Below are positions 1 to 64,000 of a stretch of 64,000 nucleotides of DNA, piece after piece. Numbering within the stretch: position 1 is the first letter of the stretch; the number at the start of each line of letters is the position of its first letter. The stretch is taken from NCBI GenBank assembly GCA_963762145.1, contig CAVXJS010000021.1:960001-1024000 (forward strand). Reading direction: 5' to 3'. The DNA is from an uncultured Candidatus Rokubacteria bacterium (GTDB taxonomy: Bacteria > Methylomirabilota > Methylomirabilia > Rokubacteriales > CSP1-6). The position numbers and the translations under genes were made by a program. The notes below the pieces were generated by a model, which did not search any database, had not been told where the DNA came from, and saw only the letters and a list, made by a program, of their open reading frames with translations.

Positions 1-219
1 GACGGGCTCACCTGGTGGTGGGATGCCCACGCCAGGCGCGCCGACCTCATCCACCCGCGTCCGGATCGAACACACCCCGATCTCCCAGCCATGAACAACC
101 CCAGTCAGGATCCAAACAGCCGCTGTCCTGCTGGTCACACGCGGCCGAAGACGAATCAGCCGTGCCAGCCCACGATCAATAACCCGGCACCGAAGAACAA
201 GTAGCGAACGGAGCGTGTC

Positions 220-745
220 ATGGAATCACCCGTTCAGACAATCGGCACCGAACAGCCCGCCCCGGTCCACGACGCTCACATCACGATCAGGTTGAACGGA
301 ACCGCGCGGGGGCTCGACGTGGCCCCGTGGACGACCCTGCTCGACGCCCTTCGCGAACACTTAGACATGACTGGCACGAAGAAAGGCTGCGATCACGGCC
401 AGTGCGGCGCCTGTACCGTCCTGGTGGACGGCACGCGCATCGTGTCCTGCTTGACCCTGGCCATCATGCAGGATGGCGCCGAGGTCACGACCATCGAGGG
501 CCTGGCCGAAGGTGACACGCTGCACCCGCTACAAGCCGCGTTCCTCGAGCACGATGCCTTTCAGTGCGGGTACTGCACGCCGGGCCAGATCTGCTCCGCC
601 ATCGGGCTGATCCGCGAGGGGCGAGCGCAGGACCGCCGACGAGATCCGCGAGCTGATGAGCGGCAACCTCTGCCGCTGCGGCGCTTATCCCAACATCGTG
701 GCGGCGATCCAGGCGGCGATGGCCGGCGCGGGGCCGCCGCGATGA
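220..745 (+). CDS. paoA: Aldehyde oxidoreductase 2Fe-2S subunit (PaoA/YagT-like); frameshift near 630
   Basis: [16 protein letters not shown] and QCGYCTPGQ motifs; after the indel the frame continues [15 protein letters not shown] to TGA 743-745, overlapping the next ATG (ATGA). No Tat signal. Confidence 0.9.
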
Positions 746-1735
746 ACCGCTTCGCCTACACGCGGGTCGACGACGTTGCGAGCGCGGTTCGCGAGATCTC
801 CGACGACGGCGCCGCCAGGTTCATCGCGGGCGGCACGAATCTCCTCGACCTCATGAAGGAGAACGTCGAGCGGCCCGAGCCGCCTGATCGACATCACGCA
901 TTTGGCGCTTCGGGACATCGAGCCGACCGCCGAGGGTGGGTTGCGGCTCGGCGCGCTGGCGACGAACACGGACGTCGCCTATGACGCCCGGATCGAGCGG
1001 CGCTACCCGCTCGTGGCGCAAGCTATCCTAGCCGGCGCCTCCCCGCAGCTGCGAAACATGGCCTCTGTCGGAGGTAACTTGATGCAGCGCGCCCGTTGCG
1101 CCTACTTCTATGACACCGCGACGCCGTGCAACAAGCGCGCACCGGGGTCGGGGTGCTCAGCGGTCGGTGGGTTCAATCGATACCATGCCATCCTCGGGGC
1201 GAGCGAGCAGTGCATCGCGGTCCATCCTTCGGATATGTGCGTGGCCTTGGCCGCGCTGGAGGCGGTGGTCCGTGTAACGGGAGCCCGTGGGGACCGTACG
1301 ATCCCGTTCGACGACTTCCACCGCCTCCCCGACGACACGCCGTTCCTCGACACGAACAAGCGCCCCGACGAGCTCATCACGGCCGTCGACCTGCCCGCCG
1401 ATGGCTTCGCCGAGCACTACGCCTACCTGAAAGTCCGCGACCGCGCCTCGTACGCCTTCGCATTGGTGTCGGTGGCGGTGGCCTTGCGGATGGACGGCGA
1501 GACGATCCTGGCGGCGCGGCTCGCGCTCGGGGGAGTGGCCCACAAACCGTGGCGCGACCGCTCGGCCGAGGCCGCACTACAGGGCCGGCCGGCCTCGCAG
1601 GCATCGTTCCACCACGTGGGGGAGATGTTAGTGCGGGACGCCCGGGGCTTCGGCCACAATACATTCAAGATCGATTTGGTAAAGCGTGCCGTCGTCCGCG
1701 CCCTCGGCCAGGCCGCCGGCATCGAGGCCGCCTAG
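742..1735 (+). CDS. paoB: Aldehyde oxidoreductase FAD-binding subunit (PaoB/YagS-like); frameshift near 880
   Basis: IAGGTNLLDLMK, GASPQLRNMASVGGNLMQR, Cys cluster RCAYFYD..PCNKR..GC..CIAVHPSD, KVRDRASYAFALVS. Confidence 0.9.
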
Positions 1736-1759
1736 AGCCAGAACAGGGAGTCACCCGCC

Positions 1760-4003
1760 ATGACGACCGCGCACATCGGACAACCCACTCCCCGGGTCGA
1801 CGGCCGCGCCAAGGTGACCGGCGCGGCCCGGTATGCCGCCGAGTACAACGTGCCTCACCTGGCCCATGGCTACGTGGTCGGTAGCGCGGTGGCCAAAGGT
1901 GTGATCGTCTCGATCGACGCCAGCGCGGCCCTCGCGGTGTCGGGCGTGTTCCAGGTCTTCACGCACGAGAACGTCCGGGGGCTTCCGCGGCGCGACAGCA
2001 AGTACCGCGACGAAGTATCCCCGCCCACCGGCTCGCCATTCCGCCCGCTCCGCAACGATGAGATCCAGTTCAGCGGGCAACCCGTCGCGCTCGTGGTCGC
2101 CGAGACCTTCGAGCTGGCGCGGCAAGCCGCGACCCTCGTCCGCGTCGAGTACGCCCCGCAAGGCACACCACACGAGCCTGGAAGTGGAGCGCCATGCCGC
2201 CCATGAGCCGCGAGCACCGGACACCGCCCCCGGATGCCCGTGGCGACGCCGACGGAGCCTTCGCGGCCGCCGCAGTGCAGCTCGAGGCCGAGTACCTCGT
2301 GCCGGCCGAGCACCACAACCCGATGGAGCTGTTCGCGGCCACCGTGGTCCGTCATGACGACGGGACGTTGACGGTCTACGACAAGACCCAGGGCGTGCTA
2401 GAACGTCCAGGACTATCTCTGCCAGCGTGTTCGGCGTACGCCCCGGACGAGCTGCGCGTCGTCTCTCCCTTCGTGGGCGGGGCGTTCGGCTCGGGGCTGC
2501 GCCCGCAGTACCACGTGTTCCTGGCCGTGCTGGCGGCGCGGGAGCTGAAGCGCTCGGTCCGGGTGTCGCTGACGCGCCAGCAGATGTTCAGCCTTCGGGC
2601 ACCGCCCCGCCACCTGGCAGCGCGTCGCGCTCGGCGCCTCCCCCGACGGCACGCTGGAGGCCGTCATCCACGAGGCGATCGCCGAGACCTCGCAGTTCGA
2701 GGACTATCAGCGAGACGGTCGTCAACTGGTCGGGCATGCTCTACCGGTGCGACAACGTCACGTTCGATCACAAGGTGGTCAAGCTCGACTGTCTACACGC
2801 CGATGCGACATGCGGGCGCCGGGCGCCGCCTGGGGCGTGTACGCGCTCGAGATGCGCGATGGACGAGCTGGCCGTCAAGCTCGGCATCGACCCGGTCGAG
2901 CTGCGGCTGCAGAACTACGCCGAGAGGGACCAGAACGAGGACAAGCCGTTCTCGAGCAAGGAGCTCCGCGCCTGCTACCGGCAGGGCGCCGAGCGGTTCG
3001 GCTGGGCGCGCCGCAACCCCGAGCCGCGGTCGATGCGCGAGGGCGACCGCTCGTCGGCTGGGGCATGGCCGGCGGGCGTGCTGGGAGGCGCAGCAGCGAG
3101 CCGGCGACGGCGAAAGCCGTGCTCACCGCCGACGGCAAGCTCACGGTGAGCAGCGCGACGGCGGACATCGGCACCGGCACCTACACGATCATGACGCAGA
3201 TCGCCGCCGAGACTCGCTCGGGCTGCCGATCGAGGACGTGACGTTCACGCTCGGCGATTCGTCCCTGCCGAACGCGCCCGTCGAGGGCGGGTCGTTGACG
3301 GCCGCCTCGGTCGGGCTCGGCGGTCCAGGCCGCCTGCAACGAGGTGCGTGAAAGCCTGTTCGAGCTCGCGCGGAAGCTCGACGACTCGCCGCTCGCGGGC
3401 GCCGAGCTCGCGGACGTGACGTTCACCGACGGGCACCTCCGATTGCCGCGCGACCCGTGCCGGGCCGTGTCCCTGACCGAGATGCGCCTGCAGGGCGAGT
3501 CGACGACCATCGAAGCGGAGACGACGGCCGGGCCCTCGCCAGAAGCAGCAAGGACTACGCCGATCTACTCGCACTCGGCGGTGTTCGCCGAGGTGCAGGT
3601 CGACGAAGACCTCGGCACGGTGCGGGTCACGCGGGTCGTCAGCGCGGTGGCGGGCGGCCGCATCCTGAACCCGAAGACGGCGCGCAGTCAGATCCTCGGC
3701 GGGATCGTCTGGGGCATCGGCATGGCGCTGGAGGAGGAAAGCGTGCTCGACCACAGCTTCGGGCGGTTCATGACCCACAACCTGGCCGAGTACCACATCC
3801 CGGTCAACGCCGACGTGCAGGACATCGAGGTGATCTTCGTCGAGGAACACGACGAGGTCGTCAATCCGCTCGGCGCGAAGGGGCTGGGGGAGATCGGCGT
3901 CGTCGGCGTGGCGGCGGCGATCGCCAATGCGGTCTACCACGCCACGGGCAGACGCGTCCGCGATCTGCCGATCACCCTCGACAAGTTGCTCGCGGCCACG
4001 TGA
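1760..4003 (+). CDS. paoC: Aldehyde oxidoreductase molybdopterin-binding subunit (PaoC/YagR-like); multiple frameshifts
   Basis: RVDGRAKVTGAARYAAE, HHNPME, VGGAFGSG, DIGTGTYT, GRILNPKTARSQILGG, GAKGLGEIG pieces spread over several frames. Confidence 0.88.
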
Positions 4004-4173
4004 GCGTCAGGTCGGCTTGCGGCCCAAACCCTCGCGCAACTCCCCTTCGCGCGCTCGAGCAGGAGACAGCTGCCGCGCTCCAGCCACCCAGGCTGTGAGG
4101 TGGGAGCAAGCCGCCGACGAGCAGATTCGCCATCGCCCGTGGCGGCGACTTCAATCGCTACTAGGACGATCCC

Positions 4174-4938
4174 TTACCGGATTCCCCGTTCCCAGTACTT
4201 CGGCCGGTCGTGATGCTCGAAGAGCCGGGTTTCGTACTCTCGCTCGAACGCCCGGCTTGGATCATATTCGGGTGCCGCCTTGATGTCGTTCTGACGGAGA
4301 CCAACGTGGACCTTCGATTCGGGCCAGCTCACCGTCTTGATCCAGTCGGGCGAAAGCACCACCTTCTTGCCGGGCCACCAGTTGCGTGTATCGACCACCA
4401 GGTAGCGGATCGCCCATGCCGGGTCATCGATGAGGAAGTCCTCCACGTGACCGATGTCGCCGTCGAGTGCGGCAATGTAGTAGCCGGTCACGTCGCGCGC
4501 GCTCCGGAGGTACGGATCTCCCTTGGGGTTGTCGCGGTCGCAGGCGGTCATCTCCTCCAGGACCGGCGGCACCGGCGGCATCCCGGGATAAGCCAGTAGA
4601 CCCCAGCGATTCGGACCTTCCCAGTAGTACTGCTGGTTGTAGTAGCGCGCGAGCGCTTCCTCCTGCTGACGGTCCACCGGCTTGTCGGCGTCGATCGGCG
4701 GGCTGTTTTCGACCTGCTCCCGACTGAGGTTTACAGCCACCCTGCCGGTCAGCAACTCCCCGCGCACCGACAACGGGGAGATCAGCACCTGACGGCCGGG
4801 CAGCCAGTTGCCGGTATCCACCACTAGGTAACGAATGGTCCACGTGATGTGGTCAAAGTAGAGATCGCGGATACTGCCGATGTCTCCGTCCATGGCCGCG
4901 ATCGAAAGCCCCCTGAACCCGCTCGCCGGATTGAGCAT
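4174..4938 (-). CDS. Tandem PRC-barrel domain protein
   Basis: Two repeats of GxxIxAxDGDIGxxxDxxxDxxxWxIRYLVVDTxNWxPGxxVxxSP; SD AAGGAGG before ATG 4938. Confidence 0.85.
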   Translation of the reverse strand: MLNPASGFRGLSIAAMDGDIGSIRDLYFDHITWTIRYLVVDTGNWLPGRQVLISPLSVRGELLTGRVAVNLSREQVENSPPIDADKPVDRQQEEALARYYNQQYYWEGPNRWGLLAYPGMPPVPPVLEEMTACDRDNPKGDPYLRSARDVTGYYIAALDGDIGHVEDFLIDDPAWAIRYLVVDTRNWWPGKKVVLSPDWIKTVSWPESKVHVGLRQNDIKAAPEYDPSRAFEREYETRLFEHHDRPKYWERGIR

Positions 4939-5149
4939 GGTATTCCTCCTTTCCGCCTCCCAAGGCATTTCCCGTGCAAACGCTCAATAACGCGCAGGAG
5001 GACGCGGTCCCCACAAACGTCGATGGCAGGCCGTAAGGTTTACCGGGAAAGATCGCGGCGCCAGTAACTCGTGGGCGCCGCACGGGCGGCAATTAGACGG
5101 GGACGGCGCTCCCGCGGGTCGGATCGGACACGCTGCGCGAGGGAGCCGA

Positions 5150-5305
5150 GGGATCGCCGTGCGCATCGTTGCCTCACTGGGCAAGGCACTCGTTTCGAGC
5201 ACAGTGCGCGATCTCACCGACTGTTCCGGCTTCCCGTTTGTCGATCGCGGCGTGCACACGCTGAAGGGTGTGCCCGAGCCGCGTCAGGTATTCGCCCTGG
5301 TCTAA
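5150..5305 (+). pseudogene. C-terminal remnant of a class III adenylate/guanylate cyclase
   Basis: Manual translation GIAVRIVASLGKALVSSTVRDLTDCSGFPFVDRGVHTLKGVPEPRQVFALV* resembles the cyclase C-terminal LVSSTVRDL...F.DRG.H.LKGV signature; no start or N-terminal part. Confidence 0.7.
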
Positions 5306-5365
5306 GAACCGACTCCCGGTTGCGTTCCCGGGGTTCAAGTCGTGTTGGGTGCCGTTGGAAGAAGG

Positions 5366-5683
5366 CTATTTTGCCCGCTCATGGATGCACGCGAGATACG
5401 TCTGCCGGTAAACTGGTTCCTCACCAATGGGTGCAACTCGAGACGGGGATGTGCCCGACTGGGCACTGTCGGCCACCCACCCATCGGTCGGGTTGCTCCC
5501 CGGCGGAGGAGCTGACGGAGGCGTGGTTCCGGCGCCTGGCTTTACGGGGGCCGCCTTGCTGACTTGTGCCGCCTTGTGGTCGCAGTAGTCCATATCCCCC
5601 TTGGTGGGGTGGGCCGCCAAAGCACCGCCGGCTAAGGTCCCGACTACGAGGACCCCGGTCCCGACGAATCGCCAAAGCTTCAT
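5366..5683 (-). CDS. Small secreted protein with two Cys and a Pro-rich linker
   Basis: SD GAGGAGGGAG; signal peptide MKLWRFVGTGVLVVGTLAGGALAAH. Confidence 0.65.
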   Translation of the reverse strand: MKLWRFVGTGVLVVGTLAGGALAAHPTKGDMDYCDHKAAQVSKAAPVKPGAGTTPPSAPPPGSNPTDGWVADSAQSGTSPSRVAPIGEEPVYRQTYLACIHERAK

Positions 5684-5952
5684 GGCTCCCTCCTCTCGAT
5701 TCGACATTCAAAGACGGGCGCATATTCCGTTCCAATCAAGAAGGCTCACGTGTCGGACCTCTTTCGGGGCCTCTGACCGACTAGAGGTAACCCTTACATA
5801 GAAAGAACGTGGAGATATCAATTCTCCGGACCTACGTAGCTGAGCCCCAACGCGACAATGAGCCTTTTCCGGGTCACCCCCGAGCGCTGTGGAAGGCGAT
5901 CCGCGCTAAGGTCCTATTGCTGAAGGGCCGGCCTGTCCTACAGAGGAGGCTC

Positions 5953-7044
5953 ATGCGAACGAGAGCTCCTGTGGCTCTTCTCCTTGCCGCCGCGCTCGGC
6001 GTGGTGGCCTACCGTCGTGCGCTCGCACGGATAGGGTCGTCAGCACTCGCCGGAGGCCTCGCGCTCGGCGGCTATGGTCCCTCTCCGAGACGTGCGTCCG
6101 TAGCCCGGCCGGATCTCCTGAAGCTGCGCCGCGCCGAGGCCGAACGGAATAGGAGCGCGCACCGCCGAGTGCTCGTTCGGCTGCTCGAACGCATCAAGGC
6201 CGAGTACGACCGGTACACCGCGGGCGCACAGAAGGAACCGCCGGTGCTCGACGTCCTGATCGTCTCGGGCGGAGGGGACTGGAGAGCGTTCGGGGCGGGG
6301 TTTCTCAAGGGGTGGCATAAGGTGCCTGCCCAGCACCCACTCGCCAAGCCCGAGTTCGACATCGTGACCGGGGTGAGCACCGGCACCCTGATCGCGCCGT
6401 TCACATTTCTGGGGGACGAGCCGGCGCTCGACCAGATCGTGAACCTCTACCGCAACCCAGGGGCGGACTGGGTGAAGCCGCGTGGGATGCTCTATTTCCT
6501 ACCTGACAACATCTCGTTCAGCATTGCGAAGGCGGGCGCCGACGGTCGAATGCTGGTGGTGAACACGACCAACCTCGACGACGCCGGACCGCGTGTGTTC
6601 GACCTGGTCGAGGAAGCGCAGCGCGCCGCCGACTCGGGCGAGCTCGAACGTCTTCACAGCATCATGTTGGCCTCGGCGGGCATCCCCGGCGCGTTCCCGT
6701 TCCGGATCATCGACCAGGAGCTCTACGTGGATGGCGGCGTGACGGGAAACATCCTCTATGGCGGACAGGCCGAAGAGGAGGATGCCCTGCCGGCCCTCTG
6801 GCAGCGGACCTATCCAGACGTCCCGATCCCCAAGATCCGTTTCTGGATCATTTTCAACAATCAGTTCCGCCCGGTGCCGCACGTGACGCCGCCGAAGTGG
6901 ATCGCGGTCGTTGAACGAAGCCTGGAGACGGCAACGCGCGCGTCCACGGCCACCGCGGTGAAGCATCTCGTCGCGCTCGCGGAGATCGCTCGACTCAAGC
7001 GCAAGGCCGACGTGGAAATTCGCCTCGTGTCGATTCCCGGCGAC
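5953..7044 (+). pseudogene. Patatin-like phospholipase, degenerate and 3'-truncated
   Basis: SGGGDWRAFGAG, GVSTG and YVDGGV motifs; SD GAGGAGG; coding signal ends at the stop of the convergent gene with no stop of its own. Confidence 0.7.
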
Positions 7045-7758
7045 TCAGCGCGGCCGGGCGGCCAGCCAGTCGTGCAGCGGGGGCACCCGCGCGTCCACCT
7101 GACGCAGGTTGTAGTACGGGATCGCGGGCCGGTAGACGTCGAAGACCCGCCGCAGCTCCCCGATCGGCTCGGCGTGGACGTCCACGCGGAGATCGACGTG
7201 GGCGAAGGGCCGGTCGTCGAAGACCAGGAGGGCGGCGGACTGCTGGCCTCCGTGCTGCCCGCCCGCGTCGCGCCCGGCCTCGATCGTCCGGAGCAGGCGC
7301 TCCTCGAGATCCTCGCCGGGATCGGCGGCGAAGGCCTTCTCCATCGCGTCGAGCACGTGCTCCCCGGTGAGCACGTTGCCGAGCACGATGTGGTCGTTCC
7401 GCACGTGGTGGCCGGCCCAGTCGCGATTCATCTTGCCGGTGCGCGCGGCCGCGAAGCCGTCGGCGTCAATGACCCCGAGCTGCCGGTACTCCGCGTAGGG
7501 GTCGGCCTTGACCAGCTCCTCGATCACCGCGGGCGCCTTGAAGCCCATCTCGAGCAGCCGCAGCGCCATGTAGCCCAGGCGCGCATCCGCGATGGCCATG
7601 ATGGCGACGGCGCCCAGTCCCGCGCGCACGTGAGGCACCCGCGCGCCGACCGCGAGCGAGCGGGTGGCGGTGGCGATGCCGAGGCGCCCGGTTCGGGGAC
7701 AGCGTCCGAGCACCGTGAACGTATGGAACTCGACGCCCGGCGGCCGGCCCGCGCTCAT
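7045..7758 (-). CDS. DUF1028 family (Ntn-hydrolase-like) protein
   Basis: HTFTVLGRCPRTGRLGIATATRSLAVGARVP...AGG..GGQQSAALLV...DLRVDVHAEPIGELRR. Confidence 0.85.
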   Translation of the reverse strand: MSAGRPPGVEFHTFTVLGRCPRTGRLGIATATRSLAVGARVPHVRAGLGAVAIMAIADARLGYMALRLLEMGFKAPAVIEELVKADPYAEYRQLGVIDADGFAAARTGKMNRDWAGHHVRNDHIVLGNVLTGEHVLDAMEKAFAADPGEDLEERLLRTIEAGRDAGGQHGGQQSAALLVFDDRPFAHVDLRVDVHAEPIGELRRVFDVYRPAIPYYNLRQVDARVPPLHDWLAARPR

Positions 7759-8957
7759 CGCGCGCCCCCCGCGGCGGCCGGATCCACGTAGTCCGGCCGC
7801 ACCGCGTACGGATACGGGCCCTCGACCGTCTGGCCCCGGGCGAACCGGCCCAGACCGAATGCCTCGATGTCGACCGTCTTGGCCCGACCGTCCGTGATGA
7901 GCTCCGCCATGCACGTGCCGACCGCCGGGGCGATCTTGAAGCCGGACCCGCTGAACGCGGTGGCCAGGTAGAGCCCGTCGATGCCCTCCACCGCCCCCAG
8001 GATCGCGTGGCGGTCCGCGCTGTAGCCGTCGAAGGCACGGTAGCCGCGGGACAGCGTCGCCCGCTCCATCGCCGGGATGCGATGGGTGAGCAGCTGCGCG
8101 CCAAGGCCGGCCGCCTCGGGCGGCAGCCCGGTGCCGAGGGTATCCGGATCGATATCCCACTCCTGGCACGGCACGCCGACCAGCGTGAGTCCGCCGCTTT
8201 CCGGCCGGAAGTAGTTGCCCTGCACGTTGTCGATGAAGACCATGTGCGGATCGCGCAGCGCGGCGGGCCGGCTCACCGCCACCGTGTCGATGGCCTTCGG
8301 CCGCGCGGGCACCGCGAGGCCGATCTCCTCGCAGAGCCGGCGCGACCAGGCGCCCGCGGCCACCACCACGTGGCCCGCGTCGATCGGGCCCGCGGCCGTC
8401 TCGACGCCGGTGACGCGGCTCTCGCGCCGGACGATGCGGGTCACCGCGGTCCACGGGAGCACGCGCGCGCCCAGCTCCACCGCGCGGCGCCGGAAGCCCT
8501 CCACCGTCTCGGCCGGGTTGGCGTAGCCGCTCTCCGGCTCGTAGGCCGCCGCGCCGACGTCGTCCACGTGGGCGAAGGGCTGGAGCTCCCGCAGCTCGGC
8601 CGGGGTGATCGCGGTGGTGTTGACCCCGATGCGGCGGAGCATCTCCACGTTCCGCCGCAGGTGATCGGCGTAGCGCGGCGCCACCACGTTGACGAAGCCG
8701 GTGTGGGTGAACACCGGCGGGCCGCCCATCAGCTCGGCCCAGTGCCGGAACATCGGGAAGCTGGCCCAGGCCAGGCGTGCGTCCCATTCATTCGTGTAGT
8801 GCATGCGTACCAGCGCGCTCGAGCGGCCGGAAGCGCCGCCCGCGAGGGCTCCCTTCTCGACGAGGACGACCTTCACGCCCTTCGCGGCCAGCGCGTAGGC
8901 AATGCTCGCGCCGTTGACCCCGCCGCCGACCACCACCACCTCGGCCGTCTGGCTCAT
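7755..8957 (-). CDS. FAD-dependent oxidoreductase (DAO/sarcosine oxidase beta family)
   Basis: VVVVGGGVNGASIAY, GASGRSSALVR, FSGSGFKIAPAVG. Confidence 0.88.
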   Translation of the reverse strand: MSQTAEVVVVGGGVNGASIAYALAAKGVKVVLVEKGALAGGASGRSSALVRMHYTNEWDARLAWASFPMFRHWAELMGGPPVFTHTGFVNVVAPRYADHLRRNVEMLRRIGVNTTAITPAELRELQPFAHVDDVGAAAYEPESGYANPAETVEGFRRRAVELGARVLPWTAVTRIVRRESRVTGVETAAGPIDAGHVVVAAGAWSRRLCEEIGLAVPARPKAIDTVAVSRPAALRDPHMVFIDNVQGNYFRPESGGLTLVGVPCQEWDIDPDTLGTGLPPEAAGLGAQLLTHRIPAMERATLSRGYRAFDGYSADRHAILGAVEGIDGLYLATAFSGSGFKIAPAVGTCMAELITDGRAKTVDIEAFGLGRFARGQTVEGPYPYAVRPDYVDPAAAGGAR

Positions 8958-8965
8958 CGCCGAGC

Positions 8966-9784
8966 CTACTTCAGCAGCGCGCGCGCGGCGGCCAGGTTCG
9001 CCTCCGCGCCGCTCTTCAGGACCAGCACCGCGTCGTCGAATCCGAGGTCCCGCAGGCGCCGGATCCGCTGCGCGGCGACGTCGGGGGCACAGCGCAGATG
9101 GAACGGACCGTCGTCGGGACACGGCTCCGTGGGCCCGGTGAGATCCACTGCGATGTTCGTCACGATCGCGCGCTTGCCGCCCGCGGCCCGGTATCGCTGG
9201 ATCCCGTCGGCCAGCGTGTTGAGGTTGGTCTTGCCCGCCGAGGCGATCCAGCCGTCGAACTCCTGGGCCGCCCGCGGGATCCAGCGCTTGCCGCCCCAGC
9301 TCCCGATCAGCACCGCCGGGCCGCCGAGCGCGCCGGGCCATGGAGTGAGGTTGGCCGCGCCGACCTGCTCCCCGCGCCAGAGCCGACGCATGACCGGCAG
9401 CGCGTCCTCGAAGGCCTGCAGGCGCGCGGCGTAGTCGAGCCCGAGCGCGTCGAAGTCGGCCTTGGTGGACCCCGCGCCCACGCCGAGCAGGAGCCGCCCG
9501 CCGGAGATGAGGTGCGCGGTAAGGATGCGGTGGGCCAGCTCGACGGGGTTGCGCAGCGGCACCTGCAGCACGCACGTTCCCACCTCGACCCGGGTGGTGA
9601 CCGCGGCGGCGACCGAGACGCCGATCAGCGGGTCGGGCAGGATGAAGCCCCGGTTCATCGCGTCGAAGAACCAGAGGCTGTCGAACCCGATCCGCTCGGC
9701 CGTCCGCGCGCTGCCGACCAGCACGTCGCCGGTGAGCGGCGAGCCGTCCGGGCTCAGCGTGGCCACCCCGATCCCGAGGCGCAT
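8966..9784 (-). CDS. LLM class flavin-dependent oxidoreductase
   Basis: AERIGFDSLWFFD, GTCVLQVPLRNPVELA, SGGRLLLGVGAG. Confidence 0.85.
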   Translation of the reverse strand: MRLGIGVATLSPDGSPLTGDVLVGSARTAERIGFDSLWFFDAMNRGFILPDPLIGVSVAAAVTTRVEVGTCVLQVPLRNPVELAHRILTAHLISGGRLLLGVGAGSTKADFDALGLDYAARLQAFEDALPVMRRLWRGEQVGAANLTPWPGALGGPAVLIGSWGGKRWIPRAAQEFDGWIASAGKTNLNTLADGIQRYRAAGGKRAIVTNIAVDLTGPTEPCPDDGPFHLRCAPDVAAQRIRRLRDLGFDDAVLVLKSGAEANLAAARALLK

Positions 9785-9787
9785 GGC

Positions 9788-10198
9788 CTAGGTCGCCTCG
9801 CTGCGGTAGCCGCGCGCGTCGCTCGTGACGCCGTCCTGGTAGTTGACGATGCGCTTCGGGGAGACGTGGGTGCCGAGCAGGCGCAGCACCTGGTCGCCCA
9901 CCACCCGGAAGGCGTGCGGTGTCTCCGGCGGTACCGCGATCGTGTCGCCCTTGCGCAGCACCACCGCGGACTCGGGCTGCCCGTCGATCCACGCTTCGGC
10001 CACGCCGTCCAGGATGTGGAGGATCTCGATGTAGGGGTGCGAGTGCACCGCGGCCGCGTAGCCGGGCTGCGCGGTCTGGATCCCGGTGCGCACCGGCGTG
10101 CTGCCCGCGTCGTCGCCCACGATGGGCTGGTAGTGCGACAGGGGGCCGAAGCTCACCCGCTCGGTATCGTCCAGCCGGATGACCGTGATCGCCTTCAT
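9788..10198 (-). CDS. Cupin domain protein
   Basis: HSHPYIEILHILDG...GDTIAVPPETPHAF. Confidence 0.85.
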   Translation of the reverse strand: MKAITVIRLDDTERVSFGPLSHYQPIVGDDAGSTPVRTGIQTAQPGYAAAVHSHPYIEILHILDGVAEAWIDGQPESAVVLRKGDTIAVPPETPHAFRVVGDQVLRLLGTHVSPKRIVNYQDGVTSDARGYRSEAT

Positions 10199-11288
10199 GC
10201 CGCCTCCTTCCGCGCCGCCGCCACCTGCCGGAAGACGCGCACGTAGTTGCCGCCGATGAGCTTCGTCGTCTCCGCCGGGCTGAAGCCTCGCCGGAGGAAC
10301 AGGTCCACCACCGCGGGCAGGTCGGCGTAGTCGTCCCACACCTCGTTCACGCCCCCTCCATGTCGGTGCCGAGGCCGACGTGATCCACGCCCGCCACGTC
10401 CACCAGGCGCGCGATCCCCGAAACCCAGTCGCGCGCGTCCACGAACTGGTAGGCGGCGGGCCACACCCCGATCACCCCGCCCGCCTGCGCCATGAGCTTT
10501 GCATGGTCGGCGGAGATCAAGCGCGTGTAGGGCTGAAGGGGCGCGGTGGTGAGCGAGGTGTGCGAGAGGATGAAGGGCACCGCGCTGACCCGCGCCGCCT
10601 GCTCGACCAGCTTGAAGGTCCCATGGGCCACGTCCACCACGATGCCCAGCCGATTGCACTCGCGGATGGTGTCCACGCCGAGCGGGCTCAGCCCGCCCCA
10701 CTTGGCCTCCTCCGTCTGCTGATCGCCGAGCTCGCTCGGCATGTAGTGCACGACCTGGAGCTGGCGGACACCGCGGCGATACACCTCCTCGACCCGCTCG
10801 AGACGGCCGTCCATGAAGTGGCAGCCCTCGATCGTGACGATGAGCGCGGGCCGCCCCGCCGCCTTCGCGGCGTCGAGATCGGCCGGGGTCAGCACACGGG
10901 TCAGACCCGCCGGCCCCAGCAGCGAGTCCATGAAGGTCAGCCGCTGCCGCGTGAACTCGTAGAGCTCGCCGGGCGCGGGATCGCGGTATTGCCGGATTCT
11001 ACCGCCGGTAGGCGGCCGGCGAATGACCGGCCCATCCGCGGAGTGACAGAGGCACACCGCCGACATCCGCCCGCGCCGCATGTGATCCGCCAGGTCGTAC
11101 TTGGCCACCCGCGAGAACCCCGCTCCCGCGGAGTGAGTATGCATGTCCACCGAGATCGCGCCGGCCAGCACCCCGGGCACCCGCGGATCCAGATCCTCCA
11201 GCTTCCGCCCCTTGACCCCCGCGCACCCCGCCACCGCCATCGCGGCAGCACCACCCAGAAACGCCCGCCGGCTCAAGCCCTGGGTCAT
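10195..11288 (-). CDS. Membrane dipeptidase (M19) with Tat/lipoprotein signal; frameshift near 10355
   Basis: SRRAFL..AGC signal, VDMHTH, TIEG, VDVAH, SHT, DHVGLGTDMEG; C-terminus ..KLIGGNYVRVF in another frame. Confidence 0.82.
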
Positions 11289-11365
11289 GAGCCCGGATTC
11301 TACGCCAGGAGCCCGTCCCGACACCAACGGCTCATGCCAACTCCCGGACAGCTTGGCCGCTCCGA

Positions 11366-11433
11366 GCACGGGCTTCGCCCGTGCATCCTGTTTCTGGGGG
11401 GAGGTCCGGAAGGGGGGCAAAGCCCCCCTCCGG
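11366..11433. repeat. Double-hairpin REP-like intergenic element
   Basis: GCACGGGC-TTC-GCCCGTGC (11366-11384) and CCGGAAGGGGGGC-AAA-GCCCCCCTCCGG (11406-11433). Confidence 0.7.
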
Positions 11434-11434
11434 G

Positions 11435-12185
11435 TCACCCTAGATACGCCCCGCCGTTTGCGTGGATGAGCTCGCCGGTGATGAACGCGGCCTCTTCCGA
11501 GGCGAGGAACACGGCGACCCGCGCGATCTCGTCGGGCTGCGCCATGCGCCCGAGCGGGATCTCCTGCGCGCGCGCCGCGATCTGCTCCTCGGTATTGCCG
11601 TAGCGGGGCTGCTGCGTGTCGGTCAGGCCGGGCGCGATGGCGTTGACGCGGATGCGATGCGGGGCCAGCGCGAGGGCCATCGCGCGGGTCATGCCGAGCA
11701 CACCCGCCTTGCTGGCCGAGTAGTGCACGCCGCGCGCGTCGCCCCGGATGGCGGAGGACGAGATGTTGATGATCGCGCCCGGCTTCCCGGCCGCCACCAT
11801 CGCGCGTGCCGCCGCCTGGGCGCACAGGAAGCCGCCCTTGAGATTCACCCCGAGCACGTGATCCCACTCCGACTCGGCCAGCTCGAGGAACGGGGCGCGC
11901 GGGAAGACCCCCGCGTTGTTGACGAGGATGTCGGGCGTGCCCAGCGCCGCGGTCGCCGCCGCCATCATCCCCGCGACATCCTCGCGCCGCGCGACGTCAC
12001 CCGCGACGGTCATCGCCTTGCCGCCGTGGCTCCGGACCTCGGCCGCGACGCGCTCGGCGGCCGCGCGGTCGTCCAGGAAGTTGACACAGACACTGGCGCC
12101 GTCTCGTCCCAGCGCGATGGCGATGGCCCGGCCGATGCCCTGCTGGGCGCCCGTGACGAGCGCAACCCTGACCGTCGAGTCGCAT
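11435..12185 (-). CDS. SDR family oxidoreductase; frameshift just after the start
   Basis: VALVTGAQQGIG, NNAG, YSASK, RVNAIAPG. Confidence 0.88.
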
Positions 12186-12213
12186 GGACGAGAAGGAGGG
12201 CGGCCGGCGCGGG

Positions 12214-12666
12214 CTACTGCGTGGGCGGCGGCGCCGGCGCCGCCGGCGGGGAAGCCGGAGCGCTGGGGACCCACACCCACTGCCAGGGCTGCGACACGCC
12301 GTCGCCGTAGAGCACGTACTTGCCGTGCGCGTACACCACCTCACGGTTCACCGGCGGCGGCGCCACGTAGGTCGTCGGGGCCTGCTGGTAGGTGACGACG
12401 GGCGGCGACGAGTAGTAGTAGCTCGGCCCATAGTAGTAGGACGGGTAGTACGGGTAGTACGCGTAGGGGTACCGGTACGGCGCGGCGAGCGCGGCGCCCA
12501 GCGCCAGGCCGCCGACGAAGAAGCCCGCTCCGTAGCCATACCCGCCACGATAGTAGCCGCCACGGTAGTAACCACCCCTCCCGCCGGCCCAGGCATCGGC
12601 CGGCACGAGCGCCACCGGGACCAGGACCGCCACCACCAGGAGCCACGCCATCCACTTCTTGCTCAT
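12214..12666 (-). CDS. Gly/Tyr/Pro-rich secreted protein
   Basis: Signal peptide, then GGYYRGGYYRGG and YPYAYYPYYPSYYY low-complexity segments. Confidence 0.7.
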   Translation of the reverse strand: MSKKWMAWLLVVAVLVPVALVPADAWAGGRGGYYRGGYYRGGYGYGAGFFVGGLALGAALAAPYRYPYAYYPYYPSYYYGPSYYYSSPPVVTYQQAPTTYVAPPPVNREVVYAHGKYVLYGDGVSQPWQWVWVPSAPASPPAAPAPPPTQ

Positions 12667-12733
12667 ACCCGTCCTCCTGGCCCACATCTTACACCGTGGG
12701 CGAGCGCTCCTGGCTGGTACCCTTCAGGGGGCC

Positions 12734-14050
12734 ATGACGCACCCCGTCTTCCCGCTCCGCGCGGTCACCGCTCTGTTTCTGGAGCGGCAGCACCTGACCC
12801 GGCCGCGCGTCCGGCCGCTCACCCCCGCGCGCTTGACCCGGTTCGTCGAGGACGTGGGCGGGCTGCAGATGGACTCGATCAACGTGCTCGACCGCGCCCA
12901 CTACCTGACGGTCTGGAGCCGCTTCGGCCCCTACGATCGGCCGCGCCTCGATCGGCTGGTCTATCGCCGCCGGCTCTTTCTCGAGTACTGGGCCCACGCG
13001 GCCTGCCTGGTGCCCGCCTCGATGCTGCCCTGGTGGCGGCGCGCGATGCTCGACTACCAGCGACGGCACACCGGCTGGTCCAACTGGCTCCGGCGCAACA
13101 CGAAGCTCCTCGGGCTCGTGACCGAGACGATCCGCGCCAACGGTCCGATGAGCCATGGCGAGATGGAGGAGCGCGGGCCGCGCCGCGGCAGCCGGGGGTG
13201 GTGGAACTGGCGGCCGGTCCAGCACGCGATCCACTATCTCTGGATGACCGGCGTGCTCACCGTGCACTCGCGCCGGCATTTCCAGAAGCGCTACGATCTC
13301 CTCGAGCGCGCGGTCGCGCCCACCGGGACGGAGCCGGTGTCCGCCGAGCAGTTCCTGCGCTGGCACGTGGAGCGGTCGCTCCACGCGATGGGCGCGGCCA
13401 CCGAGCTCGACCTGAGCCGGTACCTCACCTACCCGCGCCTGCCGCGAGCCGCGCGCCGCGCGGCCCTCCGCGCGATGGTGACCGAGGGCCTCGTGACCGA
13501 GATCACGGTGAAGGACCGGGCCGGCCGCTGGCTCGTGCTGACCCGCGACCTGCCCGCGCTCCGCCGCGCGGGCCGGCGCCGCACCGTCGCGGACGGGACC
13601 ACCCTGCTCGCGCCCTTCGACTCGCTCCTCTGGCACCGCGACCGGGTCTCACGGCTGTTCGGCTTCGACTACCGCATCGAGGTCTACACGCCGGGCCCGA
13701 AGCGCGTGCACGGCTACTACACGCTCCCGATCCTCCACCACGGCCACCTCATCGGCCGGCTGGACGCCAAGGCCCATCGCGGCGCCCGGTGGCTGGAGGT
13801 GCGCCACGTGCACTTCGAGCGGTGGCTCGCCCGGGGCGAGTCGCCCCCCGCGGGCTTGGGCGAGGTGGACCGGGATCAGGTCGTGACGGAGCTCGCCGAC
13901 GCGCTGGTCTCCCTGGGCGCGTTCGTCGGCGCGGAGCGCATCACGCTCGGCCGCGTGACGCCGGGCCGCCTGCGCGCCCCGCTCCGGCGCGCGGTCACTT
14001 CTTCCGGTACACGTTCAGCCCCACCTTCTCCTCCCGCTCCGGAACCGTGA
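12734..14050 (+). CDS. ycaQ: YcaQ/AlkZ family (HTH_42) crosslink-repair DNA glycosylase
   Basis: LQMDSINVLDRAHYLTVWSR (QxD), EYWAHAAC, LLAPFDSLLWHRDR, DYRIEVYTP..KRVHGYY. Confidence 0.88.
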   Translation: MTHPVFPLRAVTALFLERQHLTRPRVRPLTPARLTRFVEDVGGLQMDSINVLDRAHYLTVWSRFGPYDRPRLDRLVYRRRLFLEYWAHAACLVPASMLPWWRRAMLDYQRRHTGWSNWLRRNTKLLGLVTETIRANGPMSHGEMEERGPRRGSRGWWNWRPVQHAIHYLWMTGVLTVHSRRHFQKRYDLLERAVAPTGTEPVSAEQFLRWHVERSLHAMGAATELDLSRYLTYPRLPRAARRAALRAMVTEGLVTEITVKDRAGRWLVLTRDLPALRRAGRRRTVADGTTLLAPFDSLLWHRDRVSRLFGFDYRIEVYTPGPKRVHGYYTLPILHHGHLIGRLDAKAHRGARWLEVRHVHFERWLARGESPPAGLGEVDRDQVVTELADALVSLGAFVGAERITLGRVTPGRLRAPLRRAVTSSGTRSAPPSPPAPEP

Positions 14051-14171
14051 TGTTCCCCTCGGTGGAGGCGATGATGATGGTCTTGCCCGAGGCGGACGGA
14101 CCGAACTCCTTGGTGAGGTCCACCTTGATCGTCAGGATGTTTCCGGCTACCGTCATCTCCACGTTTTTCAT
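13995..14171 (-). CDS. Small hypothetical protein (58 aa)
   Basis: MKNVEMTVAGNILTIKVDLTKEFGPSASGKTIIIASTEGN..KVGLNVYRKK; GAGG SD; typical codon usage. Confidence 0.75.
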   Translation of the reverse strand: MKNVEMTVAGNILTIKVDLTKEFGPSASGKTIIIASTEGNITVPEREEKVGLNVYRKK

Positions 14172-14201
14172 GTCCTCACTCACTTTCCTGGGAGGTGCAC
14201 C

Positions 14202-14681
14202 ATGAGCGCACGGGCCGAGTCGCTGGCGAAACAGTTCGAGACCAAGGCCGCCGAGCTGACCGCGGTGATCAGGGGCCTCTCCGACGCCGACTGGAAGAAG
14301 ACCACCGAGGCCGAGAAGTGGTCCGTCGGGGTCACCGCGCATCACGTCGCGGGCAGCCACGAGGGCATCCTCGGCATCGTGAAGACCCTCGCCGCCGGCC
14401 AGTCGATTCCGAACTTTACCATGGACATGCTGCACGAGATGAACGCCAAGCACGCGAAGGAGCAGGCCGGCTGCACCAAGGCCGAGACCCTCGCGCTCCA
14501 CGAGAAGAACGCGGCCGCGGCCGCCGCGGTGGTGCGCGGGCTCTCCGACGCCGAGCTCGACCAGAAGGGGACGGTGCTCGCCGGGATGCCGGCGATGACC
14601 ACCCAGCAGGTGGTCGAGGCCATCCTGATCAACCACATCAACGATCACATGGGCAGCATCCGCAAGACCGTCGGCGGCTGA
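14202..14681 (+). CDS. DinB/maleylpyruvate isomerase N-terminal-like protein
   Basis: WSVGVTAHHVA and C-terminal HINDH metal-binding pattern; SD GGAGG. Confidence 0.75.
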   Translation: MSARAESLAKQFETKAAELTAVIRGLSDADWKKTTEAEKWSVGVTAHHVAGSHEGILGIVKTLAAGQSIPNFTMDMLHEMNAKHAKEQAGCTKAETLALHEKNAAAAAAVVRGLSDAELDQKGTVLAGMPAMTTQQVVEAILINHINDHMGSIRKTVGG

Positions 14682-14690
14682 GCGCCCGGC

Positions 14691-15071
14691 GTGCGAGCCG
14701 TCGCGACGCTGCTGACCGTGCTGGTGGCGGTGGAGCACATCGGGATCATGGTGCTGGAGATGTTCTTCTGGGATCACCCGGTGGGCCGCCGGGTCTTCAA
14801 CATGACGCCGGAGGTCTCGGCGACCTCCCGGGTGCTCGCGGCGAACCAGGGCCTCTACAACGGCTTCCTCGCGGCGGGACTCTTCTGGGGGCTCTCGCGG
14901 GGCGATCGGCGGGTGAAGGTGTTCTTCCTCGTCTGCGTGGTGGTCGCGGGCCTCTTCGGCGGCCTCACCGCGAAGCCGTCGATCGTGCTGACCCAGGCCC
15001 TGCCCGCAGCCCTCGCGCTGGCGGCCTACTTCTTGAGCCGGACGTCCTCCAGGGGCGCCGACCACGGGTAG
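14691..15071 (+). CDS. DUF1304 membrane protein
   Basis: VAVEHIGIMVLEMFFW..LAANQGLYNGFLAAGL..QALPA. Confidence 0.85.
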   Translation: MRAVATLLTVLVAVEHIGIMVLEMFFWDHPVGRRVFNMTPEVSATSRVLAANQGLYNGFLAAGLFWGLSRGDRRVKVFFLVCVVVAGLFGGLTAKPSIVLTQALPAALALAAYFLSRTSSRGADHG

Positions 15072-16555
15072 GGATCGATCAGCATCAGCGCGGGCTCGGC
15101 CACCCGCGGGCCGACGGCGCTCGGCCAGATGTAGTCCATGATCGGCGCGAAACGTACCCGCTCGTGGATGAGGCGCTGGATCTGGTGGAGCTGGGCCTCC
15201 CGCTTGCGGGGATCGGTCTCGCGGGCCTGCTGCTTGTAGAGGGCATCGATGTCCGGATAGCCGCCGTACGCGAAGGCGCCGTCGCTGGGCACCGTCTCGG
15301 CGATGCGCGAGGCCGCGTTGCCATAGACCGCGTTGATGCAGACGCAGAGGCCCTTGAGCTTCTTCGACGCGAGCGCCGGGTAGAAGGCGGCGCGCTCCAT
15401 GATCCGCAGCCGCACCTTGATCCCGACCGCGCCGAGATAGTTGCCGACCGCCTCGCCCATCGAGGTATAGGGCGGCCACGGGTAGAGCTCGCCCGCGTCG
15501 AATCCGTTGGGGTACCCGGCCTCGGCCAGCAGCTGCTTCGCCTTCGCGGGATCGTACGGGTGAGGATCGAGCGGGAGCGCGAACTCGAACTTCCGCGGGA
15601 TCAGGCTCCCGTTGGGCCGGGAGGCGCCGAGCGTCTCCGCCTCGCTCAGGGCCTGACGGTCGAGCGCGAGACTGGCAGCCAGCCGTACCCGCCGGTCGTG
15701 CCAGGGCGATTTCGGATCCCACTGATCAAAGTAGTCGAGGTAGTAGGTTCCGATGCCGCCCGAGAAGGCGAGCTTGAGCGAGGGGTCCTTCTTGATGTCC
15801 TGCGCCTGCGGGGCATCCAGGAGATAGGCCAGGTCCACCTCGCCGCGCTTGAGCATGGCCAGCCGGGTGTTGGCGTCGGGCACGCTCTTGTAGACCAGCC
15901 GCTTGACCGAGGGCATCTTGCGCCAGTAGCCCTCGTAGGCCTCCATCACCAGCTCGACGCCCGGCGTGTGGCTGACGAACTTGTAGGGCCCGAGACCCAC
16001 CGGATTCTTCTTGAAGCCGTCGGGCCCCACCTGCTCCATGTACTTCTTGGGGGCGATCCAGCCCGCGCTGGTCGCGTAGGTGCCGTAGAAGGTCATGAAG
16101 TCGGGCCACGGCTCGTGGAGGTGGAAGCGCACCCGGTAGGGCCCCGCGACTTCCACGTCGCGCACCTTCTCCTGGAGCACCTTGGCACCCTTGGCGCGGT
16201 GGAAGCTCCACCGCACGTCCTCGGACGTGAACGGGTCGCCGTTGTGGAACTTCACGCCCTCGCGCAGCTTGAACTCGTACACCCGCCCGTCCGGGCTCAC
16301 CTTCCACGACTCGGCCAGGCTCGGGGCGAGGAGATTGCCGGGCATCGGCTTCACGAGCGCGTCGTGCATCGCGGTGAGCACCCAGAACGGGGTCAGCACG
16401 CCCACCACCTCGGCCGGATCGAACCAGGCCGGCGCGAGCGTCACGTAGAGCGCCCAGCGCATCTCGCCCTCGGGCTTGGCCTGGGCGGAGGCGGGAGCGA
16501 GACCGGCACCGAGCAGCAGGACGACCACCAGGATCACGGACACGAGAGCGCGCAT
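15026..16555 (-). CDS. Peptide/nickel ABC substrate-binding protein (family 5)
   Basis: Signal peptide; PSLAESW, FKLREGVKFHNGDPFTSEDV, GLGPYKF. Confidence 0.9.
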   Translation of the reverse strand: MRALVSVILVVVLLLGAGLAPASAQAKPEGEMRWALYVTLAPAWFDPAEVVGVLTPFWVLTAMHDALVKPMPGNLLAPSLAESWKVSPDGRVYEFKLREGVKFHNGDPFTSEDVRWSFHRAKGAKVLQEKVRDVEVAGPYRVRFHLHEPWPDFMTFYGTYATSAGWIAPKKYMEQVGPDGFKKNPVGLGPYKFVSHTPGVELVMEAYEGYWRKMPSVKRLVYKSVPDANTRLAMLKRGEVDLAYLLDAPQAQDIKKDPSLKLAFSGGIGTYYLDYFDQWDPKSPWHDRRVRLAASLALDRQALSEAETLGASRPNGSLIPRKFEFALPLDPHPYDPAKAKQLLAEAGYPNGFDAGELYPWPPYTSMGEAVGNYLGAVGIKVRLRIMERAAFYPALASKKLKGLCVCINAVYGNAASRIAETVPSDGAFAYGGYPDIDALYKQQARETDPRKREAQLHQIQRLIHERVRFAPIMDYIWPSAVGPRVAEPALMLIDPYPWSAPLEDVRLKK

Positions 16556-16560
16556 GGGTC

Positions 16561-17461
16561 TTAGCCTCGAAGCTTCGGATCCCACGCGTCCCGCAGCGTG
16601 TCGCCGAAGAGATTGAACCCCAGGACGGCCAGGCTGATCGCCAGGCCCGGGAAGAGCGCGAGCCACGGCGCCTGCTCCATGAACGCGCGGCCGGTGCTGC
16701 TGAGCATGAGGCCCCACGAGGGCATCGGCGGCTGGGTGCCCACGCCGAGGAAGGACAGCGACGCCTCGATCAGGATGGCGTTGCCGAGCCAGATGGAGGC
16801 GATGACCAGGATCGGCGCGGTCACGTTGGGCAGGATGTGGCTCAGGATGATCCGCGGATGGCGGCAGCCGATCGCCTGCGCGGCCTCCACGTAGCGGTTC
16901 TGCTTGGCGGCCAGCACCGCGCCGCGGACGATCCGCGAGTTGCCGGGGATGATCACCATCGCGATCGCGAGCATCGCGTTGGTGGTGTTGGGCGTGAGCA
17001 CCGAGACGATGGCCAGCGCCAGCACCAGCCCGGGGATCGCCTGGATCGCATCCATGATGCGCTGGAGCACGAGATCGGTGCGCCCCTCGCAGTAGCCGGA
17101 CACGAGCCCGATGATCATGCCCGCGATCGTGCCGATGCCGACCGCGAGCAGCCCGACCCAGAGCGAGATGCGGCTGCCGTAGATGACGCGGCTCAGCACG
17201 TCTCGCCCGATGTCGTCGGTGCCGAAGGGGTGCTCCCAGCTCGGGGCCGCGAGCCGGATCTCCGGCTGGGCCGCGAGCGGGTCGTAGGGCGCGAGCACGT
17301 CGGCGAAGATCGCGGTGAGCACGATCACCGCGATGAGCGCGGCCGAGACGAGCCCCGAGCGGCTTGCGCCGCATCACGGTCCAGAGCGCCCGCGCGCGAC
17401 CCGAGCTCGACGCAGTGGGCTCGGCCGTCCGAAGTGGGCCGCGGGCGCGTGTCACGGCCAT
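16561..17461 (-). CDS. Peptide ABC permease (DppC-like); frameshift near 17350
   Basis: HPFGTDDIGRDVLSRVIYGSRISL, YVEAAQAIG, HILPNV, EASLSFLG. Confidence 0.88.
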
Positions 17462-17475
17462 CGCGGGCCCTCGCC

Positions 17476-18427
17476 TCACTGGTACCGGATGCGCGGGTCG
17501 AGCCACGCGTAGGTGAGATCCACCAGCAGGTTCAGCGTGACCAGCGTGCCCGCCACCAGCATCACGTTGGTCTGCACCACCGGGTAGTCGCGGAAGAGGA
17601 TCGCCTCCACGGTCAGCCGGCCCATGCCGGGCAGCGCGAAGATCGTCTCCACGATCACGGTGCCGGCCAGCAGCACCCCGAGCTGGCCGCCGACGATGGT
17701 CACCACCGGGATCAGCGCGTTCTTGAGCGCGTGCTTGTAGACCACGATGCGGCCCTCGAGCCCCTTGGCCCAGGCGGTGCGCACGTAGTCCTCGCGCAGA
17801 ACCTCGAGAACGGTTGAACGAGTCATTCTCATAGTCGCGGCGGAGAGGCGGAAGCCGAGCACCGCGGCGGGCAGCAGGAACTGCTGGAGGTTGCGGAGCG
17901 GCGACTCCCAGAAGCTCACGTAGCCGATCGCGGGAATCCAGTGGAACCAGATCGCGGCGAACGTGATGACGAGCGTGCCCAGCCAGAAGTCGGGCAGCGA
18001 CAGGCCCGACACCGCCACCACCCGCCCCACGTAGTCGGACGCGGTGTCCTGCCGCGTGGCCGACAGGACGCCGATCGGGATGGCGACGACCAGCCCGAGG
18101 ATCATCGCGAGCGCGGCGAGCTCGAGGGTGACCGGGATCGCCTTGGCCAGGCTGGTGGTGATGGGCTCGCCGGTGAAGATGCGAGTCGCCGGGATGGAGG
18201 CTCACCATCTGCCAGAGCCAGATCAGGTACTGCTCGTAGTACGGCAGGTCGAGGCCGAGGTCGACCCGGAGCTTCTGCAGCTCCTTCTCGCCGATGTTGC
18301 CGGACTCGCCCATGAGGGCGGTGAGCGCGTCCCCCGGCATGACGCGCATCAGCCCGAAGACGATCAGCGAGGACAGCAGGAGCACCGGCACCGCCAGCAT
18401 GAACCGGCGGAGCGTGTACTTGTACAT
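17476..18427 (-). CDS. Peptide ABC permease (DppB-like); frameshift near 18185
   Basis: MRVMPGDA, EDYVRTAWAKGL, KHALKNALIPV, ETIFALPGMG, RDYPVVQ. Confidence 0.88.
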
Positions 18428-18451
18428 CGCGCGCGGCCTCTCCCGCGCCCC

Positions 18452-20149
18452 CTACTTCTCCAGCCAGACCCGCGAGATGGTGGAGGAGCCGTAGCCGTCG
18501 GTGCGCCGGAGGGCGGCCGCGGCCCCGTTGCGCACGTGCGGCTGGAAGACCAGGAACCCGTTGTCGTAGGGCATCCACATCCGCAGCACCTGGTCGAACT
18601 CCCGATCGACGATCTTCTTGGTGAGGGCGCGCTGATCGGCCTGTCCCGGCGTCTGGCGCAGCTTGGTGGTCAGCTCGTCGATGACCGGATCGGCGACGCG
18701 GAAGAAGTTCTTCGTCGACTTCGAGTGCATGTACTGGTAGGTCCGCTCGTCGAGACCGATCGCGTGGCCGGACTGGAAGCCCCACGCCATGCCGTCCCAC
18801 TTGCTCTCGACGTAACGCCCGTAGTAGGTCGTGTAGTCGAGCTTGGTGATCTTGACGTTGATGTTGAGGTTGCGCTTGAGATCCTGCTGCACGAGCTGCA
18901 CCTGCGAGGTCATCTGCGGGAAGTACTCGTAGTAGAACAGGGTGGTCTCGAAGCCGTTCGGGTGCCCGGCCTCGGCCAGGAGCTTCTTGGCCTCCGCGGG
19001 GCGGTACTGCCACCACGGGCCGAGCTCGGCCAGCGGTGGGCGGCTTGTCCTGGTAGTAGATGTACGGGTACGCCCCAGCCGAGGATGCCGTGCCCCTCGA
19101 AGATGGTGTCCACCTGCTTCTGCCGGTCGATCGCCATCGAGAGCGCCCGGCGCACGCGCACGTCGTTGAAGGGCGGCTTGTCCTGGGCCAGCGCCATGCC
19201 GAACGGGGTCAGGGTGTTGTGGTACGACTGCACGATCGCGCTCGGCGTTCGTCTTGCGGACGCGTCTCCACCTCGGAGGGGCTCGCGAGCCAGATGAAGT
19301 CGCTCTGCCCGGTTCGGAACGCGGCCATCCGGGTCGCCGCGTCCGGGGTCGAGAGGATCACGTACTCGTCCACGTACGGGCGGCCCTTGTCCCAGTAGTC
19401 CGGATTGCGCGTCGAGCACCACCCGGACCTTCCGGTTGTGCTCCTTCAGGATGAACGGGCCGGTCCCGATCATGCGCTTCTTGAGATCGCCGTCCTCCTC
19501 CAGCACCTCGCGGGAGAAGATCACCGTGATCGGCTCCGCCACGTTCTGCGGGAAGAGCACGTTGGGGGTCTTGAGGTGGATGCGGACGGTGTGCTTGTCC
19601 GGCGTCTCGATGCCCTCGACCTCCTGGAAGGTGAAGGACTGCGCCCCTTCCTTCGCGTAGGCCTCGAGGCAGTACTTGACGTCGGCGGCCACGAACTCGC
19701 GCCCGTTGAGCGGCGCCACGTTGTGCCACTTCACGCCCTGGCGCAGCTTGAAGGTCCACACGCGGGCGTCGGGGGTCGACGTCCACGACTCCGCGAGGTC
19801 GCCCTTGAGGCTCATGTCGGAGGGGCCGGTCACCTCGTCCGGGAACGCGTAGCGGACCAGCCGGCTGCCGACGAGGCCCGCGAACTGGTAGAGGCCGACC
19901 GACTGGGTCAGTCGCGGATCCATCACCGGCGGATCCCAGGCGGAGGCGCGGGTCAGCAGTCCCGCCCCGCTTGGGCGGCTTGGGGCTGGCCGGGATCCAG
20001 TCCGGATGCGCAGCCCCCGCCTGGGCGAGGGCGCGCCGGCGGCCGGGGCCAGCGACGAGGGCGGTGGCGCCCAAGCCGGTCCATCCAGCACGCGTGAGGA
20101 ATTGACGGCGGTTGAGCCGGTTACGCTGGCCGGGGCGATCGAAGGGCAT
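18452..20149 (-). CDS. Peptide ABC substrate-binding protein (family 5) with Tat signal; several frameshifts
   Basis: NRRQFL, GDLAESW, FKLRQGVKWH, IGTGPFIL, PFNDVRVRRALSMAIDR. Confidence 0.82.
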
Positions 20150-20284
20150 CGCGGCTCTCCTTCTCACGTGGTCGTGAAGGAAAGGACCTCCGAGCGAACT
20201 CGAGCCGATGCGTCATTACACCGGCTCCGAGTGCCCGGGACTATGCCGCACCCCGAGCGTCGAAGTCAAGCTATGCTACCGGCC

Positions 20285-21361
20285 ATGGACTTCGGACTGT
20301 TCTTCCTGATGCAGCGCGACGAGCAATGGAGCGAGCGGGCGGTCTACGACTCGGGTCTCGAGCAGATGCTGGCCGCCGAGGCCCTCGGCTACTCGTCGGT
20401 CTGGATCGCCGAGCACCACTTCAACGACTACGGCCTCTGCCCCGTCCCGCCGGTGCTCGCCGCGTACCTGGCCGCCCGCACCCGCGCGCTCCGCCTCGGC
20501 ATGGGGGTGAGCCTGCTGCCGCTCCATCACCCGGTGGACCTGGCCGAGCAGCTCGCGGTGCTGGACGTGGTGAGCGGCGGCCGGCTCGACGTGGGCATCG
20601 GGCGCGGCGGCACCCTGCAGGACTACCAGACCTTCCAGTCCGACCGCGAGGACAGCCGGGCCCGCGTCGAGGAAGGCATCGCGCTGATCCAGAAGTCGTG
20701 GAGCGGCGAGCCGTTCGACTTCGCGGGACGCTTCCACTCCGCCGAGCGGCTGCACGTGCGCCCGCGCCCGGTGCAGCGGCCGCACCCGCCGCTCTACATC
20801 GCGGCCAACAGCGAGGACAGCGTGCACTCGGCGGCGCGCCTGGGCCTGCCCACGCTCTCCTCGTTCTTCGTGCCGATCGAGGAGCTGCAGCGCCGGCATC
20901 AGCTCTATCGCGAGGAGTCGCGGGCGCTCGGGCGGTCGGAGGGTGAGATCGCGGCGCTCGAGGACCGCGCGTGGGGGATGCGCGTCGTCCACGTCGCGCC
21001 GGACCGCGAGGCCGCCCTCCGCGCGGTCGAGGGCCCGTTCATGGGCTACCAGCGCAAGATGTCCGTCCTGCGCTCCGATTCCAGCGGGGGCAGCGTGCCC
21101 AGCTCGTTCAACCGCTCGCTGCTCCGGCTGCGGACGTTCCCGGAGTACCTCGCGGACGGCTGGGCCCTCATCGGCTCACCCGCCGAGGTGCGCGAGGGCC
21201 TGCAGAAGTACCTCGACGCCACCGGCTACCGGCACGTGCTGCTGCTGATGGCGCTGCCGGGTCTCGACACCGCCCTGGCGATGCGCTCGATGAAGCTCTT
21301 CACCGAGCAGGTGGCGCCCGCGATGGCGCCCGCGAGCCGGCCGGTCGTGACCGGCCGCTGA
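20285..21361 (+). CDS. LLM class (luciferase-like) monooxygenase
   Basis: SVWIAEHHFNDYG, LPLHHPVDLAEQLAVLDVVSGGRLDVGIGRG, PRPVQRPHPP. Confidence 0.9.
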   Translation: MDFGLFFLMQRDEQWSERAVYDSGLEQMLAAEALGYSSVWIAEHHFNDYGLCPVPPVLAAYLAARTRALRLGMGVSLLPLHHPVDLAEQLAVLDVVSGGRLDVGIGRGGTLQDYQTFQSDREDSRARVEEGIALIQKSWSGEPFDFAGRFHSAERLHVRPRPVQRPHPPLYIAANSEDSVHSAARLGLPTLSSFFVPIEELQRRHQLYREESRALGRSEGEIAALEDRAWGMRVVHVAPDREAALRAVEGPFMGYQRKMSVLRSDSSGGSVPSSFNRSLLRLRTFPEYLADGWALIGSPAEVREGLQKYLDATGYRHVLLLMALPGLDTALAMRSMKLFTEQVAPAMAPASRPVVTGR

Positions 21362-21383
21362 CCCGCGGGCACCGCGCCCCGGC

Positions 21384-22646
21384 CTAGCCGCCGACCGTCA
21401 CCCCGCTCCGGGGGGCGCCCGCCTCCGCGCCGTTCGTGCTCGCGCGCCCGCGCGACGCCGCCGCGTCCGCCTTCGCGAAGTCGGCCTCGGTGAAGCCGTA
21501 GAGGTGCGCCCCGCCCATCAGGATCTGCGCGGCGGTCTCGCGCGAGCAGCTCTTGAGCACGTTCTCCGACACGTTGGGGAAGTTCGAGTCGAAGTGCGGG
21601 TAGTCGGTGGAGACGCACATCCGGTCGGCGCCGATCAGGCCGGCGGTCGCCTCGATCTCCGGCTCGCTGCCCTCGACCGCGGCCCAGCAGTTGCGGCGGA
21701 AGTACTCCTTCGGGGTCAGGGAGAGGTACGGGCGCGTGCGTGTCGCGATACTGCGGGTAGTCCCACTCGATGCGCGACAGGATGCCGGGCACCCACGAGT
21801 TCTGCGCCTCGAGGAAGCCGACGCGCAGCTTCGGATGGAACTCGAACACGCCGCCGATGATCATGGCGATCAGCGCCTGCTGCATCTCGATCCAGTGGCT
21901 GGCCACGTGGCGGTAGAAGCGGTTCTCGCCGTAGAGCACGTTCATGTGCGAGTTCCACGCGCCGGTGCCCTCGTGGAAGCCCCAGGTGACGTTCAGCTCC
22001 TCGTGCAGGGTGTAGAGCGGATCCCAGTAGTTCGAGTGCCAGTAGTGGCCGTTGACCAGGTTCGGCCGGATGAACGACCCGACCGCGCCCAGCTCGCGCA
22101 CGCAGCGCATGCAGCTCCCGGCAGGCCAGATGCACGTCGTGCACCGGCAGCATCGCCACGAACTTGAGCCGCTCGGGGCTGTAGCCGGCAGAACTCGTGG
22201 ATCCAGTTGTTGTAGGCCTGGCAGAGGGCGAGCGAGAGCTGCGGGTCCATGTTGTCGCGCGCGAGCAGGCTCAGGCCGGTGGTCGGGTAGAGGACCGCGA
22301 TGTCGACGCCCTCGATCGCCATGCCCATCACCTGCGCCTCGGGGTCGTAGTTGCGCTCGATCGCGAAGTCGAGCCGGTTCGTCCCCTGCAGCCGCGAGCC
22401 GGAGAGCGGCTGCGTGCTGTGCGCGCTGGCCGCCCCGCCGCGGCTGCGCTTGCGGTACTGCTGCAGCTCGGCGTCCATCGTGGTGGGCAGCCCGTCGATG
22501 ACGATGGTGCCGCGCTTCGGGCGGCCGTCGGCGCCGATCGGCAGGATCACCCGGTCGCGGAACTTCGGATCCAGGTACCGCTCGAAGAGATCGGGCGGCT
22601 CCATGATGTGCATGTCGGAGTCGACGAAGCGGAGGTTGTCTTTCAT
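21384..22646 (-). CDS. Amidohydrolase (Amidohydro_2) family; frameshifts
   Basis: VDSDMHIMEP, AYNNWIHEFC, GFHEG, FLEAQNSW, STDYPHFDS. Confidence 0.85.
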
Positions 22647-22666
22647 GGCTCGGGCCTCCTGTGGTC

Positions 22667-23167
22667 TCAGACCTTGTCGTAGGCCAGGCGCTTCACCTTG
22701 TCCATGTTCCGGCCCTCGATGCGGATGAGGCGCGTCGGCCCGTCCCGGCGCGGGGAGTGGAGATCCCCCTCGTTGTAGACGTGGGCCATGCCGGGCTTCA
22801 GGGGATAGCTCCGGACGTGCCGCACCTTCCCGGGCTTCGCGTCGCTCGCCGGCTCCACGAGGGCCCAGTCGTTCATGAGCGTCTCGCCGCGCGCCTGGCC
22901 GTAGATGGCCCAGGTCGGCCCGTGATCGTGGGGATTGCTCTCGCGCGCGCCCTTGTAGACGTGGGCGAGGATGCAGAAGCCGAGCTGGGGATCCTCGAAG
23001 AGGATCTTCCGCTCCGGCACGTCGTCGCCCAGGTGCTTCGCGACGAAGGCCTCGTCGGTCAGCACCTCCTGGACCAGCGCGCGGACCTTCTCGCGCCCGG
23101 CGGGCCCGGGCTCCGCCGCGAGGATGTCGTGCATCGTGGCCGCGAGCTGCTCGAGGGTGTGTCCCAT
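22667..23167 (-). CDS. Cysteine dioxygenase-like cupin
   Basis: SNPHDHGPTWAIYG..GDLHS. Confidence 0.75.
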   Translation of the reverse strand: MGHTLEQLAATMHDILAAEPGPAGREKVRALVQEVLTDEAFVAKHLGDDVPERKILFEDPQLGFCILAHVYKGARESNPHDHGPTWAIYGQARGETLMNDWALVEPASDAKPGKVRHVRSYPLKPGMAHVYNEGDLHSPRRDGPTRLIRIEGRNMDKVKRLAYDKV

Positions 23168-23182
23168 GGAGGCCTCCTTGGC

Positions 23183-24166
23183 TTACAGGGTGTTCAGAAA
23201 AGCGATCATCGCGTCGTTGACGTCCTTCGGGCGCTCCTGCTGCGTCCAGTGCCCGCAGCCGGGCAGCATGATCGTCTGCCGCAGCTCGGGGACGAACTGC
23301 TTCAGGTTCGGCAGGAGCTGGTCCATGCCGCGGAAGTGGACCACCAGATCCTGGTCGCCCGCCACGTAGAGCGCGGGCACCGTCACCCGCGCGCCCGCGT
23401 ACGGGGCCAGCAGCTCCCAGTTGCGGTCGATGTTGCGGTACCAGTTGAGCCCGCCGCGAAACCCGGTGCGGGCGAACTCTCCCGCGTAGAACTCCACGTC
23501 GGCCTCGGTCAGCCAGGCCGGCAGCGCGGGCGGCTCCGCCGTGTGGTTCAGGAACCCGCCCGTGCGGGGCACCATGCCAACGGCGGCGGGATTGCCGAGC
23601 CCGCGCGCCCGTCCGCCGGCCCTCGCCCGACCCCGCATAGAGCACGCGGCGGATCGTGCTCCGCACGTCGCGCGAGAGCTCCGCCTCCGCGACGCCCGGC
23701 GTCCTGGAAGTAGAGCTGGTAGAAGATCGCGTCGTCGGTCTGCGGCATCGCGGTGGTCGGCCGCACCGAGCCGCGCGGCCGGAACGGCACGCTGAGCCCG
23801 ATCACCGCGCGGAAGCGGTCGGGGCGCAGGAGCGCGGCGTGCCACGCGACGGGGGCGCCCCAGTCGTGGCCCGCGATCACCGCGGGCCCGCCGCCCAGCG
23901 CGTCCACCAGGCCCACCATGTCGCCGACCAGGTGGAGCAGCGTGTACTGGTCGATCTCGGCGGGCTGGTCGGTCTGGCCGTAGCCCCGCATGTCCGGGGC
24001 CACCGCGTGGAAGCCCGCGGCGGCGAGCGCCGCGAGCTGGTGGCGCCAGGAGTACCACGACTCCGGGAAAGCCGTGGCAGAGGAGCACGAGCGGCCCCTC
24101 GCCCTGCTCGGCCACGTGCATGCGGATGCCGTTCGTCTCCACCGTCCGGTGCCGCACGTCGCTCAT
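23183..24166 (-). CDS. Epoxide hydrolase-like alpha/beta hydrolase; frameshifts
   Basis: LCHGFP, APDMRGYG, GHDWGA, GGLNWYRNIDRNW, GCGHWTQQE. Confidence 0.88.
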   Translation of the reverse strand: MSDVRHRTVETNGIRMHVAEQGEGPLVLLCHGFPGVVVLLAPPARGARRRGLPRGGPGHAGLRPDRPARRDRPVHAAPPGRRHGGPGGRAGRRARGDRGPRLGRPRRVARRAPAPRPLPRGDRAQRAVPAARLGAADHRDAADRRRDLLPALLPGRRASRRRSSRATCGARSAACSMRGRARAGGRARGLGNPAAVGMVPRTGGFLNHTAEPPALPAWLTEADVEFYAGEFARTGFRGGLNWYRNIDRNWELLAPYAGARVTVPALYVAGDQDLVVHFRGMDQLLPNLKQFVPELRQTIMLPGCGHWTQQERPKDVNDAMIAFLNTL

Positions 24167-24204
24167 CGCCCCCTCCGCGGGCCCTATTGTATACTCCGTT
24201 TCCC

Positions 24205-24780
24205 ATGCCCAGAGTGCGCGAGATCGAGGACGACGGCGGCGACCCGATCCTGAAGGACGTGTTCGCCCGGGAGCGGGAGATCTTCGGCGGGCTCCTGAAC
24301 ACCACCAAGGTCTTCGCGCACTGCCCGCCCATCATGAAGGCGGCCAAGCAGCTCGGGGCCGCCATCGAGAAGTCCGGGCGGCTCCCCGCCGCGCTGCTGC
24401 CGCTGATCTATCTCCGCGTCGCCCTGATCAACGGCTGTCCCTTCTGAATCGACATCAATGCATCCCGTGGGATGCAGGCGGGGGCGGACGAGGACAAGGT
24501 GCGCGAGATCCCGACCTGGCGCGAGAGCCGGCGCTTCTCGGACGCCGAGCGCGTGGCCTTCGAGTACGCGGAGGCCATGACCATCACCGGCCAGCGGGTG
24601 AGCGACGAGCTGTTCGCGCGCCTCAAGGGCTGCTTCGACGAGGCCCAGATCGTCGAGCTCACCGCCGCGGTGGCGCTCGAGAACTTCCGCAGCAAGTTCA
24701 ACGTCCCGCTCGGGATCGAGGCGCAGGGCTTCTGTGCCCTTCCCGGGCTGCAGCCAGAGAGCCCGGCCCATCCGGCATAG
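24205..24780 (+). CDS. AhpD/carboxymuconolactone decarboxylase family protein, probable selenoprotein (CxxU, UGA at 24445-24447)
   Basis: One continuous frame of 192 codons with a single internal TGA in ...RVALINGCPF*IDINAS...; the C-terminal half (FSDAERVAFEYAEAMT..QIVELTAAVALENFRSKFN) completes the CMD fold. Confidence 0.85.
24459..24476 (+). promoter_or_regulatory. Putative bacterial SECIS element
   Basis: TGCATCC-CGTG-GGATGCA 7-bp stem with a GU-containing loop, starting 11 nt after the in-frame UGA. Confidence 0.75.
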
Positions 24781-24796
24781 GGTCGCCGCGCCCCCG

Positions 24797-25576
<780 letters not shown>

Positions 25577-25580
<4 letters not shown>

Positions 25581-26283
25581 GCCTGTCAGCGTCGAGGGCG
25601 TCAGCGCGGGCTACGAGCAGATGGAGATCCTGCACGACGTCTCGATCGAGGTCCGGCCCGGCGAGATCGTGACGCTCATCGGGCCCGAACGGCGCCGGCA
25701 AGTCGACGCTGATGAAGACGGTGTTCGGCCTGCTGCGCCCGCCGCCGCGGCTCGATCCGGCTCGACGGCGACGACATCACCGGCCTGCGCCCCGAGCCTG
25801 CTCGTGCGCCGCGGGCTGTCGTACGTGCCGCAGGTCGACAACGTGTTCCCCTCGCTGACCGTCGACGAGAACCTCGAGATGGGCGCGGTGGTTCGCACCG
25901 ACGACATTCGCGCGCGGCTCGAGGACGTGCTGGCCCTCTTTCCCGGCCTGCGGCCCAAGCGGCGCCTCAAGGCGGGCGGGCTGTCGGGCGGCGAGCGCCA
26001 GATGGTGGCGATGGCCGGGCCCTGATGCTGGACCCGCACGCTGCTGCTGCTCGACGAGCCGTCGGCGGGACTGTCTCCCCTCCTCGTCGACAGCGTGTTC
26101 GAGAAGATCGAGGTCGATCAACCGAGCGGCGTGGCCATCCTGCTCGTCGAGCAGAACGCGCGCGAGGCCCTGAGGCGCTCGCACCGGGGATACGTCCTCG
26201 CGGGCGGCCAGGTGCGGCTCGAAGGGGCCGGCCCCGCGCTCCTCGAGAATCCGGAGGTGGGACGCCTTTACCTCGGTGGATAG
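25577..26283 (+). CDS. Branched-chain amino acid ABC ATPase (LivF-like); frameshifts
   Basis: NGAGKSTL, LTVDENLEMG, LSGGERQMVAM, LLVEQNA, LYLGG. Confidence 0.82.
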
Positions 26284-26324
26284 GTGTGGCAAGATGCGGC
26301 CCTGAAAATCCCCAGGAGGCCACG

Positions 26325-27546
26325 ATGACGCTGAATCGACGTCAGTTCCTCGCCACCGGGCTCGCCGGCGGCGCCGCCGCGCTGGTGGGCGGCCGCGCGC
26401 ACGCCCAGCCGGAGGCGCTCCGCATCGGCGTCCTGACGCCGCTCACCGGCGGCGGCGCCGTGTACGGCACCACCATGTCCCACATGTACGCGCTCGTCGC
26501 CGACGAGATCAACAAGGCGGGCGGGGTCGGCGGGCAAGCAGATCCAGCTCTTCACCGAGGACGACCAGACCAACCCCGACGCCGGCGTGCGCGGCGCGCG
26601 CAAGCTCGTGGACGTCAATCGCGTGCACGCCATCCTCGGCACCTGGTCGAGCGCGGTCACGCTGGCGGTGGCCCCGATCGCGGTGCAAGCCCGCATCCCG
26701 CAGTTCTGCGTGTCGAGCTCCCCCGCCATCTCGACGTTCAAGGACGACGACTTCCTCTACCGCACCGCGTACTCGCAGGCGGTCATCAGCACCGTGTACG
26801 CGACCACCGCGCAGAAGCTCGGGTACAAGACCGCGGCGCTGCTCATCCTGAACAACCCCTACGGCATCGGCCTCGGGGACAGCTTCCCGGCGAGCTTCGC
26901 CAAGGTGGGCGGCACGGTCACCGGCAAGGTCATCTACAACCCGAGCCAGTCGAGCTACCGCTCCGAGATCCAGCAGGCACTCGCGGGCAAGCCCGACGTC
27001 GTCCTGTTCGGCGGCTACACCCCGGACGGCATCCAGGTCTTCAAGGAGTGGTTCCAGCTCGGCCTCGGCGGCACGTGGATGGGTCCCGGCTTCGCGCTCG
27101 ACCAGAAGTTCATCCAGGGCATCGGCACGCAGGCGGCCGAGGGCATCGTGGTCGTGGAGGGCGCGCCCAATCTACAGTCGTCCGCGTACAAGAACGCGGA
27201 CAAGCTCTACCGCGCGGCCCACGGCGGCCAGGAAGCGGACTTCTTCGCGTCGATGGCGTACGACCACCTGATGGTGATGGCCCTGTCGGTGCTCGCCGGC
27301 AACGGCAACACGGCCGGGGACTCCATCAAGGCCAACATCCGCAAGATCTCGAATCCCCCCGGCAAGGTCGTCGGGAGCTGGGCGGACGCCGCCGCGGCGG
27401 TCAAGGCGGGGGAGAAGGTGAACTACGAGGGCGCGTCCAGCGCGTGCGACTTCGACGACAACGGCGACGTGCAGACCGACTTCGGCGTCTACCGCGTCAA
27501 GGGCGGCAAGTGGGCGCTCGATCGCGTGATCAGTTCGGCGAGCTGA
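26325..27546 (+). CDS. LivK-type ABC substrate-binding protein with Tat signal; frameshift near 26535
   Basis: NRRQFL, RIGVLTPLTG, INKAGG, YEGASSACDFD; SD AGGAGG. Confidence 0.85.
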
Positions 27547-27553
27547 AGACCAC

Positions 27554-28414
27554 CTGATCGGCGAGTTCGTCCACCTGACCGTCACCGGGCTTCTCGTCGC
27601 GAGCCTGCTCGCGCTGGGAGCGGTGGGCCTGTCGCTCACCTTCGGCATCGCCCGCTTCGCCAACGTGGCGCATCCGGACTTCATGATGCTCGGCGCCTAC
27701 ACCACGTTCGCGTTCAACGTCTTCGCCGGCGTGCCCTTCGGGTGGGCCGCGCTCCTGGGCGTGGCCGCCGCCCTCCTCGTGGGCGTGCCCGTCGCGCGCC
27801 TCGCCTACGACAAGCTGCCGGTGACGGGCACCGTCCAGCTCCTCATCATCTCGATCGGCGTGTCGTTCATCCTGCGGCACGTCGTGCTGTTCGTGTTCGG
27901 CAGCAGCCTGCTCCAGTTCGCGGTGCCGCTGCAGCGGCCCTACGTGTGGGGGCCGGTCCGCCTCACGGTCTATCAGATCGTCACGCTGGTGGTGGCCGCC
28001 GTGCTGGTGCTGGCGGTGCACCTGCTGCTGTCGCGCACGAAGCTGGGTCGCATCCTGCGCGCCATCGCCGACAATCCCGTGCTGTGCGAGATCGCGGGCG
28101 CCGACGTCGACGCGGGCGCGCCTCGCGATGTGGGCGATCGCCATCGGCCTGGCCGCCACCGGCGGCATCCTGTTCGGGCTCAACCTCGTGATCCAGCCGA
28201 ACATGGGCTGGGACCTCGTCATTCCGATCTTCTCCGCCGCCATCCTCGGCGGCATCGGCAACCCCTACGGCGCGATGGCGGGCGCGCTCGTGATCGGCCT
28301 CGCCGGCGAGTGGTCGACGCTGTCATTCCCTCGGCGTACAAGGAGATGATCGCCTTCGTCGCGATGGCGCTCTGCCTCATGTTTCGCCCCCGCGGGCTGT
28401 GGAGCGCGGCGTGA
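27554..28414 (+). CDS. LivH-type ABC permease; frameshifts; start uncertain
   Basis: GLSLTFGIARFANVAH, RTKLGRILRAIAD, ILGGIGNPYGA, RPRGL. Confidence 0.82.
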   Translation: MIGEFVHLTVTGLLVASLLALGAVGLSLTFGIARFANVAHPDFMMLGAYTTFAFNVFAGVPFGWAALLGVAAALLVGVPVARLAYDKLPVTGTVQLLIISIGVSFILRHVVLFVFGSSLLQFAVPLQRPYVWGPVRLTVYQIVTLVVAAVLVLAVHLLLSRTKLGRILRAIADNPVLCEIAGADVDAGAPRDVGDRHRPGRHRRHPVRAQPRDPAEHGLGPRHSDLLRRHPRRHRQPLRRDGGRARDRPRRRVVDAVIPSAYKEMIAFVAMALCLMFRPRGLWSAA

Positions 28415-29316
28415 CCGAGTATCTCGTGGCGCTGGCGACGATCATCGGCATCCAGGCCCTGCTCACGCTGGGCCTCACCATGCACTACGGCGTCACCGGC
28501 CTCGTGAACTTCGGCCACGTCGCCTTCTACGCTCTCGGCGCCTACACCTCCGGCCTCCTCACGCTGGCCGGGGTCCACTTCGGGGTGGCGATGGCCGCCG
28601 GGGTCGTGCTCGCGGTGGCGGCGAGCCTGCTCGTCGGCGCCACCACGCTGCGCCTGCGCGAGGACTACTTCGCCATCGTGACGCTCGGCTTCTCCGAGCT
28701 GCTCCGCCTGCTCCTGCTGAACGCGCGCGAGCTGACCCGCGGCCCGCTCGGCATCCCCGGCATCCCGCGGCCTTGGCGCAACCTGTTCGGCGTGCCCGAC
28801 CACGTCGCGTACCTGGCGCTCGTCGCCATCGCGGTGCTGATCGCGTTCGTCCTGAGCGAGATCCTGGCGCGCAGCCCGCTCGGGCGCACCCTGCGGGCCG
28901 TCCGCGACGACGACCAGGCCGCGATGGCGCTCGGCAAGAACGTCCTGCGCTTCCGTCTCACCGCCCTCGGCTGGGGCGCCGGCCTCGCCGCCGTCGCGGG
29001 CAGCCTGTGGGCGCACTACGTCACCTACGTCGTGCCCGACCAGTTCACGCCCGAGATCACGTTCTACACCTGGATGGCGATGATCATCGGCGGCCCGGGC
29101 TCCATGCGCGGCGCCCTCTGGGGCACCGCTATCCTGGTTGGAGTCCTGGAAGGCACGCGGTTCGCGAAGGAGGTCCTCCCGATGATCGACGCGCCCCGGC
29201 TCGCCGCCCTGCGCCAGATCGCGATCGGCGTGGGCCTGATCGTGATGACCGTCTACGTCCGCAAGCTCGGCGGCCGCACGCGCCCCCGCGTGGCGCCCGC
29301 CTCGGTGTCGGCGTGA
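28411..29316 (+). CDS. LivM-type ABC permease
   Basis: NFGHVAFYALGAY, LRLREDYFAIVTLGF, SPLGRTLRAVRDD. Confidence 0.88.
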   Translation: MTEYLVALATIIGIQALLTLGLTMHYGVTGLVNFGHVAFYALGAYTSGLLTLAGVHFGVAMAAGVVLAVAASLLVGATTLRLREDYFAIVTLGFSELLRLLLLNARELTRGPLGIPGIPRPWRNLFGVPDHVAYLALVAIAVLIAFVLSEILARSPLGRTLRAVRDDDQAAMALGKNVLRFRLTALGWGAGLAAVAGSLWAHYVTYVVPDQFTPEITFYTWMAMIIGGPGSMRGALWGTAILVGVLEGTRFAKEVLPMIDAPRLAALRQIAIGVGLIVMTVYVRKLGGRTRPRVAPASVSA

Positions 29317-29347
29317 GCCGACGCGACCAGCCTGAAGGGAGACAGCC

Positions 29348-30112
29348 ATGACCACGCTCTTCGACCTCACGGGCAAGGTCGCCATCGTCACCGGCGCCGG
29401 GCGCGGCCTCGGCAAGACGATCGCGCTCGGCCTCGCCCAGCACGGCGCCGACATCGTGGCGGTGAGCCGCACCCTGCCCCAGGTGGAGAAGGTGGCGGCG
29501 GAGATCACCGGCCTCGGCCGCAAGGCGGTCGCCATGAAGATCGACACGTCCCGGAAGGCGGACGTCGACCGCATGGTGGCCAAGACGATGGAGACGTGGG
29601 GCCGCGTCGACGTCCTCGTGAACAACGCGGGCATCGACAACATCAAGCCCGCCATCGACTACACCGAAGCGGAGTGGGACGAGATCGTCGACATCAACCT
29701 CAAGGGCTATTTCCTCTGCGCGCAGGCGGCCGGCCGGGAGATGCTGCGCCGGAAGCGCGGCAGCATCGTCATGAACTCCTCGATGGCGGGCTCGATCGGC
29801 ATTCCCTGGCTCGTCCCCTACGGCTCGGCGAAGGGCGGCGTGAACCAGCTCACCCGAACGCTCGCGGTGGAGTGGGCGCGCGAGGGCGTGCGCGTGAACG
29901 CCTTCTCCCCGGGCTACTTCGAGAACGTCATGCAGGGCGCCGAGAACATCCACAACGAGGAGAAGGAGCGCCACATCCGCGAGCGCACCCCGATGGGCCG
30001 GCGCGGGCGCGCCGAGGAGCTGGTGGGTCCCGTCGTGTTTCTCGCCTCCGACGCGTCGTCGTACGTCACCGGCCATCTGCTCATGGTCGAAGGCGGCTGG
30101 ACCGCCGCATGA
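29348..30112 (+). CDS. SDR oxidoreductase (KduD/gluconate 5-dehydrogenase-like)
   Basis: TGAGRGLG, NNAG, YGSAK, RTPMGRRG. Confidence 0.88.
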   Translation: MTTLFDLTGKVAIVTGAGRGLGKTIALGLAQHGADIVAVSRTLPQVEKVAAEITGLGRKAVAMKIDTSRKADVDRMVAKTMETWGRVDVLVNNAGIDNIKPAIDYTEAEWDEIVDINLKGYFLCAQAAGREMLRRKRGSIVMNSSMAGSIGIPWLVPYGSAKGGVNQLTRTLAVEWAREGVRVNAFSPGYFENVMQGAENIHNEEKERHIRERTPMGRRGRAEELVGPVVFLASDASSYVTGHLLMVEGGWTAA

Positions 30113-31173
30113 TCTTCGAGTACCTCGCCAAGTACGATTTCCGCAAGGTAGTGCTCTGCCACAACGCTGACGTCGGCCTGAAGGCCGTCATCGCCGTCCA
30201 CTCCACCGCCCTCGGCCCCGCCTGTGGCGGCCTCCGCATGTGGGCCTACGCCTCGGAGGAGGAGGCGATCATGGACGCCCTGCGCCTCGGCCGCGGCATG
30301 ACCTACAAGTACGCGGCGGCCGGGGTCAACCTCGGCGGCGGCAAAGCCGTCATCATCGGCGACCCCAAGACGCAGAAGACCGAAGCGCTCATCCGTGCAA
30401 TGGGCCGCTTCATCCAGTCGCTCCACGGCGAGTACAAGACCGGCGAGGACGTGGGCACCACGCTGGACGACATGGAGCTGCTCTACCAGGAGACCGAGCA
30501 CGTCATCACGCTGCCGGAGTATTGCGGCGGCGCCGGCAACATCGGCCCCGCCACCGCCTTCGGCGTGCAGCAGGCCATGAAGGCGTGCGCCCACGAGGTG
30601 TGGGGCTCCGACCGCCTCCAGGGGCGCACGATCACCATCCAGGGCCTCGGCGCCGTCGGCTGGCCCGCGGTCGAGGGGCTCGTCAAGGAAGGCGCCCGGG
30701 TGATCGTGGCCGATATCGACCCCGCCAGGGTCGAGCGCGCCAAGCGCGAGCTCGGCGTGGCCGCCGTCGACCCCGCCGAGATCCACGCGCAGGCGTGCGA
30801 CATCTACGGTCCCTACGCGCTCGGCGCCGTCATCAACGACCGAACACTGCCCGAGCTCAACTGCAAGATCGTGTGCGGGAGCGCCAACAATCAGCTCGCC
30901 GAGGAGCGCCACGGCGATCTCCTGCACGAGCGCGGCATCCTGTACGCGCCCGACTACATCGCCAACGCGGGCGGAACCATCTTCGACACCGATCGGATCG
31001 CCCAGAAGGGCGGCTTCAACCGCGAGCGGGCATGGCGGAACGTGTCCCGCATCCGCGAGCGCATGACGGAGCTGATCGACATCTCCAAGGCCGAGCGGAT
31101 CCCGACTTGGCTGGCCGCGAATCGACTGGCGGAGCGTCGGCTGGAGATGGCGCGACAGCTCCGGATGATCTGA
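30109..31173 (+). CDS. Leu/Phe/Val dehydrogenase
   Basis: HSTALGPACGGLRM, GMTYKYAAAG..GGGKAVI, EDVGT, GSANNQL, APDYIANAGG. Confidence 0.9.
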   Translation: MIFEYLAKYDFRKVVLCHNADVGLKAVIAVHSTALGPACGGLRMWAYASEEEAIMDALRLGRGMTYKYAAAGVNLGGGKAVIIGDPKTQKTEALIRAMGRFIQSLHGEYKTGEDVGTTLDDMELLYQETEHVITLPEYCGGAGNIGPATAFGVQQAMKACAHEVWGSDRLQGRTITIQGLGAVGWPAVEGLVKEGARVIVADIDPARVERAKRELGVAAVDPAEIHAQACDIYGPYALGAVINDRTLPELNCKIVCGSANNQLAEERHGDLLHERGILYAPDYIANAGGTIFDTDRIAQKGGFNRERAWRNVSRIRERMTELIDISKAERIPTWLAANRLAERRLEMARQLRMI

Positions 31174-31200
31174 CGTGTTGGCTCATCACGTGGATACTCG

Positions 31201-31290
31201 CAAGGGCGCGAAGCCCGCCGATCTTCCCATCGAGCAGCCGACCAAGTTCGAGCTCGTCATCAACCTCAAGACAGCCGCGACGCTCCGCTT
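31201..31290 (+). pseudogene. C-terminal fragment of an ABC_sub_bind paralog
   Basis: KGAKPADLPIEQPTKFELVINLKTA duplicates the C-terminus of the next gene (KGTRPADLPIEQPSEFELVINLKTA). Confidence 0.7.
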
Positions 31291-31291
31291 C

Positions 31292-32281
31292 ATGAACCGG
31301 CGTACCTTCATCGGCGGCACCACCCTCGGGCTCCTCGCGGCACCCCACGGGATCCCCGCGCAGCCCGCGCGCAGGGTGGCCCGCATCGGCATGCTCGGCC
31401 TGGCCGCGACCGCCGAGCTGACCGGGCCTCACCCGAAGAGCCGGTCCGCCGACGCCTTGTTGCGTGGACTGCGCGAGCTCGGCTACGTATATGGTGAGCA
31501 CTTCGTGACCGAGGGGCGCGGAGCCGACGCGAAACCGGAGCGCTTCCCCGCTCTGGTGGCCGAGCTGATCCGCCTTCGCGTGGACGTGATCGTCGCCGCC
31601 GGGCCGTCGCACTCCGCGCTCAAGCAGGCCACCTCGACGATCCCCGTGGTGATGGCGGCGTCCTCCGACCCGGTGGGTCAGGGACTCGTCCAGAGCCTCG
31701 GACGTCCGGGCGGCAACTTCACCGGGCTGAGCTTTCAATCGGTGGAGACGACCGGGAAACGCCTCGAGCTCCTCAAGGAGCTGGTGCCGGGCGCAGGGCT
31801 GGTCGCGATCATCTGGAATCGTTCGAACATTTTCCACCTGCAGGCCGCCGAGGCCGCCGCACAGGCGCAACGGGTGAGGATGCTGTCGATCGAGATCAAC
31901 GACTCGGGCGAGATCGAGGGCGCATTCAAGACCGCAACCGCGGCGCGGGCCGGCGCGGTCCTCGTATTCGCGGCCGGAGTCCTCTACCCGCACGCCAGGC
32001 GAGTCGCGGAGCTGGCGGCCAGGCACCGGCTCCCGGCCCTGTACGAGCTCCGGCAGTACGTCGAGGCCGGCGGGCTGATCTCCTATGGCGCGGAGGTCAA
32101 CGATATCTGGCAGCGCGCCGCCGCCTTCGTGGACAAGATCCTCAAGGGCACCCGGCCCGCCGACCTGCCCATCGAGCAGCCCTCCGAGTTCGAGCTGGTG
32201 ATCAATCTCAAGACCGCGCAGGCGCTCGGCCTCTCAATCCCGCCCTCGCTGCGGTTGCGGGCGGACGAGGTCTTGCAGTAA
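31292..32281 (+). CDS. ABC_sub_bind family substrate-binding protein
   Basis: MNRRTFIG, DPVGQGLVQSLGRPGGNFTG, KRLELLKE, GGLISYG. Confidence 0.88.
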   Translation: MNRRTFIGGTTLGLLAAPHGIPAQPARRVARIGMLGLAATAELTGPHPKSRSADALLRGLRELGYVYGEHFVTEGRGADAKPERFPALVAELIRLRVDVIVAAGPSHSALKQATSTIPVVMAASSDPVGQGLVQSLGRPGGNFTGLSFQSVETTGKRLELLKELVPGAGLVAIIWNRSNIFHLQAAEAAAQAQRVRMLSIEINDSGEIEGAFKTATAARAGAVLVFAAGVLYPHARRVAELAARHRLPALYELRQYVEAGGLISYGAEVNDIWQRAAAFVDKILKGTRPADLPIEQPSEFELVINLKTAQALGLSIPPSLRLRADEVLQ

Positions 32282-32295
32282 TCTCCGTGACGACC

Positions 32296-33051
32296 ATGAG
32301 CCCGCGCAAGCGCATCGGCGTGATGATCCCCTCCACGAACACCACGTGCGAGGCCGACTTCCAGATGACGGTCCCGCGCGACGTCACCATCCACGGCCAG
32401 CGGCTGTGGATGACCAACGAGGGCACCGGCGACGAGGCCTACGTCCGCATGAACGGCGAGATCGAGAGCGGCGCCCGCTACCTGGCCACCGCCCACGTGG
32501 ACGTGGTGGTCTACGGGTGCACCACCGGCAGCTTCTACAAGGGCCCGGGCTGGGACACCGAGATGCTCGAGCTGATCCGCCGCGAGGCGAAGGTCCCCGC
32601 GGTCGCGACCAGCCCCTCGGTGGTCGAGGCGCTCCGCTTCTTCGGGGCCCGGCGGCTCTCGGTGGCCACGCCCTATCCCGAGTGGAACAACCAGCGGCTG
32701 CGCTCCTACCTCGAGGCCCAGGGCTTCGAGGTGTTGAACGTCGACGGCGAGCCCCGCGCCGCCGCGTCCGGCAACCAGGGGATCAACGATCAGGACCCGG
32801 AGGAAGTGGCCGAGTTCGCCGCGCGGGTCTGCCGGCCCGAGGCGGACGCCCTGCTCTGCTCCTGCACCGCGTGGCGTTCGGTCGAGGCCATCGCGGCCAT
32901 CGAGGCGCGCACCGGCAAGCCCGCGGTGAGCTCCAACCAGTCCACGATCTGGACCGCGCTGCGCGCCCTCGGCCTCACCCGCCCGATCACCGGCTTCGGC
33001 CGGCTGCTGGAGCACCTGACTCCGGCGCGTCCCGCCCCCGCCGCGCGCTAG
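32296..33051 (+). CDS. Maleate cis-trans isomerase/Asp-Glu racemase family protein
   Basis: IGVMIPSTNTTCE, YGCTTGS, TPY, SCTA, SSNQ; both catalytic Cys present. Confidence 0.85.
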   Translation: MSPRKRIGVMIPSTNTTCEADFQMTVPRDVTIHGQRLWMTNEGTGDEAYVRMNGEIESGARYLATAHVDVVVYGCTTGSFYKGPGWDTEMLELIRREAKVPAVATSPSVVEALRFFGARRLSVATPYPEWNNQRLRSYLEAQGFEVLNVDGEPRAAASGNQGINDQDPEEVAEFAARVCRPEADALLCSCTAWRSVEAIAAIEARTGKPAVSSNQSTIWTALRALGLTRPITGFGRLLEHLTPARPAPAAR

Positions 33052-33078
33052 TCGCCGGGAGATCGACCCCTGGCCGGC

Positions 33079-33954
33079 GTGATCGCGTACATCGGCATGG
33101 GCCTGCTGGGCTCGGCCCTCGCGGGGAGCCTCATCAAGGCCGGCTACACCGTGCGCGGCTTCGACGTCGCGCCCGAGCGCATGCGCGAGCACGAAGGGCG
33201 AGGCGGTGTGCCGGCGCACTCCCCCGCCGACGCGGCCCGCGGCGCCGCGGTGGTGATGACCTGCCTCATGACCGCCGACCTCGTCGGCGAGGTGCTGCTC
33301 GGTCCCGACGGCGCGATCGACGCAGCTCCGCCCGGCGTCCTCGTGATCGACAACAGCACGATCCACCCCGACGCCTCCGCCGCGCTGGCCGCCCGGCTCG
33401 CGGCGCGCGGGATCCCGATGCTGGACGCGCCGGTGGCGGGATCGAGCGGGCAGGCGCGCCGGCGCGAGGCGCCGGTGATGGTGGGCGGCGACGCGGAGGT
33501 CTTCGCGCGCGGCCGCCCGATCCTCGACGCGCTCAGCGAGCGCGTCCGGCACGTCGGCCCGAGCGGGGCGGGGGCCCGCGCCAAGCTCGTCGTCAATCTC
33601 GTCCTCGGGCTGAACCGTCTGGCCCTGGCCGAGGGCCTGCTCTTCGGGCTGCGGCAAGGACTGGACGGAAAGGCCCTGCTCGCGATCCTCAAGGAGAGCT
33701 CGGCCTACTCGCGGGCGATGGACATCAAGGGCGAGCGCATGATCGAGGGCAATTTCCAGGCGGAGGGTAAGCTCGCGCAGCACCTGAAGGACGTCGAGCT
33801 CATGCTGGAGGTGGGCCACGGGTCGGGCGCCCCGCTGCTGGCGACCGCGCTCCACCGGCAGCTCCTGCTGGCGGGCGTGGCCTGCGGCCTGGGCGAGCAC
33901 GACAACTCCGCGATCATCGCGGTGCTCCGCTCGCTCATCGACGCACCGCGCTGA
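33079..33954 (+). CDS. beta-Hydroxyacid (3-hydroxyisobutyrate-type) dehydrogenase
   Basis: IGMGLLG, DAPVAG, KLVVN, KDV. Confidence 0.85.
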   Translation: MIAYIGMGLLGSALAGSLIKAGYTVRGFDVAPERMREHEGRGGVPAHSPADAARGAAVVMTCLMTADLVGEVLLGPDGAIDAAPPGVLVIDNSTIHPDASAALAARLAARGIPMLDAPVAGSSGQARRREAPVMVGGDAEVFARGRPILDALSERVRHVGPSGAGARAKLVVNLVLGLNRLALAEGLLFGLRQGLDGKALLAILKESSAYSRAMDIKGERMIEGNFQAEGKLAQHLKDVELMLEVGHGSGAPLLATALHRQLLLAGVACGLGEHDNSAIIAVLRSLIDAPR

Positions 33955-33985
33955 AATCGGTCCCCTACGGGCCGGCGCGATCCGC

Positions 33986-34116
33986 TATACTGGACTCGTC
34001 TTCGCTGAAGATACTGGTAGGCCGTCGCGACCCTGCCATCTCACGCCGCCCTCGCACGCAACTCACCTCCTCGTCGTGTCGCCGCCGATGTTTCTCGCAA
34101 AGGAGTCCGCGTGAGT
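33986..34116 (+). promoter_or_regulatory. -10 box plus structured 5' leader containing an anti-SD
   Basis: TATACT 33986-33991; hairpins at 33999-34011 and 34015-34038; ACTCACCTCCT 34061-34071 complementary to AGGAG and GTGAGT. Confidence 0.5.
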
Positions 34117-34326
34117 CGCATGCCGTCGAAGTCCTTCAGCTGCGGGGTGGTGTCCGAGACCGTGACCATCACGCTGAGGCGACGCAATTCCATGGCCGGC
34201 CGCGGCAAGCTCTTCGTCGCGTGCAGCGAGAAGGACTGTCAGTACATCGACGCGAACGAGCTGCCGTGCCCGCTCACGCTCGCGCTCTTCACCGAGGAAA
34301 TCAACCAGCGAATGATTGCCGAGTAG
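34111..34326 (+). CDS. Small Cys-containing hypothetical protein
   Basis: SD AAGGAG; four Cys (C...CSEKDC...CPL). Confidence 0.65.
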   Translation: MSRMPSKSFSCGVVSETVTITLRRRNSMAGRGKLFVACSEKDCQYIDANELPCPLTLALFTEEINQRMIAE

Positions 34327-34360
34327 CCGCTTCGCCTCTCACGACGCCACGGAGTCCCCC

Positions 34361-34564
34361 ATGGATGCCGCCACCCCGACCAAGCCGCTCCCGCCCAGCA
34401 AGCCCCTGCGCTGCGCGTCCCCCATCGAGGTCGATCCGACCGAGCTGGAGATCCCCGCGGCCACCGTCAAGGCGTGGATCGCCCATCTCCGTACCCACGG
34501 CTGGACGGACCACGACCTGGATCTGCAGTGGATCAGCCGCGCGCGTAGCGGCGTGACCCGCTAG
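34361..34564 (+). CDS. Small hypothetical protein
   Basis: GGAG SD before ATG 34361; GC3-rich codons. Confidence 0.5.
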   Translation: MDAATPTKPLPPSKPLRCASPIEVDPTELEIPAATVKAWIAHLRTHGWTDHDLDLQWISRARSGVTR

Positions 34565-34588
34565 CTTCGAGCGGTCAGCGGCCTCGCG

Positions 34589-34867
34589 TCAGCGCGGCGG
34601 CGACGCCCCAAGGCACGCGACCTTCTTCCTCGCGCACTGCGCGCACAGGCTCGCGGGCGCGAGGGTGAGCGCGCCCGGCTCGGCGAAGATCTCCTCCATC
34701 GCCCGCGCGATGTCCGGTTTCATGTAGCTCCGGTCGAGGTTGTCCTTCGCCAGCTTGACGAGGCACCGCGCACACAGGAATTGGCCTCGGCACTCGCCGT
34801 GCAGCAGGCTGTCAACGACGCGCCGGATGAAGTCGCCGGCGGTGTACACCGTGGAGGGCAGGGCCAT
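34589..34867 (-). CDS. Small putative zinc-binding protein (two CxxC)
   Basis: FLCARCL and LCAQCAR motifs. Confidence 0.65.
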   Translation of the reverse strand: MALPSTVYTAGDFIRRVVDSLLHGECRGQFLCARCLVKLAKDNLDRSYMKPDIARAMEEIFAEPGALTLAPASLCAQCARKKVACLGASPPR

Positions 34868-34875
34868 GAGGATGC

Positions 34876-35019
34876 CTACCGCTTCCCGGGTCGCGCCTTC
34901 CGGCCCTGGAGTGCGAGGAGACGGTCCCGACCCGTGACACACAGGGCCATGAGGTGGGTGCCGAACCCGGTGAACGCGGTGACGATCAGTGAGAAGACTC
35001 CTGGTGGCTTCTTCTTCAT
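34876..35019 (-). CDS. 47-aa small protein
   Basis: SD GAAGGGAG; MKKKPPGVFSLIVTAFTGFGTHLMALCVTGRDRLLALQGRKARPGKR*. Confidence 0.45.
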   Translation of the reverse strand: MKKKPPGVFSLIVTAFTGFGTHLMALCVTGRDRLLALQGRKARPGKR

Positions 35020-35129
35020 GGGGCTCCCTTCGAGACGGGACGTGAAACCGGTGAGCAGGGTCGAGATCGAGCCAGATGCCGGTGAGCCGCGGGGGCCCAG
35101 AGGAAGGCTCTACAACAGTAGCACGGCTT

Positions 35130-35420
35130 TCATGCGTCCTTGAGCTCGATCTCGATGAAGGCGAACTCGAAGGCATTCGCGTTGCGCACGTCGTGCTCGA
35201 CTCCCGCGTCGCGGTAGTAGGGCTCACCGACGCGGAGCGTGTTGGTCGTCTCACCGGTCGCGCCCACCGAGGTCAGCGAGCCGGTGGTGAGCGGCACCAC
35301 CACGTACGGGTACTCGTGACGATGGTGGCCGGTCCGCGCGCCGGGCGCGAAGCGCCACTCGGTCACGCGCACGCGCGCATTGTCGACCTTGACGGTAGGT
35401 ACCGCGTCCGCATCGCTCAT
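35130..35420 (-). CDS. Small cupin (BauB-like)
   Basis: VDNARVRVTEWRFAPGARTGHHRHEYPYVVVP..GVEHDV. Confidence 0.85.
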   Translation of the reverse strand: MSDADAVPTVKVDNARVRVTEWRFAPGARTGHHRHEYPYVVVPLTTGSLTSVGATGETTNTLRVGEPYYRDAGVEHDVRNANAFEFAFIEIELKDA

Positions 35421-37243
35421 CGTGGATCTCCTTTCGCGGTGAGCTCCGCCCACCGCGCGTAGAGCCGGTCCACCTCCGCGCGGGCGGCCTCGAGCGCCGC
35501 GTAGCGCGCCTGCAGCGCGGCCGGATCGGAGGCGATGGCCGGGTCCTCTGCGTCCCGGCGGCTGGATTCCAGCGCGGTCTCCGCCTCCAGGATCGTCGCC
35601 TCCATCGTGTCGAGCTCCCGCTGCTCCAGATACCCCAGCCTCTTCCTGGCCGCCTTCCCCTCTCCCTCTCCCCTCTGGGGAGAGGGCAGGGTGAGGGGAT
35701 CGAGGGGCCTGGTCCCGGCGCTCCTCCGCGCCGCCTTCCGCGCCGCCTCCCACTGCGGGTAGTCGGCGAACGTCTCGACACCACCGCGGCCATCCAGCGC
35801 CACGATGACGGTCGCCACCCGATCGAGCATGAACCGGTCGTGCGTCACCAGCACCAGGCCGCCTTCGAAGGTGGTCAGGCTCTCCTCGAGCACGTCGAGC
35901 GTCGGGATGTCGAGATCATTGGTCGGCTCGTCGAGGATCAGCAGATCGGCGGGCTCCCGCATCAGCCGTGCGATGTGGATGCGGGCCTGCTCGCCGCCCG
36001 AGAGGCGGCCGACCGACACCTCGAGCTGCTCGGGCGGGAACAGGAACCGCTTGGCCCAGGCCGCCACGTGCAGGGTCCGCCCCTGGAAGGTCACCGTATC
36101 GCCCTCGGGGGCGAGGGCCCGCCGCAGCGAGAGGGTGGGATCGAGCCCGGGCCGCTCCTGCTCGAACCGGACGACGCGCAGATCCTCCGCCCGCTCGATC
36201 GTGCCCGCGTCGGGGGCGAGCGCGCCCGCCAGCACGTTGAGCAGGGTGGTCTTGCCGCTGCCGTTCGGCCCCATGAGACCGATGCGCGTGCCGGGCGTGA
36301 TGATGAGATCGAGGTCGCGCACGAGCGAACGGCCGTCGAGCGATTTGGCCAGCCCCCGGGCGACGAGCAGCCGGCGCGAGCGCCGGCCGGAGGCGGTGAA
36401 GTCGATCGCGGCGGAGCGGGTGACCGCTCGCGCGCGCGCGTCGCCGAGCTCCTCGATCAGCCGATCCGCTTCCTTGATTCGCCCCTTGGCCTTGGTGGAG
36501 CGGGCCTTGGCCCCCCGACGCAGCCACTCGATCTCGCGCCGGACGGTGTTGGCGAGCGATTCCTCGTAGGCGGCCTGGCCGCGCAGGAACTCGTCGCGAC
36601 GGGCGAGGAACTCACTGTACCGGCCGTCGGTCTCGAAGAGGCCGCTCGGGTAGACCCGGTTGACCTCGAGCATGCGCGTGGCCACGTGCTCCAGGAAATA
36701 GCGGTCGTGGCTCACCACGAGACAGGCGCGCGCGTGGTCTCCGAGCAGCGCCTCCAGCCAGAGGATGCCCTCCACGTCCAGGTGGTTCGTGGGCTCGTCC
36801 ATCAGGAGCACGTCGGGCTCGCCCGCCAGCTCGCGCGCGATCGCCAGGCGCTTCCGCCAGCCCCCGGAGAGCGCGGCCACCTCCGCGCGCCCATCGTCGA
36901 AGCCGGCGCGGCCCAGGACCTGCGCGATCCGGCCCGCGCGCTCGTACTCGTCCAGCGAGGAAAGCGTCGCGGCGAGGACGTCCTCGACCGTTCCCTCCGG
37001 CGGGAAGAGGGGATCCTGCGGCACGTAGCCCACGCGCACCCCGCTACGGAGCGAGCGCTGGCCGCGGTCGGGCGATTCGATGCCGGCGAGGATGCGGAGG
37101 AGGGTGGACTTGCCGGCCCCGTTGGGACCCACCAGCCCCACCTGGTCCCCTTCGAAGAGTCCGAACGACAACCCCTCGAAGAGGGACCGGAGGCCGTGCG
37201 CCTTGCCCACCCCCTCACAGCTCAGAAGAAGCGAACGGGGCAC
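35417..37243 (-). CDS. uup: ABC-F family ATPase, Uup-like
   Basis: Two ABC cassettes (GPNGAGKS/LSGG/DEPTNHLD; GPNGSGKT/LSGGE/DEPTNDLD), linker WLRRGAKARSTKAKGRI, C-terminal coiled coil ..LYARWAEL. Confidence 0.9.
   Translation of the reverse strand: MPRSLLLSCEGVGKAHGLRSLFEGLSFGLFEGDQVGLVGPNGAGKSTLLRILAGIESPDRGQRSLRSGVRVGYVPQDPLFPPEGTVEDVLAATLSSLDEYERAGRIAQVLGRAGFDDGRAEVAALSGGWRKRLAIARELAGEPDVLLMDEPTNHLDVEGILWLEALLGDHARACLVVSHDRYFLEHVATRMLEVNRVYPSGLFETDGRYSEFLARRDEFLRGQAAYEESLANTVRREIEWLRRGAKARSTKAKGRIKEADRLIEELGDARARAVTRSAAIDFTASGRRSRRLLVARGLAKSLDGRSLVRDLDLIITPGTRIGLMGPNGSGKTTLLNVLAGALAPDAGTIERAEDLRVVRFEQERPGLDPTLSLRRALAPEGDTVTFQGRTLHVAAWAKRFLFPPEQLEVSVGRLSGGEQARIHIARLMREPADLLILDEPTNDLDIPTLDVLEESLTTFEGGLVLVTHDRFMLDRVATVIVALDGRGGVETFADYPQWEAARKAARRSAGTRPLDPLTLPSPQRGEGEGKAARKRLGYLEQRELDTMEATILEAETALESSRRDAEDPAIASDPAALQARYAALEAARAEVDRLYARWAELTAKGDPR
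35664..35698. repeat. Palindromic REP-like element in-frame within uup
   Basis: CCCTCTCCCC-TCT-GGGGAGAGGG plus tail CAGGGTGAGGGG; encodes PLTLPSPQRGEG. Confidence 0.7.
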
Positions 37244-37249
37244 GCTCGG

Positions 37250-37309
37250 CTACTTCTTCTCCTTCTTCGGCTTCTTCTTCTCCTTCTTCATGCTCCGGCC
37301 CTTGGCCAT
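37250..37309 (-). CDS. 19-aa Lys/Glu-rich peptide MAKGRSMKKEKKKPKKEKK
   Basis: SD GGAGGTGA 4 nt before ATG; pure AAG/GAG codon run in a 70% GC background; stop 6 nt before the uup GTG. Confidence 0.75.
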   Translation of the reverse strand: MAKGRSMKKEKKKPKKEKK

Positions 37310-37313
37310 GTGC

Positions 37314-37613
37314 TCACCTCCCTTCCCTGATCGCGGCGATCTTGCGATCACGCTCGCCCGCCATCCGCTCCGTATCGCGCCGCAGCGCTTCGTTGAGCTG
37401 CTCGACTTCCTCGTGGCTGGCCGCCTTGCGCAGAGCGGCCTGGTGCAGGATCTCGCGCTCCGCGCCCTTGGCCTGGTACATCTGGCGGACCTCGGCGATG
37501 GCCGCCTTCTGCTCGTCGGTGAGCGGCCGGTCGGATGCGTTCGACTCCTTGTCCTTCTGACGGAGCCGCTCCATCGCCAGCTCGAGCGCGCTCTTGGGGG
37601 CGTTGTCGGTCAT
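37314..37613 (-). CDS. Hypothetical coiled-coil protein
   Basis: MTDNAPKSALELAMERLRQKD..LTDEQKAAIAEVR; helical, charged. Confidence 0.75.
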   Translation of the reverse strand: MTDNAPKSALELAMERLRQKDKESNASDRPLTDEQKAAIAEVRQMYQAKGAEREILHQAALRKAASHEEVEQLNEALRRDTERMAGERDRKIAAIREGR

Positions 37614-37637
37614 GACGCTCAGTAGTGTAACAGAGGC

Positions 37638-38717
37638 CTATCCGAGCATCAGCACGGTGCGTGATACCTCGCCCGCCTTCATCGCGCGGAACGCCTCGTT
37701 GACGTCCTCGAGCTTCCCCCGTCGGGTGATCATCTCGTCCAGCTTGAGGCGGCCCTGCCGGTAGAGCTCGATGTAGTGGGGCATGTCCACCTTGAAGCGG
37801 TTACTGCCCATGCTGCAGCCCTGGATCTTCTTCTCGCGGAGGAACATGGGGCCGTCCAGCTCGATCTTCTGGCCCACCGGGATCATGCCCACCACGGTGG
37901 CGGTGCCGCCGGGCCGGATGCAGTCGAAGCACTGCTCGGCCGCGAGCTTGAGGCCGATGCACTCGAAGGAGTAGTCGACCCCGCCGTTGGTCAACGCCCG
38001 GATCTGCTGGACCGGGTCGTCCGACTTGGCGTTCACGCCGTGCGTGGCCCCGAGGGCCTTGGCGGTCGCGAGCTTGGACTCGACGGTGTCGACCGCGATG
38101 ATCATGCGGGCGCCCGCGATGCGCGCCCCCTGCACCGCGGCCAGGCCCACGCCGCCGGCGCCGAAGACCGCGACGGTCGAGCCCGCCTCGATGCGCGCGG
38201 TGTTCAGCACCGCGCCTACCCCGGTCGTGACTCCGCAGCCGATCAGGGCCGCGCGGTCGAGCGGCATGCTCTCGTCGATCTTCACCAGCGCGTTCTCGTG
38301 CACCAGCATCTGCTCGGCGTAGGCGGAGAGATTGGCGAACTGGTTGACCGGCTGGCCCTTCCACGAGAGCTTCGGCGGATCCGTCTTGGCCCGCACCGGG
38401 CGGGTCTGGCAGAGATGGGTCTTGCCGGTGAGGCAGTAGTCGCAGTGCCCGCAGAAGACGGACAGGCACGCGATGACGTGGTCGCCCGGCTTGAACTCGC
38501 TCACCTGCAGCCCGACCGCCTCGACGATGCCGGAGGCCTCGTGGCCGAGGATGGCGGGGGTGGGGAACGGGTAGAGGCCGTCCACGAAGTGCAGATCGCT
38601 GTGGCAGACGCCGGAGGCCACCGTGCGCACCAGCACCTCGCGGCCGATGGGCTTGTCGATGTCGACGTTCTCGATCGTGAGCGGCTGATGCGGCCCGTGG
38701 AACACGGCAGCTTTCAT
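37638..38717 (-). CDS. Zn-dependent alcohol dehydrogenase (class III-like)
   Basis: GVCHSD, GHE, CGHCDYC..C, GCGVTTG, GAGGVG. Confidence 0.92.
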   Translation of the reverse strand: MKAAVFHGPHQPLTIENVDIDKPIGREVLVRTVASGVCHSDLHFVDGLYPFPTPAILGHEASGIVEAVGLQVSEFKPGDHVIACLSVFCGHCDYCLTGKTHLCQTRPVRAKTDPPKLSWKGQPVNQFANLSAYAEQMLVHENALVKIDESMPLDRAALIGCGVTTGVGAVLNTARIEAGSTVAVFGAGGVGLAAVQGARIAGARMIIAVDTVESKLATAKALGATHGVNAKSDDPVQQIRALTNGGVDYSFECIGLKLAAEQCFDCIRPGGTATVVGMIPVGQKIELDGPMFLREKKIQGCSMGSNRFKVDMPHYIELYRQGRLKLDEMITRRGKLEDVNEAFRAMKAGEVSRTVLMLG

Positions 38718-38787
38718 GGGTGGCCTCCTCAGGGGATTCGTGGCGGGCGTTGGCTCGCCCAGACAGGTAACGCCCCCCGGCCCGACG

Positions 38788-38805
38788 TGTCAAGGGCCCT
38801 TGACA
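38788..38805. promoter_or_regulatory. 18-bp perfect palindrome (back-to-back TTGACA or operator)
   Basis: TGTCAAGGGCCCTTGACA between the divergent adh and lactonase genes. Confidence 0.55.
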
Positions 38806-38838
38806 GCTCGGCGGCCGCTGTCGCAGCATCGGCCCGCC

Positions 38839-39891
38839 ATGTTCGCCTACGTCGGCGCCTACACGTCGAAGGACCGCAACGGGCGGGGCGACGGCATCAA
38901 TGTCTACCGGATCGACGAGACATCGGGCGCCTGGAGCCACGTCCAGCGGGTGGGCGATCTGGTGAACCCGTCATGGCTCACGCTCCATCACGAGCGGCCG
39001 GTGCTCTACTCCGCGCACGGGGAAGGGCACGAGGCCACCGCCTTCGCGATCGACCCCGCCGACGGCCGGCTGCGCGTCCTCAATCGCAGGCCCACCGACG
39101 GCAAGAACGGCGTGCGCCTGGGGATCGAAGCCTCCGGTCGCCACGTCGTCTGCGCCAACTACAGCTCGGGCACGGTGGCGGTGCTGCCGATCGAGACCGA
39201 CGGCGCGCTCGGCCCGCTCACCGACCTGGTACCGCTCACCGGCAAGCCCGGCCCGCACCCGACCGAGCAGACCAGCGCGCACCCCCACGACGTGGCCTTC
39301 GACCCGCGGGGGCGCTTCTGCCTGGTGCCGGACAAGGGCCTCGACGCGGTCTTCGTCTTCCGGGTGGACGGCGGCGGCAAACTGCTTCCGGGCGCGCCGC
39401 CCGCCGTCGCGACCCGGCCGGGCGCGGGGCCGCGGCACGCCGGCTTCCACCCGACCGGTCATCTCGCCTAAGTGCTCAACGAGCTCGACTCGACGCTGAC
39501 CAGGTATCGCTTCGACGCCGACTCCGGCGCCCTCGAGCCGCGCCAGACCATCACGACGCTCCCGCCCGCGTTCACCGGGCGCAACACCACGTCGGAGATC
39601 GCGGTCGCCCCGTCGGGCCGATTCGTCTACGCCTCGAATCGCGGCCACGACAGTGTGGGGATCTTCGCGGTGGAGCCGGGCGCGGGCACGCTCTCCCCGG
39701 TCGGCTGGGAGCCCACCCAGGGCAAGACGCCGCGATTCATCGGCCTCGATCCGGCGGGAACGACGCTCTACGCGGCCAACCAGGACAGCGACACCATCGT
39801 GGCCTTCCGCGTGGACCGGCAGTCCGGCACGCTCACGCCCACCAGGCACGTCGTCGCGGTGGGCAGCCCCAGCACCATCGTCTTCCGCTAG
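38839..39891 (+). CDS. 6-Phosphogluconolactonase-like beta-propeller lactonase with internal TAA (39469-39471)
   Basis: AYVGAYT, CANYSSG, HPHD, GAGPRH, A*VLNELDS, YASNRGHDS, AANQDSD; same frame on both sides of the TAA. Confidence 0.82.
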
Positions 39892-39903
39892 AAAGGACTC
39901 GCC

Positions 39904-40479
39904 ATGGAAACCGTCCAGATGACCCGCGACGAGATCGCGGCGCGCACCGGCCGCTTCGCGCAGCTCCAGCCGATGGAGTTCATGAAGAACGACACCACGG
40001 TGAGCCAGGCGGCCAAGGACATCATCCTCGCCCGCAAGCTCATGCCAGTGGTGCTCGAGCGCACCCAGTCCGCCTTCGGCAACGACGCGCCGATCTACAA
40101 CGCGGCCGGCCTCACCATGTTCATCTCGATCATGCCGCCGGGCCAGGGGCCGTGCCTGCACGCGCACAAGAAAACGTTCGAGACGTTCACCGTGCTCGAC
40201 GGCTCGCTCGAGTTCTCGCTCAACGACGACGGCGGCGAGAAGATCGTGCTGAACCGGTGGGACACCTTCTCGTGCCCGCCGGGGGTGAACCGGGGCTTCC
40301 GCAACGTGGGCACCACGGACGCGGTGCTGCTGACCGTCATCACCGGCGGGATCAACGACCGTAACGACATCGGGCTGCCCCCCGCCATCGCCAAGCAGAT
40401 CGAGGCGGTGGACCCGAACGCGCTCGAGGTCTTCAAGACCAAGATGGGCCTGCGCTTCGACGCGGGCCCCGCGGTGTAG
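39904..40479 (+). CDS. Cupin domain protein
   Basis: PPGQGPCLHAHKKTFETF..DTFSCPPGVNRGF. Confidence 0.82.
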   Translation: METVQMTRDEIAARTGRFAQLQPMEFMKNDTTVSQAAKDIILARKLMPVVLERTQSAFGNDAPIYNAAGLTMFISIMPPGQGPCLHAHKKTFETFTVLDGSLEFSLNDDGGEKIVLNRWDTFSCPPGVNRGFRNVGTTDAVLLTVITGGINDRNDIGLPPAIAKQIEAVDPNALEVFKTKMGLRFDAGPAV

Positions 40480-40505
40480 TCAGGACGGCCCGCGCCGGTC
40501 CTAGT

Positions 40506-40592
40506 CGGGGTCAGGTCTTACATTCCAACATTTTCCCCTCGGCAAGTGACTTGTTCGCCCGCGGAAATGTTGGAATGTAAGACCTGACCCCG
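40506..40592. mobile_element. MITE/REP-like element with 28-bp perfect terminal inverted repeats
   Basis: CGGGGTCAGGTCTTACATTCCAACATTT (40506-40533) and its exact reverse complement (40565-40592); AT-rich; between convergent genes. Confidence 0.75.
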
Positions 40593-40594
40593 TC

Positions 40595-40885
40595 TTAGGC
40601 CACGCCCTCGACCATCACCATGTTGGCGCGGCCGGCGCGCAGGCGCATCGCGAGCGGCTCTCGGTACTCCTCGGACGCGTACCAGCGCTTCGCCTGATCC
40701 AGGCTCGGAAACTCGAGGACGACCAGCCGGTTCGGCTTCCAGTCCCCCTCGATCGTCTGATGCGCGCCGCCGCGCACCAGGAAGCGGCCGCCGTAGGGCG
40801 TGAGGGTCGCGGGCACCCGCTTGCGGTACTCCTCCATCGCCGGCAGGTCGGTCACGGTGAGATCGACGATGATGTAGGCGGGCAT
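40595..40885 (-). CDS. DUF1330 protein
   Basis: YGGRFLVRGG..EGDW.P.RLVVLEFPS..AKRWYASEEY. Confidence 0.88.
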   Translation of the reverse strand: MPAYIIVDLTVTDLPAMEEYRKRVPATLTPYGGRFLVRGGAHQTIEGDWKPNRLVVLEFPSLDQAKRWYASEEYREPLAMRLRAGRANMVMVEGVA

Positions 40886-40890
40886 CCCGG

Positions 40891-42309
40891 CTAGCCCCGC
40901 TTGCGCCGGGCGACGCCGGTGCGCACCGCCGCGTCGGCCACCGCGGAGGCCACCGCGGGCACCACGCGCGGATCGAACATCGAGGGCGTGATGTACTCCT
41001 CGCTCAGCTCGGAGTCCGACACGATGTTGGCGAGGGCGTGGGCGGCGGCCAGCTTCATCTCGTCGTTGACCTTGCGCGCCCGCACGTCGAAGAGTCCCTT
41101 GAAGAAGCCGGGGAAGCCGCACGAGTTGTTGATCTGGTTGGGATAGTCCGACCGGCCGGTGGCCATCACCTTGACGTACTTGCCCGCCTCCTCCGGCATG
41201 ATCTCGGGGGTCGGGTTGGCCATCGCGAACACGATCGCGTCGCGATGCATCGCGCCGAGATCGTCCACCTTCACCACGCCGGGGCCGCTCAGGCCGATGA
41301 ACACGTCGGCGCCGACCATCGCGTCGCGCACGGTGCCGCGGATCCCCTCCGCGTTGGTGTGCTCGGCGAACCAGGCCTTCATCGGGTTCATGTTCTCGGT
41401 GCGCCCGCGATAGAGCGCGCCTGCCCGATCGCACGCCACGATGTTGCGCGCGCCTTCCAGCATCATGAGCTTCGCGGTGGCGATCGCGCTCGCGCCCGCC
41501 CCCGTGAACACGATCTTCACGTCGTTGAGCTTCTTGTTCACGATCTTCAGCGCGTTGAGCAGGGCCGCGAGGGTGACCACCGCGGTGCCGTGCTGGTCGT
41601 CGTGGAAGACCGGGATGTCGAGCTCGGCCTGCAGACGCTCCTCGATCTCGAAGCAGCGCGGCGCCGCGATGTCTTCCAGGTTGATGCCGCCGAAGACCGG
41701 CGCGATCGCCTTCACGGTGCGTACGATCTCGTCCACGTTCTTGGTGTCGAGCGCGATCGGAAACGCGTCCACGCCCGCGAACGACTTGAAGATGAGGCAC
41801 TTGCCTTCCATGACCGGCAGCGCCGCCGCGGGCCCGATGTCGCCCAGCCCCAGCACCGCGGAGCCGTCGGTGACGACGGCCACCGTGTGCTGCTTGATCG
41901 TGAGGTTGTAGACCTTCTCCGGATCGTCGTGGATGGCCATGCAGACGCGCGCGACGCCCGGGGTGTAGGCCATCGAGAGATCGTCGCGGGTCTTCACCGC
42001 CACCCGGCCGTTGACCTCGATCTTGCCGCCCAGATGCATGAGGAACGTGCGGTCGGAGACGTTGACCACCGTGACGTCCGGCTCCTGCCGCAGGCGCTCG
42101 ACGACGGCCTGCCCGTGGGCCTCGTCGGAGGCCTTGAAGGTGATGTCCCGGGTCATCTCCTTCTGGCTCGCCTCCACCACGTCCACCGCCCCGATGTCGC
42201 CGCCGGCCTCGCCGATGGCGGAGGTGATCCGGCCGAGCATGCCCGGCTTGTTGGCGAGACGGACGCGGACGGTCAGGCTATTGCTGGCGACGGGCGTATT
42301 GCGACTCAT
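40891..42309 (-). CDS. NAD(P)-dependent malic enzyme with N-terminal ACT domain
   Basis: NKPGMLG ACT; DLSMAYTPGVA, PVMEGK, INLEDI, FHDDQHGTA, FAMANPTPE, TGRSDYPNQINN. Confidence 0.92.
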   Translation of the reverse strand: MSRNTPVASNSLTVRVRLANKPGMLGRITSAIGEAGGDIGAVDVVEASQKEMTRDITFKASDEAHGQAVVERLRQEPDVTVVNVSDRTFLMHLGGKIEVNGRVAVKTRDDLSMAYTPGVARVCMAIHDDPEKVYNLTIKQHTVAVVTDGSAVLGLGDIGPAAALPVMEGKCLIFKSFAGVDAFPIALDTKNVDEIVRTVKAIAPVFGGINLEDIAAPRCFEIEERLQAELDIPVFHDDQHGTAVVTLAALLNALKIVNKKLNDVKIVFTGAGASAIATAKLMMLEGARNIVACDRAGALYRGRTENMNPMKAWFAEHTNAEGIRGTVRDAMVGADVFIGLSGPGVVKVDDLGAMHRDAIVFAMANPTPEIMPEEAGKYVKVMATGRSDYPNQINNSCGFPGFFKGLFDVRARKVNDEMKLAAAHALANIVSDSELSEEYITPSMFDPRVVPAVASAVADAAVRTGVARRKRG

Positions 42310-42397
42310 GGCGGCCTCCTTGCCGGGTTGTCACTGGGGGGCCAAGAATAGTCGAGTCGATGCAAGGAAGGCAAGCCCGGGCTAGACTGGCCGGGTC

Positions 42398-43300
42398 ATG
42401 AAGACCCGGCGCGCGCTCAAGGAGATGTCCCGCCTGGCCGACCGGTACCGTGTGCGGAACGCCGACCGCTTCCGCTTGAAGGACACGGATCCGGCCGACA
42501 CGAGCGGGGTGGCATCCCGGAGCCACGCCGAGAAGCTCCTCGAGAAGAACCTCGAGATCCTGCGCGAGATGCAGGAGAAGCTCTACGCGCAGGATCGCTG
42601 GGCCCTCCTGCTGATCTTCCAGGGCATGGACGCGGCGGGCAAGGACAGCGCGATCAAGCACGTGATGTCGGGCGTCAACCCGCAGGGCTGCGACGTGCAC
42701 TCCTTCAAGCAGCCGAGCCCAAAGGAGCTCGATCACGACTTCCTCTGGCGGACCCATACCGCCTGTCCGGAGCGCGGCCGGATCGGTATCTTCAACCGCT
42801 CGTACTACGAGGAGGTCATCGTGACCCGCGTGCATCGGCAGATCCTCGACGCCGAGCGCCTCCCCGAGCCGCTCGTGACCAAGCACATCTGGGACGAGCG
42901 CTACGAGGACATCAACGCCCACGAGCGATACCTCGCACGCAACGGGACGGTGATCCGGAAGTTCTTCCTGCACCTCTCGAAGGCGGAGCAGCGGCGGCGC
43001 TTCCTGGCGCGCCTCGACGAGCCCGCGAAGAACTGGAAGTTCTCCCTCGGCGACGTGACCGAGCGGGAGTCCTGGCCGGACTACCAGGAGGCCTACGAGG
43101 CCGCGATCCGGGCCACCGCCACCAAGCGGGCCCCGTGGTACGTCGTGCCCGCGGACCACAAGTGGTACACCCGCCTCATCGTGGCCTCTGCCATCGTCGA
43201 CACGTTGGCCGAGCTGGACCTCGCGTTCCCCGAGGCAAACAAAGGAAAACGGAAGGAGCTGGAGAAGGTCCGCGCGGCGCTCCTCGACGAAAAGGCCTGA
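42398..43300 (+). CDS. ppk2: Polyphosphate kinase 2 family (class III-like)
   Basis: QGMDAAGKDS, SGVNPQG, HDFLWR, FNRSYYEEV, KNWKFS, PWYVVPADHKW. Confidence 0.92.
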   Translation: MKTRRALKEMSRLADRYRVRNADRFRLKDTDPADTSGVASRSHAEKLLEKNLEILREMQEKLYAQDRWALLLIFQGMDAAGKDSAIKHVMSGVNPQGCDVHSFKQPSPKELDHDFLWRTHTACPERGRIGIFNRSYYEEVIVTRVHRQILDAERLPEPLVTKHIWDERYEDINAHERYLARNGTVIRKFFLHLSKAEQRRRFLARLDEPAKNWKFSLGDVTERESWPDYQEAYEAAIRATATKRAPWYVVPADHKWYTRLIVASAIVDTLAELDLAFPEANKGKRKELEKVRAALLDEKA

Positions 43301-43312
43301 GCCCGGCCGGGA

Positions 43313-44121
43313 TCAGGCCTTGAGGAACGCCTGCACCGCCCGCGCGGTGGCGTCGGGCTCGCTCCAGATGGGGCGCGTGGCCGGCGCCCGCGCACCACCT
43401 CGAGCCGCGTGTCGGCGATCTTCCCCGCGAACTCCTTCGGCGTAGGCGCGCGGGACAAGCCGGTCGTGCTCGCCCCAGAGCAGCAGGGTGGGCGCGGTGA
43501 TGCGGTGGATGCGCTTCTTGAGCCCCTTGTCCGGGATCGGCCAGATGAACTTGCCGGTCGCCCCCATCGCCCACGTGAGCCGGGTCCGCGCGAGGGCGCC
43601 GCCTCCGCCTCGGCGGGCACCGCGAACATCGCCTTGGCCGCGGGGCCGTCGGGCTCGGTGGAACACGTACGCCGGCATCTCGGCCGGGCCCTGGAGCATC
43701 CAGTTGATCACCGGCGCGTCGTCCCGCCAGAGCCCGATCGGGATCCATGAGGACCAGCCGCTTCACCCGCGCGGGCTGGAGGGCGGCCACCTCGCACGCC
43801 ACCATGGCCCCGAAGGAGTGCCCGGCGAGCACGACCTCGCGCAGCCGGAGCTGCTCGAGCAGCTCGTCGTAGCAGAGCACCAGATCCCACAGGGAGTCCA
43901 CGTGCTGGATCGCGTCCGGGTCGCCCGGGCGTCGTGCCCGGGTGCTCCGGCGCGTAGACCGTGAACTGCCGGGCGAGCGCGTCGAGGAACGGGCCCCACT
44001 GAGCCCCCACGGCCCGTGGAAGAAGACCAGCGCGCGGCCCCGCGCCCGCTGACGTGGACGCGGAAGGGCACGCGCCCGTTCCAGACCGGTGACGGTGCGG
44101 TCGCCTGCGCGCCTCGATCAT
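43313..44121 (-). CDS. Alpha/beta hydrolase; multiple frameshifts
   Basis: VYAPEHPG, GHSFGAMVA, PTLLLWGEHDRLVP fragments. Confidence 0.78.
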
Positions 44122-44132
44122 CGGCGCCGCGC

Positions 44133-45370
44133 TCAGGCGCGGCTGGCGGCCGTGGCCTCGCGCAGGCTCTTCGGCCACCAGTGGTTCTCCCAGCCCTTGT
44201 CGTCCCAGATCTCGCGCAGCCCGGGCAGCACCTCGCGCGCGAAGAGGTCGATGTTCTTGAGCGTCAGCTCGTGCGGCATCGAGCCGATCTGCACCAGCAC
44301 CATCAGGTTGCCCACGTGCAGGCGCTTGATGACCTCCTCGATCAGCCGCTCGCTTGCACGGTGGCCGGGCTGCCCGCGATCACGTAGCCCTTGTCCACGA
44401 AGTCCTTGTAGCGGAGCGTCTTGGGATCCTCGGCCCGGCGCACCGGGTTGCGGTTGGCCGCGAGCAGGCTCCGGTAGTCCTGGTTGCCCGGCGGCGCGAA
44501 CCACTGCGGCGGCACGTGCAGGCACTTGTGATAGAAGTACTCGACGTGCTTGGCGTAGTCGGCCTCGGCCTGCGCGTCGGTCTCGGACACCGCGACGAGC
44601 TGCAGGAAGCCCGCGCGATACGGATTGCGCTCGAGCCCTTTCTTCTCCACCACGTCCCAGTAGCCGTCCATCATCGTGCGTGGCCGCGCGGGCGCCCGCG
44701 TAGGAGAGGAAGCAGTAGCAGACGTTGTGCTCGGTGGCGAAGTCGAAGGTGCTGATGCTGCCCGAGCCCGGCACCCACACCGGCGGGTGCGGGCTCCTGC
44801 ACCGGCCGCGGCCAGAGGTTGACCTGGCCGAGCTGGAAGTACTTCCCGTTCCACGCGAAGATCTCCTTCGCCTGCCACGCCTTCAGCACGAGCTCGAACG
44901 CCTCGCGGTAGCGCTCGCGGTGCTCCATCGGGGTGATGCCGTAGGCGAGGTTGACGTCCATCGGGCTGCCGAGCGGCAGGCCGGCGACGAGCCGGCCGCC
45001 GCTGATGCAGTCGAGCATGCCGTACTCCTCGGCCACGCGGATCGGCGGCGAGGTGGTCGGCAGCGTCATGCCCATCTGCACGATGGCCACGTCGAGGCCG
45101 TTGGTCTGCTTGGCCAGCACGCTGCCCATGAGGTTCGGGCTCGGCATGAACCCGTAGGCGTTCTGGTGGTGCTCGTTGGTGCACACGCCGTCGAAGCCGG
45201 CCCGGGCCGCGTAGAGCAGCTCGTCGAGCGTCCAGTTGTAGTACTGGCCCACGCGCCGGGCATCGGCCAGCTCCCACCAGGGCGGGGTCACCCAGACGCT
45301 GTCGTAGCGGCGCTCGAAGTCCGTGGGGCAGCTCGCGGTGCGGCATCAGGTGGAACGCGCTGACTTTCAT
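44133..45370 (-). CDS. LLM class flavin-dependent oxidoreductase; frameshifts
   Basis: GFDGVCTNEHHQNAYGFMPSPN, PIRVAEEYGMLDCISGGRL, NIDLFAREVLP. Confidence 0.85.
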
Positions 45371-45478
45371 GGCCGGGCACTCTCCCTTCCAGCTGGATGG
45401 GGGAAGCATAAGCGACCCGGCGGGGCGGCTCAAGTTTGCGAGCGAAGCGGCTCCGGTCGGCTAGACTCAACCCCAAAC

Positions 45479-47815
45479 GTGGAGAAACCGGCTCCCCCGC
45501 CCACACTGCCCGAGGTCGTGTCCGCGCTGGTGACGGCGTGGCGGAATCTGGCCGCCTATCCGCCCGGCCACCCCGCCCGCGCGTCCGCGCTCGCCACCGC
45601 GCATGCGCGCGTGCGCGCGTCCCTGGCCGCCTCGAGCCCCCTGCTCCTGGGGATCGGGCGCGACGGGCTCGTCAGCGCGGGCAAGAAGCTCGAGACCCCG
45701 CAGGTGCGGGCCTTCGCCCGGGCCCTCTACCGGCGCAACGGCGGCCTGCTGCGGATCGAGGAAGACGTGGAGGCCGTCGAGCTGGAGCGCTTCCTGGCCA
45801 TGCTGGGCGACACGGGGCCCGCCCGCAACGAGCCCCTCACCGGCGACGAGCTGCCGGCCGCCGGTATCACCCATATCTCCGTCTCGGCCATCGACTACAG
45901 CGCGCTCGTCACGACCACGGACGTCGCCCCGGCCACGCCGGAGGAGCAGCTCGCTCTTCGACGGCCTGCTGGAGTCGCTGCTGGCCGCGGAGCCCATCGG
46001 GTCGGGGGGCGACCGCTCGGGGCCGCGCGAGAGCTCCTCGGCGGAGTCCATCGCCTCCCTGTTCCGTGGAGGGCCCGGCACGGGTGGAACCGGGGCCGGC
46101 GGCCCGGGCGGAGGGGGACCCGGCGGTGGAAGCGGCGGCTCCGGGGGTGGCGGCGCCAGCGGGGGCGGCTGGGGGGCCGGCGGCCACGGTCGAGGCAGCG
46201 GCCGGGGCGGCAGCGGATTCGCCGCGGCCGGCGGACAGGCCGCGGGCGGCCGCCTCGGCATGGCCGCCGCGTACACCCTCGCCGGCCTGGTGGGCAATCG
46301 GCTGGAGAGCGCGGACAGCGACGAACGGGAGAAGCTGGCGCCGCAGATCATCCAGCTGCTCCGCGCGCTCCCCGGCGCGGTCCGTGAGCCGGTGCTGGCC
46401 GCCGCGCTCCGCACCCTCGCCCGCGAGGAGGGCGCGAGCGCGCACCTGGCCAGGCTGGCCGCCGCGCTCCCGGCCGCCGACGTGCTCCGCGGTCTCCGTC
46501 GCCTGGCCCGCGAGCAGGGGCAGCTCTCGAGCCACGCGCTCCAGATGGCCCAGGCGCTGGCCGAGGCGCACGAGGAGATGGACCCGGCGGCCGGGGCGCT
46601 GCCCGAGCCGCCCGCGGACTTCGCGGAGATGGCGGCCCTGTTCCGCGAGGAGGACGTGGACCGCTACAACCCCGAGGACCATCGCGCGCTGCTGGCCCAG
46701 AAGCCGACGGTGGACCTGGACGCGATCGCGGTCGAGGTGGCCGCGGACCCCGACGCCTTCGGTCCCGACACCGAGAGCGACGACGCCATCGAGCGGCGCG
46801 TCGTCACGACGCTGCTCGACATGACCGCGAGCTGTCCCGACATCGTGCGGCCGCTCGTCCTGGGCCGCCTGCGCGAGATCTTCGTCCGCGCGCTCCAGCA
46901 GAATCGCTTCGCCCAGGCCGTCGGCATCATCCGCGCGGTGCGCGACCTGATCGCGGACCCGAGCCAGGCGGAGCGGCGCGAGGCGCTCGACGAGTTCCTG
47001 GCCAATATCGCCGACGCGCCGACCCTGGCCGCCCTCGTGGCCGCCAGCCGGCAGCCGGGCGGGCCGCCCTTCGTGCAGGTGCAGACGCTGATCCTCGCCC
47101 TCGGGCGCCTCGGCCTCGCGCGGGCTGCTGGAGGCGCTGGCCGCCGAGCAGGATCGCGGGCGCCGGCTGCGCCTGATCGAGCTCGCGGCCTCGCTGGGCG
47201 CGGCCATCGTCCCGGAGACGCGGCGTCTGCTCGCGGATCCGCGCTGGTACGTGGTGCGCAACATGGTGCTGCTGCTCCGGCGGGTGCAGGATCGCTCGGC
47301 CATGGGCGAGATCCTGCGCTGCGCCGATCACGCGGACCTCCGGGTGCGGCTCGAGGCCATCCGGGCGCTCTTCGCCTTCGACACCAAGGTGCCGCGCGAT
47401 CTGCTCGCGCGCACCATCAACCATCCCGGACCCGAGGCTGGCGGAGGCGGCGGTCCTGCTCTCCGGCCAGCACCGCATCACGCAGGCGACCGACCTGCTC
47501 GTGGAGATCCTGCTCCGCTGGGATTTCTTCGGGCGGCGCCGCTCGATGCGGCTCAAGGCACTGCGCGCCCTCGCCGACCTCGGGGACGCGGCGGTGCTGC
47601 CGAGGCTCGGCCGCTTCTTCCGCGAGTGGCCGTTCCCGCTCGTCTCGATCGATGAGCGGCGGTCCGCCTACCGGTACCTGAGCTCCTACGACGCGGCCGC
47701 CCGCTCGCCATGGGTGGCGCGGGGCGAGAAGTCCCGGGACCCGGTGATTCGCGACATCTGCCGGGGGCTCGCCAAGGCGGGCTCCCCGACCCGGACCGAG
47801 AGCGATGCGGAATGA
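45479..47815 (+). CDS. Large HEAT-repeat protein with Gly-rich insert; frameshifts
   Basis: N-terminal AYPPGHP; C-terminal LADPRWYVVRNMVLLL, DLRVRLEAIRAL, RLKALRALADLGD HEAT-like repeats. Confidence 0.75.
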
Positions 47816-49005
47816 GTGAGCCGGCGATCCCGGGTGCGCTCTCCGCGGTGGATCGCCTGGTGGTCAGTCTGGTCGCCGGCATCAACATGCGCGCGCTCTA
47901 CGGCGCCGAGCACCCCGCGCTCGCCAGCCACGTGGAGCGCATCCTGGAGGCGGTCACCACGGCGTGCGAGGAACGGCAGCGGGACGATCTCACGTTCCTC
48001 GTGGTCGGCCAGGACCTCGTGGTGGAGACGCAGCCGCTCCGGACGGGCAGCCTGTACCACCAGCAGTTCATCCGCGCCCTCACCCGGCGAGGCGTGGAGC
48101 GCCTGACCGTGGCCCGCGGCCTCGACACCGAGGAGTGCGTGCGCTTCCTGACCCCGATGGCGCTCGGCGGCGTTCCGATCTCCACCCGCTACATCACGGT
48201 GGGCCGCGTCGAGCTGCAGGCGGCCCCCACGATCGAGGAGGGACCCGGCCCCGGCACCGGCGCGGGCGGAGGCGCGGGCGCGGGCCCCGGCGGAGACTCG
48301 GCGATCGAGTCCCTGACCGGGCAGAGCGTGGACGGCGCGCGCGACGCCTTCACCGAGTTCCGCACCGACCGCCGTGGCGGCCTCGTGCGCCTGGAGCAGG
48401 TCGTGTGGAGCCTCGTGGACGCGCTGCAGCGGGCCACGCGGGAGATCCTGCCCCTCGCCCCGCTCAAGACGCACGATGACTACACCTTCGTCCACTCCGT
48501 GAACGTCTCGCTGCTCACCCTGGCCCAGGCGCGCTCGTTCGGCATCGAGGGGGCCCGGCTGCACGCCATCGGGCTCGCCGCCTTCCTGCACGACATCGGC
48601 AAGCTCAGGATCCCGCTCGACGTGCTGAACAAGCCGGGCAAGCTCGAGGGCGAGGAGTGGCGGATCATGATGGGCCACGCGCAGGAGGGAGCGACGCACC
48701 TCTGCGGCGTCGAGGGCACCCACCCCCTCGCGATCCTGGTGGCCTACGAGCACCACATGCGCTACGACGGGCAGCCGAACTACCCGGTGCCGCGCATCGG
48801 CCGGCGGCCCACCCTGGCCAGCCAGATGACCTCGATCTCCGACGTCTACGACGCGATCTGCACCACGCGGCCCTACGCGAAGGCCCGCTCGCGCGAGTTC
48901 GCGGTGAAGGTGCTCACCGAGCGCGTGGGCACCTTCCACAGCCCCGGGCTGGTGGCGAACTTCGTCCGCATGGTCGGCGTCGAGGGCACGCCGACCTCGT
49001 CCTAG
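47812..49005 (+). CDS. HD-GYP domain phosphodiesterase
   Basis: YTFVHSVNV, LHDIGK, LNKPGKL, EHHMRYDGQPNYP, DVYDAI..RPY. Confidence 0.88.
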   Translation: MSEPAIPGALSAVDRLVVSLVAGINMRALYGAEHPALASHVERILEAVTTACEERQRDDLTFLVVGQDLVVETQPLRTGSLYHQQFIRALTRRGVERLTVARGLDTEECVRFLTPMALGGVPISTRYITVGRVELQAAPTIEEGPGPGTGAGGGAGAGPGGDSAIESLTGQSVDGARDAFTEFRTDRRGGLVRLEQVVWSLVDALQRATREILPLAPLKTHDDYTFVHSVNVSLLTLAQARSFGIEGARLHAIGLAAFLHDIGKLRIPLDVLNKPGKLEGEEWRIMMGHAQEGATHLCGVEGTHPLAILVAYEHHMRYDGQPNYPVPRIGRRPTLASQMTSISDVYDAICTTRPYAKARSREFAVKVLTERVGTFHSPGLVANFVRMVGVEGTPTSS

Positions 49006-49205
49006 GGTCGGCGGTCGTCGGCCTGGGCCGCCCGGTGGGCTCGCGCCTGAGCCAGGTCGGTCGGATCGAGATAGCGGAGCGGCTCCGCGTCGAACCGGCG
49101 CTTGCACTCCTTGGAGCAGAAGTAGAACGCCTGGCCTTCGTACTCGGACTGCGCCACGGCCGAGGCCGGGTTGACCTCCATCTTGCATACTGGATCGAGT
49201 CCCAT
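49002..49205 (-). CDS. YHS domain protein
   Basis: DPVCKMEV..YEGQAFYFCSKECKRRFDAEPLRY. Confidence 0.85.
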   Translation of the reverse strand: MGLDPVCKMEVNPASAVAQSEYEGQAFYFCSKECKRRFDAEPLRYLDPTDLAQARAHRAAQADDRRP

Positions 49206-49337
49206 GACCGTCCTCCTTGCGACTGCCAGGGGCAAGACCGATGCCACGACGAAGGGCGAGTAATATGAACGGGCTGGCCGCGCGGCGGGCGGCGCCGCAT
49301 CGATCACCGGAAGGAACTACCCGGTAGGAGCAACCTG

Positions 49338-49943
49338 ATGCCGACGGCGGGCAAGCACTTCTCGATGATCCGCAACTTTCACCTGGCGGATTTCTTCACC
49401 ATCGCCAACGGCTTCTGCGGCGTCGCCGCCCTGTTCCAGGCCATGTGGTTCCTCGCCCGAGGCGACCGCTGGCGCCTGGACGTGGCGGCCGCGCTCGTCC
49501 TCCTGGCCCTCGTCCTCGACGTGCTCGACGGGCGCATCGCCCGCTGGCGGCACCACGCCTCGCCCATGGGGCGCGAGCTGGATTCCCTCGCCGACGTGAT
49601 CTCGTTCGGGGTGGCGCCGGCGGGCATCGCGTTCGCGGCCGGCCTGCGGAGCACGCTCGACCAGATCATCCTCATGTACTTCGTCGGCTGCGGCCTGAGC
49701 CGGCTCGCCCGCTTCAACATCACCGCGGAGACGCTCGCCACCGACACCGGCAAGGTGCGCTACTTCGAGGGCACGCCGATCCCGACCAGCATCATCCCGC
49801 TCGGCCTGCTCCTGCTCGCCTTCCACCGGCAGAGCCTGTTCCCGGTGGTGGTGGGCGGGTTCGAGCTGCATCTCGTGAGCCTGCTCTTCCTGCTGTCCGG
49901 CAGCCTGATGATCAGCAAGACCCTCAAGGTGCCCAAGCCCTAG
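49338..49943 (+). CDS. CDP-alcohol phosphatidyltransferase (PssA-like)
   Basis: DVLDGRIAR..GRELDSLADVISFGVAP, RLARFN, FEGTPIP. Confidence 0.88.
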   Translation: MPTAGKHFSMIRNFHLADFFTIANGFCGVAALFQAMWFLARGDRWRLDVAAALVLLALVLDVLDGRIARWRHHASPMGRELDSLADVISFGVAPAGIAFAAGLRSTLDQIILMYFVGCGLSRLARFNITAETLATDTGKVRYFEGTPIPTSIIPLGLLLLAFHRQSLFPVVVGGFELHLVSLLFLLSGSLMISKTLKVPKP

Positions 49944-49947
49944 CGCC

Positions 49948-50679
49948 ATGAGTGTCCGCGCGCGCATCGGGGTGCTGGTTCCGCCCGGGAACCCGACCGT
50001 GGAGCCCGAGCTCTACCGGATGGCGCCGTCCGGCGTCAGCGTGCACTTCGCCCGGCTGCAGGGTCCCCCGTCGGACGGCCGGCCCGGCGGCGCCGGCGGC
50101 ATGGAGGAGCGCACGCGCGCGTATCGCGAAGGGCTGGACGGCCCGGCGCAGGCGCTCGGCGAGGTGCGTCCGGCGATCGTCCTGCTGGCCCACACCGCCT
50201 CGAGCTACGCGCTCGGCTGGGGACACGAGCAGCCGCTCGTGGAGCGCCTCGCCTCGCTCTGCCGCGCCCCCGCGCTCCTGGCCGCGCAGGCGGTGCGGGC
50301 CGCGCTCCACCACCTCGGCGTGACGCGGCTCGCGCTGGGCACCCCGTACCCGGAATCGATCAGCCGGCAGGGGCGCGCGTACTGGGAGGCGGCGGGCTTC
50401 CAGCTCGTGGGCTATCACCGCCTCGCGGGCGTGGTCGACATCTACGAGGAGTCGGAAGCGCGCGCGGCCGAGCTCGCGCGTCTGGCCGATACCCCCGACG
50501 CGCAGGCGGTGCTGATCAGCGGAACGGGGCTGCCGACCGTGGGCGTGCTCGAGGATCTCGAGCGTGAGCTGGGCAAGCCGGTGATCAGCAGCAACCAGGC
50601 GTGTCTCTGGCGGGCGCTGCGACTGGCGGGCGTGAGCGATCCGGTGGCCGGATTCGGGCGGCTGCTGCGCGAGGGCTGA
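49948..50679 (+). CDS. Maleate isomerase/arylmalonate decarboxylase-like protein lacking catalytic Cys
   Basis: RIGVLVPPGNPTVEPE, TPY, SSNQA; AHTASS and SGTG at the usual CT positions. Confidence 0.8.
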   Translation: MSVRARIGVLVPPGNPTVEPELYRMAPSGVSVHFARLQGPPSDGRPGGAGGMEERTRAYREGLDGPAQALGEVRPAIVLLAHTASSYALGWGHEQPLVERLASLCRAPALLAAQAVRAALHHLGVTRLALGTPYPESISRQGRAYWEAAGFQLVGYHRLAGVVDIYEESEARAAELARLADTPDAQAVLISGTGLPTVGVLEDLERELGKPVISSNQACLWRALRLAGVSDPVAGFGRLLREG

Positions 50680-51549
50680 TCAGAGACGGAGGCGCCGCAG
50701 CACGCCGAGCACGCCCCGCTCGCCGCCGTGCTGCGCGGCCAGGGCCTGCACGCCGGCCGCCAGCGCGGGACCGAGATCGGGATCCTGCGGGTTGAAGGCC
50801 CCGTCGTGGAGGGCGTCGAGCCCTTCCGGGGTCAGCGGGATGCCGTGGGCGCGCGCGTAGATGAGGATGGCGAGCCGCGCGGTCTCGTTGTCGCGCGCGA
50901 TGATCTGCTGCACCGTCTCCGCCACCGCGGCAGCCGCCGCGTTCCCGTACAGCCATCGGAGCGTATTGGTCAGCGGGCTCGTCGGCCGGTCGAGCTGGCC
51001 GTCGAGGAGATCGACCGCGAGCTGGCCGATGTGGCCGAACCCGTCGGCCCCATCTCGCACCAGCGCCTCCCCGAGCTCGTCGATCCGGCTCGGGGTCCTC
51101 GGAACGTCGCGGATCAGAGCCCGCGGGAGCGCATGCGTGAGCTGCACGACCGCGCTGGTGGTGCCGGCCGCGTCGCTGAAGAATGCTCCGCTGCGGAGCA
51201 GGTCGAGGACCTTCGCCGCCTCCTCCGGCGTGACGGGCAGGCCCGGGCGCGCGATGCCGCCGCCCACCTGGATCGCGCGCGCGAGCACCTCCCGCTGCCC
51301 CGCTTCGCCGGGTGGCTTGCGGGCGACGAAGAGCTGCTGCAGGCCGTGGCGGAGCTGCTCGCCATCGGTGCCGCCCACCCGGCCGGCGACCTCATCGAGC
51401 AGGTCCGGCGGAGGCGCCGGAGACGGCGCCAGCCCGACTCCGAGGACCGCGACCGCGGCGGGAAAGTCGAGCGCGCGGAGCTGATCGACCAGCCGCTCTC
51501 CCTGGATCCGGTCGACCGCGGCGTTCCAGAGGCCGTCAAACCCCTTCAT
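50680..51549 (-). CDS. Hypothetical protein
   Basis: 289-aa ORF filling the gap between recognised genes; natural composition; no motif recognised. Confidence 0.6.
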   Translation of the reverse strand: MKGFDGLWNAAVDRIQGERLVDQLRALDFPAAVAVLGVGLAPSPAPPPDLLDEVAGRVGGTDGEQLRHGLQQLFVARKPPGEAGQREVLARAIQVGGGIARPGLPVTPEEAAKVLDLLRSGAFFSDAAGTTSAVVQLTHALPRALIRDVPRTPSRIDELGEALVRDGADGFGHIGQLAVDLLDGQLDRPTSPLTNTLRWLYGNAAAAAVAETVQQIIARDNETARLAILIYARAHGIPLTPEGLDALHDGAFNPQDPDLGPALAAGVQALAAQHGGERGVLGVLRRLRL

Positions 51550-51600
51550 CGCCCCCGAGGATGACGGGAGCCCGTCGCAACCGTCAAACGATTTATGCCC

Positions 51601-51978
51601 TTACTGGGTGCCGGGCGGCCGCTCCTCGATCGCGTCCACCCGCTCCGGATAGAAGGCCAGGTAGCCCGCGATGGGCGCCACGTCCTCGTACGGCGCCTCG
51701 TAGCTCCACACCGCGTTCTCCACGGTGCGCGGACCGCTCCGGATGCTCCAGTAGGACGCGTCGCCCTTGTAGGGGCAGTGGGTGACGAGCTCGGTGCGGA
51801 CCAGGCGCGTCATGTCCACGTCCTCTCTTGGAATGTACGATTGATCGGCCGCCCCCGGCGCGCGCATGACGAGCGCCCGCGTCGTGTCGGCGACGATCGC
51901 TCCGCCCATCCGGACGATCACGCGGTTCGGATTGGGCGCGACGGTGATGCCCGCGTCCGCGGCCGGTCGGCGCGCCAT
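51601..51978 (-). CDS. DUF427 protein
   Basis: THCPYKGDASYW..NAVWSYEAP..IAGYLAFY. Confidence 0.88.
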   Translation of the reverse strand: MARRPAADAGITVAPNPNRVIVRMGGAIVADTTRALVMRAPGAADQSYIPREDVDMTRLVRTELVTHCPYKGDASYWSIRSGPRTVENAVWSYEAPYEDVAPIAGYLAFYPERVDAIEERPPGTQ

Positions 51979-52661
51979 CAGCCGAGCAGCCGCACCAGCT
52001 CGTCCGGCTGGCTCAGCATCGGGTAGTGCCCGGTGTCCATCTCCGCGTAGCTCCCTTTCAGCCGCTCGGCCGTCCGGCGCTGGTGCGGCTCGGGCGGGTT
52101 CTTGGCGCGCCGGCAGCGGATCACCGACACCGGCCACTTGCGCTCCCAGAAATCGGCCAGCTCCATCGGTGCCTCGAGCGCCGCGATCGGATGCGGCGTG
52201 TAGCGCGCGAGCGCCCACGCGCGGGTGGCGGGATCCAGGTCCGAGAACATGCGGCTCTCCGCGTCGGCGCGCGTCGGCGCGATCGTCACCGCGGTCACGT
52301 CGCCCGGGGGGCGGCTGACGATGTCGCCCACCTTCTCGCCCGGCAGCAGCGCGAGGGCGTCCACGAAGACCAGGCGCGCGATGCGGTCGGCGGCCAGCTC
52401 GGCCACCCGGCAGATGACCATGCCGCCCGAGCTCGTGCCGACCAGCACGATCTTGTAGAGGTCTTCATAGTGGAGCAGACCGGCAACTTCCCGGGCGTGG
52501 CTCCCAACGGTGATGCCGGGGCGGATCTGATCGGCGCGCTCGGCGCACCCGTCGAGCGTCGGCGCGTAGACCGCGTGGCCGGCCGCGCGCAGGCGCTGGG
52601 CCACCGGCTTCCAGATCCAGCCGCCCTGGTAGGCTCCGTGAACCAGCACGTAGGTCGCCAT
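51978..52661 (-). CDS. Alpha/beta hydrolase (esterase-like)
   Basis: YVLVHGAYQGGWIW, VGTSSGG, DTGHYPM. Confidence 0.85.
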   Translation of the reverse strand: MATYVLVHGAYQGGWIWKPVAQRLRAAGHAVYAPTLDGCAERADQIRPGITVGSHAREVAGLLHYEDLYKIVLVGTSSGGMVICRVAELAADRIARLVFVDALALLPGEKVGDIVSRPPGDVTAVTIAPTRADAESRMFSDLDPATRAWALARYTPHPIAALEAPMELADFWERKWPVSVIRCRRAKNPPEPHQRRTAERLKGSYAEMDTGHYPMLSQPDELVRLLG

Positions 52662-52665
52662 CGCG

Positions 52666-53562
52666 CTATCCCTTCCCGCCGACCGTCACGCCGGCGAGCC
52701 GCTCGTAGATCTTCACCACCGCGGAGCCGTCCTCCTTGTTGAGGCCGGCCGCCCGCGCCATCTGGTAGACCTGCTGGGTCACGTTGGCCAGCAGCACCGG
52801 CACGCCGAGCTGCTTGGCGAAGGCGGTCTCCAGCTCCTGGTCCTTGAACGAGATGTCCACGGTGCCGCCCGGCGAGAAATCGCGCTTGAGGATCCGCGGC
52901 GTGCGCATCTCGAACGCGAAGCTGTTGCCGGTGCTCACCCGGACCACCTCGTACATCGCCTGCGGGTCGAGCCCCGCCTTCACTCCGAGCACGAGGGCCT
53001 CCGCGACCGCGACCGTGTTGACCTGGATCAGCATGTTGTTCACGAGCTTCATGGCGAGCCCCTGCCCGAGCCCGCCCATGTGGAACACGTTCTTGCCCAT
53101 CGCGCCGAACAGGTCCTGGCAGGCGGCCACCGTCTTCGCGTCGCCGCCCACGATGATGGAGAGCTCCCCCGAGGCGGCCCGCTCCGTGCCGCCGCTCACC
53201 GGCGCGTCCACCATCGCGATGCCGCGCGTGGCGAGCTGCTCGGCGAGCCGGCGCGCCACGAACGGGTCGATCGTGCTCATGCAGGCCACGATGTGCCCGG
53301 CCCGGGCCAGGTGGATGATGCCGCGCTCGCCCGCGAGCACCGCCTCGGCCTGCGCGGTGGTCTCCACCATGCAGATCGTCCGATCGGCCTTGGCCGCCAC
53401 CTCCGCGGGCGACGGCGCCAGGGTGGCGCCGCGCGCGCGCCACCGCTCGGCCTTCACGGGATCGATGTCGTGGACCACGAGGGAGAAGCCGCGCTTGATG
53501 AGGTTGAGCGCCATCGGATCGCCCATGGCCCCGAGACCGATGAATCCGACTGTGCCGGGCAT
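52666..53562 (-). CDS. 2-Hydroxy-3-oxopropionate reductase/3-hydroxyisobutyrate dehydrogenase family
   Basis: GFIGLGAMG, DAPVSGG, KLVNN, FKD. Confidence 0.88.
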   Translation of the reverse strand: MPGTVGFIGLGAMGDPMALNLIKRGFSLVVHDIDPVKAERWRARGATLAPSPAEVAAKADRTICMVETTAQAEAVLAGERGIIHLARAGHIVACMSTIDPFVARRLAEQLATRGIAMVDAPVSGGTERAASGELSIIVGGDAKTVAACQDLFGAMGKNVFHMGGLGQGLAMKLVNNMLIQVNTVAVAEALVLGVKAGLDPQAMYEVVRVSTGNSFAFEMRTPRILKRDFSPGGTVDISFKDQELETAFAKQLGVPVLLANVTQQVYQMARAAGLNKEDGSAVVKIYERLAGVTVGGKG

Positions 53563-53630
53563 TGTGCGGGCACCTCCTTGGGAAAGCGGATCGTGCGTCA
53601 CCGGGGACTATACCCCGGACCGCACGCCGA

Positions 53631-54398
53631 CTAAACCCAGCCGCCGTCCACCACGTAGCTCTGGTTGGTGCAGGCCCCGCTGTCGTCGGCGGCCAGGAAC
53701 AGCACGACGCGCGCGACGTCCTCGGGCAGGAGCTTGCGCTTGAGACACTGCCGGCGCAGTAATTCCTCCTCGCCCTCGGGCGTGAGCCAGAGCGCGATCT
53801 GCCGCTCGGTCATGATCCAGCCGGGCACGACGGAGTTGACCCGGATGTTCCGGGGCCCGAGGTCGCGGGCGAGCGCCCGGGTCAGCCCGACCACCGCCGA
53901 CTTGGCGCTGAGGTAGGCCGGCATCCCGCCCTGCGCCACCATCCACGACGTCGAGCCGAGGTTGACGATCGAGCCGCCCCCCGCCTCCGCCATCGCGGGC
54001 ACCACCGCCTGGGCCGAGAAGAACTGGTGACGCAGGTTCACCGCGAAGCGGTCGTCCCAGTACTCGGGCGTCACCGCCTCGATCGTGTGCCGCTCGTCGT
54101 GCGCCGCGTTGTTGACCAGGACGCGGATCGGCCCGAGTCGCGCCTGCGCGTCCGCCACCGCCGCGCGGAGCGCCACGACGTCGCGCAGATCGCACGGGAT
54201 GAATGCCGGCGCGGGGAGGCCGCGCGCGGTGAGCGTCTCGACGAGCGCCGCCGACGCTTCGCGCTGGATGTCCACGAACGCCACCCGGGCCCGCTGGGCG
54301 CAGAAGTGCTCGACGATGGCGGCGCCGATGCCGCTGCCGCCGCCGGTCACGAACACCACGCGATCCTCGAGGCTCGGATACGTCGCGGGCCGCATCAT
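53631..54398 (-). CDS. SDR, D-xylose dehydrogenase (Caulobacter XylB)-like
   Basis: ATYPSL, TGGGSGIG, NNAAHDERH, YWDDRFAVNLRH, LTPEGE..QCLK, VDGGW. Confidence 0.82.
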   Translation of the reverse strand: MMRPATYPSLEDRVVFVTGGGSGIGAAIVEHFCAQRARVAFVDIQREASAALVETLTARGLPAPAFIPCDLRDVVALRAAVADAQARLGPIRVLVNNAAHDERHTIEAVTPEYWDDRFAVNLRHQFFSAQAVVPAMAEAGGGSIVNLGSTSWMVAQGGMPAYLSAKSAVVGLTRALARDLGPRNIRVNSVVPGWIMTERQIALWLTPEGEEELLRRQCLKRKLLPEDVARVVLFLAADDSGACTNQSYVVDGGWV

Positions 54399-54451
54399 GG
54401 CGCCCAACCTAGCACAGGTGGCCGCCCGTGCTAGGCTCCGGCGCGGGAGCC

Positions 54452-55318
54452 ATGGACCCGATCACCCTGCGCGCAGGAGACGCCGCCGTCGAGCTGGTGC
54501 CGGAGGCCGGCGGGGCGGTCACCCGCTACTGGCTCGCGCGCGGGTCGGTGACGCGCGACTGGCTGCGCCCGACTCCGGTCGGCGTGCGGCGCGGGGGCGC
54601 GGCGGCCCGGGCCGCCGCCTTTCCGCTCGTGCCCTATTCCAATCGGATCCGCGCCGGCCGCTTCTCGTTCCGCGGCCGCGCGGTCGTCGAGCCGCTCAAC
54701 TGGCCGCCGGAGCGGCACGCGATTCACGGTCACGGCTGGCAGGCCCGCTGGCAGCCCATCGACGTGGGGGCCGCGGAAGCGCGCCTCGAATACCGGCACC
54801 CGGCCGGAGCCTGGCCGTGGGCCTATCGGGCCACCCAGCACTTCACGCTCACGCCGTCGAGCCTGACCATCGCGCTGAGCCTCTCGAACGAGAGCGACGC
54901 TCCCATGCCCGCCGGCGTCGGCTGGCACCCCTACTTTCCCCGCACCGCGCGCGCGACGATCAGCGCGGACGTGCGCGGCATGTGGCGCACGGACCGGGAG
55001 AAGCTGCCGACCGAGCTGGTCGCCCCGCCCGCGGCGCCCTTCGCGCGCGGGAGGGACAACTGCTTCGTGGGCTGGGGCCGGCGCGCGACGATCCACTGGC
55101 CCGAGCTGGACGCGGGGCTCGTGATGCAGGCGCAGCCGCCGCTCGACTACCTCGTGGTCTTCACGCCCGCGCGCCGCCCATTCTTCTGCGTCGAGCCGGT
55201 CAGCCACGTGACCGACGCGTTCAACCTCGCGGACGCGGGGCGGGACGGCACCGGGATCCTCGTGCTGGAGCCGGGCGAGACGCTACGGACGGCGGTCGTC
55301 CTGACCCCGGAGCTCTGA
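54452..55318 (+). CDS. Aldose 1-epimerase family protein
   Basis: FPLVPYSNRI, HAIHGHGW, GWHPYF, FFCVEPVSH. Confidence 0.88.
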   Translation: MDPITLRAGDAAVELVPEAGGAVTRYWLARGSVTRDWLRPTPVGVRRGGAAARAAAFPLVPYSNRIRAGRFSFRGRAVVEPLNWPPERHAIHGHGWQARWQPIDVGAAEARLEYRHPAGAWPWAYRATQHFTLTPSSLTIALSLSNESDAPMPAGVGWHPYFPRTARATISADVRGMWRTDREKLPTELVAPPAAPFARGRDNCFVGWGRRATIHWPELDAGLVMQAQPPLDYLVVFTPARRPFFCVEPVSHVTDAFNLADAGRDGTGILVLEPGETLRTAVVLTPEL

Positions 55319-55510
55319 CCCGGGCGCCTTCGGCATGATGAGCCAGAGGATGAGGTAGGCGAGGATTCCCGGAAACGCGACCGACACGCACGAGACCACC
55401 ACGTACAGGATGCGGACCAGGGTCGGATCCCAGCCGAGCCACTCCGCGATGCCGCCGCAGACGCCGGCGATCATCTTGTGCTCGCGCGAGCGCTGAAGGG
55501 GCACGGCCAT
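55283..55510 (-). CDS. PspC domain protein
   Basis: LQRSREHKMIAGVCGGIAEWLGWDPTLVR..YLILWLIMP. Confidence 0.88.
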   Translation of the reverse strand: MAVPLQRSREHKMIAGVCGGIAEWLGWDPTLVRILYVVVSCVSVAFPGILAYLILWLIMPKAPGSELRGQDDRRP

Positions 55511-55561
55511 GCCGCTAGCGGGTGATCTCGTGCGGCCCGAGCAGCCGGGCGACCATCCGGG

Positions 55562-55891
55562 CTAGCTGCCTCCGGTCCGGTGCTCCCCGTCGTCTCCCGA
55601 GGCCACGAGATGCGCCCGGCGCTCCGGAGAGAGCTGCGGGTGCCGCCGCTCCAGGAGCGCGGCGAGCCGGCCGAGGACCGTCTGGAGCTCGTCGCGCTCG
55701 GCCCGCAGTCGCTCCACCTCCGCCTCCAGCTGGACGAGCTGACGCTCGGACCCCGGGTCGGCGGTGAGGCCGGGCAGGCCGAGCCCCTCGTCCGGCGGCA
55801 CGCGGCGGGTCGAGAACACCACGCCCAGGACGCCCGCCAGGAACAGCGCGATGGCCAGCCCGAACAGCCAGACCCCCGGATCGTAGAGCAT
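55562..55891 (-). CDS. Hypothetical membrane-anchored coiled-coil protein
   Basis: N-terminal TM helix, then LEAEVERLRAERDELQ. Confidence 0.6.
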   Translation of the reverse strand: MLYDPGVWLFGLAIALFLAGVLGVVFSTRRVPPDEGLGLPGLTADPGSERQLVQLEAEVERLRAERDELQTVLGRLAALLERRHPQLSPERRAHLVASGDDGEHRTGGS

Positions 55892-56025
55892 GACGGTCAG
55901 TGTACGGATTCTGTGCGGGAGGTCAAAGAACTCCGGGAGGCTTGACCCCACGCCCGCCTTGGGCGCAGGATCGGGCCCAGCCGCCGCGAACGCTGTCGAG
56001 CGCGAACCCCATCGAGGAGGACCGA

Positions 56026-57237
56026 GTGATACGCCGACTCAAGATCGCGTTGGTTGCACTCGCCGTCGTCGTGCTCCTGACCCCGACCGTCGGCGGCGCC
56101 CAGGAAGGGGTGGTCAAGATCGGGGTGCTGGACGACATGTCCGGCCCCTACGCGGACAATACCGGGCCGGGCGACCTCCTGGCGGTGCGGATGGCGGTGG
56201 CGGATTTCGGCGGCGCCGTGCTCGGCAAGCCGATCGAGGTGATCTCGGCCGACATGCAGAACAAGGTCGACGTCGGGGTCGGGATCGCGCGGCGGTGGTA
56301 CGAGCAGGACCAGGTGGACCTGATCGTCGGCATCCCGCACTCCGCGATCGCCCTCGGGGTGGTGAAGCTGGCCGAGCAGACGAACCGGCTGGTGATGCCC
56401 ACCGGCGCCGCGACCGCCGAGCTGACCGGGAAGGCGTGCTCGGCCCACAGCGTGCACTGGGTCTACGACACCTACGGGCAGGGCAAGACCCTCGCCAACG
56501 CGATCGTGAAGCAGGGCGGGGATACCTGGTTCTTCATCACGGTGGACTACGCCTTCGGCCACGCGCTCGAGCAGAACGCGACCGAGTTCGTGAAGGCGGC
56601 GGGCGGCAAGGTGCTGGGCTCCGCCCGGCATCCGCTGAACAACGCGGACTTCTCCTCCTATCTGCTCCAGGCGCAGAGCTCGAAGGCGAAGGTGGTGGTG
56701 ATGGCGAACGGTGGCGCCGACATCACCAACGCCATCAAGCAGGCCAACGAGTTCGGGCTCGAGCGGAGCGGGCAGAAAGTGGCCGCGCTCCTGATCCAGT
56801 ATCCGGAGGTGCGCGCCATCGGCCTGCGCACCGCGCAGGGACTGCTGATGGCCAGCTCGTTCTACTGGGACATGACGCCGGAGGCGCGCGCCTTCAGCGA
56901 CCGCTTCGCCGCCGCGAGGGGCATGCCGCCCACCATGATCCAGGCCGGGACCTACGGCGCCACCCTGCACTACCTCCGGGCGGTGAAGGCGGCCGGCACC
57001 GACGAGGCCAAGGCGGTCATGGCGAAGATGAAGGAGCTGCCGATCAACGACTTCATGACGAAGAACGGACGCATCCGGGAAGACGGCCGGGTGATCCGCG
57101 ACATGTACCTCATGCAGGTGAAGACGCCGGAGGAGTCGAAGGGCGAGTGGGATCTCGCCAAGATCGTGGGCACGATTCCCGGCGAGCAGGCCTTCCGCCC
57201 GCTCGCCGAGGGTGGCTGCCCGCTCGTGAAGAAGTAG
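56026..57237 (+). CDS. Branched-chain amino acid-type ABC substrate-binding protein
   Basis: SD GAGGAGG; VKIGVLDDMSGPY, TWFFITVDYAFG, DFSSYLLQAQSS, GRIREDGR. Confidence 0.9.
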   Translation: MIRRLKIALVALAVVVLLTPTVGGAQEGVVKIGVLDDMSGPYADNTGPGDLLAVRMAVADFGGAVLGKPIEVISADMQNKVDVGVGIARRWYEQDQVDLIVGIPHSAIALGVVKLAEQTNRLVMPTGAATAELTGKACSAHSVHWVYDTYGQGKTLANAIVKQGGDTWFFITVDYAFGHALEQNATEFVKAAGGKVLGSARHPLNNADFSSYLLQAQSSKAKVVVMANGGADITNAIKQANEFGLERSGQKVAALLIQYPEVRAIGLRTAQGLLMASSFYWDMTPEARAFSDRFAAARGMPPTMIQAGTYGATLHYLRAVKAAGTDEAKAVMAKMKELPINDFMTKNGRIREDGRVIRDMYLMQVKTPEESKGEWDLAKIVGTIPGEQAFRPLAEGGCPLVKK

Positions 57238-57259
57238 GGCGGTGGACCCCATCGACCCC

Positions 57260-58063
57260 ATGCGATTCGACGGCAAAGTCGTGCTCATCTCGGGCGCCGG
57301 ATCGGGCATCGGCCGGGCCACCGCGCTCGGCTTCGGCGAGCGGGGCGCGCGGGTGGCGGTGGCCGACATCGACGAGGCCAGGGCTCTGGCGGTGACCGCC
57401 GAGATCGTGAAGGCGGGCGGCCACGCGACCGCCATCGTGGCGGACGCGGGCAGCCCGGCCGGGATCGAGGCGATGATCGCGGGCACCGTGAAGGCCTTCG
57501 GCGGCCTCGACGTCCTCCACAACAACGCCTTCGGCCAGCCCGCGCTGCCCGCGGGACGGAGCCGGCTCGCGTTCACCGCCGACATCGACGAGGCGGTGTG
57601 GACCCACACCATCGAGCTCGGCCTCACCGGGGTCTTCCGGGCGATGAAGCGGGCCATCCCGGAGCTGCTCGCGCGGGGCGGCGGCGTCATCGTCAACACC
57701 GCGTCCATCTCCGGCCTCTTCGCCGACTTCGCGATCGGGGCCTACAACACGGCCAAGGCGGGCGTGATCAACCTCACGCGGGTGGCCGCGATCGAGTACG
57801 CGGCGCGCGGGATCCGGGTCAACTGCGTCTGCCCCGGAGCGATCGACACGCCCCTGCTGCGCCCTTCGCTCGGCCTGCGCGGCTTCGGGGAGGCCACCAC
57901 CGCCATGATCCCGATGCGAAGGCTCGGACGGCCCGAGGAGATCGCGGCGTGCGTGATGTTCCTCGCCTCCGACCTGGCGTCCTACGTCACCGGTGCGGCG
58001 CTGGTCGCCGACGGCGGGCTCACCGTGCAGACCGGGATGCCCTCGCGGATCCCGCTGCCGTGA
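57260..58063 (+). CDS. SDR family oxidoreductase
   Basis: SGAGSGIG, NNA, YNTAK, RVNCVCPG. Confidence 0.88.
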   Translation: MRFDGKVVLISGAGSGIGRATALGFGERGARVAVADIDEARALAVTAEIVKAGGHATAIVADAGSPAGIEAMIAGTVKAFGGLDVLHNNAFGQPALPAGRSRLAFTADIDEAVWTHTIELGLTGVFRAMKRAIPELLARGGGVIVNTASISGLFADFAIGAYNTAKAGVINLTRVAAIEYAARGIRVNCVCPGAIDTPLLRPSLGLRGFGEATTAMIPMRRLGRPEEIAACVMFLASDLASYVTGAALVADGGLTVQTGMPSRIPLP

Positions 58064-58097
58064 CGCGCGGGGGCGGGGGACGCGGAGGGCGGGCGAC

Positions 58098-59216
58098 GTG
58101 ATCATCGGCGTGCCGCGCGAGATCAAGTCCGGCGAGCAGCGCGTCGCGCTGACCCCGCCCGGCGCCCGCGCCCTCGTCGAGGGCAATCACCGCGTGATCG
58201 TCGAGCGGGGCGCCGGCCTCGGCAGCAGCATCCGCGACGAGGAGTACACGCGCGAGGGCGCGAGCCTCGGGTCGGTCGAGGAGGTCTGGCGCGAGGCCGA
58301 GCTGATCCTCAAGGTGAAGGAGCCGGTGCCGGAGGAGTACGGCCGGATACGGACCGGCCAGATCCTCTTCACCTATCTCCATCTCGCGCCCGCCCCGGAG
58401 CTGGCGCGCGCGCTCCAGGCCTCGGGGGTCATCGCGATCGCCTACGAGACGGTGCAGCGCGCCGACGGCACGCTGCCCCTGCTCGCGCCGATGAGCGAGG
58501 TCGCCGGGCGCCTCTCGGTGCAGGAGGGCGCGTTCTTCCTCACCAAGGCGCGCGGCGGCCGCGGCATCCTGCTCGCCGGCGTGCCCGGCGTGCCGCCCGG
58601 CAACATCGTGGTGCTGGGCGCGGGCACCGTCGGCGTCAACGCCGCGCGCATGGCGCTGGGCCTGGGCGCCGACGTCTCGATCCTCGACATCAATCTCGAT
58701 CGCCTGCGCGCGGTGGACGATCTCTTCCACGGCCGCGTCATCACGCTGGTGTCCAACAGCTTCAACATCAGCCAGGTGCTGCGCCGGGCCGACCTGCTGG
58801 TCGGCGCGGTGCTCGTCACCGGCGCCCTGGCCCCGGTGCTGGTCACCAAGGAGATGGTGGCCTCCATGAAGGAGGGCTCGGTGATCGTGGACGTGGCGGT
58901 CGACCAGGGCGGGACCGTCGAGACGATCCACCCGACCACGCTCAGCGACCCGACCTATCTCGTCAACGGCGTCGTCCACTACGGCGTCGCCAACATGCCG
59001 GCGCTGGTGCCCCGCACGTCCACCTTCGCGCTGACCAACGCCACGCTGCCCTACGTGCTCGAGCTGGCCGGCAAGGGCCTGGCCGCGGCGGTGCGGGACA
59101 ATGCGGCGCTCGCGAAGGGCGTCAACATCTGGCGCGGGCGCGTCGTGCACCCGGCGGTGGCGGAAGCGCTCGGAGAGCCGGCCACCCCGCTCCAGACACT
59201 CGTCGAGAGGAGCTGA
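58098..59216 (+). CDS. ald: Alanine dehydrogenase
   Basis: IGVPREIK..EQRVALTP, KVKEP, FTYLHLA, PMSEVAGR, DVAVDQGG, VANMP..TSTFALTNAT. Confidence 0.93.
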   Translation: MIIGVPREIKSGEQRVALTPPGARALVEGNHRVIVERGAGLGSSIRDEEYTREGASLGSVEEVWREAELILKVKEPVPEEYGRIRTGQILFTYLHLAPAPELARALQASGVIAIAYETVQRADGTLPLLAPMSEVAGRLSVQEGAFFLTKARGGRGILLAGVPGVPPGNIVVLGAGTVGVNAARMALGLGADVSILDINLDRLRAVDDLFHGRVITLVSNSFNISQVLRRADLLVGAVLVTGALAPVLVTKEMVASMKEGSVIVDVAVDQGGTVETIHPTTLSDPTYLVNGVVHYGVANMPALVPRTSTFALTNATLPYVLELAGKGLAAAVRDNAALAKGVNIWRGRVVHPAVAEALGEPATPLQTLVERS

Positions 59217-59218
59217 CC

Positions 59219-60049
59219 ATGAGCCAGCCGACCCTGACCGTCGAGAAGCTCACGCCCCACATCGGCGCCGAGGTGCTCGGCGTGGACCTGGCGCGACCGC
59301 TCGACGAGTCGACGTTCAAGCAGGTCCACGACGCCCTCATCGAGAACCAGGTGATCTTCTTCCGCGACCAGCACCTGACGCCCGACCAGCACAAGGCGTT
59401 CGGGCGCCTCTTCGGCGAGCTGGCCGTGCATCCCGCCGCCCCCGGATTGGTCTCGGGCCATCCCGAGATCCTCGTGATCCACGCGGACGAGAATTCCAAG
59501 CACGTGGCGGGCGAGAACTGGCACTCCGACGTCTCCTGCGACCCCGAGCCGCCGATGGGCAGCATCCTCTATATGCACGAGCTGCCCCCCGTCGGGGGCG
59601 ACACCCTCTTCGCCAGCATGTACGCGGCCTACGAGGCCCTCTCCGAGCCGATGAAGCGACTGCTCGAGGGCATGACCGCGATCCACCGCGGCGAGCACGT
59701 CTACCGTGGCCGCTACGGCGTGAAGGACGAGGGCAAGAGCTTCCCGGAGGCGGAGCACCCGGTGATCCGCACCCACCCGGTCTCCGGCCGCCGGGCGCTC
59801 TTCGTCAACCGGACCTTCACCACGCGCATTCCGCAGCTCAGCCGCACCGAGAGCGCGGGCGTGCTGCGCATGCTCTACGAGCACCTCGAGACGCCGGAGT
59901 TCCAGTGCCGCTTCCGGTGGCGCGTCGACTCGGTGGCGTTCTGGGACAACCGCGCCGTCCAGCACCACGCGATGTGGGACTACTTCCCACAGCGCCGCCA
60001 CGGCCACCGCGTGACCGTGAAGGGGGACCGGCCGTTCTACCGGGCCTAG
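59219..60049 (+). CDS. TauD/TfdA family alpha-ketoglutarate dioxygenase
   Basis: WHSDV, GGDTLF, EHPVIRTHP, WDNRAVQH. Confidence 0.9.
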   Translation: MSQPTLTVEKLTPHIGAEVLGVDLARPLDESTFKQVHDALIENQVIFFRDQHLTPDQHKAFGRLFGELAVHPAAPGLVSGHPEILVIHADENSKHVAGENWHSDVSCDPEPPMGSILYMHELPPVGGDTLFASMYAAYEALSEPMKRLLEGMTAIHRGEHVYRGRYGVKDEGKSFPEAEHPVIRTHPVSGRRALFVNRTFTTRIPQLSRTESAGVLRMLYEHLETPEFQCRFRWRVDSVAFWDNRAVQHHAMWDYFPQRRHGHRVTVKGDRPFYRA

Positions 60050-60072
60050 CGTCGTCCGTGGCGAATCGGCGG

Positions 60073-60540
60073 TCAGGGAATCGTGACTCGGCCGGAAGTC
60101 GAGACGGAGACGGTAAGCGTCGAGCCCGAGGTAGTGTTCATCACCGTGTAGGTCGCTTCCGGGATCGAGCGTCCCAGATAATCGAAGACGGGGCTCGCCG
60201 AGGCGCTCACGGTGAAACCAGGTTGCAGCGCGATGTTGCCGGCCGCGTCGGTGATGGAGCCGAGCCAGGGAGTGCCCATACACCCGGTGTCCAGATGAAA
60301 GGATATCTGGGTCGGCGCCGGCACCTGAACGCAGACGAAGGTTCTCTGATCAATTGCGAGCTGGCGGGCTTGGGTCAGAAGGGTCCGGATGTGCTGCGCC
60401 CCGGTCGTGTTCTGGGCATTGTGATAGTAGGAGAGAGCCATCGGGACGGTGACCGAAATCAGGACCCCGGTGATGCCGAGGACCACGAGAAACTCGCTCA
60501 AGCCGAAGCCCGCCCGACTGGCCTTTACCGAGTCAGGCAC
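60073..60540 (-). CDS. FimT/GspH-like minor pilin
   Basis: RAG|FGLSEFLVVLGI prepilin motif; paralog of the 63609-64000 gene. Confidence 0.75.
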   Translation of the reverse strand: MPDSVKASRAGFGLSEFLVVLGITGVLISVTVPMALSYYHNAQNTTGAQHIRTLLTQARQLAIDQRTFVCVQVPAPTQISFHLDTGCMGTPWLGSITDAAGNIALQPGFTVSASASPVFDYLGRSIPEATYTVMNTTSGSTLTVSVSTSGRVTIP

Positions 60541-60556
60541 GGATCGAGCGCGGCCG

Positions 60557-61285
60557 TTACTGCTGAGCCTGCCCGTGCCGCTCCGGGAAGTCGTCCTGCA
60601 TGGCGAGGCTGTTGGCCGGCGTGAGCTCCAGAGCCTTTGTCTCGCTCGGCTTGAACTCGACCCGGAGACGCCAGATGGGCTGGCCGGCCACGCGGTCGAT
60701 GAGCTTGTACGAACCCGGTGCGACATTCGGGAACTTGAAGTTCCCTTCCCCGTCGGTCCTCAGGTGATAGCGCTCCTTCTCAGTGGAGCCCTCCGGAACC
60801 AGAAAGAGCTGCAAGCGAGCCATGGGCTTGGGTGCCTGCCCCGCTTCGGCGAAGATGGCTCGGCCTTCGAGGCTGGCATTGCCGGGCTGCCGCTCCTCGC
60901 CGGAGCGGCTCGGCGCGGCCGTGTGGAGACTCGTGGTCGGCAGCGCGCCGGCCCTGGTGAGCCATTGCCGGGCCGCCGCGAACTCGGGAGCGGTCTGGGG
61001 TCCATACTGCACCACCCATCTGAATTCGCGAACCGCGTCGTCCCGTCGATCGAGGTGTGAGCTGGCCACGCCGAGCCCGTAGTGGAGGCTCACCTTGTCC
61101 GGGGCATCGGCGAGCGCCTGCCGGTACAGCTCGCGGGCATCCGTGTAGCGACCTCCCGCCAGCGCCCCGGCGGCCTTCGCCGCGGGATCCTCGGGCGCGG
61201 CCGATCGCACCGGCTGCGACGGAGATTGACATCCGGCCAGGAGCACGAGGAGACCGATCAACCAGTGTGCCTTGGGAGCCACCAT
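60557..61285 (-). CDS. Lipoprotein with TPR and carboxypeptidase-regulatory/Ig-like domain
   Basis: LLAGC lipobox; TPR-like ARELYRQAL..LHYGLG; TDGEGNFKFPNVAPGSYKL. Confidence 0.75.
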   Translation of the reverse strand: MVAPKAHWLIGLLVLLAGCQSPSQPVRSAAPEDPAAKAAGALAGGRYTDARELYRQALADAPDKVSLHYGLGVASSHLDRRDDAVREFRWVVQYGPQTAPEFAAARQWLTRAGALPTTSLHTAAPSRSGEERQPGNASLEGRAIFAEAGQAPKPMARLQLFLVPEGSTEKERYHLRTDGEGNFKFPNVAPGSYKLIDRVAGQPIWRLRVEFKPSETKALELTPANSLAMQDDFPERHGQAQQ

Positions 61286-61286
61286 G

Positions 61287-62522
61287 TCAGGATCCCGCGA
61301 CCTCCTTGTAGGACCCAGGCTGGATGATAAAGCCCTGCGGCATCTGCCCGCCCGGGTTGCTCGCGTACCCACAGTTGTAGATGATGCTCGAATTGCCGCC
61401 CGTGTTCGTGTCGATGGTCGTCGACGAGACATCCCGGATGTTCTGGCTCATCACCGCGCCCTCGATCAGGCCGGTGCCGGTGCCCGTGTAGACCAGGTCG
61501 TTCACCGAGTAGACCAGCCCCCGCCCGTGGAAGTCGCCGCTGATCGACAACGAGCCCGCGACGATGATCATGCCGCGGAAGATCCCGCTCGGGTCGGCCG
61601 GCGCGTTGCCGTGGATGGACACGCTGGCGAAGTCCGACGTGGCAGTGGTGTTGGTCCCGTTCACGTCGATATTCAGGCCGCTCAACGTGTCAACGAAGAT
61701 GATGCCGTTCGGCAGCTGATTGCCCGCGTTGAAGGCCACCGAGCCCGAATAGTAGGTTCCGGCGGCCTTCGCCATGGCTTTGAGGCTGTTCAGGTCCTGG
61801 TTCTTGAGGATGTACGGGACGAACGCGGAGGTGGGCACGTTCTGCTTCACGTCGGTGATACCGCTCGCCGCCGATTCATTCTCGGCATTGTTCCCATCGG
61901 CGCCGTAGACAAACCCGGAGCCCCCAACGGCCGTGGCCTCTACGCTCCACGTGCCGTCCTTGGCCCCGCAGCTCGGATCAGGACGGGAGTCGATGTTCGT
62001 GTTACCGGTGATGTTGATCTGGCCCTGTACCGTCAGGGCGGCCGGCGGGGGGGTCGCGCTGAAGATGAACCGGGAGACCGTGGCCTGGATCTTCTGGTGT
62101 GCCTTGGAGGCGCTGCCCGTGTTGGTCGGGGCCCAGCCGACCGCGACAACGTTCCGCTCGTTCGGGTTGATCCCGTTGGTGACGGTCACGAACACCACCC
62201 CGATCTGAGTACCGTTGACCGAGATCGGGATCGGGGCGCTGCCATCATAGGGAGCGGGCACGGTCCCCGGTAGCGGGTTGGGCAGCCCGTTCGCGTCGGT
62301 CGGGTTGTTCAAGGCCCAGATGGCCCGCTCAAGACCCGATTCGGTGACGGCCCGGGCCTGGGCCACCAGCTTCTGGTTGGTGGCGATCAAAGGCTCGGAC
62401 GTCGCCAGCAGAGCGAACGAGATGACGAGGGTCGAGAGGATCAGGAGCGCCAGCATGGCCATCGGCAGAGCAACGCCTCGCTGGTTTCGCAAGAGTTCGA
62501 CGTTCTGGTGAAAGCTCCTCAC
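61287..62522 (-). CDS. PilX-like minor pilin with large beta-rich C-terminus
   Basis: NQRG|VALPMAML (no E5), QARAVTESGLERA. Confidence 0.8.
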   Translation of the reverse strand: MRSFHQNVELLRNQRGVALPMAMLALLILSTLVISFALLATSEPLIATNQKLVAQARAVTESGLERAIWALNNPTDANGLPNPLPGTVPAPYDGSAPIPISVNGTQIGVVFVTVTNGINPNERNVVAVGWAPTNTGSASKAHQKIQATVSRFIFSATPPPAALTVQGQINITGNTNIDSRPDPSCGAKDGTWSVEATAVGGSGFVYGADGNNAENESAASGITDVKQNVPTSAFVPYILKNQDLNSLKAMAKAAGTYYSGSVAFNAGNQLPNGIIFVDTLSGLNIDVNGTNTTATSDFASVSIHGNAPADPSGIFRGMIIVAGSLSISGDFHGRGLVYSVNDLVYTGTGTGLIEGAVMSQNIRDVSSTTIDTNTGGNSSIIYNCGYASNPGGQMPQGFIIQPGSYKEVAGS

Positions 62523-62536
62523 GTGAGGCTCCTTCC

Positions 62537-63082
62537 CTACGGGATATTTCTCAGCCGAACCAGGGATTCCATGGTGGCGCGCTGATTCGCCGGCGAGCCG
62601 GCCCCGGCGTAGTCCTCTGTCCCGGTGACCAACTGGAGCCCGACGAGCCTGACGCTAGCCGGCGTCGTGGTCGTCGTGCCGGTATTGCTCGCCCCGTTCC
62701 AGGCCGAGTAGTAACTCAACACGAGGGTCTGCACTCCGCCGATGAGCGGCGTCGTCGTGCCCCCCGTGATGCGGTTGAGCGTCGCGCCCGAGAGCTGGTA
62801 CCGAATGGTCGTGCCGTTCAGGTCGACAAATGTCAGGTCGGTCGCACTCGTCACCGTGGTGACGGCCTGGGCGGACCGGAGCTCCCGGGTTATGAGCTCG
62901 AGGGCGGCGCGATTGTTCTGCTGCACTTCGACCCGGTGCGAGCCGACGAGATACGCCTGCTGGCCTTGCATCTGGATCAGCACCACCCCGGCCAGGATCA
63001 TGCCGAGTACCGTCGCCACCACGAGGAGCTCGGTCAGGGTGAATCCCCGTTGGTCCCGGAGGACGGCCCGAAGCCGACTCAT
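62537..63082 (-). CDS. PilW-like minor pilin
   Basis: DQRG|FTLTELLVV, QQNNRAALELITRELRSA, VRLRN. Confidence 0.85.
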   Translation of the reverse strand: MSRLRAVLRDQRGFTLTELLVVATVLGMILAGVVLIQMQGQQAYLVGSHRVEVQQNNRAALELITRELRSAQAVTTVTSATDLTFVDLNGTTIRYQLSGATLNRITGGTTTPLIGGVQTLVLSYYSAWNGASNTGTTTTTPASVRLVGLQLVTGTEDYAGAGSPANQRATMESLVRLRNIP

Positions 63083-63594
63083 CGCTGGGCGATCTCCATA
63101 TTCACCGCCACGGAGCGTTGGCCAGAGACAGCACCCGTCCCCGTAGCACTCAGTGGGCGGTAGGTCACCGTCACCGTGACCGTGCGGAGACCGTAAGTGC
63201 CGCTGATCGCCCCCGTGGCGCCACAGACCGTGGTGGAGGCCACCGATTCTGTTATCCGAACCTGACGGCTGTAGGCCGCGTAGGGCGCGGCGATCGCGGT
63301 CTCGTCGGCAAACGTGGTGGTGCCGCCTGAAGTCGGAGCCGCAGTAGAGGATGCGGAAACACCAAGTTCGTCCGAGGTCGGCGGGCAGGTCGCCATCCAC
63401 CGTGCGTTCCGGACCTGATCCAGGCGCTGGTTGGCGAGAAAGGTCGCCGTGGATGTCTGGCTCCCCTCCTGGGTGGCGTAGGTGGAAAGCGGAATGGCCG
63501 AAAGCAGCGCCAGCAGCCCGATGGTGATGATGGGCAGCGCAACCAGTACTTCGGCCAGCGTCATGCCGCGCTGGTTGGAGATCAATCGTCGCAT
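63079..63594 (-). CDS. PilV-like minor pilin
   Basis: NQRG|MTLAEVLVAL, ATFLANQRLDQVR. Confidence 0.82.
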   Translation of the reverse strand: MRRLISNQRGMTLAEVLVALPIITIGLLALLSAIPLSTYATQEGSQTSTATFLANQRLDQVRNARWMATCPPTSDELGVSASSTAAPTSGGTTTFADETAIAAPYAAYSRQVRITESVASTTVCGATGAISGTYGLRTVTVTVTYRPLSATGTGAVSGQRSVAVNMEIAQR

Positions 63595-63608
63595 CGGCCA
63601 AGCTCCTG

Positions 63609-64000
63609 TCATGGAATCGTGACGCGGCCAGCGGCCGACACGGAGGCGGTCAGGGTCGCACCGGTCTGGGTGTAGGTCAGCGTGTACGTGGCGGCCGGCA
63701 GGGCGGACCCGACATAGTTGAAGATCGGGTTGGCACTGGCGGTGACCGTGATACCCGGCGGTAGATTGATATTGCCGGTCGCGTCGGTGCCGGCGCCCAC
63801 CCAGGTGGTGCCCGCACACGTGCCGAGCCGGTAGCTCATCTGCGTGGCGCTCGGCAGTGTCACGCACACGTTACCGTTTTCCTTGATGGCGAGCTCACGG
63901 GCCTGGTTCACCAGCGTCACGACCTGCTGCGCACTCGACTTCAATCCGGCCGCTCGGAGGTAAGTGAGGAAGGACGGGACCGCCACCACGGCGAGGATGC
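63609..64000 (-). CDS. FimT/GspH-like minor pilin (5' end outside the window)
   Basis: AVPSF..AQQVVTLVNQARELAI..SVSAAGRVTIP. Confidence 0.8.
   Translation of the reverse strand, partial: ILAVVAVPSFLTYLRAAGLKSSAQQVVTLVNQARELAIKENGNVCVTLPSATQMSYRLGTCAGTTWVGAGTDATGNINLPPGITVTASANPIFNYVGSALPAATYTLTYTQTGATLTASVSAAGRVTIP

Follow-up and report, generated by a model that had tools for sequence, protein, structure and literature searches.

The window, the whole stretch of 64,000 nucleotides that was analysed, carries a lysine-rich micro-gene directly ahead of a gene for an ABC-F ATPase. The features of the locus were as follows.

35130..35420, minus strand: cupin gene, 96 aa, Pfam Cupin_2; ATG and the stop of uup overlap in ATGA.
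35417..37243, minus strand: gene for a Uup-like ABC-F ATPase (uup), 608 aa; Pfam ABC_tran twice, ABC_tran_Xtn and ABC_tran_CTD.
37244..37249, minus strand: 6-nt spacer from the micro-gene TAG to the uup GTG; presumed termination-reinitiation site.
37250..37309, minus strand: micro-gene encoding MAKGRSMKKEKKKPKKEKK, 19 codons plus TAG; shortest member of the M-[AGS]-K-G-x(4-6)-KEKKKPK family.
37252..37250, minus strand: stop TAG of the micro-gene, read from the sequence.
37309..37307, minus strand: start ATG of the micro-gene, read from the sequence.
37314..37321, minus strand: Shine-Dalgarno (SD) sequence GGAGGTGA of the micro-gene, read from the sequence.
37314..37613, minus strand: 99-aa ORF with no Pfam family; a recent upstream neighbour, outside the conserved unit.

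The first-pass annotation had reported a lysine-rich short ORF (sORF) before uup, and its coordinates, the SD GGAGGTGA and the 6-nt gap were all confirmed. The TGA at 37316..37314, within GGAGGTGA, is the stop of the 99-aa ORF (37613..37314). The ORF listing showed the micro-gene solely as part of a 33-aa frame that opens with GTG (37351..37250), and this frame had no match in Pfam or NCBIfam. Micro-gene and uup share a reading frame in the window. Six-frame translation of the 6.26-Mb genome returned 20 rows with at least six lysines per 10 residues; nine of them were two homopolymer runs, leaving 11 places.

The uup product had two PF00005 cassettes, the inter-domain linker (PF12848) and the C-terminal coiled-coil domain (PF16326), which is the architecture of Uup. 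Its score against the NCBIfam Uup model NF050005 was 405 bits and did not reach the 900-bit equivalog cut-off, so the gene is best named Uup-like. It was the sole ABC-F found in the genome by tblastn and PF12848. In 17 of the 27 related loci uup was followed immediately by the cupin gene, which is the third cistron of a conserved unit consisting of micro-gene, uup and cupin.

When the regions upstream of uup orthologs were searched for K/E-rich sORFs, as had been suggested earlier, the same peptide was present before uup in 21 of the 27 uup loci of related genomes, with synonymous changes at third bases. Pairwise identity among related loci was 90% across the sORF and 83% over the 13 nt that precede its start and include the SD (19 related loci); further upstream it was 40%. 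Codons 2, 3, 4, 9, 10, 12, 13 and 14 were recorded with synonymous variants only; amino-acid replacements were recorded at positions 2, 5, 6, 8 and 17 (position 2 is entered in both sets), and the same positions were variable family-wide. Of 20 sequences, half started with ATG and half with GTG (10 each), and the stop was TGA in one locus (L014). A 21-nt back-translated KEKKKPK pattern occurred as one copy each in 21 of 41 related genomes; the reversed control occurred in none of the 41, so that the recurrence exceeds chance. Named MAGs sharing the arrangement carried the labels Rokuibacteriota or Methylomirabilota. Judged from this conservation in sequence, the 19-codon frame is a genuine, conserved protein-coding micro-gene.

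Of the 25 genomes in the window's bacterial family, 20 carried the micro-gene, which accompanied uup at 5-7 nt upstream in all 19 distinct loci. One genome (G027) kept the sORF, its promoter and its SD, yet had no uup downstream. KEKKKPK was found in 1 of 13 sister-family genomes. The looser KKKPK pattern was absent from all five genomes (97-99% complete) of the sister genus, which is the main one of the sister family, and four of the five retained uup, indicating that the peptide is dispensable and is no core ribosomal protein.

The uup start is at the GTG at 37243, and the equivalent position was ATG in two related loci (L023 and L025) and in six sister-family loci; the predicted start position is fixed by these relatives. 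No well-placed SD was found for uup. An AAGGAG lies inside the sORF and ends 15 nt upstream, bearing out the earlier remark that uup has no clear SD of its own, and the GAG codon of this AAGGAG was not conserved. Among the 19 distinct related loci, the spacer between micro-gene and uup was 6 nt in 17, 7 nt in one (L015) and 5 nt in one (L016). The conserved, close stop and start and the downstream start without a well-placed SD have the anatomy of termination-reinitiation, and from this anatomy we infer that uup translation is probably coupled to the micro-gene. However, sister-family uup genes, which have no sORF, likewise lacked a canonical SD; the absent SD alone is therefore no demonstration of coupling, and the argument for coupling is weakened.

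A module of coiled-coil protein, peptide and ABC-F had also been proposed, and this proposal did not survive comparison with relatives. The 99-aa gene adjoined uup in just 7 of 27 loci and sat on other contigs in 18 other genomes, and on these grounds a three-gene module including it was rejected. In 12 of 13 loci without the 99-aa gene, the micro-gene was preceded at 28-53 nt by a box reading TATAAT or TATACT. In soil libraries labelled as RNA, from two studies, contigs of relatives about 96-97% identical ran from the 99-aa gene through the sORF into the 5' part of uup; these bridging contigs (X7 record 25 and X5 record 22) are assembled and may include carried-over DNA. Depth in the RNA runs piled up over the lysine codons; this signal was set aside as evidence, since other members of the family or purine repeats with no relation to it may account for it.

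An RNA switch, either a terminator/antiterminator pair or an SD-masking hairpin, is expected of a regulatory leader, and none was found. The consensus of 20 leaders (MAFFT and RNAalifold) gave a weak, unsupported fold of -12.5, the single-sequence leader fold was no better than its shuffles (z = -0.40), and Rfam in E-value mode returned no match to the leader. A weak 6-bp hairpin over the uup start was not kept in relatives, as judged by eye from the alignment. An attenuator or riboswitch-like RNA at the window locus was rejected on the weak fold, the z of -0.40 and the lack of an Rfam family.

The peptide was not confined to this lineage. Two collection scans yielded at least 149 members of a family of the form M-[AGS]-K-G-x(4-6)-KEKKKPK-tail, 17-53 aa long, hosted by Patescibacteria, Acidobacteriota, Planctomycetota, Alpha- and Betaproteobacteria and Methylomirabilota. 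In the first 73 members the N-terminus was MAKG in 44, MGKG in 14 and MSKG in 6. The AAA fraction of lysine codons went from 0.60 to 0.06 with rising GC while the peptide was unchanged, showing that selection acts on the peptide and not on the RNA. Conserved features other than lysine were M1, G4, a frequent Met at 6-7, E and P. The long forms, whose carriers include isolates of the Afipia/Bradyrhizobium group, had conserved tails and fell into 1385 database clusters, every one named 'hypothetical'; the queries for homologues in protein databases were longer family members and not the 19-aa peptide. At 50% identity, a profile search among called proteins alone gave 486 representatives, and none of the best 150 of these exceeded 190 aa. 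Pfam gave no real match for 45 family members at E ≤ 1. The family profile had no match at E ≤ 10 among all PDB chains, where ribosomes of carriers may not have been solved, and the ESM Atlas held nothing beyond 'hypothetical protein'. The strings KEKKKPKK and KEKKKPK occurred in no paper of the full-text literature; supplements, which lie outside such a search, might list such ORFs. Titles and abstract openings in the literature on ABC-F leader peptides and hard-to-translate sequences named no Uup leader ORF. An EcfG-type general-stress promoter (GGAAC-N15-18-CGTT) was found ahead of none of 74 long forms, and a shared partner of about 185 aa in Saccharibacteria was rejected, the proteins being not one family. 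As far as sequence comparison goes, the micro-gene family is widespread and unannotated, and the 19-codon ORF consists of its conserved module alone, M-A-K-G-x-x-M-x-KEKKKPKK followed by a K-rich end.

These data bear on whether there is a separate gene at all. The stretch could instead encode a Lys/Glu-rich N-terminal extension of Uup reached by TAG read-through, or serve as purine-rich, unstructured RNA that aids uup initiation. In the window, as in 17 of 19 distinct related loci, sORF and uup share one frame interrupted by a single stop codon; the stretch is rich in purines, and the predicted fold leaves it unpaired. However, the 7-nt and 5-nt spacers break that frame, the stop is TGA in L014, and a fused sORF-Uup form was absent from the best 150 of the 486 profile matches, the longer of which had frameshifted junk tails. 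Read-through to a fused protein was rejected on these spacers, the TGA variant and the lack of fused forms. The constancy of the peptide across phyla, with codons that follow GC, and the occurrence of the micro-gene without uup also speak against a mere extension or RNA element, and we consider this explanation barely credible.

An ABC-F gene lay within 1 kb downstream on the same strand in 11 of the at least 149 members listed, and at 1.7-2.4 kb in two more. The distance from micro-gene to ABC-F was 6 nt in Methylomirabilota, 156-534 nt in the MGDKSKGR lineage and 98-769 nt in Saccharibacteria, Kaiserbacteria and other Patescibacteria. Other translation-related genes stood close by on the same strand: an ABC-F gene 46 nt upstream of the micro-gene (L171), ArfB 46 nt downstream (L084), RF3 221 nt downstream (L266), HflX 26-39 nt upstream (L061 and L073), bS20 upstream (L122) and a DEAD-box helicase 0.25-2.4 kb downstream in four loci. 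Acidobacteriota with an identical peptide differed in its partner, which was ArfB, a sulphur transporter or an unknown protein. The association with ABC-F genes is evidently a real, recurrent gene neighbourhood. A translation-factor neighbour was found for only about one member in 10, kin among the members not being independent, and most family members are stand-alone genes. In four Patescibacteria-type loci (L108, L086, L114 and L149) a terminator-like hairpin lay 3' of the micro-gene and before the ABC-F gene; no antiterminator was identified in these four loci. This order of short ORF, terminator and ABC-F also resembles an attenuator.

The first-pass annotation had suggested a stall-sensing leader that feeds back on Uup synthesis. 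In such an arrangement the micro-ORF would act in cis as a sentinel, a hard polybasic, proline-containing peptide whose ABC-F-dependent passage sets downstream expression, through termination-reinitiation in the window and through the terminator between micro-ORF and ABC-F in Patescibacteria. The position just before an ABC-F gene on the same strand recurs in several separate lineages (and once before ArfB, at 46 nt), and the terminator-like hairpins lie between micro-ORF and ABC-F gene. The premise of a sentinel is that ABC-F proteins free ribosomes stalled on charged or proline-rich nascent chains, and it holds in the excerpts of PMC11162784 and PMC11381351, which describe relief of polybasic and proline stalls. 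The same excerpts assign polybasic stalls to YbiT/YkpA and polyproline stalls to Uup in E. coli and B. subtilis, a division that sits poorly with a peptide that has one proline; uup, as the only ABC-F of its genome, may nevertheless serve all client types.

However, no ABC-F gene was found within 2.5 kb downstream for 136 of the at least 149 members listed, so that the family does occur independently of ABC-F genes, an outcome named beforehand as counting against a stall sensor. A leader role is impossible where the micro-gene lies downstream of hflX (L061 and L073) or of the ABC-F gene (L171). The conserved tails of the long forms and the lack of an alternative RNA fold (consensus -12.5, z of -0.40, Rfam empty) also argue against it, and under pure reinitiation a stall would presumably lower Uup, the wrong sign for homeostasis. 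The close position of the sORF, 5-7 nt before uup, stood, while the regulatory part of the idea was weakened by the missing regulatory fold and by a family that lives mostly without ABC-F. A sentinel in cis has a real chance of being right and is on balance unlikely.

The same annotation had offered a tiny basic protein binding ribosomes or nucleic acids as an alternative, and this fits better than a stall sensor. On another reading the peptide would be a general polycation that binds nucleic acids (a partner of the nucleoid, RNA or polyphosphate) with no specific tie to translation, and its place before uup would be an accident of operon shuffling fixed in one family. Most neighbours were indeed unrelated to translation (DpnI, DUF892, SDR, TIM, SAM synthetase, SET domain, P-type ATPase and others), the genome has further oligolysine micro-ORFs of a different type, and the peptide has been lost from the sister genus. 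Against this, the translation-related neighbours were all close, on the same strand and spread over several phyla, and 11 of at least 149 members before an ABC-F gene is far above random placement, as judged by typical gene counts with no computed null. The conserved M1, G4, Met at 6-7, E and P point to a specific partner over bulk charge. We regard a polycation without a translation tie as quite improbable.

The best explanation, which we put forward with confidence and doubt in equal measure, is a polycationic micro-protein that acts in trans, is tied to the translation apparatus and is encoded by the first cistron of sORF-uup-cupin, with uup reached by termination-reinitiation. The micro-gene would open this short operon in the window's lineage. 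Ribosomes would load at the strong GGAGG, make the peptide, stop at the TAG and restart 5-7 nt further on at the uup GTG or ATG, which would tie Uup output to translation of the micro-gene. The peptide itself would be a small polycation working in trans on the ribosome or rRNA, among the factors that handle troubled ribosomes; guilt by association makes the ribosome or rRNA its most likely site of action. With its place beside ribosome-rescue genes, the family is probably a small translation-linked protein and no private leader of uup.

A bolder version, distinctly unlikely in our view, would make the KEKKKPK micro-ORF a universal 'canary' for elongation trouble, its short polybasic-proline product being a natural client of ABC-F-type factors and the ORF being wired independently before rescue genes (Uup, other ABC-Fs, ArfB and RF3) in several phyla. 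Rescue-factor output would then track ribosome performance on the canary, and the peptide, once released, would have a second role in trans on ribosomes.

According to excerpts of PMC11162784 and PMC11381351, the natural clients and the regulation of housekeeping ABC-F proteins are still being established, although these proteins, Uup included, are nearly universal. A translation-linked micro-protein would matter here as a gene mostly missed by gene callers and conserved from ultra-small Patescibacteria to Alphaproteobacteria. Its family stands repeatedly beside ABC-F, ArfB, RF3, HflX and DEAD-box helicase genes, and in one soil lineage 6 nt before the sole ABC-F. The 19-residue peptide is a cheap handle for telling apart three possible roles, as a client of ABC-F, as a regulator or as a new micro-protein bound to the ribosome, and the 486 representatives among called proteins alone add a large family to the unannotated bacterial micro-proteins.

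Antibiotic-resistance ABC-F genes of the vmlR, msr and vga type are controlled by leader ORFs. The locus resembles them in having a very short same-strand ORF just before an ABC-F gene, where ribosome behaviour would set expression. As for a leader peptide, the micro-gene lay directly upstream on the same strand (5-7 nt, 19 of 19 loci) and on the same transcript as far as the RNA-library contigs go. However, it did not occur solely with the gene to be regulated, as the 136 members apart from ABC-F and G027 illustrate. The link here is a 5-7-nt stop-start junction and no alternative RNA structure, the downstream gene is a housekeeping Uup-like gene, and the family spans many phyla mostly away from ABC-F. 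The arrest-peptide monitors SecM-SecA and MifM-YidC2, which are confined to narrow lineages, act via hairpins that mask the SD. As in those systems, translation of an upstream ORF could signal how active the product of the downstream gene is, but the micro-gene has no conserved hairpin and its peptide extends across phyla. Eukaryotic ABC-F proteins (ABCF1/ABC50 and yeast Arb1) carry Lys/Glu-rich N-terminal extensions, and the locus likewise places a polybasic K/E segment right before the first ABC cassette, in frame in the window; in contrast, it is a separate cistron, 2 of 19 distinct loci have lost the shared frame and no fused form was found. Finally, bTHX, bS22 and bL37 are tiny basic ribosomal proteins often missed by annotation. 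The micro-gene family differs from them in lacking a Pfam, NCBIfam or PDB match, and it is not kept throughout its lineage (20 of 25 genomes in its own family, 1 of 13 in the sister family and none of the five near-complete genomes of the sister genus). It shares with them a length of 17-53 residues, an extremely basic composition, a strong SD of its own and a gene seldom called by gene finders, and bTHX also begins M-[AG]-K-G.

A 19-codon, lysine-rich micro-ORF stood on the minus strand of the window immediately ahead of a 608-aa ABC-F gene (uup), in the following arrangement:

37613..37314, minus strand: 99-aa ORF, ending in the TGA within GGAGGTGA
37321..37314, minus strand: GGAGGTGA, ahead of the micro-ORF; its TGA is the stop of the 99-aa ORF
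37309..37250, minus strand: micro-ORF MAKGRSMKKEKKKPKKEKK, 19 codons, from the sequence and ORF reading
37243, minus strand: GTG start of the 608-aa ORF, 6 bases after the micro-ORF TAG
35417-35420, minus strand: ATGA, in which the start of a 96-aa cupin gene overlaps the uup stop

The minus strand read ...AGG GAA GGG AGG TGA GCAC ATG GCC AAG GGC CGG AGC ATG AAG AAG GAG... and continued ...AAG AAG AAG CCG AAG AAG GAG AAG AAG TAG CCGAGC GTG CCC CGT..., confirming the sORF, the GGAGGTGA element with its TGA and the 6-base gap reported in the first-pass annotation, which had also proposed a search for K/E-rich sORFs upstream of uup orthologs. A uup ortholog was found in 27 of 41 related genomes, and the same micro-ORF was present just upstream in 21 of these 27 loci (one of the 21 cut at a contig end); all six uup loci without it belonged to the sister family. 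The 21-nt KEKKKPK pattern occurred in exactly one copy per genome in 21 of the 41 genomes, and the reversed control pattern was absent from all 41. The consensus in relatives was (M/V)AKG(R/Q/K)(S/N)M(K/Q)KEKKKPK(K/Q)(E/N/T/D/-)KK followed by a stop. Among 20 distinct sequences, the start codon was ATG in 10 and GTG in 10, eight codons varied only synonymously, replacements were limited to positions 2, 5, 6, 8 and 17, and pairwise identity dropped from 90% within the ORF to 83% over the SD region and 40% farther upstream. The gap to uup was 6 nt in 17 of 19 distinct loci, 7 nt in one and 5 nt in one, and the stop was TAG in 18 and TGA in one, indicating that the in-frame layout with uup in the window is not required. 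The micro-ORF is almost certainly a genuine gene, and readings that make it anything else are very improbable.

The 608-aa ORF carried two ABC cassettes, the ABC-F linker and a Uup-type C-terminal domain. Its top match was the NCBIfam Uup model, and we call it Uup-like because this best score (405 bits) falls under the 900-bit cut-off. No second ABC-F was found in the window's genome, which is 88% complete. The cupin gene directly followed uup in 17 of the 27 related loci; micro-ORF, uup and cupin form a conserved unit. The tight micro-ORF/uup junction is conserved, and uup is probably translated by reinitiation, in which ribosomes finishing the micro-ORF would restart at the uup start just downstream. 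The missing SD of uup in the window is by itself weak evidence for such coupling, because uup genes of the sister genus, which lack the micro-ORF, have no canonical SD either.

The 99-aa gene had been annotated as the coiled-coil partner in a module with the peptide and the ABC-F protein. This module did not hold up: the gene adjoined uup in only 7 of the 27 loci, solely in the window's closest relatives, while 18 more genomes had it on a different contig. It was kept at 61-95% identity in 25 of the 41 related genomes and matched no Pfam or NCBIfam family. Its place next to uup is a later move, outside the conserved unit. In 12 of the 13 loci that lacked the 99-aa gene, a TATAAT or TATACT box ended 28-53 nt ahead of the micro-ORF, indicating that the micro-ORF is the first cistron of the transcript in most of the genus; among the loci with the 99-aa gene, the box was found in 0 of 7. 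In two studies, soil libraries labelled as RNA contained contigs, derived from relatives approximately 96-97% identical to the window, that reached from the 99-aa gene through the micro-ORF into the 5' end of uup:

37073-37534: spanning contig, X7 record 25
37143-37560: spanning contig, X5 record 22

As assembled contigs that may include carried-over DNA, they are compatible with one transcript and bear on transcription only. Summed contig depth at the lysine codons (37234-37295) was 277-600 in run X7 and 74-101 in run X3, compared to 6-15 on either side, and loose ends were numerous at 37253 and 37289. This peak may reflect abundant soil transcripts of other family members, or unrelated purine repeats.

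Two scans, one covering one genome per species with the back-translated KEKKKPKK pattern and one combining that pattern with an MAKG start, each returned at least 120 matches. The 196 loci examined yielded at least 149 ORFs matching M-[AGS]-K-G-x(4-6)-KEKKKPK-tail, with lengths of 17-53 aa. The matches listed came from Patescibacteria (Saccharibacteria, Nomura-, Kaiser- and Paceibacteria), Acidobacteriota, Planctomycetota (Gemmata and relatives), Alpha- and Betaproteobacteria, a Legionellaceae MAG, Chloroflexota and Methylomirabilota/Rokuibacteriota. The KEKKKPK core was set by the search patterns; the start, the conserved K3 and G4 and the codon usage were not. The filter on starts required M-[AGSP]-[KGDQ] only and did not impose the MAKG (44), MGKG (14) and MSKG (6) starts seen in the first 73 members; an alignment of 99 sequences showed K3 and G4 each conserved to 90% or more. 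As a share of the lysine codons, AAA fell from 0.60 in AT-rich genomes to 0.06 in GC-rich ones while the peptide was unchanged, indicating that selection acts on the peptide and not on an RNA element. Proteobacterial and planctomycete forms had 15-35 additional residues, ending ..GKK. Stop codons among the 149 members (L055-L271) were TAG in 62, TAA in 50 and TGA in 36; by these counts, TAG looks over-used for a mostly GC-rich set.

No Pfam or NCBIfam model matched the family. All 1385 database clusters retrieved with a 48-aa member were "hypothetical protein" without a Pfam domain, and ESM Atlas neighbours were likewise "hypothetical". The family profile matched 486 of 1.84 billion representatives at E<=0.001; the best 150 of these were all at most 190 aa, the longer ones being frameshifted junk. 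No PDB chain matched the profile at E<=10, and a full-text literature search for the motif found no paper. Lysine-dense frames were rare in the window's ~68% GC genome (G000), with 20 rows across the whole genome, of which nine stemmed from two long homopolymer A/T runs (C9:~876617 and C14:~2726) that translate as poly-K/poly-F in several frames and are probably assembly or scaffolding artefacts. Outside the window, G000 held four more oligolysine micro-ORFs of a different type:

C11:513226, minus strand: MAKKKAAKKKKKK
C15:112093, minus strand: MAKKKKAAKKKKK
C15:184642, minus strand: MAGKKKKK
C15:112197, minus strand: MPKRKKAVKKGGKKKATKKGKRK

The majority of members stood alone or ahead of unrelated genes. 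A minority lay beside translation-linked genes, on the same strand in every case:

L079, L087, L198: ABC-F gene downstream at 6 nt
L108, L086, L114, L160, L149, L125, L117, L144: ABC-F gene downstream at 98-769 nt
L145, L170: ABC-F gene downstream at 1.7-2.4 kb
L171: ABC-F gene ending 46 nt upstream
L084 (Acidobacteriota MAG): ArfB gene starting 46 nt downstream
L266 (Burkholderiaceae MAG): RF3 gene starting 221 nt downstream
L061, L073 (Rhodobacterales MAGs): HflX gene ending 26-39 nt upstream
Four Patescibacteria-type loci: DEAD-box helicase gene downstream
One family member: bS20 gene upstream

Of the 149 members listed, 11 thus had an ABC-F start no more than 1 kb downstream; the DNA available extended 1 kb or more past the micro-gene in only 115 of the 149. 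The partners were of two kinds: Uup-type proteins in the window's clade and in L114 and L125 (767-789 bits), and shorter, generic ABC-F proteins in Patescibacteria. Because a genome typically has only a few ABC-F genes, their adjacency is well over random placement, on typical gene numbers and with kin loci counted separately; the cases come from roughly five to seven separate lineages. That the peptide is a generic polycation with these neighbours by chance is accordingly unlikely. Other neighbours included a SET-domain (lysine methyltransferase-like) gene (L249:5596-6021, minus strand) 119 nt downstream of member MAKGNFSQRKEKKKPKANKKK, and DUF892 (YciE/YciF-like stress protein) genes after the long-form micro-gene in two Xanthobacteraceae MAGs (L234 and L238). 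A search for an EcfG-type promoter ahead of the long forms gave 0 of 74.

The micro-protein would most likely serve the translation apparatus in trans, as an accessory and not as a core part, a reading that we hold, taken whole, as about an even call. A core ribosomal protein is argued against by five sister-genus genomes (97-99% complete), four of them keeping uup, from which even the KKKPK pattern was absent. A sentinel leader, in which translation of the peptide sets ABC-F expression, is a live rival of lower, tentative standing. The claim of a stalling sensor dedicated to uup is weakened: 136 of the 149 members listed had no ABC-F within 2.5 kb downstream. Further against it, the micro-gene came after the translation-factor gene in L061, L073 and L171, and Acidobacteriota with the same peptide differed in their downstream genes. 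A sister-family locus (L195, G027:C133:4843-7863) kept the TATAAT box, SD and micro-ORF (VAKGRDMKKEKKKPKKDKK, about 1545..1486, minus strand) with no uup downstream; its flanking ORFs matched no Pfam family, save a DUF222 gene nearby. No RNA switch was visible in leader folds or Rfam. A terminator-like hairpin between micro-gene and ABC-F gene in Patescibacteria-type loci fits a monocistronic micro-gene, but the layout is also the outline of an attenuator. Under simple reinitiation coupling, a stall would be expected to cut Uup synthesis rather than boost it. Finally, according to two published studies (PMC11162784, PMC11381351), YbiT/YkpA relieve stalls on polybasic stretches and Uup those on polyproline, and on that division of tasks a peptide with one proline among its lysines argues against a leader dedicated to Uup.
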